This document shows, one piece after another, positions 1 to 37,240 of a DNA stretch of 37,240 nucleotides (the stretch's first letter is position 1; each line of letters begins with the position of its first letter). A program made the translations under genes and the position numbers. Source of the stretch: a virus (lineage: Duplodnaviria > Caudoviricetes). Location: positions 1 through 37,240 of the IMG/VR virus record IMGVR_UViG_3300043442_000183, one strand, 5' to 3'. Under the pieces are notes generated by a model. The model was not told the DNA's origin, did not search any database, and saw nothing but the letters and a program-made list of their open reading frames with translations.

Positions 1-489
1 CATTAGACAGCCGTAGTAAGTATTACCATTCTGCGCCCATTGAATGGAGCGTAGGAACTGTTGCGGTCTAAGGTTAGAGTTGAGGTTAGCAGTGGTGTAG
101 TGCGTAGCATCGGTATCTAGAATCAGTGATACCTGACCCTTGGTCCAGACATCTAGACCTTTGGATTCTGTGTATTGGAATCGCAATGACTCATCTTGAG
201 CAGGCTCAAAGTATTTGATTCCTTGACCTAGATGGAAAGACGACTGAGATCTAAACCACCAGCCAGTCAGCGATTGCTCGCCTGCTTCTCTGGTCTGGTC
301 ATACTGTTGCTTACGATACTGCGCCGTGACACGGCGATAAGGTGAATCATCACTAGCAGCCAAAAAGAATGGCAGCCCGTTGATGGCTATATCGTAGGAA
401 ACTCCTGTGGCTTGATAGTTAGTTGAGCCAGCGGGATTTGAAAGTACGTAGGGAATGCCCTCCGTGATGTCGTCACCATAAGGTGCCAA
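1..489 (-). CDS. Tail tubular/nozzle-type virion protein, N-terminal part (runs off the window start)
   Basis: Read by hand: TTG start at 489 behind AAGGAG, open to base 1 (MAPYGDDITEG...EQSLTGWWFRSQSSFHLGQG...). Lies downstream of the tail fibre genes; function inferred from synteny. Confidence 0.65.
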   Translation of the reverse strand, partial: MAPYGDDITEGIPYVLSNPAGSTNYQATGVSYDIAINGLPFFLAASDDSPYRRVTAQYRKQQYDQTREAGEQSLTGWWFRSQSSFHLGQGIKYFEPAQDESLRFQYTESKGLDVWTKGQVSLILDTDATHYTTANLNSNLRPQQFLRSIQWAQNGNTYYGCLM

Positions 490-499
490 GGCTTACTCC

Positions 500-724
500 T
501 TACTTAGAAAGGGCTGCGATTTCTTCTGCGGTTAGACCGAGAGCAGCAAGTTTGGCTTCTGCTGAAGCTTTGGCTTCTGCTTTGGCTTGTTCCTCAGCCT
601 TACGTGCTGCTTCTGCTGCAGCGGCTGCTGCTTGATCTGCTTCAGCCTGTGCGATCTCTTCAGCAGTAAGTTCTACTTCTGTAGTAACTCCAGTGCTGCA
701 ATCAACAACGAGTTTGGTTGGCAT
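500..724 (-). CDS. Small Ala/Glu-rich tail fibre-associated protein (possible chaperone)
   Basis: 74 aa ORF with GAAAGG RBS; C-terminal KLAALGLTAEEIAAL is typical of small genes following fibre cassettes. Confidence 0.55.
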   Translation of the reverse strand: MPTKLVVDCSTGVTTEVELTAEEIAQAEADQAAAAAAEAARKAEEQAKAEAKASAEAKLAALGLTAEEIAALSK

Positions 725-736
725 TGTTTTCCTTTC

Positions 737-1249
737 TTATGAGTTTGAAATTCCGTATAAGGTGGCAGTTGAGTATTGCAGAAATGTGTAACCTGAGAAT
801 GGGTCTTGAAGTTTGATGGAAGTTATAGCAGCAGTGTTAGCCCAAGAATCTACATAAAACTGAGCCTGTGCGCTTGTCGCATTATTCTCTGTAACACTAT
901 CTAATAAAACAGATTTGTATTTTGATGATGTATAATTTGTAATGTAAATGCTCATATTGCCAAAAGTTGAAGCAGTTGCTGTGTTTCCTGTTATATCTGG
1001 TATTTGGTTATTAGCAGCACTGCCACTATTTACTCCAGAACCATAAGATTGTACCCATTTATTGGTCCAATTAGAAGTAGAGCTATTGAATTGCAAACCA
1101 AGAGTAGAATAATAAGCAGATGCACTTCCACGACCACTTACTAAAATACATAAATCTGTATAAGTTTGTGGAATAGAAGTAAATTCAATACTACTTGCTC
1201 CACCGCTTCCCACAGTTACAGTTGCTATTGCCGCATATGTATTTGCCAT
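737..1249 (-). CDS. Tail fibre/receptor-binding cassette protein, paralog 3
   Basis: 170 aa, Ser/Thr-rich; shares SIPxTYTDL...AITSI...LYGI with the two upstream ORFs. Confidence 0.6.
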   Translation of the reverse strand: MANTYAAIATVTVGSGGASSIEFTSIPQTYTDLCILVSGRGSASAYYSTLGLQFNSSTSNWTNKWVQSYGSGVNSGSAANNQIPDITGNTATASTFGNMSIYITNYTSSKYKSVLLDSVTENNATSAQAQFYVDSWANTAAITSIKLQDPFSGYTFLQYSTATLYGISNS

Positions 1250-1251
1250 AT

Positions 1252-1764
1252 TTACGCCGCCTTTATTCCGTATAGCGTCATATTTGAACCGACTCTGACA
1301 TTTCCACCGCTACAAAAAATAGAGATAGAAGTAATAGCAGATGTACTTCGCCAAGTTCCTACAGTCACATCATTTTCGCCGTTGGTATCTCCCCATTTTG
1401 TTAGAATGGTTTTATAGGTAGTAGTATTGGCATAGTTGTTTATTTGAATAATTCCAAAAGGCCAGTAGTCTCCACTTGTTGGAAGGCTTACTGCAACAGG
1501 ACCCCAATCAATAGATGTTTGACTTGTTCCTCTATTGCTAGAGGTTGATGCACCAGAACCATAAGAATAAAGCCTAGTCCAAGAGTAGTTGCTTCCAGTA
1601 TCTCCGTTGACTCTCAAAAATTCTGCACTTCCAACAGTATTTTGTAAATTAGCGATAAGTACTAAATCTGTATAGGTTGAAGGTATTGATGTAAGTTCTA
1701 TAACAGATGCGCTAGCACCTAAAGTAACCGTTGCTATTGGCTCGTAAGTTGCTCCTGCTGCCAT
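1252..1764 (-). CDS. Tail fibre/receptor-binding cassette protein, paralog 2
   Basis: 170 aa, SIPSTYTDL...AITSI...LYGIKAA. Confidence 0.6.
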   Translation of the reverse strand: MAAGATYEPIATVTLGASASVIELTSIPSTYTDLVLIANLQNTVGSAEFLRVNGDTGSNYSWTRLYSYGSGASTSSNRGTSQTSIDWGPVAVSLPTSGDYWPFGIIQINNYANTTTYKTILTKWGDTNGENDVTVGTWRSTSAITSISIFCSGGNVRVGSNMTLYGIKAA

Positions 1765-1811
1765 TATGCTGCCGCCTTTCTAAAATTGTATGTCATTGTC
1801 ATCTCTTTCAT

Positions 1812-2372
1812 CTAGGCGCTTTTTATTCCGTATAGGGCGAAGTGGGAGTTAGACTCAACTGTGCCAGAAACTGGTGTCAAGGTAATAGAGGTTATTGCGT
1901 CATATACACTTGAAGTATTTTTATACCAAGCCCCAGAACGAAACAATACTTTACCTGAGCCATTTGCATCAAAACCTGACAATGTTCTAATTGTTTTTGC
2001 TTTATTTGTTGATGTATAATCTAGAATATCAATAACACCTGCACCAAAATTACTAGTGGCATTTGTAAATTGAGCAGAAACAATGCTAGATGCCGACGAA
2101 CCACCGCTTGCTCCAGCACTTGAACCATCACCATATAGTTGATGCCAAGAATAATTAGTCGCTGTATCTGAATTGAATGTAAGGCTAAAGTAACTATCAG
2201 ATGATGACCCTCTTGCAATCAACCTTATTTGTAAATGTGAATAAGTTGATGGAATTGAAGTGAAAGAAACACTTGATAAAGAACTACTAACAGTTACGGT
2301 AGAAATAGACTCAAAAGATGTTGATGCTGATTGATTAGCAGATGCAAAAATACCAAGAGATATAGGTGTCAC
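1812..2372 (-). CDS. Tail fibre/receptor-binding cassette protein, paralog 1
   Basis: Likely GTG start at 2372 overlapping the upstream stop (the track extends to 2438); SIPSTYSHL...AITSI...LYGIKSA. Confidence 0.6.
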   Translation of the reverse strand: MTPISLGIFASANQSASTSFESISTVTVSSSLSSVSFTSIPSTYSHLQIRLIARGSSSDSYFSLTFNSDTATNYSWHQLYGDGSSAGASGGSSASSIVSAQFTNATSNFGAGVIDILDYTSTNKAKTIRTLSGFDANGSGKVLFRSGAWYKNTSSVYDAITSITLTPVSGTVESNSHFALYGIKSA

Positions 2373-2722
2373 GCTGAGGTATCTCCAATCACTACCCAAG
2401 TATCGGTAGCGCGTTTGACAAGTGATGCTGCAGCCCACTGCGCTCGCAGTTTCAACCCTGGAGTTCCATTGACTGTTACGCCACCAGCACCAGCAACGGT
2501 AACCTGACCTGCACCTGTCTGAAGGATATTGACCTGAGATCCAACAGGAAATGCGGTAGTTGCATTAGTTGGGATAGTCAAGGTAATTGCCGAAGCATTG
2601 TTGAGTTCAACCAGAGTATTGTTCGCATCTGTTAGTACAACGGTATATGTAGTTCCAGTCTGAGCATTAGTTGTATATGCTGTTGATGGGCTTACTGAGC
2701 CACCAATAATTGCTACGCTCAT
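2369..2722 (-). CDS. Tail fibre adaptor-like protein (NAQTGTTY domain)
   Basis: 117 aa, nearly all homologous to the C-terminal ~95 aa of 3042..3872. Confidence 0.6.
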   Translation of the reverse strand: MSVAIIGGSVSPSTAYTTNAQTGTTYTVVLTDANNTLVELNNASAITLTIPTNATTAFPVGSQVNILQTGAGQVTVAGAGGVTVNGTPGLKLRAQWAAASLVKRATDTWVVIGDTSA

Positions 2723-3042
2723 TAGTTACCTTCCGATCCAAATGCTGAGAATGAAGTATTCCCAGTCGTTGAATAAACTGTTATCACATCTGTATTGGCA
2801 AGGGTAATTCCACCTTGGATGCTAAATACAGCACCTGCTGCTAGCGGTACTCCATAGGCAATGTAGTGCTGATTAGCCAAGGTTGCACCTGCTGGACGTA
2901 CAGCAATACGGATAGTGTCTTGAGTACCACCGATATTTGACGCATTGAGCGTAGAAACAATCGTGGCATTGGTTGCTGTATACAGTGTTGTTGCAGTAGC
3001 AGCGGTAGGCGCTGACTGCGCTAAGACTTTATATGTAGGCAT
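2722..3042 (-). CDS. Small virion structural protein
   Basis: 106 aa, beta-rich (YKVLAQSAP...SFSAFGSE), coupled to both neighbours by TAATG overlaps. Confidence 0.55.
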   Translation of the reverse strand: MPTYKVLAQSAPTAATATTLYTATNATIVSTLNASNIGGTQDTIRIAVRPAGATLANQHYIAYGVPLAAGAVFSIQGGITLANTDVITVYSTTGNTSFSAFGSEGN

Positions 3043-3872
3043 TAGGCTAGATCTCCAATCAAGGTCCAGGTATCTGTATCAGTCTTGACAAGGCTTGCTG
3101 CAGACCATTGAGCGCGGGTCTTGGTTCCAGTTCCGTTGATGGTTACACCACCTGCTCCAGCCACTGTTACTTGCCCTGCTCCGATTTGCTGGATGTTGAT
3201 TACTGCGCCAGTGGCGAATGCAACAGAAGCATTGGTAGGCACAGTCAGTGTTATGGCAGAAGCATTACTCAAAGTAACAAGGCGACCATTATCCGTCAGC
3301 GCCAAGGTATATGTGGTACCAGTCTGGGCATTGAGAGTTAGATTTTGTCTAGCATCATTGATGGTAGGTGTGTTCAGGGTTGGGCTAGTCAACGTCTTGT
3401 TAGTCAACGTATCTGTTGTGGCTTTACCTACCAAGGTATCTGTTGCTGCAGGCAACGTTAGTGTGGTTGTTCCTGCTACTGCTGTTGCTTGGACTGTGGT
3501 TGAACCAGAGGTAGAACCAGCAAATCCTACGTTTGTTACAGGCGATATTGATGCTTTGAAAGCATTGAGATCATCGCTAGTAAGTACGTGCTTGACTGTT
3601 GCACCTGCTGAGTGTTGCACACCAGAGGTTCCAGCTCTAGCTCTAGTGATTGTGAATGTATCACTTGATGATGCTGTGATAAATACGATTTCTTCAGATG
3701 TGGTATCTGGGTCAAGAGCAACAGTGAACTGGTCTACGTTACCTGCTGCGAGTGTGACTCCACCAAGTAAGGCAGAGCCAGTTCCTGCTGCCACAGTCAT
3801 TGTGGTGGCGCTAGACGATATTGTTGAGGCAAGCGTCGTCTCAACGCTAATCGACGAGTATTGTCTGGTCAC
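3042..3872 (-). CDS. Tail fibre proximal protein
   Basis: 276 aa, Thr/Ala-rich, TLTNKTLTSP fibre repeat, EEIV...TRAR.GT...H..GATVKH motif. Confidence 0.7.
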   Translation of the reverse strand: MTRQYSSISVETTLASTISSSATTMTVAAGTGSALLGGVTLAAGNVDQFTVALDPDTTSEEIVFITASSSDTFTITRARAGTSGVQHSAGATVKHVLTSDDLNAFKASISPVTNVGFAGSTSGSTTVQATAVAGTTTLTLPAATDTLVGKATTDTLTNKTLTSPTLNTPTINDARQNLTLNAQTGTTYTLALTDNGRLVTLSNASAITLTVPTNASVAFATGAVINIQQIGAGQVTVAGAGGVTINGTGTKTRAQWSAASLVKTDTDTWTLIGDLA

Positions 3873-3881
3873 GGGCCTTCC

Positions 3882-4796
3882 TTACTTTGTGTAGTGGATT
3901 CTGATGGGATACTTGTCTTGCAGTTTCAACGCTTCCTCCTGTAGTCGCTGTTGATACAATGCAAAGACATAACGAGAAGCAGATGCACCAGAGTTGTATG
4001 GGTTCTTGGTGTCATTGAGATCAGCCTCAGCACTGGATAGATTTATACGTCCAGCGTCAAGGAAACTGAGAAGTTTGTAGCAAGCGCCAAGGATAGTAAC
4101 GTCAGCAGTGCTGCCAGGAAGACCAGAAACATCTTCATAATCGTCGGTGCCAGCATCAAGGGTATTGGGCGTTGTTGTATACCATACTTGAACTGTACGT
4201 CCAGGTTGAATGTTTTCATAAATGTTGATGGTGTTGTTAGTGTTGAAGGTAGCGGCATTTGCCATTGGGTCTGCTCTCCAGCGATTGACTGGGAGCCATT
4301 CTTCAGATGAACCAGTTGTCTGCCACGAGACAAACAGGATTGCTTCTAGGTCATCTGGTAGAGCATATGTTGTCTGTGATGCGTTGAAAGTAAAGGTAGT
4401 TGAACTTACTGCCCAGAGCTTAGGATAGTAAGAGTTGATAGTGTCGTTGATAGCCTTCTTGATAGATACTCTAGGGAAGGTAGGAGCTAGAGTTACTTGG
4501 GCATAACGTGCGTGAGGTGATGCTGTTGTTCCTTGGAAACCGCGACCAATCGGGTTTGCAGGAGCACCCATTACATTTAGGGTGTTAGTGGTCTTGTTGA
4601 AAGAATCAATCCAGATGAGTTCGTCATCAATCTCAATCAAACCTTTAGCAAGGTTATCTGAAGAACCAACTTGGATTTCTAAACTGGTAGTTGTCAGACC
4701 AGCAGTGTTATTTACATAAGTGATGCGATCTTGACGGAGCGAATAACCTTGTAGGTTAGTTCTCACCTCGTCGATCATCTCGGACAGTGTTGGCAT
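3882..4796 (-). CDS. Head-tail adaptor / tail tubular protein A-like
   Basis: Start MPTLSEMIDEVR at 4796 behind GGAAGGA; YALPDD motif and helical C-terminus typical of adaptors; synteny. Confidence 0.6.
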   Translation of the reverse strand: MPTLSEMIDEVRTNLQGYSLRQDRITYVNNTAGLTTTSLEIQVGSSDNLAKGLIEIDDELIWIDSFNKTTNTLNVMGAPANPIGRGFQGTTASPHARYAQVTLAPTFPRVSIKKAINDTINSYYPKLWAVSSTTFTFNASQTTYALPDDLEAILFVSWQTTGSSEEWLPVNRWRADPMANAATFNTNNTINIYENIQPGRTVQVWYTTTPNTLDAGTDDYEDVSGLPGSTADVTILGACYKLLSFLDAGRINLSSAEADLNDTKNPYNSGASASRYVFALYQQRLQEEALKLQDKYPIRIHYTK

Positions 4797-5856
4797 TGTT
4801 TCCTTCCGTATACCAGCCATCTCCCCACAGAGTCTCTAGTCTGTGGAAGTATTGTTCGTATTGCTTTGCAATAACATCTACGGAGTAGAGCGATACTGCT
4901 CTATCCCTGATTGCTTTGCGGTCTAAGTTCTTGACGTTCTGTGTTGCCAAGATAAATTCTTCTACGTTGCGGCATCTATACCCTGTCACACCTTGTACGA
5001 CAGTTTCTGTAAATGCTCCCCAGTCTGTAGTAATAACTGGGGTTCCACAGGCTTGTGACTCGATGTTCACATTGCCAAATGGTTCTAGGTATAGCGTTGG
5101 TACGAATGTAGCGATTGCTCCACCCATCAACTCTGCACGTTTCTCAGGTCCTACTGGACCGATATATTCACCATAGTTTGGTATATGTTCACCAGGGCCT
5201 GCAAGGATTAGTCTTGCACCGATGGTCTTGCAGATATGCGCTGCAATATCTACACCTTTGCGAGCAATCATTCTGCCCACATAAAGGTAGTAATCTCCAT
5301 CGCCTTTGCCTAGCGGAAACATCTCAGGATCTAAGTAGCCTGGAATCACCGCATCAAAGAATGAACCATCTGCTGTTGCTGCATCTCTATGTTGAGCGTA
5401 GATGCTGTGCATCCAAGCGTATGATTCAAATACTCGGTAGTTAGAAAATACTCCAGAGTATCCGACACCAAACTCTACGACCATCATTCCTGGCAGAGCC
5501 AGTGCTATCGGTTGATGTGAGCCACCACCGATAACGCATACAAAGTCTTTCTGTTCTGCACGCTTGCGTATCTCATCTGCAGCCTTCTTGTTGAACTTCT
5601 GCCAGTGAGGTAACTTGTAATCAAACGGTGCTTCTACATATGGTTTCTTGCCTACGACAATACGTCGTTGTGTTTCTGTGATACAAGGGATAAGTTCATC
5701 TACATCAGCCTCATTCTCTTCACCTGCGTAGAGATAGACTGTGTGGCCTAAGCCCTTCATCATATTGCAGAACCTGCGTACCTTTTCAGTGTACGCACAT
5801 CCTGCGTAATCTTTAGTTGTCTGGGTATGTGGTAGTGATACAACGTGAAATCTCAT
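4756..5856 (-). CDS. Glycosyltransferase, GT-B fold (GT4-like)
   Basis: YVGR...KG and EPFGNVNIESQACGTPVITTDWGAFTETV (EX7E motif). Confidence 0.92.
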   Translation of the reverse strand: MRFHVVSLPHTQTTKDYAGCAYTEKVRRFCNMMKGLGHTVYLYAGEENEADVDELIPCITETQRRIVVGKKPYVEAPFDYKLPHWQKFNKKAADEIRKRAEQKDFVCVIGGGSHQPIALALPGMMVVEFGVGYSGVFSNYRVFESYAWMHSIYAQHRDAATADGSFFDAVIPGYLDPEMFPLGKGDGDYYLYVGRMIARKGVDIAAHICKTIGARLILAGPGEHIPNYGEYIGPVGPEKRAELMGGAIATFVPTLYLEPFGNVNIESQACGTPVITTDWGAFTETVVQGVTGYRCRNVEEFILATQNVKNLDRKAIRDRAVSLYSVDVIAKQYEQYFHRLETLWGDGWYTEGNNANTVRDDRRGEN

Positions 5857-5866
5857 AGAGAGATTA

Positions 5867-6690
<824 letters not shown>

Positions 6691-6694
<4 letters not shown>

Positions 6695-7044
6695 GTAGTC
6701 ACAGCTCCTGTCACGATGAACTTACCTTCAAGTATTCTTGTTATGGTAGTTCCTGAATCTAAAACTAAATCGTAGGCATATCGACCAGCATCAATATCGC
6801 CTGTGATGGTAGATGACAGGGTTACTGTTACTCGACCATTGATTGCATCAAAGACCATACGACCATTGGCAGTAGATGCAACGACAGTTGTCGTAGATGC
6901 GCCAACGAATGGGCGTACTGTCATTGTGCCTGTGTAACCAGTTAGGTTCCAAGGAGTGGCTGTACCACTAACATTGTTCTGTACTTGGAACTGGAAAGTG
7001 AATGTGGTTGCCTGATCGCAGACCAGATTGTATTTAGCACTCAA
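6691..7044 (-). CDS. Virion structural protein (Ig-like, BppU N-terminal-like)
   Basis: [11 protein letters not shown]...WNLTGYT..MTVR...YDLVL...RILEGKF.V pattern seen in small virion proteins preceding fibres. Confidence 0.6.
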
Positions 7045-7328
7045 GATGAGATTCCTCTGAGAGCCTGCGCTGCAGCCAGCCCAGAAGTAGAAGCGAGGTA
7101 ATTACATACACCATTGAAATCAAGCCACTTACTTTTATCAGTAATGCCAGCAATTTGATTGAGCACCCCCACTGTATCTGTAACTGTAGTGGTCACTGTA
7201 CGAGCCGTTGCCCATTGCTTGGCAGCAAGAGCCATATCAACCATATTGCCCATTGAGCGATAGGTTCCGCCATTTGCTAGGCGATTCAACTCATCATTGA
7301 GAGTTGTACCATAAACTCCGAGTGCCAC
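7041..7328 (-). CDS. Hypothetical virion-module protein
   Basis: 95 aa, AAGGAG RBS, coupled to the next gene. Confidence 0.6.
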   Translation of the reverse strand: MALGVYGTTLNDELNRLANGGTYRSMGNMVDMALAAKQWATARTVTTTVTDTVGVLNQIAGITDKSKWLDFNGVCNYLASTSGLAAAQALRGISS

Positions 7329-7338
7329 TATCTACTCC

Positions 7339-7500
7339 TTACTTCTTCTTTTTTGCTACTGCTGCGTTATCTACCAAGTTTGGATATGGACGACCAGCAG
7401 CCTTAGCACGCTTTTTAGCGGCAGTCTTCTGCGCTGGTGTCAGTTTCTTAGATGTCTTCTTAGGATTCTTTGTATCCCAAAACGCTTTCTTCTTCACCAT
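7339..7500 (-). CDS. Small Lys-rich basic protein (53 aa)
   Basis: Read by hand: MVKKKAFWDTKNPKK...AGRPYPNLVDNAAVAKKKK; below the track cutoff. Confidence 0.7.
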   Translation of the reverse strand: MVKKKAFWDTKNPKKTSKKLTPAQKTAAKKRAKAAGRPYPNLVDNAAVAKKKK

Positions 7501-7775
7501 TTCACCTTATCTGCCCAATATGCGGCGCTCATCTTGCCTTTAGCAATGTTCTTTGCGTGACGTGCCTTGAATGATTTTTGTCTAGCAGTAGGTTGTCTAT
7601 CGCCTGTTACGCCTTGTTGTCCGAATCGGATGGTCTTGACTTGACTTCCTTCTTTTGCGACAACGACGTGACTCTTAGTTGGGTGAGAAGGCGTACGCTT
7701 GGGTTTGTTGAAGCCCGCAACGCCAGCACGTGCAAGACGCGGATCACGCTTTGTTTTTCTTTCCATACTCTCCAT
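7494..7775 (-). CDS. Small basic conserved phage protein
   Basis: KTIRFGQQG...RQKSFKARH...SAAYWADKVKW motif common in aquatic phages. Confidence 0.7.
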   Translation of the reverse strand: MESMERKTKRDPRLARAGVAGFNKPKRTPSHPTKSHVVVAKEGSQVKTIRFGQQGVTGDRQPTARQKSFKARHAKNIAKGKMSAAYWADKVKW

Positions 7776-7887
7776 ACTTTCCTAGCACTGCTCTTACTGT
7801 GCCGTTCTTGTTGAGTCTGACAACCATCCCGTTTCTGATAATGACAGAGTTGAACTTCTCACGTCGGCGGAATTGACCCGACGACAT
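7744..7887 (-). CDS. Small basic hypothetical protein (47 aa)
   Basis: Read by hand: MSSGQFRRREKFNSVIIRNGMVVRLNKNG...; TAATG coupling to the upstream gene. Confidence 0.6.
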   Translation of the reverse strand: MSSGQFRRREKFNSVIIRNGMVVRLNKNGTVRAVLGKYGEYGKKNKA

Positions 7888-8060
7888 TACTTCTTCTTTG
7901 CCTTCTTCTTAGCCTTGGACATTCCTGCTTCAGATAAAGCAATGGCAATGGCCTGCTTCTTGGATTTGACTACAGGTCCCTTCTTGCCTGAGTGAAGGGT
8001 TCCACCCTTGAACTCACGCATTACTTTGGCGACCTTCTTGGCTCCCTTAGCCTTCTTCAT
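7887..8060 (-). CDS. DUF6496-like basic protein (57 aa)
   Basis: Read by hand: KKVAKVMREFKGGTLHSGKKGPVVKSKKQAIAIALSEAG. Confidence 0.75.
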   Translation of the reverse strand: MKKAKGAKKVAKVMREFKGGTLHSGKKGPVVKSKKQAIAIALSEAGMSKAKKKAKKK

Positions 8061-8188
8061 TTAGCAGACTTTCCTGGAGCGCCAGATTGTAACTTCTCAT
8101 AAGTCATAAATGGCTTGTCATTGGTATCTGATGGGTAAGGCATAAAGTCTTCAGACTCTTCGTATTGTTTTGGATCATTGGCTGGCAT
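8057..8188 (-). CDS. Small hypothetical protein (43 aa)
   Basis: Read by hand: MPANDPKQYEESEDFMPYP...; AAGGAG RBS and ATGA overlap. Confidence 0.6.
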   Translation of the reverse strand: MPANDPKQYEESEDFMPYPSDTNDKPFMTYEKLQSGAPGKSAK

Positions 8189-8191
8189 TTA

Positions 8192-8479
8192 TTACTCCTT
8201 GTATGCAAGTTTGATTCCGTCAAAGGCTTTACCAGCCTCATTGGAAAGTTTTACTGCGGCATCTATATCTGGTTGTCTGGTACTGCGTGGTTCAATTCCC
8301 TGACGCACTGCATCGTAATAGGAATCGACTTCTTTATCCCACTTTTTTTCTTTATCTTTATCCCAATGTTGCCTGGTGGGGAAGCACCCTGCAAAGCCAA
8401 AGTTTGCTGATTGCAAACAATCGGAATAAGAATCGTGGTCTTGGGTTTTACACCCTGATCTGCAATTAGGATTTGTCAT
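8192..8479 (-). CDS. Hypothetical protein (Cys/His N-terminus)
   Basis: 95 aa, CRSGCKTQDH..Y.DC and Y..A..QGIEP motifs. Confidence 0.7.
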   Translation of the reverse strand: MTNPNCRSGCKTQDHDSYSDCLQSANFGFAGCFPTRQHWDKDKEKKWDKEVDSYYDAVRQGIEPRSTRQPDIDAAVKLSNEAGKAFDGIKLAYKE

Positions 8480-8799
8480 AGTTGTGTAAGGTACTCCGAG
8501 TATCCTGCGTCAATAAATATCTGCGCTTCAGCATCACTAATTGTATTAGTAGTTCCGCCAAGATAATATGAATCAGCAGCAGCTAGTGTGTCTTGGCTTG
8601 GTGTTTGCTCTGTGGTTACAGTAGTCCCATTGACTATAAATGTATAGGCGCGAGGAATATCTGTAAGAAATGGATTTGTAGTTCCTGTTATTGAACCACC
8701 AGTAATTGGCCTACCAGCAAGGCGAGCATATGGAGTAAACTGAGTGTAATCAGCGCCCCAAGTTTCCCAACGCCAAGGTGTTGTCAATGTGTATGGCAT
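8476..8799 (-). CDS. Hypothetical head-associated protein
   Basis: Start MPYTL at 8799 behind GAAAGG; directly follows the capsid gene. Confidence 0.6.
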   Translation of the reverse strand: MPYTLTTPWRWETWGADYTQFTPYARLAGRPITGGSITGTTNPFLTDIPRAYTFIVNGTTVTTEQTPSQDTLAAADSYYLGGTTNTISDAEAQIFIDAGYSEYLTQL

Positions 8800-8867
8800 C
8801 ATAACCTTTCTAACGGACTCACCACCAGACAGGATTTCTAGGCCCTGTCTGATAGTCAATCAATTAT

Positions 8868-9797
8868 TTAGTTGATTGTTGTAGCGGTTTCAATGCGGAA
8901 TAGAGCCGCCTCACGGAGACGGTTCCAACCTGCAAAGGTATACCAGCCGATGGTGCGGAAACGGCGCAGAGCGTCAATTTCTGGACCAATAACGACTGAT
9001 GTATCTTGAACAAGTGCTTCTGCAAGCGCTTCACGACCAGCAACAACTGCCTTGTAAACAACAACAGATGATGCGTTGGTCTCAGATGGAACGCGAGGTG
9101 TCTCAACAATGTAAGCACCTTCCAACGCTCCGACTGCACCAGCAACGAACGGAGTACGCTCAACGTACTTGGTTAGCTCCTGGAATCCACCAGTGCCTGA
9201 TTCGGCACGGAGGTCAGCAGATTGACGTGGGTGAACGTATGCAGCATAGAGCTCGCCAATACGAGGAATAGCCTTGTTGCTACGTAGTTGAACAACAGCC
9301 TTACGGATAAGAGCAGTTGTCATTGTTCCAGATGCTGTAACGGATGCAGTACCAGTTGCGGTTCCGCCGTATAGAGCATTGGATCCACCAGTTAGAACAG
9401 ATGATACAACGGTGTCAATAGAATCAGCAGCGTTGTAAGCAATGATGTCAGCAAGAGCTGCATCAACATCGTTGAATGAAGTTAGGTTCAACTTCTTGGT
9501 GGTTGTTACGGCTGAGCCGTACTCGTTTAGTGTTACAGTAACCTGTGATGGGTTACCAAGAGCAATGGAGGAAACATCAGAAGTTTCTGTCAATGTACCA
9601 GTCGCTGTTGCGAGATCTGAGTAAATGGAGAATACAACTGACGAACCTGGCATTGCCTGCTGTACTGGCTTGACATCAGCCAACGCACGCATCACTGGGA
9701 TGGAGCGAAGCGCCATACGAACGTATTGATCGTACGCTGTTTGGACGAGGTTGCTGATTGTCGAAGACGAAGTAAGCGTACCTGTAGGAATTGCCAC
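8868..9797 (-). CDS. Major capsid protein (HK97 fold, N4-gp56-like family)
   Basis: 309 aa, GTG start with GAAAGG RBS; VTLNEYG, AYVHP, D.LRRF.TIGWY motifs; follows the scaffold gene. Confidence 0.9.
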   Translation of the reverse strand: MAIPTGTLTSSSTISNLVQTAYDQYVRMALRSIPVMRALADVKPVQQAMPGSSVVFSIYSDLATATGTLTETSDVSSIALGNPSQVTVTLNEYGSAVTTTKKLNLTSFNDVDAALADIIAYNAADSIDTVVSSVLTGGSNALYGGTATGTASVTASGTMTTALIRKAVVQLRSNKAIPRIGELYAAYVHPRQSADLRAESGTGGFQELTKYVERTPFVAGAVGALEGAYIVETPRVPSETNASSVVVYKAVVAGREALAEALVQDTSVVIGPEIDALRRFRTIGWYTFAGWNRLREAALFRIETATTIN

Positions 9798-9825
9798 TTA
9801 TCTTGCCTTTCGGATAGGTTCGGTT

Positions 9826-10293
9826 TTAGAGTCCAGACGCTCTAATGATTTCATCCAACTCTTCACGGCTACCTGCGTTCATCAACTTCTGATGAATCTG
9901 TGCTTGGAACTCAGGAGTAACTCCCTGTTCTACAGCATTAGTCATCCGTTGATATGCAGCAGCCTGCTTTGGATCTACATTAGGTGTTGCCTGGTTCGGC
10001 TGGGTTTCATAGCCAAATACATCGGCATAATCTTCCAGCCATTTAGATACAGACTCTTCAGTTGGGTCTATATCCTGTGGGATAAATGAAGCAATTTTGC
10101 TATTTACCCCGCGACTAGCGAGGGCATCTTTGATTGCTCGTTCTCTGTTTGCTTTTGCAAGTGACTCATACTGCGCCTTTAGTTCGGCGAGTTCTTTGTC
10201 TTTTGCTTTTGTTGCTTTACGCAACTGCTTGACGAGATCGTTGGAAGTATCTTCCTGTTCAAAGTCGTCATCTTCGTAGTCGTAGTTGGACAT
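9826..10293 (-). CDS. Capsid scaffolding protein
   Basis: Acidic N-terminus and coiled coil, immediately upstream of the capsid gene; start MSNYDY at 10293 with AAGGGAGAAGG. Confidence 0.78.
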   Translation of the reverse strand: MSNYDYEDDDFEQEDTSNDLVKQLRKATKAKDKELAELKAQYESLAKANRERAIKDALASRGVNSKIASFIPQDIDPTEESVSKWLEDYADVFGYETQPNQATPNVDPKQAAAYQRMTNAVEQGVTPEFQAQIHQKLMNAGSREELDEIIRASGL

Positions 10294-10410
10294 AGGTCCT
10301 TCTCCCTTATTAGTTGTTATCGCAGGCCTCATATAGAACTGGGGATTTTCTATATGGCTCCTACTACTGGTTTTGATGTCTCTCTAACGGACCAGTCGTC
10401 CCGTTAGCAG
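10294..10410 (-). promoter_or_regulatory. Structured RNA leader of the scaffold/capsid genes (two hairpins, possible pseudoknot)
   Basis: Stems 10384-10390/10401-10407 and 10330-10338/10348-10356; loop 10391-10396 is complementary to 10366-10371. Confidence 0.55.
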
Positions 10411-10412
10411 GT

Positions 10413-11831
10413 CTAGAATTGTCCCGCTCGTTCGCGGGATAGCGCTCCTTGAGCGACTCCAGTCTGACCAGAGAACTGTGCAGTCTCTAGTTGGGTAAGT
10501 CTCTTGCGCTTTTGTGCAGCTTCTGCTGCTCCTGGTAATGTAAATACTTCTGCTTCTGCAGTTGTTTGGTCATAAGGTCCAAGACCTTGCTTTGCATAAA
10601 TATCGCCAAGTTTTGTAGCAGTTGGTAGGAACTCAGAAATTGTTTGGTATCCTTGACGTGCAGATTCTTTTGTTACTCCATAACGAGCTAAGTATTCGGC
10701 ATCTGTCACTCCAACGCCTGTTATTCCACGTTGAGGTGCTGCCATAGAAAGACCAGCCTTAGCTGCCTCTCCACCAATTTCAGCAGCAGTTACCTTACGG
10801 TTGATGTCTTGGATAGCCTGCTTAGGGTCAAGAACATAAGCCAAGATGTCACCATTGCTAATGTTTGGATAATAAGCACGTAACGCCTGAAGTACTTCTG
10901 GATTAGAGTCTTGGACTCTCTTGTATCCAATCTGTAGACGTTCTTCTAATTCAACAGGAGATACATCTCCAGCAATAAACTTATCTAAGTTTGCTTGCTT
11001 TCCAAACTGATTCTTTTCGTAATACGCAGCAGGTAAACCATACTGGCGCATAACGTTTTGGTACTGATCTTCAAGTGATATGTACTCAGCTTCAGATAAA
11101 GCACGAAGTCCAGCATTGATTCTTTGTTGATTAGCCTGAAATCTTTTTTGATAAGTAGGTGTCTTACGAAGTTCAATAGCAAACTCTGCTGGTGGAAGTC
11201 CACCTTTGATAAGAGCCTCTACATCGCCCACGAGTTCACTCAGTCCATAACGATTGAACTCATCTCTAAGTAACTGAAATGCGCTCCTGCGCTCTTCATA
11301 GACTTTACCTTGAGTAGCCTTTTGTTGTTGGAGCAAGGATGCGTAAGCAGTAAATGCTGCTTGGTCTGTGAACTTTGTACCATCTTCTGCGGTATAGACA
11401 GTAGGGGTACCAGTTCCTTCAAATCCACTTCTACTTCCAGCACCACTGGTAGAAGCAGAACTTGATGCAGGTGTTGCTGATGCTGTGATAGCTCCAGTAG
11501 TTATATTGATTGTAGAGCCAGATTTTTTAGCCGCTGTTGCTTCATTGATTGCTGCACCAATCTGAGCGCCCGTCAATCCTTTAGCAATAGCGCCTTTTAT
11601 GACAGCATCATATTCTTGGCTAGTTAGATTTTCTTTAGCATTCCAAGAATCTCCATAATAACCAGAAGCATCAACACCACCACGAGCATTATAGTAACCT
11701 AAAGCATCTAGTCCGAATTGTTTTCCATTTTCAGCAAGAATTTTTTTTGTTGATTCTGGAAGTTGACTAAACGGTACTGGAGCAAATCCTGGGTCTACAG
11801 ATTTATATTGACCTATGCCTAAAAGTGCCAT
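10413..11831 (-). CDS. Putative internal virion (ejection) protein
   Basis: 472 aa, Ala/Gln-rich and helical, in the block between portal and scaffold. Confidence 0.55.
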   Translation of the reverse strand: MALLGIGQYKSVDPGFAPVPFSQLPESTKKILAENGKQFGLDALGYYNARGGVDASGYYGDSWNAKENLTSQEYDAVIKGAIAKGLTGAQIGAAINEATAAKKSGSTINITTGAITASATPASSSASTSGAGSRSGFEGTGTPTVYTAEDGTKFTDQAAFTAYASLLQQQKATQGKVYEERRSAFQLLRDEFNRYGLSELVGDVEALIKGGLPPAEFAIELRKTPTYQKRFQANQQRINAGLRALSEAEYISLEDQYQNVMRQYGLPAAYYEKNQFGKQANLDKFIAGDVSPVELEERLQIGYKRVQDSNPEVLQALRAYYPNISNGDILAYVLDPKQAIQDINRKVTAAEIGGEAAKAGLSMAAPQRGITGVGVTDAEYLARYGVTKESARQGYQTISEFLPTATKLGDIYAKQGLGPYDQTTAEAEVFTLPGAAEAAQKRKRLTQLETAQFSGQTGVAQGALSRERAGQF

Positions 11832-11833
11832 TA

Positions 11834-13660
11834 TTACCCCTGGAATCCGAAGTCGCGGAGGATACCGTAAACAGTACTTGACACTTCTTGTCTAGCGTTC
11901 TCTGTCATATCCCAACGAGAGTCTTTACGTAGTAATTTCTTGAAATCGTAGATGTTCATATCGCCTTCATTCGTGATTGCGCCACGAAGTGTCGGATCAT
12001 TTAGGTCTACTTGGTTAGGGTCTATTTCTAGAGTAGAAGCCATAATGCTTCTATAAGGTGCATAAACCTGCTCTAGGTCATAGCCTTGGTTTAGCAATTT
12101 GCGAACATAATCAGGTTGTCCTTGCGCTGCGAACTGACGTGCAGTTTGAGCAATAGCGTTAGGGTCTAACTCGCCCAACGCAAGTTTCTGCAAGACTACA
12201 TTCTCAAGAGTTGAATCTTTGGGAACCGATAACTTAGGCAAAATATCTTCTAGTTTCAAACCATTTGCCTTAGCGATTCTTTGCAGTTCTTGGTAATTGG
12301 TAAGAGCTTCGCCTGTATAAGTAGCCTGACCTCCACCAGTCCCAAGACCAGTACCTACGATACTGGTTATCTTGCCTATGTAAGGTGCAATAAATCTATC
12401 AATAGCAACGCTATCGTTATCTAAAAAGCCATCATAAATCTTGCCTACTACTTGGTCTAACTGTTCATCTGTTAGAACAGAACCCATTCTACGAGCGCGA
12501 TCCTGAACAGAACGGCGAAGAGAAGCGGTATCTTGGGCATATTCAGTCTTACTTACATCTTCTCCAGCGGCACGAAGTTCATTATGTTTAGCACGAGCAA
12601 TGATACGTTTACGCAGATTCTCAGAGTTCTTTTGTACCCATTTAGTTAGTTTGAGTGCAGAAGCAAACTTTTCTGGTTCCCAGTTATTATTTACAGCCTC
12701 AACAAGTAAGTCACCAAGTTCTGAATCAAGGTTGAAAATATAGTCAGGTAAGTCATACCAGAACTCTGTCTTCTTGAGAATCTCAGTAAGAGTCTTTTTA
12801 CCTTTAGGCGTTTCTGCTGGAGTTTCAACCAGAACACCGTCTTTGTAAGTCTTGCCTTTATAGGTACCAGTAAACGGTTTACCATTAGCAAACAAAGGTT
12901 CATCTGCGGTGCCAAGGCCCTGATAAACTACATCTCCTTCTCCAGTTTTTTCTGGAAGTAAGATTCCATTCTCATATTTTTGACCATTGTAGGTTCCGCT
13001 AAAACGCTTACCACCAAGAGTAAGTGGGTTATCTTGAGTCCCAGTACCAGCGTACTTTTCACCAGCGTCTGAATCGCCCTTGCCATCTTGTGTTGCTGCG
13101 GTAACAACAATACCATTCTTATATGTTTTACCTTGATAGGTGCCAGTAAACGGTTTACCATCAAGCAGTAAAGGGCTTTGCTTACTACCAGAACCTGTAT
13201 ATTTATTCTTGGTTTCTGTCTTCGTTACAGCCTTTTTCCAGTTATCTGGAATTGGCGACTTTGGCACATAACTTGGAGCAGCATAGGACATACTACCAAT
13301 AGCGGTTTTGCGCTCATCAAGTGCAGCCTGAATCTGTTTTTCAACGTCAGCAGAGTTCTCGCCACGAGCAGTCAATGTATTGTACTGAGAATAAAGATTC
13401 TTTAGTTTAGCATCTACAGTTGTTATCTTTGATAAAGAAGTCTTGTAGCCAGTATTGACCTTTATATCAGACTTGATTTTATTCAAGTTTGCATTGGTGG
13501 CCTTTATCTTCTCATTTATATTCTTGATAGTGGCATCGTTTGGCTTTGCCTTGTTTTTTTCTGCCTGAAGATCATTGCCAAGAACCTTGAGAGTACCCTC
13601 TAGGGCTATTCTCTTTTTGTCTAAAGCGGTAAGGATTTTCTGTAATTCAGCGACTGTCAT
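11834..13660 (-). CDS. Putative internal virion protein with coiled-coil N-terminus and three internal repeats
   Basis: 608 aa; synteny; GK.F.GTY.G..Y..G repeats. Confidence 0.55.
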   Translation of the reverse strand: MTVAELQKILTALDKKRIALEGTLKVLGNDLQAEKNKAKPNDATIKNINEKIKATNANLNKIKSDIKVNTGYKTSLSKITTVDAKLKNLYSQYNTLTARGENSADVEKQIQAALDERKTAIGSMSYAAPSYVPKSPIPDNWKKAVTKTETKNKYTGSGSKQSPLLLDGKPFTGTYQGKTYKNGIVVTAATQDGKGDSDAGEKYAGTGTQDNPLTLGGKRFSGTYNGQKYENGILLPEKTGEGDVVYQGLGTADEPLFANGKPFTGTYKGKTYKDGVLVETPAETPKGKKTLTEILKKTEFWYDLPDYIFNLDSELGDLLVEAVNNNWEPEKFASALKLTKWVQKNSENLRKRIIARAKHNELRAAGEDVSKTEYAQDTASLRRSVQDRARRMGSVLTDEQLDQVVGKIYDGFLDNDSVAIDRFIAPYIGKITSIVGTGLGTGGGQATYTGEALTNYQELQRIAKANGLKLEDILPKLSVPKDSTLENVVLQKLALGELDPNAIAQTARQFAAQGQPDYVRKLLNQGYDLEQVYAPYRSIMASTLEIDPNQVDLNDPTLRGAITNEGDMNIYDFKKLLRKDSRWDMTENARQEVSSTVYGILRDFGFQG

Positions 13661-14346
13661 TACTCACCCGCCAATACTTTCATAGCAGTCTCATAGTATG
13701 AGAGAACTTTGTTTGCCTTTGCTTCATCAGTTCCAGCAATCTTGTCAACAAGGTACTGCTCGGCTTTGCCACTTGTGAATCCTGGCTTAGTGCTAATTTT
13801 TGTTTTCTTGCCAACAGTAGTAGCTGTTGTAACAGTAGGTTGTTTGGCTGCTTTTTCAGTAAAGGTGGTTGTGTACTTTGCGATTTCGTCAGCAGTTGCG
13901 GCACGACCAAGTTGATCCTTGAACACCTTGTCAATAATGGTCTTAGCAGTATCCTTAGTAATAACTGACTCTTGTTCGGTAACAGAGGTACCATCAGTGC
14001 CAGCAGTGCCACGAGATGCGGCTTGATTAGCTAGATAGTTTGTAAAGAATTGACTTGAGAACTGTTGCCCTAACTGAGAAGCCTGAAGTTGGGCTGCCTG
14101 TAAAGCAGCATTGTAAGAGTTCAATAGGTCATCATTGAATACACCATTGGTTGGAACCCTATAGCCTGCACTTTTTAGCGCTAAAGCAATTTGCTTGCGT
14201 TGCGCTTTAGGCATATTGTATAACTCAACCGCGATTGGATTGGCTGTTCCAGTATTTACAGCAGCATTACTAGAGACAGTTGTATTGGTCTTGATGATTT
14301 GTTTCTGCCAGTTAGGAATTTCTGTTGGTCCTGGCGAGCTTTTCAT
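13660..14346 (-). CDS. Putative virion protein
   Basis: Track ORF extends to 14367; the ATG at 14346 has a GGAG RBS. The start is uncertain. Confidence 0.55.
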   Translation of the reverse strand: MKSSPGPTEIPNWQKQIIKTNTTVSSNAAVNTGTANPIAVELYNMPKAQRKQIALALKSAGYRVPTNGVFNDDLLNSYNAALQAAQLQASQLGQQFSSQFFTNYLANQAASRGTAGTDGTSVTEQESVITKDTAKTIIDKVFKDQLGRAATADEIAKYTTTFTEKAAKQPTVTTATTVGKKTKISTKPGFTSGKAEQYLVDKIAGTDEAKANKVLSYYETAMKVLAGE

Positions 14347-14356
14347 TTCTCCCAAT

Positions 14357-17300
14357 TTATTCTCCAATCAATCTAGCAAACAGGACATCGTATGCTGCTT
14401 GAGCATTTGCATTTCCCTTTGCCAACTGCTGTAGTTGTGTTTTGATATTCATTCTCAAAAGGTCTTTGTAACTTTGGGCAGTCTCGGTATTGCCATAGAC
14501 TGCATCTCTAGTGTTTTGATACTGGTCAAACGCTTGGCTCATCTGTATAAGTATCGCCTTGGTCTTAGGCGATGCCGTTACTGTCTTGTCAGCAAGCATT
14601 AGACGTAAGTCATCATAGGCACGAAGACGACGAATCTTAGACTCAGCGCCCTTGCCTAGTTCTTCTTGAAGCATTGGTCGAGCACCTAAGAATTGTTCTT
14701 TCCACATTCCAAACTGATCGCGTAATTGACGCTTTGCTGAATCAGAATATGTAACAGCAAGTTGCGCTTCAAAATTATCACGCTGTGAGTAATACTCTTG
14801 CTCATCTTTGGCAGTTTGAATCTCACGAAGGAAATCTTGTAGCGTCTTATTTTCTTTTAGGCCAGACTTATACAGCAACTTATAGGCATCAAAGTTGAAG
14901 TCACCTTCACGTGGCATTAGGAATACGCCACCTTCTCTATACTTCTTGAGTAAGCCTTCGTTCTGCTGAATCCAACCAACAGACTTATCTACCGAACGAG
15001 CCGCTAGAACTGAGGTATTGTCAGACTCAGAGATGGTATATGGCATCTCATCTGGGAAGAGACGAATCCATTCTTCTGTAGCCTTATCAATACTTCCATA
15101 TTGATTGATAAGTTGATTGAATACCTGCTTGAACGATGTGCGTTCATTGTCACGAACCCACTTTGATAGGTCACTCTTGAGAGTAATCTGTGGTGATGCT
15201 GGAGCAATGAAGCCAAATAGCGCTCGAACAGCAAGGACTGAAATAGTCGCAGACTGAATTTTTTCTTGGTACGCTGCTAACTCTGCTGGAGTTGGTGGTA
15301 TTTCTAAACCAGTCTCTGGGTCAATCTTTGGCTTTAGTCCATTACCTGAAGCCTCAAGATAGGTAGCAGCCTTACGGAAGGCCGATGCGTACTGTGAATT
15401 ACGCTCATCTTTGTTCAACGCTGCAAGGATACGGTTGACGTGTCCAGGCAGAACCGCACTTATCATTGGTTGATCTACGCCATAAGTACCTAGGAATGTT
15501 GCTTCTAAATCTTTCAACTGAGGCACTACATTGAAAACCATCTTCATTGGCACCGAAGCAAGCGGTCCAGCAAATGTCGGGAATAGTGAATCTGGGTTCA
15601 TTGAAGGAGTAATCATCTTCAACTTGCCACCGAACTCAACAGGCATTGGAACTTGGAATGCTGTTGGCACACCAAAGGCCTTCATTACGCCGTTCATTAC
15701 CTTGTAGACAGGTGTTAGGCCAGGATAGAAGAAGTACTGGTCACCATTGTCATCTGTCTGTACAAAGCCAGAGTGTGCTACACCTTCGTAAGTAAGTGAT
15801 GCACGTGTTACTGCTTCTGGATTGTACTTGACAGTGCGGTAAATACGACGATAAAAGTCTTCAGTTGCACGATAGAAACGAGCAAAGTTACGGCTAGACA
15901 TAGCCAACTGGCTACGTACTGCAGGGTTATCCACAAATGCTAGAACGCGTTCCTTAGCCAAATCCTCTGCGATAGAAACAATATGAGCCTTAGCCGCAGC
16001 CTCTGCTGCAACCAGTTCATCACCAGTTTTACCAGCAGTGAACTGATCCATAATGCGCTTCTCAAAACCAGCCGCACGCATATCCTTACGAATACGAATC
16101 ATTGAGTCAATGACGAGTGGCTCACGTGAAAATCGAGCATTGGCTTCGCCCATATAATCCCAAGCCTTATCAACCAAGGATGATGCAAAGTTATCGGTAT
16201 CAGATACTGGAACAAGCGTAGGTCCAGATACCCACTCTGGGGCTAATTCTGGATTCATCTTGTTAGGCAAATCTTCTAGGCGGAAGTCTTTGGTTGAGAT
16301 GACCATTTCGCCTTTTTCGTTACGAAAACGAATCTTATTGAGCAAGTCTTCATTGACAGTACCATCACGCTTAGAGACAAGGTTCTTGGTTGCCTGCACT
16401 ACACGCTCTGCGTGTACTCGTGTTGAGGCACCAGTTTCATACAATGAGAATCTTCCGCGTTCTTTAGCTGGCAATCTATCAAGGAACTCTTGGACAGTAT
16501 TGATTGCTACTGCCTCATCTGGAGTATTACGTAGGTTCATCAAAGCCAAACGACCTAAGTCATCTTTGGAGATAATTCCAATCTGGACCATCCAGCTAAT
16601 GCGTGCATCATCAGATGCAACTGGGTTGAACTCTGAATAGTCTTTTAGACCTGTGGCTTGCTTGAGTTTCTTATTATTGATTTCAATAGCACCCATCTTG
16701 CCAAACTTAGATACATCTGTTGTGGCATTGAGGTACTGATCTCCACCACGAAGAGCGTTCTTTCCGCCTTCTGCTACTGCTCCTAGAGTGTCATCTAGGT
16801 ATCCGTACTCTGCAATTTCAGCAAGGAGTTCTGCGCCTTCTTTATCAAGTTTGCCTACTACCTTAGATTCAAGGATGGCTCTAGCCATAACCTTTTGTGC
16901 AGCCTTTGTATCACCAGATGCAATAGCCTCATCCATCAGGCGTGCATACTCAGCGCTCTGCTTGCGATAAACAAGTTTATTGATAAAACCTAAGTTACCA
17001 GCACCCTTTGCTTGGCGTAGTTTTGTAGAAAGTAAACGTGCTTTTGCTACGCCCCAAGGTGAATCACCTACAGCAAGATGAAGCATTAGGTCTTCTGCTG
17101 CGTTACGTACTGGAAATCGTGGACCAGCAAGAGTTCCGATTGACCAGTAAGAAGTCATACGTTCTGCCCACTTACTATGAGATACGCCCATAACCCTGTC
17201 AATAACTCCAGAGCGAGCGGCTAATCTGTCAAGGTCAATGATAGATGGAACTGCCATATTAGGCGATAGTTGGTATCCAAAAATAGCCATTTGCTGACCA

Positions 17301-19033
17301 TTGAACTCTGCAGGATTGGTAACTTCTGTTACTGAGTTACCAAACTCATCAGTCTTACGCTTGACAACTGAGGCAGCGTATTGTTTATTGCGACCAGAAC
17401 CAGCAAACTCATCCATATAGGACTTACCTGCTGTTGATTTTGATACACCACGTACTTCAGCTACAGTATTCCAAAGGCCTGCAAAGATTTGCTTGCGCTG
17501 ACCTTCATTACCAGCGGCAAAAGCCTCTGAGATAATGCGTGAATGGTAACGAGTATTACCTAGACGTGCTAGACGATAGACCTGAGTCGCTGCATCTGGC
17601 GCGTTGACATCAAAGAATCCATCTTTGAAGTATGGAATCGTTGTGAACTTACGTGCAAAACGATCAATACGCCCTTGAATCTGAGCAAGAGGCATACGAT
17701 ATGCGCCATCTGCACCTTTGAAACGACCAACTTGCCCTTCTGCTTGAGCAATATCTTCAACACGGGTAGTGATACCAGTGACAATATCTTGATATTCAGG
17801 GGCTGTACCGTATAGGGCTTGAACAATTCTTTGTCCAACCTTGTCTATATTGAATACTTTGTCAGTCGCTGTAAAGAAATTGACACGAGCTTTACGCGCT
17901 GCGTTTAGGCGTGGTACAAGTGGGGTTTTACGAGCTGATTGACCACTAAGAATGGTCTTGACATCTGCGTGATTTTGTAAATAAGCCTTAGCAGTATCAG
18001 CATTTCTGACACCTGCGCTGATAAATTCATCAACTGCAGCAGGACCAAACTCTGGAGCTAGGCGACGAAGCGCTGTTGATGCCTTTTCTGCAGCAACAAG
18101 GTCATCTGCCTTACGAGCAGTCTTGAGATTATCAAGTTCTTTACCATAAGCATTGAAAAAATCAGTTACACCGTTACGTCCAGTCAATGGATTCTTGATT
18201 GAGAAAGCATTGTCTACTGCTTTAGCATCTCCTGCGATTTTATAGAGCGCATAGTTAGCAGCATCGTAGGCTTTCTTGGCCTTACCTAGGGCAAGTGTCG
18301 GATCTGCAAAGACTCGATAGGCAGCATCGCCAAAACCAGAAATTCCTTTGTATAAAAAGCCAGAACCTTCTAGACCTTCTGGAAGAAGTAAGTTTGCTAA
18401 CTGACGACCTGGTGAGTATTTAGCCGCCTGCACCTTATCAAGTGCATCTTGAAATAGTTTATCTTCGCCTTTGGCTGCAGATGCAGCAATAACTTTTTCA
18501 CCCTCGGTGCCTGATGCGATAATCTGATCTAGCGGAATACCTTGGGCTACCTTGATAGCAACATTAGTTCTATCTGATCCGTATTTATTGCGAGTATCTG
18601 CAATACGAGTTGGGCTAAATACTTGGTCGCCTTTATCGTTTGCCATCTTGAATGCTTTGTCAAGGTCTACACCTTGGTCAAGTGCGATAGCACCCGTACG
18701 ATAAACACGGGTCATAAAATCTGATACTTCGTTTAGTGTGCCAAATACGCGACCAACAGTTTGTTTTACACCTTGGCCTGCATAGTGAATAGCACTACCA
18801 AGCCAACCACGCTTTTGTTCTGGAGCTTCGTTGTCGTCTCCACCGAACAAAGCCACGTGAGCAGTCTGCTGACTTTGTGGCAAAGATTGAAACTTCTGTT
18901 GAGCTATAGGTGCAGGCAGCGCTAATAGACCCTTATGAGAATCTAGTAACTTTTGTAGTCCATCTACCTGAGCTTTTTGGCTAGGACTAAGGTTTGCACG
19001 AGCTGCTGCTGCTGTGATTGACTCTTGTGGCAC
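14357..19033 (-). CDS. Large internal virion/DNA ejection protein (functional analogue of T7 gp16)
   Basis: 1558 aa, the largest ORF, in the structural operon; lacks tape-measure context. Confidence 0.6.
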   Translation of the reverse strand: MPQESITAAAARANLSPSQKAQVDGLQKLLDSHKGLLALPAPIAQQKFQSLPQSQQTAHVALFGGDDNEAPEQKRGWLGSAIHYAGQGVKQTVGRVFGTLNEVSDFMTRVYRTGAIALDQGVDLDKAFKMANDKGDQVFSPTRIADTRNKYGSDRTNVAIKVAQGIPLDQIIASGTEGEKVIAASAAKGEDKLFQDALDKVQAAKYSPGRQLANLLLPEGLEGSGFLYKGISGFGDAAYRVFADPTLALGKAKKAYDAANYALYKIAGDAKAVDNAFSIKNPLTGRNGVTDFFNAYGKELDNLKTARKADDLVAAEKASTALRRLAPEFGPAAVDEFISAGVRNADTAKAYLQNHADVKTILSGQSARKTPLVPRLNAARKARVNFFTATDKVFNIDKVGQRIVQALYGTAPEYQDIVTGITTRVEDIAQAEGQVGRFKGADGAYRMPLAQIQGRIDRFARKFTTIPYFKDGFFDVNAPDAATQVYRLARLGNTRYHSRIISEAFAAGNEGQRKQIFAGLWNTVAEVRGVSKSTAGKSYMDEFAGSGRNKQYAASVVKRKTDEFGNSVTEVTNPAEFNGQQMAIFGYQLSPNMAVPSIIDLDRLAARSGVIDRVMGVSHSKWAERMTSYWSIGTLAGPRFPVRNAAEDLMLHLAVGDSPWGVAKARLLSTKLRQAKGAGNLGFINKLVYRKQSAEYARLMDEAIASGDTKAAQKVMARAILESKVVGKLDKEGAELLAEIAEYGYLDDTLGAVAEGGKNALRGGDQYLNATTDVSKFGKMGAIEINNKKLKQATGLKDYSEFNPVASDDARISWMVQIGIISKDDLGRLALMNLRNTPDEAVAINTVQEFLDRLPAKERGRFSLYETGASTRVHAERVVQATKNLVSKRDGTVNEDLLNKIRFRNEKGEMVISTKDFRLEDLPNKMNPELAPEWVSGPTLVPVSDTDNFASSLVDKAWDYMGEANARFSREPLVIDSMIRIRKDMRAAGFEKRIMDQFTAGKTGDELVAAEAAAKAHIVSIAEDLAKERVLAFVDNPAVRSQLAMSSRNFARFYRATEDFYRRIYRTVKYNPEAVTRASLTYEGVAHSGFVQTDDNGDQYFFYPGLTPVYKVMNGVMKAFGVPTAFQVPMPVEFGGKLKMITPSMNPDSLFPTFAGPLASVPMKMVFNVVPQLKDLEATFLGTYGVDQPMISAVLPGHVNRILAALNKDERNSQYASAFRKAATYLEASGNGLKPKIDPETGLEIPPTPAELAAYQEKIQSATISVLAVRALFGFIAPASPQITLKSDLSKWVRDNERTSFKQVFNQLINQYGSIDKATEEWIRLFPDEMPYTISESDNTSVLAARSVDKSVGWIQQNEGLLKKYREGGVFLMPREGDFNFDAYKLLYKSGLKENKTLQDFLREIQTAKDEQEYYSQRDNFEAQLAVTYSDSAKRQLRDQFGMWKEQFLGARPMLQEELGKGAESKIRRLRAYDDLRLMLADKTVTASPKTKAILIQMSQAFDQYQNTRDAVYGNTETAQSYKDLLRMNIKTQLQQLAKGNANAQAAYDVLFARLIGE

Positions 19034-19438
19034 TTACATACCTCGCGCTAATGCACGCTGATAGAGAATATCTACATCTCCTGTGTCGTCATACGGAAGC
19101 ATTCTTGCCAAAATGTCAGAAAGTTTTTCTTGTGACTGTGGTTGCATACCTAGCGCATTTGCTCCAGGGCCAGATCCTATATCAACACCTGCTGTAATTG
19201 GTTCCTCTGGGCGTTGCGATGGAGCAAATAATGGGGTTGCTGGTGCTTGTCCCGCTGCTTGACGTACTTCTGTAGCAGTAGCACCGCGAACATCTGGTGT
19301 TCTTGCAAGTGGAGCGCCTGCTTTGATAGCGGCATTCTCTACACCTTGACCATAAGTATCTGGTTGGAATGACAAACCATCTGTTCTTGTGGAGAACGGA
19401 CCTGGACCTGCTGGGCCTGCGAGTGGTCCTCTAGCCAT
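19034..19438 (-). CDS. Hypothetical Pro/Gly-rich protein downstream of portal
   Basis: 134 aa, GPGPFS.RTD and RPEEPITAG...GPG motifs. Confidence 0.65.
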   Translation of the reverse strand: MARGPLAGPAGPGPFSTRTDGLSFQPDTYGQGVENAAIKAGAPLARTPDVRGATATEVRQAAGQAPATPLFAPSQRPEEPITAGVDIGSGPGANALGMQPQSQEKLSDILARMLPYDDTGDVDILYQRALARGM

Positions 19439-19649
19439 TGTTGTCCTCCATCTTCTCTAAATCTGATGTGAATTGTTCCCACACTCTGGAAACCTTTGTT
19501 TTTCTATTTGCGTTATACACTGCTAAATCTAAAATCTCTGATGCGAACATCTCTATGGCTCGCACTATATTCATAAATAAACCTGAGAAAACTACTAAGA
19601 AATCTGCGAGAGTGATAGAACGCGGTACGTAATCTTTGTCATCGTCCAC
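19431..19649 (-). CDS. Hypothetical protein
   Basis: 72 aa, GTG start with GAGGA RBS. Confidence 0.55.
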   Translation of the reverse strand: MDDDKDYVPRSITLADFLVVFSGLFMNIVRAIEMFASEILDLAVYNANRKTKVSRVWEQFTSDLEKMEDNNG

Positions 19650-19670
19650 GCTCTATCCTCTCAAATAACA

Positions 19671-19802
19671 CTAAGCCTTCTTGCCTTTGCGAGCCTTACC
19701 AGCGAAACCAAACTTGACCATTCCGCCTTTTGGCATCGGAGCCTTCTTTGATCCTTCTGTTGGCTTCTGTACTGAAGCCTTTGCACGACCACCTTTTTTC
19801 AT
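19671..19802 (-). CDS. Small Lys/Gly-rich basic protein (43 aa)
   Basis: Read by hand: MKKGGRAKASVQKPTEGSKK...KARKGKKA, strong GGAGGTG RBS. Confidence 0.7.
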   Translation of the reverse strand: MKKGGRAKASVQKPTEGSKKAPMPKGGMVKFGFAGKARKGKKA

Positions 19803-19814
19803 ATCACACCTCCC

Positions 19815-21545
19815 TTACCCTGCAATAGATGCGAGTAATGACGCTATATCTGGACGAGAGCCAGCAGCAGGGGCCGCACCCATTTGTTCTGGAGTTGGCT
19901 GCGAGGCAGGAACGGGGGCCATACCTGCTGCTGGAACTTCTGCGCCCATCGGCACTTCTGGTTGTGGTTCAGGGGAAGGGAATACTTCCTGAACAATCGT
20001 CTCTAGTTGCTTACCTTTTTGACGACCTTTGATTACTTCGGCGATTCGGGAAACGATTTGAGAAGGATCTTGACCTTGTGCTGCAATCGCTGGAATAGCC
20101 TGGGCGTACTGAGCAACAGCAACACGCAAAGAATCGCGCATCTCTTCAATATCCACACGCTGTTCTTCTTGAGTGACATTGAGCTCCATTGGGATTTCAC
20201 GACGTACATAGTCGCGGCTTACAAGTTTATCGCTACGCATCTGTAGCAAAGCAATGATGGCGTTGTTGGGATTCATTCCAGACATAATGCCGTAACGAAC
20301 ATCTACGCCGTATTCACCAGCAATCTGCTTGCTTGGTACATACTTCATATTGAACGGTGTACCGTCATCTACGCCTTTGATTTCCTTGGTCATAGAGCCA
20401 AAGATTTTCTCGTCTACTTCAAAGCAGAGAGAAACAAGTTCAGTAAATAGGCGTGCAAACTGTGCTTGTGCTGCACGTACTTGGGTATCAAAGCCTGCTT
20501 GGAGTGCTTGAACTCCACGACCTGTGATGATGGAAGCATCGACATTACCGCTGCGTACTTCTGGATAACGAGCGCCGAGACGAAGTTCACGCTCTAGGAC
20601 ACCAGATTCAGTAAAGACTCCAGGTGGTAGTTCTAGCGGTACGCGACGGATTGCTTGTGGATTAGCAGAGCGCATAATCGCATCAGGGCCGAGTGCAAGT
20701 TCTTGTACATCCTGTGGAATAGCAATCGGTGCTTGGATAGACTTCTCTGCTGCTTGAATTTGTAGAACGGCAAAGCGAGCGCGAGCAAGTTGTACAGCCA
20801 AGATGTCATCAAACTGACCGCGTGCTTCGCCATCTAAGGATGAGCGAACTGCAACACGTGCCATACATTTGCCAACAGCATTAGGCAAGTTAGAAAGAAT
20901 AAGGTTGTTGCGGTCTGGTACGTAGATAAGATCTTGGTCTTTATCGTGGTAGCGAACCATCGTGATATATGGCGAGCCTGATGCGTACTGATTCTTTGCA
21001 ACAATCTGGTTGTAGAACTCTGGGTATTGCATTGCCAAAGATTCAGCATCAGTATTGACTACCTGAGTGATAGAGATGCAACGACCGAAGCGGTCAAGTT
21101 CAGGATAGACACCGAATGGATTGAGCAAGCGGATACGTGGATTGTTTGTCTCGTAATCCATCTCTACGATTGCTGGAAGCATACCGTAGGTGTTGAACCA
21201 GTCAGCGCCTGTATACATCTGAATTTGTAGTTCAGACATTGAAACATAATAGTTGGCGATACGAGTTCTAGTATCTGCACTCTTGCGTGCTGAGTCTGAA
21301 ACCATATTGGTAGCAGCGCAGTTGAATGATGGAAGCGGAGCCATAACCTCAGCGAGGTCACGAGCTGCTACATCTACGAAGTTAGCAACAAGAGGCTTTG
21401 GGTATTCTTCTGAGAACATCGCAGGATAGACCTTGCTGATGTCTCCTTGACGCACCGATAGCACGTCACGCATACGTTGATCGCGTGCAGCATAACGCGA
21501 CTGAAGTCGCGCTACCTTAGCGATTACCTCTTTGGTTGATAACAT
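19815..21545 (-). CDS. Portal protein
   Basis: 576 aa after terminase; P22/T7-like size, ITGRGVQAL motif and Pro/Ala/Gln-rich tail. Confidence 0.82.
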   Translation of the reverse strand: MLSTKEVIAKVARLQSRYAARDQRMRDVLSVRQGDISKVYPAMFSEEYPKPLVANFVDVAARDLAEVMAPLPSFNCAATNMVSDSARKSADTRTRIANYYVSMSELQIQMYTGADWFNTYGMLPAIVEMDYETNNPRIRLLNPFGVYPELDRFGRCISITQVVNTDAESLAMQYPEFYNQIVAKNQYASGSPYITMVRYHDKDQDLIYVPDRNNLILSNLPNAVGKCMARVAVRSSLDGEARGQFDDILAVQLARARFAVLQIQAAEKSIQAPIAIPQDVQELALGPDAIMRSANPQAIRRVPLELPPGVFTESGVLERELRLGARYPEVRSGNVDASIITGRGVQALQAGFDTQVRAAQAQFARLFTELVSLCFEVDEKIFGSMTKEIKGVDDGTPFNMKYVPSKQIAGEYGVDVRYGIMSGMNPNNAIIALLQMRSDKLVSRDYVRREIPMELNVTQEEQRVDIEEMRDSLRVAVAQYAQAIPAIAAQGQDPSQIVSRIAEVIKGRQKGKQLETIVQEVFPSPEPQPEVPMGAEVPAAGMAPVPASQPTPEQMGAAPAAGSRPDIASLLASIAG

Positions 21546-21550
21546 TGTCC

Positions 21551-21700
21551 CTACTTCTTCTTTAGTTTGATAACTGGCTTCTTACCAAAGCCCTTCATTG
21601 AAACATCTGTATCGCCTGGGTATTTCTTGTTCTTTGAAGGTAGGCTCTTGCCCTTACTGATTGCCGCATCAAGTGCGTTCATTTTCTTTTTGGCTGCCAT
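21551..21700 (-). CDS. Small Lys-rich protein (49 aa)
   Basis: Read by hand: MAAKKKMNALDAAISKGK...KYPGDTDV...KLKKK. Confidence 0.65.
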   Translation of the reverse strand: MAAKKKMNALDAAISKGKSLPSKNKKYPGDTDVSMKGFGKKPVIKLKKK

Positions 21701-21707
21701 TAGATTC

Positions 21708-22166
21708 CTAGTATCCGCTAATAAACTTATTCATTTTCTTTTTTGCTTCGCGTTTTGCAACTCCTGTAGCACGTGTTGCAGTTCTAGATCTTTCAGTACC
21801 AATCTGACGCGCTGTGGACTTGAGTGCTTGAGAGATTGCTTTCTTTGTTTGAGATGCAGACATACCAGCAGCCTGTGCTCGCTTCATCAAAAGGTCATAA
21901 GCATCTGAATCTACATTGCTATAACGTGCTTTAGCAATAGTTTTAGCAAAAGCCTTATCATCTGTTTCATATGCGCGAGATACATCTTTTACAGTTGCAC
22001 TCTTGATTTTTGTTTTCTTGGCTTTTTCTAAAGCCTTTGCTTTGTTATATTCAGCAGTAGTTTCTTTTTTGCCAGATTCACCAACAGCAGGTTTATCAAA
22101 ATAATTTGTTTTTTTGCCGTAGGCTTTTTGTCTTGCTTTCTTTGCTTTGTCTGATGCTGATGACAT
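21708..22166 (-). CDS. Lys/Ala-rich basic hypothetical protein
   Basis: 152 aa, AGGAG RBS. Confidence 0.65.
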   Translation of the reverse strand: MSSASDKAKKARQKAYGKKTNYFDKPAVGESGKKETTAEYNKAKALEKAKKTKIKSATVKDVSRAYETDDKAFAKTIAKARYSNVDSDAYDLLMKRAQAAGMSASQTKKAISQALKSTARQIGTERSRTATRATGVAKREAKKKMNKFISGY

Positions 22167-22174
22167 ATTGTCTC

Positions 22175-24034
22175 CTAGATGAACTGTCTGTCTTTTTCTG
22201 CAAGGAGTTCATCTATGTTGATGACCTTGCGCTTGCCACGTTCAAAGCGTGACAAAAATGGATTTCTCATATGGTGGGTAGTGTGGATGCCTTGGTTGAG
22301 CCACTCACGTGCTTTGATTTCACAGAACCATAAAGCCATCACCATATCGGTCTTACCCTTAGTGGTAGGTGACCAGGTAATAAGTTGCTCTATCAGGCTC
22401 TTGATATTTTCTGTCTGATCTGATGGGAGATGAATGATGTTATCTCGGTGGTGCTTACCATCGGGTTGCTTAGTACCAAAGAGGGTGGACATAGAAGCCA
22501 CACCAAAGCCTGCATCCCACTTATTGTTACCAGTGTGGTGTTCTCTTAGTACAGTTCCCTTCGATGCAAGGAATTGTCTAATTCCTTCATCTTGCGTGAG
22601 AAAAGATTGAAAGGCATTACGCTCCACGATCCATTCCGATGGTGCATATACGTGAGTCCAATCGGTAATGAGTTGCCTGATTTGTGCAGGCGTAGGACGC
22701 GTAATTTTGATAGCGTCAACAACGTAGCGCTTATGAGTAGACCTATCAACTGCATAACAGACTGCCGCTGTGTCTCCGACCATCGCTGGGTCCAATCCAC
22801 AAACAAAACTGAAACCGCCCAGGTCCCTGGGGTGACCTGGACTGCCAGGCACCAATCGACCTGCTTTTCGCATTCCATCGATAGAGCCTTTCACACAGAC
22901 AGGATCAAAGATTGCATCATCAGATATATCTTGCTGTTGATAAATCAAAGCCCAGGTGGAGGCATCCATAGCTTGACGCTCGTTGTATAAGTTGCGTCCA
23001 TTCCAGCGAGGCCATAGGCCTTCTTCTGTTTTCTGTTCTTCAGGTTGTCCATCAAAGGGTGCATCTGAATAAGGCCAAAGAGTGACCCACTTGTCAGGGT
23101 CTTCGTGTGGTTCAAGGAGCGCTGGCATTGCCAGGTATGTCCAAGGAACTAAGCCGCCAGGGTAGCGGTCTTGTGATCTAAGTTCTTTATACAGGTCTAC
23201 CGCTGATACGCGGGTACCAATAACGATGAGTTTACCTGTCGGGTTGAGACGGCTTCTAACATCTTGGGTGAGCCACTTGATTTGTCGTTCAAAGTCATTT
23301 GCGTTACTCAAGGTTACTGCGTCATCTATGATAATCATATCTGCACGCTTACCGTAAATCTGACCGCCAATACCTACGGCTTCAATGTTCGGGTCCTTCT
23401 CAGATGACTCACGGAGTTCATCACCAAAGGTAACACGGGTAGCCTGCCAGGAGGCTGTCTTAGATTTGAACCCAACCCCAGCGGCGTAGGCCTGCTGTAG
23501 TTCTTCGTACATTGGATGCGTCAGTCGCTGCTTGATAGCATAAAGGAAGTCTGCGGCTAGACGCTGGGTTTGGGAAACTATGAGAACTCTAAAGTTCGGG
23601 TTATTGACAATCTTCCAGGTGACGTAGTCAACGGTGACCGTCATTGACTTGGCGTGGTTTGGCGGAATATTGATAAGGATGCGGTTATTAGCCAAGCCCT
23701 TTTCGTACTTCATCGAAGAATGAAGCCAGCTAGGGTCACGGCCTTCAATAACATCTATCAGGTTCTGCTGATGTGGAAAAGTCTTGGAACGTAGGAAGCG
23801 TTCACGGAACTGAGCAAAGGTCAGTTCGTCTAAGGTCTTCTCTATAAAGGAAGCTCCGCGTAAACCTAGGCGGGTTCTATCAACTTTATCTTTGAAAGCG
23901 GGATCTGTACGGCGGTAATACTCATAGGACTTATAGCTCTTACCAGCAGAGGCGACAGCCTGCTCTACCGTCATACCTTCTGCGATAGCAGATAGGATAA
24001 CTCGCTTGGCTATATCGGAGGTATTCTCTGGCAT
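22175..24034 (-). CDS. terL: Terminase large subunit with an N-terminal HTH-like extension
   Basis: Walker A INIPPNHAKS, G.RADMIIIDD Walker B, VIGTR coupling motif, nuclease GLDPA...DMVMALW. Confidence 0.92.
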   Translation of the reverse strand: MPENTSDIAKRVILSAIAEGMTVEQAVASAGKSYKSYEYYRRTDPAFKDKVDRTRLGLRGASFIEKTLDELTFAQFRERFLRSKTFPHQQNLIDVIEGRDPSWLHSSMKYEKGLANNRILINIPPNHAKSMTVTVDYVTWKIVNNPNFRVLIVSQTQRLAADFLYAIKQRLTHPMYEELQQAYAAGVGFKSKTASWQATRVTFGDELRESSEKDPNIEAVGIGGQIYGKRADMIIIDDAVTLSNANDFERQIKWLTQDVRSRLNPTGKLIVIGTRVSAVDLYKELRSQDRYPGGLVPWTYLAMPALLEPHEDPDKWVTLWPYSDAPFDGQPEEQKTEEGLWPRWNGRNLYNERQAMDASTWALIYQQQDISDDAIFDPVCVKGSIDGMRKAGRLVPGSPGHPRDLGGFSFVCGLDPAMVGDTAAVCYAVDRSTHKRYVVDAIKITRPTPAQIRQLITDWTHVYAPSEWIVERNAFQSFLTQDEGIRQFLASKGTVLREHHTGNNKWDAGFGVASMSTLFGTKQPDGKHHRDNIIHLPSDQTENIKSLIEQLITWSPTTKGKTDMVMALWFCEIKAREWLNQGIHTTHHMRNPFLSRFERGKRKVINIDELLAEKDRQFI

Positions 24035-24219
24035 TATGTCCTAACGGGTTCTGGGCAGAATACACCCAACTAAAAGAGGCTCCGCTTGAGCCTCATCATA
24101 CGATTCGGCCTCGCTCCGCTAGGAGCGCTCACCGCTACCTCCCTAACGGGCGTAGCGTGAGCGTAGCGTCGCAAATGCTAGGGCTGTTCCGCATTTGCTC
24201 CCATATACTGTATTAGGCA

Positions 24220-24250
24220 GGAAAAAAAAGCGGTTTCCCGCTTTTCTTCC
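24220..24250. terminator. Bidirectional intrinsic terminator-like hairpin
   Basis: GGAAAAAAAAGCGG-TTTC-CCGCTTTTCTTCC, flanked by A and T tracts. Confidence 0.6.
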
Positions 24251-24265
24251 AAAAATCTTTATAGA

Positions 24266-24281
24266 TGTGACTAACGTCACA
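24266..24281. promoter_or_regulatory. CRP/GlxR-type binding site
   Basis: Perfect TGTGA-N6-TCACA (TGTGACTAACGTCACA) in the non-coding late/early junction. Confidence 0.6.
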
Positions 24282-24656
24282 GATATAGGCAGTTTAGACT
24301 GGAAAATGGATCCACTTTAGTGGAGATATTTTGTTGGGGTACATATACTGAGTAGTTCCTTTATTTATCAACGCGGGGTCGCTCGTTTCGCGCCACAGCG
24401 CGACGCTCGCGCCCTACTTTCGTGGGTGGAAAGGGAAGAAGGTGGGGGAAAGTGGTGGGGCTTGCTAACCCTACGGCACCCCTCCCTCCCTCAATAATCT
24501 TTCCCTCAATCTAATAAACCGCGCCAGCTCTGGACCGATAGGGACCAGAGATACCAGCGCCACTGGTCCCAGCTCCCGCGAGATAGTTGAACTTTCAACC
24601 AACTCTCAACCAGTACTCAAGACTTCATCCCGTGAATAGTCTGACCAGACATAACC

Positions 24657-24705
24657 GACACGCCGCAGCTTTACGGGTTGACACTTACCCTAACTATGGT
24701 AAATT
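24657..24705 (+). promoter_or_regulatory. Strong housekeeping-sigma early promoter with GACAC motifs
   Basis: TTGACA (24678-83), 16 nt, TAAATT (24700-05) preceded by TGG (extended -10); CGACACGCCG at 24657-66. Confidence 0.75.
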
Positions 24706-24754
24706 GAGCTCACTGGCCCACTTGGACCAGATGAACCGAGAAGGGAAAACTAGA

Positions 24755-24943
24755 ATGAAGCAAGTAACTAAGTCAGAGCTCAACCAGCTTGCAGTCAGTG
24801 GAAAGTCAGCTCTTGCAATTATTCAACGAGCTATCAAAGAGGAAAACTATGATGAAGCTCTAGAGTACTGGGCCTATCTCAACCATATGGTGACGGGCCT
24901 AAAGCTCGGAATCGATGCACGCCGCGTTCAGAAGGGAGCATAA
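24755..24943 (+). CDS. Early hypothetical protein (62 aa)
   Basis: ATG at 24755 with GAAGGG RBS; the track's start at 24587 lies upstream of the promoter. Confidence 0.7.
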   Translation: MKQVTKSELNQLAVSGKSALAIIQRAIKEENYDEALEYWAYLNHMVTGLKLGIDARRVQKGA

Positions 24944-24945
24944 CC

Positions 24946-25134
24946 GTGACTCGTAAAGATTACGTTGAGCTAGCTAAGATTATGGCTAATCTCCGAGAGT
25001 ATATCGAGCCACGCACCCGTGAGGGTCGCGGCTTCGATGAGACTATATCCAAGCTCATTGACTGGCTATCAGAGGATAACCCCCGCTTCGATGCAGCTCG
25101 CTTCGAGTCTGCGATATACGACTCCCGCGCCTAG
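24946..25134 (+). CDS. Early conserved phage protein (MTRKDY...DNPRFD..RF family)
   Basis: Recognisable motif; GAAGGG RBS. Confidence 0.75.
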   Translation: MTRKDYVELAKIMANLREYIEPRTREGRGFDETISKLIDWLSEDNPRFDAARFESAIYDSRA

Positions 25135-25186
25135 TTGCTGGACTATCGAGCACGGGCCTACCGTGCTCGGTGGCCTAGTCACTGGG
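25130..25186 (+). other. Long intergenic RNA hairpin 1 (RNase III-like site)
   Basis: 26-position stem with G-U pairs and two mismatches, loop GCCTA. Confidence 0.65.
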
Positions 25187-25214
25187 ACTGGGAAAGAATG
25201 AAGGGAATCAAGCG

Positions 25215-25379
25215 ATGAAAGTTACACGGAAAGAGCTGATGGAGTTGGACCAGATGCTTCATCAAGCCTACGCGACGATAGCGTGTGGAATCGACCCCGT
25301 AGAGAATAAAGAGCTGATAGCTAGACTCGGAGAGAATATCCGAGCTATTCGAGCATATATTGAGGGAGCTAAGCGATGA
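25215..25379 (+). CDS. Early hypothetical protein (54 aa)
   Basis: Read by hand: MKVTRKELMELDQMLHQ...; GAAGGG RBS and ATGA overlap. Confidence 0.7.
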   Translation: MKVTRKELMELDQMLHQAYATIACGIDPVENKELIARLGENIRAIRAYIEGAKR

Positions 25380-25564
25380 GCGAGAGTCAGAGTCAGCTCA
25401 ATCTCACGGAGCTCATATTCCTCAAGAGCGTGTTAGAGAATAAGATTGAAGAATTAGAGAGTAAGGGGGAACCCTTGGGACCGCTGACGGACGCGCTGCG
25501 GAAAGTAAAGTCACAGCGTGAAGCAATTCTCACTAGTAATTGGCAAGAATCGAATCGGGCCTAG
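25376..25564 (+). CDS. Early hypothetical protein
   Basis: 62 aa, GAGGGAG RBS. Confidence 0.7.
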   Translation: MSESQSQLNLTELIFLKSVLENKIEELESKGEPLGPLTDALRKVKSQREAILTSNWQESNRA

Positions 25565-25620
25565 TTGCTGGACTATTACCCCAAGGGGGCGTACTCTTGG
25601 GGTAATGGCCTAGTCGCTAG
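25561..25620 (+). other. Long intergenic RNA hairpin 2 (RNase III-like site)
   Basis: 27-position stem; lower stem nearly identical to hairpin 1, upper stem different. Confidence 0.65.
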
Positions 25621-25655
25621 ATTAGCGGCGGGATAGCTTGAAGGGAGCTAGTTAG

Positions 25656-26363
25656 ATGGACACTATAAACGCAACGCGTACCGAGCAAGTAATTTATGAG
25701 ATGCTGACTGAAAGTACGGGCCGCCATATTCTCGACTCTGGCGGGGAGAATGGTAGAGCGTGGCAGCGTAACCAAGCGCTGACGCTCGACGACTTCCGCA
25801 ATGAAGCGCGAACCACTTTCGACGTGAAGTGGGGCGACGTTACCGTATCGCTCTTTCATCACTTGGTAGACCGTCTCAAGTATGAAGAGCGGGAGAATGC
25901 CTACTTTCACGAGTGGGCCAAAGATAAAGACGATTACTGGCTTCAGCTCGTGGAAGATTACGCAGACTTCAGAGGATGGACCGTTGCATTCTCGGAGAAT
26001 AGCTATAACCGCGAATCTAATCTCTCGCAAGTCATCCAGTACACCGTCTATGACTCTGGCCTAGTGGCCCTGCAAGTACACGGGGGAGCTGACGTACGCG
26101 GCGGATATACCGCGCCCCGCATCTTCTCTATCGGTGACTTCTATGAACTAGCGCTGGAGAATGGGACTATCTATTGCACGGGCGATGCAGTCGATAGCGA
26201 TGGCCCGCACCGTCTCGACGGTAACGCTCACGAGTGGTATTACGAGGGAGAGTATTCCCGTGAGTATTCTCCCTATGCAATGAGCCAGCGCCGCGACCTA
26301 TTGAAGCTGGACTATCTACCGTGTCCAGTATGCGGCGCACCTATGAAGGATGGGGGCCAGTAA
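25656..26363 (+). CDS. Early acidic protein with C-terminal CPVC
   Basis: 235 aa; MLTESTG.HILDSGG..GR.WQRN and QVHGGADVRGGYT.P motifs; function unknown. Confidence 0.8.
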   Translation: MDTINATRTEQVIYEMLTESTGRHILDSGGENGRAWQRNQALTLDDFRNEARTTFDVKWGDVTVSLFHHLVDRLKYEERENAYFHEWAKDKDDYWLQLVEDYADFRGWTVAFSENSYNRESNLSQVIQYTVYDSGLVALQVHGGADVRGGYTAPRIFSIGDFYELALENGTIYCTGDAVDSDGPHRLDGNAHEWYYEGEYSREYSPYAMSQRRDLLKLDYLPCPVCGAPMKDGGQ

Positions 26364-26521
26364 TGAGACTTACACGACGTGGGAAGCTAGTCGCTGCCCT
26401 ACTGGTGGCAGCACTGGCCTACCTATGGATGAACGTTGAACCAATATATGGAGACTGTAGGCAGACTATCGAGGGAGAAGTCTGCATATTACAAGGATAC
26501 GAGTGGAAGGGAAGCAAATAA
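26363..26521 (+). CDS. Small membrane-anchored early protein
   Basis: MRLTRRG followed by a hydrophobic helix; TAATG coupling. Confidence 0.7.
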
Positions 26522-26682
26522 TGACACTGGATGAAGCCAAGAGAATCGTAGGGAATCAACCTACGTGGGCGCTGAAGAATATGGTCAGAGCTCTGAAGAT
26601 GCTCCCACTGATGAACACGGTGGAAGATGAGAAGCGCCTAGCGGCGGCAGTGCTAGTGATAAAGAGTAGGAGAGGAAAGTGA
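26521..26682 (+). CDS. Early hypothetical protein (53 aa)
   Basis: Read by hand: [25 protein letters not shown]...; GAAGGG RBS. Confidence 0.7.
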
Positions 26683-26870
26683 TGAAGCTATATGAGATGG
26701 CAATAGTGACTCAAGTACTCACGGTCCGAGCTAATAGTGAGGATGAAGCTGAAGCTAAGTATGAAGCATACTTCAGTGAGGAGGAGTGTCCCTGCGGGTC
26801 CGAGGGATGCGACTGCGTGGAAGATAGTGAAGATACCTACCATATAACTAGCGAGATAGGAGAAGGGTAA
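26682..26870 (+). CDS. Early acidic Cys-rich protein
   Basis: V.A.SEDEAE motif and CPC....CDC; coupled to both neighbours. Confidence 0.65.
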   Translation: MKLYEMAIVTQVLTVRANSEDEAEAKYEAYFSEEECPCGSEGCDCVEDSEDTYHITSEIGEG

Positions 26871-27031
26871 TGACTATAGATGAAGCACTGAAAGAGCTGG
26901 AGAGTAGGGAAAGAGAGTATGGCCTACGTTCCGAGAATCTAAGTAATGGCGACTCACTTTACTATGAAGGGTTGAGTGATGCGTATGGAGTGGCAAAGAA
27001 TCTACTGAAGGGAGTAAAGGGTAATGACTAA
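26870..27031 (+). CDS. Early hypothetical protein (53 aa)
   Basis: Read by hand: MTIDEALKELESRE...YYEGLSDAY; TAATG coupling. Confidence 0.65.
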   Translation: MTIDEALKELESREREYGLRSENLSNGDSLYYEGLSDAYGVAKNLLKGVKGND

Positions 27032-27218
27032 GTACTTAGCTAATGAGAATGGAGACTGGTGGGCAGTGGGAGAGGGAGAGGGTTATCTATTCCTGATAGA
27101 TGACACCGACCCAGCCATTGCTGAAGCAATGAAGAGTGAGGATGCGTCACCTAATGACGATAAGTTCGAGCGCTTCATCCAGCGTCACGGGAAGGTGGTG
27201 TATGTCGATGAATGCTGA
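27024..27218 (+). CDS. Early acidic hypothetical protein
   Basis: 64 aa, GAAGGGAG RBS. Confidence 0.7.
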   Translation: MTKYLANENGDWWAVGEGEGYLFLIDDTDPAIAEAMKSEDASPNDDKFERFIQRHGKVVYVDEC

Positions 27219-27465
27219 ATATAGATTCGACGTAATAGTGCGAGTAGAAGAGGATGACTATAAGCGGGTTGCAACGATGGAGATATATGACGTAGAAGAT
27301 AGCGACCCAGTGCGCCTACCAATAGCGGAAGAGAGTGTCCCTTATTACAAGGGGATGGACCTAGGTAGGTTGGGATGGCGAGCGTGGGACTTCATAGCTA
27401 TCCCTCCCGCACCAGAGCCAGAGATTGATGACCTAATCAAGATGGAGGAGGAGAGCAATGCCTAA
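27208..27465 (+). CDS. Early acidic hypothetical protein
   Basis: Likely start MNAEYRF at 27208. Confidence 0.6.
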   Translation: MNAEYRFDVIVRVEEDDYKRVATMEIYDVEDSDPVRLPIAEESVPYYKGMDLGRLGWRAWDFIAIPPAPEPEIDDLIKMEEESNA

Positions 27466-27733
27466 TCTCAAGCTGCGAGAAGAGCAATTACTAGCGCTCA
27501 CTGAAGAGGAGCGCGAGAATGGGGACGATAGCAACCCGATTCTGTACGCAGAGTCTGGGCCTAATCGATTCCATAGCATCACACTATTCTTCCCAGAGGG
27601 GGATGGCGTGAAGGTTGAGACTGACTTAGACCTAGACGTACGTACCGTTGAGTACTTCAACGATAGGGATACTATCGAGCTGACTGAAGGCCCTATCTAT
27701 GACTGGGCCGTTGAGATATATGAGAATGACTAG
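27458..27733 (+). CDS. Early highly acidic protein
   Basis: 91 aa, GGAGGAGG RBS. Confidence 0.7.
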   Translation: MPNLKLREEQLLALTEEERENGDDSNPILYAESGPNRFHSITLFFPEGDGVKVETDLDLDVRTVEYFNDRDTIELTEGPIYDWAVEIYEND

Positions 27734-27742
27734 GAGGAGAAA

Positions 27743-27922
27743 GTGAATAAAGAATATCTACAAGCCAAAGCTGACCTATGCAGGGACCTAGCTATCAAGC
27801 AGATGGTCGAGGGCAATAGCGGGGAAGCAGGGAAGAATCTCATCAGGATGGTGAACGCTCTCAACGAGCTAAGCCTTATCAATTACAAGGAGGAGAAGAA
27901 TGAAACTTGTAAACTTCTATGA
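27743..27922 (+). CDS. Early hypothetical protein (59 aa)
   Basis: Read by hand: GTG start behind AGGAGG, MNKEYLQAKADLCRDLA... Confidence 0.65.
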   Translation: MNKEYLQAKADLCRDLAIKQMVEGNSGEAGKNLIRMVNALNELSLINYKEEKNETCKLL

Positions 27923-28127
27923 AGTGATGGACCGCAAGGGAGATATAGCGTGGGGAGGAGCATCCTCAATGGAAGCCATCACGTGGTTCAGAAGAGGAAT
28001 AGATAGCTCCATCTTCGTATCAGTCTGGGACGAGGAGGACGGTGAGGACCCGCGTCTAGTAACCGACAAGATAGAGATAACGGGTGCAGTAATGGCAGCT
28101 CTTATGAGCGGGAGGTTTGGGTCGTGA
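27900..28127 (+). CDS. Hypothetical protein
   Basis: 75 aa, AAGGAGG RBS. Confidence 0.7.
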   Translation: MKLVNFYEVMDRKGDIAWGGASSMEAITWFRRGIDSSIFVSVWDEEDGEDPRLVTDKIEITGAVMAALMSGRFGS

Positions 28128-28207
28128 TATTCTTAGGCGTATTACTAATGACTATAGTCGCATATCTACTTATCGTATGGGAGGACAAGCTGAATGAACG
28201 AAGATAA
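28124..28207 (+). CDS. Micro membrane protein (27 aa)
   Basis: GTGA overlap, GGAGG RBS, MIFLGVLLMTIVAYLLIVWEDKLNERR. Confidence 0.55.
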   Translation: MIFLGVLLMTIVAYLLIVWEDKLNERR

Positions 28208-28496
28208 GGCGAGGACACTAGCTGCGGTAAAGCAGTCGGTGTACTACCGTAACTATCGACGAGCAAGGGACCGAGCACTGGTACGTCTAGCTCAAGCGCA
28301 TCCCGACGATTATCGAACTTTGTTCGAGGAGGAGAGAGCAAGAGATGAAGCAGAAGGTAAGACTTGGACTAGCAGCGGTACTTCTATCATTCCCCCTGAT
28401 GATGGTCGGGTTAGACCACGCACGCACACCATACTTAGACGCATCGAAACCAACAGTAATAAAGAGAATGAAAGCAACGTGGGAGGAGAAGCGTGA
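28194..28496 (+). CDS. Hypothetical protein (YRRARDRALVRL motif)
   Basis: GGAGG RBS; the 3' half overlaps the SLT gene. Confidence 0.6.
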   Translation: MNEDKARTLAAVKQSVYYRNYRRARDRALVRLAQAHPDDYRTLFEEERARDEAEGKTWTSSGTSIIPPDDGRVRPRTHTILRRIETNSNKENESNVGGEA

Positions 28497-28767
28497 AAAT
28501 AAAAGGACCGCAAAAGAATATGCTTGGGTTGCGTTTGGTTGGAGAGGACGAGAATGGGAATGCCTTCTCGCTTTATGGACCAAAGAGAGCAGGTTTGACC
28601 ACTACGCCCAGAACCCAGCAAGCTCAGCTTTCGGAATTGCTCAACTCCTTGGAGAGAGAAGTCGAAAGCCTGAACTCCAAATACTGCGAGGCTTACGTTA
28701 CATTGGTGAGCGTTATGGAACACCTTGCAAGGCTTACAAGTTTGCTCTTACCCACAAACACTACTAA
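28345..28767 (+). CDS. Lytic transglycosylase (SLT-like) with N-terminal signal/anchor
   Basis: WECL..LW.KES...A.NP.SSAFGIAQLL...QI.RGLRYI..RYGTPC motif. Confidence 0.85.
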   Translation: MKQKVRLGLAAVLLSFPLMMVGLDHARTPYLDASKPTVIKRMKATWEEKRENKRTAKEYAWVAFGWRGREWECLLALWTKESRFDHYAQNPASSAFGIAQLLGERSRKPELQILRGLRYIGERYGTPCKAYKFALTHKHY

Positions 28768-28770
28768 GAT
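28742..28770 (+). promoter_or_regulatory. Putative promoter for the sRNA
   Basis: TTGCTC (28742-47), 17 nt, TAAGAT (28765-70); no ORF downstream on this strand before the terminator. Confidence 0.5.
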
Positions 28771-28775
28771 AGAGG

Positions 28776-28848
28776 ATTACTGATACCCCTTCGTCAGTAA
28801 TAGATAACCCCGCAGGCCAAGAGTGCTAACTGCGGGGTTATTTTATTT
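28776..28848 (+). ncRNA. Putative small regulatory RNA with an anti-SD loop
   Basis: Hairpin ATTACTGA/TCAGTAAT with loop TACCCCTTCG, followed by a 12-bp terminator hairpin and T-rich tail. Confidence 0.5.
28804..28848 (+). terminator. Intrinsic terminator at the early/replication operon convergence
   Basis: ATAACCCCGCAG-N14-CTGCGGGGTTAT-TTTATTT. Confidence 0.8.
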
Positions 28849-29022
28849 ATCGGTGGAGTAAAAGCCGCTACCTTTGAAGTGGGTCGGAGGTGATTCCCAC
28901 TTGCGGGAAAGAGTAGTACCGCATTCTTTGGTAGGGCAGTCATACTCCACTTCGATGTCGTGGATGCTGCGAATAACGAGGAGGACGTTACCGCAAGCTG
29001 GACATTCATATTCATATTTCAT
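28843..29022 (-). CDS. FmdB-family zinc ribbon protein (59 aa)
   Basis: Read by hand: MKYEYECPACG...CPTKEC...FKGSGFYSTDK; ATGA overlap with the sigma gene. Confidence 0.85.
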   Translation of the reverse strand: MKYEYECPACGNVLLVIRSIHDIEVEYDCPTKECGTTLSRKWESPPTHFKGSGFYSTDK

Positions 29023-29651
29023 TGGTAAGGACTTTCGCCACCGAGATTATTCTGTAATCTGCGTAGAGAGTTCTGACACCTACGATCAGCAGTAGAGACG
29101 GCGCACTCTAGGTAGTTAGCTAACTCTTGGAGAGTAAGGTTCTCGTGGTATCTCTTGATGAGAATATCTTTATCCATCACATCTAGTTTGAGGTATGCCT
29201 TTTTGATGTCAATGAGCGTGGCGAGGAGGTTGCCACCTTCAGCAGGAGCAGACTGCTTCTTTGGTTGCCCATCGTTGATGAGGTTCTGTGCCTGCTCTAA
29301 CACTGTGTTATCTACAACGGAGGCGATGACGTGGGGTAAGAGTTGGGCGATGACGACAGTATCGTAGAAGGCTTCGTCCCCTGGTTTATATCCTGTACGC
29401 ACAGCCTTTTCTTTGCGAGCGTAGCGTTCAGCACTGCGCTTCATCTGCCACGCGATACGCTTCTCGTTGATGATACGCTGGACTGTGTTCTCTTCATTCA
29501 ATAGGCTATCAAGGTGAGCCACTCGTGAGAGGTACCACGAATAGCACTCTTGTACTACATCATCTCTATCAACATAGCCACGAAACCTACGCACGATGAC
29601 GTTGGCTACGCTGGCTGTGATGTCAGGTATTGAGGGGTGAAGTTCGCTCAT
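29019..29651 (-). CDS. Sigma-70/ECF-like RNA polymerase sigma factor
   Basis: Region 2-like DRDDVVQE and region 4 HTH (RYHENLTLQELANYLECAVSTADRR...LRRL). Confidence 0.78.
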   Translation of the reverse strand: MSELHPSIPDITASVANVIVRRFRGYVDRDDVVQECYSWYLSRVAHLDSLLNEENTVQRIINEKRIAWQMKRSAERYARKEKAVRTGYKPGDEAFYDTVVIAQLLPHVIASVVDNTVLEQAQNLINDGQPKKQSAPAEGGNLLATLIDIKKAYLKLDVMDKDILIKRYHENLTLQELANYLECAVSTADRRCQNSLRRLQNNLGGESPYQ

Positions 29652-29760
29652 TGGCTCTCTTATTCATCTCTTCAACGTAACGGGCAGCCTTTAGTCTTTT
29701 CGCTTCTGCTATCTTTTTCCTGCGTAACGCAGCCTTGTACCACGAATGCTTCTCAGCCAT
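29623..29760 (-). CDS. Small basic hypothetical protein
   Basis: Start MAEKHSWY at 29760 behind GAGGT. Confidence 0.55.
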   Translation of the reverse strand: MAEKHSWYKAALRRKKIAEAKRLKAARYVEEMNKRANERTSPLNT

Positions 29761-29908
29761 TCTTACCTCTGACAATCTGAGCAGCACGATAAAAAGTTTT
29801 AGCACGAACCGCTGTGTCATTGAAGTTGTACTCGTCACTTATCATTGCATTGGTAGCCTGTTGCTCTAGTTCCAAGGCTATCTGCTCTCTGATTTCTTGC
29901 TCAGTCAT
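29753..29908 (-). CDS. Small hypothetical protein (EIREQIA...AAQIVRG family)
   Basis: Start MTEQEIRE at 29908. Confidence 0.6.
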   Translation of the reverse strand: MTEQEIREQIALELEQQATNAMISDEYNFNDTAVRAKTFYRAAQIVRGKNG

Positions 29909-30317
29909 TTGGTAACTCAGGCCACTTGTTATCAAGGACAAGGATTGCAATAGCAGCATAGTTCATCAGGTCAATGAAGGAATCCCTCAAGGATTCGTTG
30001 CTTGGTGCAACTCCTGAATCAAGGAGATTATTGATCCTGGCAGTCTTATCCCACATTCGTACACGCAGTCCGTTGAGTGGTCCACCTGGACTGTGAGCGA
30101 TGTTCTTCGGACCGTAATCGTGATGTTTTCTAAGCAGGAGGGAACCTGCGGTATCATAGATTCGCCAGACATCTTCGACAAACTGCCCACTTACTTTCTT
30201 ATTGGAATCGGTTGACAAGTAATAGTCCCAGCCTTGTAATCTATCGCTACTATTATCATCCCCATATCCATCAATAATCTGGCTGCCTCTTGGAGATCCT
30301 TTTTCTTGCTCACTCAC
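29901..30317 (-). CDS. DUF1599 / nucleotide modification associated domain 1 protein
   Basis: KHHDYG..NI...VRMWDK.ARI.NL...ESLRDSFIDLMNYA motif. Confidence 0.8.
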   Translation of the reverse strand: MSEQEKGSPRGSQIIDGYGDDNSSDRLQGWDYYLSTDSNKKVSGQFVEDVWRIYDTAGSLLLRKHHDYGPKNIAHSPGGPLNGLRVRMWDKTARINNLLDSGVAPSNESLRDSFIDLMNYAAIAILVLDNKWPELPND

Positions 30318-30958
30318 TTGACTCCTCCTACTAGGTTGGCTGTTGCTTCTTTACCATTCACCAGATAAAAGTCTGTGATGTCCATACCTGGTGGTAATTG
30401 TACTATTTGTGAGTTTAGAACCTCACCTGCGACACGCCTAGAGAACTCTGCCCCAGGATTAGTGCCATCTTCTTTCACATCATTGTCTCCAAGAATATAC
30501 ACAACATCAAAGCCACCGAATAACTTTGGATAGAAAGGCTTCCACGCCGCTACTCCTGGTACTCCTACTGCTGGTACACCTACGACTGCATCCATAATGA
30601 TTGCATCAAACTCACCCTCGCAGATAACGATGCTCTTAGTTGCAGACATTGTAGCTACAACGTTGAACAGGTGAGTCTTCTGCCCTACTGGTGAACCATA
30701 CTTAGGCTTTCCATCATCTAATCTTCTGAACTTGAAACCTACACAGATGTCTAACGCTGTGAAGTATGGAATAGAAATCCATCCCTCGTATCCTTGATGT
30801 CCCTCTATCGGATCGGTGATAGTACCTAGGCGATAGCGAGCAGCAACCTCTTCAGATATTCCACGTCCTGCGAGGTAGGCTAGGGCCTCGTCGCTTATTG
30901 CCTCCGCGTAATGGTGAGCCGCCTCCTGTAACGATTTCGCCTGCTCTTGCGAGAGCAT
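30314..30958 (-). CDS. DNA primase, catalytic TOPRIM part
   Basis: YL.GRGI, ICEGEFDA and GDND motifs. Confidence 0.88.
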   Translation of the reverse strand: MLSQEQAKSLQEAAHHYAEAISDEALAYLAGRGISEEVAARYRLGTITDPIEGHQGYEGWISIPYFTALDICVGFKFRRLDDGKPKYGSPVGQKTHLFNVVATMSATKSIVICEGEFDAIIMDAVVGVPAVGVPGVAAWKPFYPKLFGGFDVVYILGDNDVKEDGTNPGAEFSRRVAGEVLNSQIVQLPPGMDITDFYLVNGKEATANLVGGVK

Positions 30959-31229
30959 CCTTGAACCCCACATTCTCTAATTCCATAATGACATTGACTG
31001 CATTGCCACCCTTACCACAGGTGTGACAGTAATACAAATTGTTATATGTATCGATGACTGCACTCTTGCGAGAGTCATCGTGCATACAACAGCGCACCGA
31101 TACGTTGCGCCCCTCTTTTACTTCTCCTCCAAAGTGCCTGACTACTTCAGCTATGGAGACTGCGTTCGCATCGGAGCTGGCTTTTGACCTCTTCGTACGA
31201 ACCACCCTGGACCAGTCTTGTGCTGGCAT
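30852..31229 (-). CDS. DNA primase, CHC2 zinc-binding part
   Basis: CCMHDD...YYCHTCGKGG...E.VGFKDAL. Confidence 0.85.
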   Translation of the reverse strand: MPAQDWSRVVRTKRSKASSDANAVSIAEVVRHFGGEVKEGRNVSVRCCMHDDSRKSAVIDTYNNLYYCHTCGKGGNAVNVIMELENVGFKDALARAGEIVTGGGSPLRGGNKRRGPSLPRRTWNI

Positions 31230-31327
31230 CCGCAATCTCCTTCGCAGTTCTGGTGAAACTCCTTAGCCATATCAGTCTTACCGATAGTGTTGTGGTGACC
31301 TGCCCACGCACATTTACTGCAGATCAT
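31151..31327 (-). CDS. Small Cys/His zinc-finger protein (58 aa)
   Basis: Read by hand: MICSKC...H.NC...CGCQH. Confidence 0.65.
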   Translation of the reverse strand: MICSKCAWAGHHNTIGKTDMAKEFHQNCEGDCGCQHKTGPGWFVRRGQKPAPMRTQSP

Positions 31328-31448
31328 CTGCCTTCTTCTTTCTAGTCTTGGGCTTCTCTTCTGCTACTACTTCTTCTTTCGGTTCTTCTACTACCTCTGG
31401 TGTATTCCAGAGTTCACTACTTGTTATCTGTCCTTGTGGTACTGGCAT
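31314..31448 (-). CDS. Small hypothetical protein (44 aa)
   Basis: Read by hand: MPVPQGQITSSELW...KKPKTRKKK; TAATG coupling. Confidence 0.6.
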   Translation of the reverse strand: MPVPQGQITSSELWNTPEVVEEPKEEVVAEEKPKTRKKKADDLQ

Positions 31449-31684
31449 TAGTTTTCATCCTTTTTCCAATAGACAACTTCTTCTACTAATTTTTCAAAGG
31501 CTGTTCTATAACCTTGAACTTGACCACGTAATTCATATATCTCTTGTAGTAAACCAGCGGTTCTATCTACATTCATTTCCATAAGCAAATGCACTTGCTC
31601 TGGAGTATCAGCCTTCTTTACTAGCTCTTCAAGTATACGGTGTCTGTCAACTATATCTTCAGTGTTGCTTTTTCTTCGCATCAC
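31448..31684 (-). CDS. Hypothetical coiled-coil protein
   Basis: 78 aa, AAGGAG RBS, GTGA overlap. Confidence 0.6.
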   Translation of the reverse strand: MMRRKSNTEDIVDRHRILEELVKKADTPEQVHLLMEMNVDRTAGLLQEIYELRGQVQGYRTAFEKLVEEVVYWKKDEN

Positions 31685-32034
31685 TTACTCCTTTGCTCTA
31701 ACCATTGGTCTAGGTCTTGGATTACCCAAGCCTTCTCTACTCCGTGCTGTCTGCGTTTGACTATGACGAAGGCTGGTGGGGTGACGGGTAGTCCACGAGC
31801 CTTCGCATAGTTGGCTGCCTCAGTCTGGGCTTCTGCCCAGAACTGCGGAAGATTGATTGACTTACGGTTCTTACACTCCAGAATATAGGTCTGACCTGCG
31901 ATGATGGTAACGATGTCACCTTCATCATTAGATCCCGCCTTGGCTAGGCGTTCAGCAAAGTGTCCAAGTTTGCGTAAGTATTTCATTACATCCGTCTCAA
32001 ACTTAGATCCCTTGGCTTTGTTATATGAACTCAT
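31681..32034 (-). CDS. Holliday junction resolvase (Hjc-like PD-(D/E)xK)
   Basis: KGSKFE...DEGDI...ILECKN motif. Confidence 0.82.
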   Translation of the reverse strand: MSSYNKAKGSKFETDVMKYLRKLGHFAERLAKAGSNDEGDIVTIIAGQTYILECKNRKSINLPQFWAEAQTEAANYAKARGLPVTPPAFVIVKRRQHGVEKAWVIQDLDQWLEQRSK

Positions 32035-32867
32035 AAAACCCTCGATAGATTTGAGTTATAGACCATCCTGCCGTAAGCATCGCTGTCATTGATATGACAG
32101 GTAGCAAAGTTTACAAAGAGTCCTATGTAATCCTTGCCGTCAGCTTGGTGTTGTCCAAATCGGTTCTTGACTGCTGCAACCCGAAGCGTATGCTCAAACG
32201 GATTGTAGCCAAGAGTAAGTATCATCGCAGGTAACTGACTCACCTTGCCGTGAATAGCACGACGTGCTGGTGGTTCAGTCATATCCTTACCATACTCACT
32301 CTGTTCTGATACGTGGTGCAGAACAAGCACACAGGCTTCTGTCTTGCGTGCCATATCGTGTAGCTCCATCATTATTTGACGTAAGCCTGCCCACTCATTA
32401 TCAGATTCAGCGACGACGTTCATCAGGTTATCTATGACGATCAGTTGTGGACTGATTCCATAGAGTTCAATGTAAGCCTTTACTTCCGCCTCAATATCAT
32501 CAAGGTTCGGTGATGAATCAAAGACCCACTGTATGTGTGATATATCCTGTAGACTCTCATCATAGGCACCAATGTTGATGCTGATTTGATTCTCTACAGT
32601 TTCTTGGGTGTGACCTGCTAGATGTGCCGAAGCACGTAGCATCACAGTTGCAGCGTCAGTATCTGCAGAAAAGAACAGAGTAGGCACCTTGGCCTTGATA
32701 GCATACACAAGAGCGAACATAGACTTTCCAGCATTCGGTGCAGCGGCAACCATACACACTTGACCTCGCCGAAACTTTATGCCCTTTTTGTCTAGGTCTT
32801 TCCACACAGTCGGAAGTGGCTGCGCCAATGTATGGGCAGTCCTCCAAGCGCGGTCTAACCTAAGCAC
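32031..32867 (-). CDS. DnaB-like / RecA-fold helicase
   Basis: Walker A AAPNAGKS, LIVIDNL Walker B, VLHH and VKNRFG motifs; lacks the DnaB N-terminal domain. Confidence 0.85.
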   Translation of the reverse strand: MLRLDRAWRTAHTLAQPLPTVWKDLDKKGIKFRRGQVCMVAAAPNAGKSMFALVYAIKAKVPTLFFSADTDAATVMLRASAHLAGHTQETVENQISINIGAYDESLQDISHIQWVFDSSPNLDDIEAEVKAYIELYGISPQLIVIDNLMNVVAESDNEWAGLRQIMMELHDMARKTEACVLVLHHVSEQSEYGKDMTEPPARRAIHGKVSQLPAMILTLGYNPFEHTLRVAAVKNRFGQHQADGKDYIGLFVNFATCHINDSDAYGRMVYNSNLSRVL

Positions 32868-33120
32868 TTTCCTCCCGTCGTAGAACTATCTTTCTCTGTC
32901 TTCTTATCTGCTTACGCTGGAACTCCGAAAGTCCACCCCAGATTCCGTAACGCTCATTGTGGATTGCCCACTCTGCACAGTCAGCTTGATGGATACACGA
33001 GTTACATATACTTCTAGCGTGTATGGCTTCTTGCGTTGAACCAAGTCCTGGTTCTGGAAACCAGAAGTCGCCACCTGATTGAGCGCAGAGAGGATCCTCG
33101 AATTCACGAGGCTCTCGCAT
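32860..33120 (-). CDS. whiB: WhiB-family transcription regulator
   Basis: Four Cys (C...CxxC....C) and GIWGG turn followed by a basic tail. Confidence 0.95.
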   Translation of the reverse strand: MREPREFEDPLCAQSGGDFWFPEPGLGSTQEAIHARSICNSCIHQADCAEWAIHNERYGIWGGLSEFQRKQIRRQRKIVLRREESA

Positions 33121-33124
33121 TGGG

Positions 33125-33481
33125 TCATCGGACCCAGATAGTCGCGCACTTGTCTACCGCACCTTTAGGTGCAGCACACATATAACCTTTCCAAGGACCC
33201 TTCGCACTTACGCCTTCTTTGTAAGCCATTGGTCCGTGCTTACAGACGTTACCGCCACCTTGTGGCGCAGGTGTAGATGCTACTGGCGCAGCACTACGTA
33301 CGGGCGCAGCATTTCCAGCGCCTCCAAATGATTGACTAACGCTTCCAATGAGGGCAGAAAAGTCTTGCGCTGCGGTAAGCAACGCTTCTAATTCCTCCTT
33401 GTTAGTAGCGTACAAATTGATAAGTGTTCCATCTGGTGCTTTGAAGTTCACCTGGAACTTAGTTGATTCTGGTGCAGCCAT
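33125..33481 (-). CDS. Conserved actinophage protein with C-terminal zinc finger
   Basis: CKHGPM....G.....PWKGYMC......KC motif. Confidence 0.7.
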   Translation of the reverse strand: MAAPESTKFQVNFKAPDGTLINLYATNKEELEALLTAAQDFSALIGSVSQSFGGAGNAAPVRSAAPVASTPAPQGGGNVCKHGPMAYKEGVSAKGPWKGYMCAAPKGAVDKCATIWVR

Positions 33482-34419
33482 TATTTATCTCCAGTCTTCT
33501 TGACGGAAAGCCTTGCGCTTTCCTTCCCTTGTTTCATCGGCACGAAGCCTAGTGCTTTCTCCACTGCTTCCTTGTCGATGGTATTACTCTGAACAGTAGA
33601 CCACTTGATCTCATATCCAGTAGTAGTAACTCCAGTTTTGCCAAGCAACTTATCGCGTAGTGCTTGTTTCTTTTCTTCTAATGTCTTTATCTCGGTGTCA
33701 ATCTGCGTGTAATGTAACGCATCCATTGCGGCCTCGAAGTCATCAATCTGAGGTAACTCAGACTTGGTAAGTCCTTTTTTTATACCAACGCATCCCATCT
33801 CACCAGAGGCATCATAGAACTTGCAGTAGCTGGCACAGTAACTCTCGTGTCTTTCAGGCGCGGGAGCTTCCTGTGTAGTCCGAATAGCTTCTAGCCAATT
33901 CAGAGCCTCTAGTGCGATGGCCTCGTCATATGGTTCAGAGTGAACAAGAATGTCCCGCTCATCTCCGTCACGAGGTATGGCTACTAGGTTGACGTTCTGG
34001 ACCTTCCCCAAGCCAGACTTGTCAATCAGATAACCATAGACTTGTACTTGCCAGCGTTGCTGTTCTGACGGAAAGTAAGAAAGGTTCTTGACTTTCGTAG
34101 TCTTCCAGTCAACGACATCTCCTGTCCCAGGAATGAAGCAATCAACGTGTGCCTTCATACCGCCGTATTCGACAGTCTTCTCCAGAAGTACATCTTGATT
34201 GTTGGCAAGCGCATTCTCTATTGCAGCGTGGATGGCAGTCCCCATAATAGCTGCGAGTTTTACCTCGTTGTCATTGGTTTCAGGTTGACCATTCAACCGA
34301 TACCACACCTTACGTCGACAGCCTCCAAGCTCTGATGGACCGATTTGAACCTGCGTGGACCTGCCGCGCTTGTTCTCTTTCTCGTGAAGAGCCTTTACAA
34401 GTAGTTCTTTTATATCCAT
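33481..34419 (-). CDS. Cas4-like / RecB-family PD-(D/E)xK exonuclease
   Basis: IGPSELGGCRRK, GTAIH, HVD...DWKT, Q...Y and C...C.F motifs; start MDIKELL. Confidence 0.87.
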   Translation of the reverse strand: MDIKELLVKALHEKENKRGRSTQVQIGPSELGGCRRKVWYRLNGQPETNDNEVKLAAIMGTAIHAAIENALANNQDVLLEKTVEYGGMKAHVDCFIPGTGDVVDWKTTKVKNLSYFPSEQQRWQVQVYGYLIDKSGLGKVQNVNLVAIPRDGDERDILVHSEPYDEAIALEALNWLEAIRTTQEAPAPERHESYCASYCKFYDASGEMGCVGIKKGLTKSELPQIDDFEAAMDALHYTQIDTEIKTLEEKKQALRDKLLGKTGVTTTGYEIKWSTVQSNTIDKEAVEKALGFVPMKQGKESARLSVKKTGDK

Positions 34420-34598
34420 CCGTTGCCCTGCCATCTAGTAAGAGTAATGTTGAAGAATAGCAAATTGATTTGCAAAACTCTAGCCAGCATTCGTAATGGC
34501 TGGTAATCATATATCTTGTAGTAATCAAGTCCAATGGACCAGTTATCTGTATGGTGTGCATTGATATGCAACGTCCACACTTTCCAATCTTTTCTCAC
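34410..34598 (-). CDS. Hypothetical protein
   Basis: 62 aa, GTGA overlap with the protease gene. Confidence 0.55.
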   Translation of the reverse strand: MRKDWKVWTLHINAHHTDNWSIGLDYYKIYDYQPLRMLARVLQINLLFFNITLTRWQGNGWI

Positions 34599-35161
34599 GT
34601 TAGCTCCCGTCTCTGAGTAACTAATTGAATCGGAGGGCAGGTATTGATGTCAAGCATTGATGCAATCTCAACAGAGCGTCGGGCGTGTTGCTCTACATTA
34701 CCCACAGTGATACGACCCACGCGGTCATAAAGATAACCAAGAGCAAACTGCCCACCACTACCAAGTCCATAAATAGCGGAGTCCGATTGAATGAACGAGA
34801 GGTCTGTCGCAATATGGAAGAGGTTGCCATCAAACGATATAAGGTAGTCGAACCCTGCATCTTTTTCTTTTGTCGCTTCGTACGGATCATAGCCATTCTC
34901 CTTGAACGCCGTGAGTATAGATGGCAAGACTTTCTTACCCATCCACTGAATCGGATTAGCACCCTTGTAGGTAGGCGGAGTCCAGTTGTACGCAAGGATG
35001 TCACCAGGTCTGGTATCGCCTGTAATGCCTAACAGATACTTACCAACGTGAATAATTTTCGGAGTGGAAGTACTAACAGTCCTGAGATTATCTTCAGTAA
35101 TCTGACTATCAGCAGCTAAGACAACTTGTTCATCAAGTTGGATTCCGATAAGTGTTGTCAT
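34595..35161 (-). CDS. Ntn-hydrolase, HslV/proteasome-beta-like peptidase
   Basis: N-terminal MTT, AADSQ, K, and GSGG.FALG...DINT motifs. Confidence 0.82.
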   Translation of the reverse strand: MTTLIGIQLDEQVVLAADSQITEDNLRTVSTSTPKIIHVGKYLLGITGDTRPGDILAYNWTPPTYKGANPIQWMGKKVLPSILTAFKENGYDPYEATKEKDAGFDYLISFDGNLFHIATDLSFIQSDSAIYGLGSGGQFALGYLYDRVGRITVGNVEQHARRSVEIASMLDINTCPPIQLVTQRRELT

Positions 35162-35167
35162 AGCGGA

Positions 35168-35222
35168 AGGTTACCTCTCATCGGCGTGTCGTCGCGGTAG
35201 CGACACACCAGTTCATTACAAT
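35168..35222. promoter_or_regulatory. Back-to-back promoters around an inverted GACAC pair
   Basis: Minus strand: GACAC, 12 nt, TAACCT, 6 nt, ATG (leaderless). Plus strand: GACAC, 10 nt, TACAAT. Confidence 0.65.
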
Positions 35223-35278
35223 ATGAGCCGTCAGGCGAATTACAGTATGGCCCTCACGGGCCTGTGGAAGTGAGGACA

Positions 35279-35509
35279 GTGTTGTTCCGTCTACTTCGGC
35301 TGCTGAAATATAGCCAAGAGCTTCCACCAATTCAAGCCTCTGACCTACGCGATGTAGGCCCAACTCACCAGTGTGTCTGTGGTTGTACCGTCTTCAACAC
35401 TTATGTCCAGTTTGAGAACTATGAGATAGTTTGGTATGCCTTGGATGTACAATGTGCTAACTGTGGAAACTTACTCAAAGCACCCTGTCCAGTAGATAGA
35501 CCAGAATGA
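35279..35509 (+). CDS. Small zinc-finger protein
   Basis: GPTH.C.CG...C..CG....APCP motif; GAGGA RBS. Confidence 0.7.
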   Translation: MLFRLLRLLKYSQELPPIQASDLRDVGPTHQCVCGCTVFNTYVQFENYEIVWYALDVQCANCGNLLKAPCPVDRPE

Positions 35510-36018
35510 ACATTCCCCTGACAGAAGAAGACCTACGTCTAGCAGAAGAACTGTCAGAGAGGACCTATCAGAAGTATAAGAATTTCAATGGTCATTACCG
35601 CAACCTTCGATCATCACACTCCATCGGTAGGTTTGGTGAGATAGCTGCCCATAAATACTTCAAGCAGTTAGGTATGAATACCAACCCACACTTTCTCAAT
35701 GTTGAAGAAGATTCTCTCTGTGACATCACCGCAGATGCTGTGCGCTGGGATGTCAAGACGTGGAACACCAGTTACTGGAATGTCTGGGGCAGAGCTGTAT
35801 CTAGTAAGCAACTACCATTCCTCAAGAAGAAAGCAGATGCCATTCTATGGACCTCTGTAGACCCGCTACAGCCCACAGAGGTAAGCATCTATGGTTGGAA
35901 TAGCGTTGATGACATCGCCCGCTATGAGCCTGTCTGGATGGGTCCAGAGGGCAACAAAGTACATAACCATCAGGTACCAATAGGTGACATTTTGCCACTT
36001 TCAGGCATAAAAAAATAA
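35506..36018 (+). CDS. Putative PD-(D/E)xK nuclease-fold protein
   Basis: G.FGE.A...D I.......DVKT pattern; ATGA overlap. Confidence 0.55.
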   Translation: MNIPLTEEDLRLAEELSERTYQKYKNFNGHYRNLRSSHSIGRFGEIAAHKYFKQLGMNTNPHFLNVEEDSLCDITADAVRWDVKTWNTSYWNVWGRAVSSKQLPFLKKKADAILWTSVDPLQPTEVSIYGWNSVDDIARYEPVWMGPEGNKVHNHQVPIGDILPLSGIKK

Positions 36019-36046
36019 GGCCCCAGGATTTCTCCCAGGGCCTTTT
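36009..36046. terminator. Bidirectional terminator between convergent operons
   Basis: AAAAAAATAAGGCCC...GGGCCTTTT. Confidence 0.7.
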
Positions 36047-36065
36047 GCCTCGCGCTATCTACAAA

Positions 36066-36251
36066 CTACTCTGCTCCACGACCAAATTCTTTAGCCGATG
36101 GATCGAGCCACTTCAGTACTGGTCCAAGGAATCCAGCAAGTGCTGCTGCTCCAAGGGTCTTTACATCAGTTTCTCCTGCTAGGTAAAGTGCAATAGCAGC
36201 AGAGGCTGCAGCACGAAACCACGTCAGCGATACTTGCTTGAGTGTTTCCAT
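36066..36251 (-). CDS. Holin
   Basis: 61 aa with two hydrophobic segments and PVLKWLDP....FG; follows the endolysin. Confidence 0.72.
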   Translation of the reverse strand: METLKQVSLTWFRAAASAAIALYLAGETDVKTLGAAALAGFLGPVLKWLDPSAKEFGRGAE

Positions 36252-36799
36252 TAGTTGCCTTTCGTTCGTTTATTGTGAACCTTACAGCAGGTACAATTTG
36301 GTGCTAAATTTGGTACCGAATTTGGTATCCAAATGCCACCTTTTGCCACCTTCTTCTTTGCTTGGGGCTGCAGGGCAGCCTTGAGCTGGTTCACAACTGT
36401 AGGTTGATTCATCCACCAAAACCAAGGGCTAGTGTCATTAGCGCTATCAGCGTTGATAGAAATATGAAGATGCTTAGTATGAGGGTTGCTACCACTGTAA
36501 GGCCTATTGCCAGACTTAGCCTTGAGGCGTGACCAAATTTTCTTATTGAAGATGAGGTAAGCAACCCTTTCATCTTCCTTGAGTTTTTCAAATATCTCGG
36601 CACAGTCAATACCTGCCTTTGGATCGTGGGTCAGGTCTACTGCTAGTCCCGTATTGTGATCTGAGTTAGGGCTTTGGGCTATGTGAGCCTTGCTTGGTAG
36701 GAGTCCATCTGATGCCTTGTTCCTCTTTGGTGCAAGCGCAGTTGCCTGCCGTAGAACGGCAATAGCAGCAGGTGTTGCACGTTTTGCAACAGGTTTCAC
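36251..36799 (-). CDS. Endolysin (M15-like Zn peptidase)
   Basis: SDHN.G.AVD and H.KH.HIS motifs; lysis context. Confidence 0.7.
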   Translation of the reverse strand: MKPVAKRATPAAIAVLRQATALAPKRNKASDGLLPSKAHIAQSPNSDHNTGLAVDLTHDPKAGIDCAEIFEKLKEDERVAYLIFNKKIWSRLKAKSGNRPYSGSNPHTKHLHISINADSANDTSPWFWWMNQPTVVNQLKAALQPQAKKKVAKGGIWIPNSVPNLAPNCTCCKVHNKRTKGN

Positions 36800-36802
36800 G
36801 GG

Positions 36803-37006
36803 TCATCTCCTCAGCGCTTCTTTGACTAATTCAGTAAGCAAATCTACTTTTTCTTCCAGAGCGTTTACCTTGTCCTTCATAGAGCTACCGCCATTAGGCT
36901 TGAGTTCCATAAGGAAGGACTTGACTATCCAGCGTAGTCCCATAAATACGGTTGATGCTATTCCAAGTATGGTGGCAACAAGCATTGCCCAGTCTGCTAT
37001 TGTCAT
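36803..37006 (-). CDS. Membrane protein of the lysis cassette (PNGGSS motif)
   Basis: N-terminal TM helix, ELKPNGGSSMKD and a coiled coil. Confidence 0.72.
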   Translation of the reverse strand: MTIADWAMLVATILGIASTVFMGLRWIVKSFLMELKPNGGSSMKDKVNALEEKVDLLTELVKEALRR

Positions 37007-37240
37007 TTATACGCTCCGAATTGTCACTACAAGCAGTCCTCCAAAGCCAGAGAACTTCTTATCTTGTGGGGTTTTATTGATGAAGTCCATCTCTTCTATC
37101 AGGCCAATATAGGATTCTCCTGTTCGGAAGTCCTCTATTCGGATGGTATCGCCTGCGTTTTCTACTGCTTCTAGTTGCTGCATACGGTCCCAAGAAGAAC
37201 CTTCGTAGCCTACTTCTACACCGAACTTATCGCTCTCGTG
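37007..37240 (-). CDS. C-terminal end of a tail protein (enters from the window end)
   Basis: Read by hand: open frame ...HESDKFGVEVGYEG...FSGFGGLLVVTIRSV*; probably the same gene as 1..489. Confidence 0.6.
   Translation of the reverse strand, partial: HESDKFGVEVGYEGSSWDRMQQLEAVENAGDTIRIEDFRTGESYIGLIEEMDFINKTPQDKKFSGFGGLLVVTIRSV

Follow-up and report, generated by a model that had tools for sequence, protein, structure and literature searches.

Small RNAs with C-rich loops, such as those of the RNAIII type, are among the closest known systems to the locus described here. In 6C RNA, two stem-loops each present some six consecutive C residues. In actinobacteria the C-rich loops of 6C RNA bind mRNAs without a chaperone (PMC6486639). 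The c4 RNA of phages P1 and P7 is a phage-encoded trans-acting RNA with loops that pair near the RBS of a phage message (PMC12197685). In phage T4, the RegB nuclease inactivates early messages via a motif in the SD region and spares most middle and all late messages (PMC3014915). Early-translation shut-off in phages without a RegB-like nuclease is largely an open question, and an RNA co-evolving with a class-wide RBS tag would constitute a protein-free temporal switch.

A repeated and over-conserved RBS motif, the SAS, precedes non-structural genes of the cluster K mycobacteriophages and the cluster EF Microbacterium phages (PMC3203893, PMC11373665, PMC7302621, PMC12699233). Its role is stated as unknown in three of these papers, still so in 2024-2025 (PMC11373665, PMC7302621, PMC12699233). 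Four K1 phages carry a single inverted SAS, and whether an RNA or a protein binds the SAS was left open (PMC3203893). The preliminary description of the present locus knew of no account of an RNA of the kind proposed here in such phages. We found none in full-text searches of a literature collection without most subscription journals. The available part of a 2025 review of phage sRNAs contains no word beginning with 'actino' or 'mycobacter' (PMC12197685).

The phage genome and its putative host

The window, i.e. the whole stretch of DNA that was analysed, is a virus record of 37,240 bases, estimated to be 93% complete. According to PHROG matches, the minus strand carries the terminase, portal, capsid and tail genes, and a second minus-strand operon with an exonuclease, WhiB, a helicase, RusA, a primase, a sigma factor and an FmdB-like gene. 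The primase is split over two overlapping ORFs (30314-31235), as it is annotated in phage Manuel. The plus strand carries a block of small ORFs from 24755 up to an SLT/transglycosylase-like gene (28345-28767; PHROG 12661, E 3e-16). A predicted promoter, TTGACA-16-TG-TAAATT, with 10 of 12 consensus matches, is located 5' of this block (24678-24705, plus strand). The gene layout and this promoter suggest that the block comprises the early genes, the SLT-like gene being the last of the operon. The FmdB-like zinc-ribbon gene (28843-29022, minus strand; PHROG 1076, E 3e-6) closes the converging sigma/primase operon. Of 58 ORFs compared with the PHROGs, many had no match, and none was named as an integrase, repressor or antirepressor or as a member of a RegB family.

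The terminase is 46% identical to that of the cultured Planktophila phage F5 (PMC10202952). Together with the WhiB gene and the gene order, this identity points to a freshwater actinobacterium as the host. A scan of a genome collection named no host: the three loci obtained, two short terminase contigs in MAGs labelled Chitinophagales and one weak match, were taken as uninformative.

A hairpin unit between the converging operons

A short unit, framed by its own predicted promoter and terminator, is located at the end of the early operon. The predicted -35 hexamer TTGCTC (28742-28747, plus strand), a weak match, lies within the SLT coding sequence, and is followed after a 17-nt spacer by the predicted -10 hexamer TAAGAT (28765-28770), the TAA of which is the SLT stop codon. 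The predicted 5' end, near 28776, coincides with the first base of an 8-bp stem, and all these parts are found where the preliminary description had placed them. The arms of this first stem-loop (28776-28801, plus strand) are ATTACTGA (28776-28783) and TCAGTAAT (28794-28801), and its loop (28784-28793) contains the seed CCCUUC (28787-28792), the exact complement of GAAGGG, with an unpaired probability of 0.99; opening the loop core costs 0.01 kcal/mol. CCCTTC occurs seven times on the plus strand, and only the hairpin copy is closed by an uninterrupted 8-bp stem. A second hairpin (28804-28841) of 12 bp with a 14-nt loop follows, and its tail, TTTATTT, extends to 28848 and overlaps the FmdB stop. 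A G+C-rich stem followed by a U-rich tract, as found here, is typical of an intrinsic terminator. The 73 bases from 28776 to 28848 fold at -31.4 kcal/mol (z -6.84), and none of 200 shuffled sequences folded as well. Both strands of the region fold.

A consensus scan listed neither the promoter of the hairpin nor its terminator; the terminator scan has a loop limit of 8, against the 14-nt loop found here. No Rfam family was matched at the gathering score, and at E<=10 six chance-level matches were obtained, none of them 6C. The unit of about 70 nt had been described as devoid of ORFs. Its stem, loop and 12-bp terminator stand, but two ORFs without a family match touch it: an alternative-frame plus-strand ORF (28493-28783) that terminates inside the stem, and a minus-strand ORF (28794-29015) that overlaps the unit.

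The 14-base terminator loop (28816-28829) has the core CAAGAGTGCTAA, which recurs in 51 of 163 loci, and is kept in locus L006 despite a changed stem. No second copy beyond chance was found in the window. The loop resembles half a CIRCE operator.

GAAGGG tags in front of the early genes

GAAGGG occurs ten times on the plus strand of the window, and eight of these copies fall within 24740-27012. It is present before seven of the first ten early ORFs, three times as TGAAGGG, as had been counted earlier for this complement of CCCUUC, and before none of the 51 minus-strand starts. The tags belong to early ORF 1 (24740-24745), ORF 2 (24931-24936), ORF 3 (25200-25205, with the additional T), ORF 5 (25640-25645, with the T; 235 aa, PHROG 11344), ORF 7 (26506-26511), ORF 9 (26862-26867, merely 2 nt from the ATG) and ORF 10 (27007-27012, with the T), all on the plus strand. 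The tagged genes include several small ORFs, mostly without a family. The mean duplex energy of loop and RBS is -10.2 kcal/mol for the first ten early starts, as compared to -7.5 kcal/mol for the eight later plus-strand starts and -5.6 kcal/mol for the 51 minus-strand starts, one of which reaches -11.8 kcal/mol. The perfect seed in the window is 6 bp long, and no early start has a 7-base Watson-Crick match.

Tails of the 16S rRNA that differ between hosts were considered as the origin of the tags and rejected, since the middle and late genes of the window do not use GAAGGG.

Conservation of the unit among related phages

Scans anchored on the SLT-like gene, the sigma factor and the motif yielded 226 loci, 194 of them within the clade; a 16-base loop pattern gave 71 matches, of which many were unrelated coding matches. 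A curated pyrimidine loop was present 3' of the SLT-like gene in 163 of 172 redundant loci, and several of the nine misses are cut-short sequences. The unit stays at the end of the early operon regardless of the preceding gene, and adjoins the converging operon even where up to ~1.5 kb of other genes follows the SLT-like gene. Two architectures were observed: two hairpins, as in the window, or a single hairpin with the loop inside the terminator (L049-L056, L063-L079). A hairpin with a T tract is also found 3' of the loop in relatives. The RNAs of L066, L071, L073, L076, L057, L217 and L406 carry two pyrimidine motifs, one in a 5' leader or first loop and the second in the terminator loop.

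In the relatives the stem varies in sequence yet stays paired, and the loop moves between different stems. The core stem pairs switch among A-U, G-C and C-G: AT-CG-TA-GC-AT in the window, GC-CG-TA-GC-GC in L147, GC-CG-TA-AT-GC in L149 and GC-CG-CG-AT-GC in L012. We use only these pair types, because the count of paired cells (120 of 126) is circular and mixes two registers; MAFFT did not bring the short and long loops into one register. In 55 stems, read on the plus strand, 30 G-U pairs were found versus 9 A-C pairs. Since folding itself favours G-U, this excess is modest support for the plus strand as the working copy.

The predicted promoter is conserved as well. Of 62 distinct upstream sequences, 44 have a TANNNT box whose last base lies 3-9 nt from the stem, as do 25 of 33 upstream clusters; at six control offsets the numbers are 1-7 sequences and 1-5 clusters (the count omits 18 rows of long-leader or mis-anchored types). 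In these clusters, whose upstream genes are unrelated, the -10 box has been retained or regained with the same spacing to the stem. Relatives in which the spacer is non-coding have TTGACA, TTGAGA, TTGACG or TTGCCA as the -35 element, 16-18 nt before the -10 box.

A class A loop (see below) on another stem, followed by a terminator, was observed in an unrelated phage-like contig (L102, 5990-6060), where it adjoins an opposite-strand gene with the RBS AAAGGATAA.

Loop and tag change together

The loops were curated by hand into classes, with these pairs of loop and cognate tag: A (UAUCCUUUC/GAAAGGAUA), B (CUCUCUUUC/GAAAGAGAG) and C (CCCUUC/GAAGGG), the last being that of the window. The first set comprised 67 loci left after removal of duplicates, each with an early region of 2.2 kb or more and up to 11 tagged sites in it. 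The seven class C loci have 6.9 GAAGGG tags on average, versus 0.4-0.6 in classes A and B; the 29 class A loci have 1.9 GAAAGGATA tags versus 0-0.2 elsewhere, and the nine class B loci 2.9 GAAAGAGAG tags versus 0-0.2 elsewhere. In class A, the match extends beyond the SD sequence into the spacer (GAAAGG-ATAAG).

The same trend was found in a held-out set of 25 new loci, 18 of which were classed before counting. The class A loci of this set carry 1, 2, 0, 2, 5, 0, 0 and 1 cognate tags versus 0 in all ten others (p 0.003), and the class C loci 5, 0, 4 and 2 versus 0-2 in the others (p 0.03). For the 87 pooled loci, the mean number of tags in the own versus the other classes is 1.79 versus 0.10 for GAAAGGATA, 2.8 versus 0.30 for GAAAGAGAG and 4.29 versus 0.59 for GAAGGG. 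For three held-out loci (L346, L350 and L353) the terminator loop led to an initial class C assignment, under which they had 0, 0 and 1 tags. The loop of their first hairpin is CUCUCU, and their top-ranking early motifs include AGAGAG; this post hoc observation was kept outside the counts.

The sharpest test of covariation is the comparison of homologous early genes, in which the gene is held constant. Of 88 early protein families, 11 contain tagged members that differ in tag type and come from different loop classes (two or more of each); in these, 39 of 42 tags match the loop of the phage that carries them, as compared to 23.3 +/- 3.1 after shuffling within families (maximum 35 in 5000 shuffles). 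The loop thus follows the early RBS in relatives, also in homologous genes. Considering all early starts, 15.3% are matched by the phage's own RNA, versus 1.9% by the opposite strand and 0.3% by the upstream stretch; unlike RNAs match 5.9-14.9% by 6-7-mers.

It had been proposed that late and host genes are spared. For the late genes this fits the sequence data: cognate tags precede 156 of 1204 early-strand ORFs versus 5 of 659 opposite-strand ORFs in the 87 loci, the ORF lists including non-genes. The motif thought to be spared, GAAAGG, is however part of GAAAGGA, with which the commonest loop in the relatives pairs. Such loops would owe their specificity to the part of the match that lies in the spacer.

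Relatedness and discordant loci

A minimum of 20 changes of loop class was counted among the 67 rows, and a minimum of 24 for the 87 loci on the SLT tree. The trees are FastTree trees of mosaic genomes. Independent pairs favour cognate pairing in 12.2 of 16 (sign test median p 0.077) and 11.1 of 14 cases (p 0.057), and on the SLT tree of 87 loci in 14.5 of 20 (sign p 0.041; Wilcoxon median p 0.009, with a wide range over the pairings). Class-free tests on 91 loci gave 16.2 versus 11.8 with all unpaired 7-mers (p 0.57), and, with hairpin-loop words, 13.1 versus 5.2 for 6-mers (sign p 0.096), 12.7 versus 7.8 for 7-mers (p 0.38) and 15.5 versus 3.5 for 8-mers (p 0.012 and 0.004). The tree-corrected tests share one direction but are not all significant (p 0.004 to 0.57), and relatedness weakens the covariation. 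What would be expected of a trans-acting sRNA, an unpaired seed complementary to distant targets that is conserved or co-varying, is found here, with mixed support after correction for the tree.

Loop and tag are discordant in L006, L172, L042, L045 and L218; L006, for instance, combines a class A loop with four GAAGGG tags. Possibly, the discordant loci are recent recombinants between the early region and the RNA locus. A tag is lacking in 7 of 38 class A loci.

The FmdB reading frame of 46 of 91 class A loci (L009, L081 and 44 others) traverses the terminator hairpin and has its stop codon within the sequence complementary to the loop, which would also make the RNA antisense to the last fmdB codons. 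The coding constraint on FmdB could help to conserve the class A loop.

Similar arrangements in other phage lineages

In the clade of phage F5 most early genes are tagged with GACAGGAG, and so is the gene directly behind a long hairpin that displays CUCCUGUC in its loop. This hairpin is located in the leader of the exonuclease (middle) operon and its stems differ between the phages (L231, Planktophila phage F5, at ~32680-32740, minus strand; also L238, L267, L274, L284, L306 and L311). In all six Streptomyces Beephvirinae examined, most right-arm genes are tagged with GGG(G)AGAGA and a loop with CUCUCUCCCC on a covarying stem lies at the border of the tagged block, downstream of which other RBSs are used (L230, Streptomyces phage Manuel, at ~38075-38105, minus strand; also L232-L236). 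The Beephvirinae loop is nested in a longer stem within the early arm, no terminator follows it, and the stems contain G-U pairs on the early strand. The hairpin in Manuel was found with a 7-base core, whereas a search for a 9-10-base inverted tag had missed it.

In mycobacteriophage Adephagia the inverted SAS forms the loop of a long hairpin in the gap between genes 92 and 93 (L477, 30683-30695; 58682-58694 of the record), behind a conserved TTG-17-TAGACT promoter. The hairpin region is conserved in 194 records, and late expression begins near this gap (PMC11373665). A perfect anti-SAS loop was found in three of nine aligned cluster K phages. The predicted covariation of loop and SAS failed in this cluster: Unicorn and Fefferhead have no SAS changed to fit their CUCCCUUCCC-type loop, but carry 15 and 14 copies, respectively, of the standard SAS core and none of the predicted core. 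TM4, Pixie and Marshawn (9, 16 and 15 SAS copies) showed no matching loop in the right arms searched, and a BLAST query built from the SAS motif returned nothing useful. Tags can therefore persist without a matching loop and exist for other reasons, and the RNA may have been added to a tag that has its own role. Since the hairpins of the other lineages differ in place and sequence, we do not claim homology to the window RNA.

Proposed mechanism and alternative explanations

As loop and tag change together across the relatives, a small RNA that silences the tagged genes by base-pairing is likely. We consider it probable that a discrete RNA of ~70 bases pairs with the early RBSs and damps early translation, a self shut-off. 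The earlier proposal of an sRNA that shuts off the early genes is partly supported: its core, an RNA loop directed at the early RBSs, withstood the comparative tests that had been set to refute it, while the RNA itself and the repression are predictions from sequence. A SigA-type promoter overlapping the SLT stop would produce the RNA, as its conservation suggests; in some relatives, the loop would instead be the 3' end of the early message. By analogy with 6C RNA, no chaperone would be needed for the open loop to pair with the tagged start regions. Such pairing with the SD sequence would outcompete the 16S tail, which would meet GAAGGG only through a wobble. As the RNA accumulates, translation of the first early proteins would fall, resulting in a delayed shut-off or damping, and the RNA would be the counterpart of T4 RegB. 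Timing is the weakest step of this scheme, because the predicted promoter looks host-like and could fire early. The same pairing would also serve to damp toxic early proteins or to keep out a second phage.

The pairing might also come from the 3'-terminal part of the long early transcript, acting in cis or following its processing, so that the loop would be an autoregulatory brake on the operon. This would account for the 8 of 33 upstream clusters that lack a -10 box at the usual distance, in several of which the stem overlaps the SLT stop, and for the Beephvirinae loop that is nested in the early arm with no terminator behind it. However, the fixed distance of the -10 box behind unrelated genes in the other 25 clusters points to a separate transcript, and one cis loop cannot cover up to 11 tagged sites, which makes this explanation unlikely.

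Alternatively, the RNA could serve exclusion or immunity by silencing an incoming phage with the same tag, in which case the tags would diversify to escape. The many changes of loop class on the SLT tree suggest diversifying selection, and c4 RNA provides a precedent, since its loops near the RBS give P1/P7 heteroimmunity (PMC12197685). Still, self shut-off predicts self-matching equally well, there is no sign of a carrier state and no integrase or repressor was named among the 58 ORFs scanned, so that we regard an immunity function as improbable.

An inverted copy of the tag would explain the covariation equally well if the working copy were the other strand or the DNA itself, i.e. a tag-displaying decoy for a phage protein (a CsrB-like logic) or a DNA-binding site. 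The converging sigma-FmdB transcript does head toward the hairpins, and is translated into the loop in the 46 class A loci mentioned above. Yet the promoter and the T tract lie on the plus strand, and the excess of G-U over A-C pairs (30 versus 9) and the G-U pairs on the early strand in Beephvirinae point the same way; a decoy or DNA site therefore seems very unlikely.

The loop could furthermore be a general anti-Shine-Dalgarno mimic directed against host messages or ribosomes, its match to the early genes being a by-product of the likeness of SD sequences. The commonest loop core in the relatives, UCCUUUC, resembles the actinobacterial 16S tail, and the 5.9-14.9% of early starts matched by unlike RNAs would fit such a mimic. 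On the other hand, the loops deviate from the SD consensus exactly as their own tag does and reach into the spacer (GAAAGG-AUAAG), and the tag is missing from the middle and late genes of the same phages (5 of 659 ORFs); we give a host-directed role very little credence. Finally, although the site is a convergence point where both strands fold and a 6-mer is short, two ordinary terminators with a chance loop match are largely refuted, since a terminator loop needs no particular sequence, yet this one tracks the tag in homologous genes (39 of 42) and moves between stems while keeping the -10 box in front. Even taken together, the decoy, host-directed and chance readings are rather unlikely.

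Comparison with known systems

It is possible, if doubtful, that actinophages widely write a private and changeable RBS code for a whole gene class that is read by one RNA key. Lock and key would then drift together, timing early shut-off, and co-infecting relatives would silence or escape each other. A function for the unexplained SAS would follow, as well as orthogonal RBS-sRNA pairs for Actinobacteria. The proposed switch is directly testable in culture, since counterparts occur in the Streptomyces phages Manuel, Immanuel3 and Abafar and in mycobacteriophage Adephagia; the natural pairs of loop and tag could serve as controls for specificity.

The window tag resembles the SAS in being a repeated motif at the RBS position that is limited to non-structural genes, found at seven of the first ten early starts and at none of the 51 minus-strand starts. 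K1 genomes have one inverted SAS, which in Adephagia lies within a hairpin loop. In contrast to the SAS, a 13-base consensus with upstream ESAS inverted repeats, the core shared in the window is 6 bases long. Moreover, counts in six K phages showed a constant SAS with a varying loop, whereas the tag of the present clade (6-11 bases) changes with the loop. As with T4 RegB, early messages would be inactivated as a class through a motif in the SD region. RegB, a protein nuclease, works with the cofactor S1 on an invariable GGAG site, whereas in the present phages an RNA is predicted to read the tag, and the code can change.

The closest parallels are with 6C and c4 RNA. Like the 6C (B11) sRNA, the window RNA would pair through a pyrimidine-rich loop with the purine-rich starts of many mRNAs, Hfq-free and in an actinobacterial cell. 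It differs from 6C in being phage-encoded and without an Rfam match, in having one loop with CCCC rather than two six-C loops, and in its loop sequence, which varies between phages in step with the private tag that each puts on its genes. Like c4 RNA, it would be a trans-acting phage RNA, with loop and target differing in step between related phages (PMC12197685). However, c4 controls one antirepressor message for prophage immunity (PMC12197685), whereas up to 11 early genes share the tag in the present phages, where no lysogeny genes were recognised and the RNA has no Rfam match. The predicted RNA of the window would work like 6C and c4 RNA, yet it belongs to neither family.
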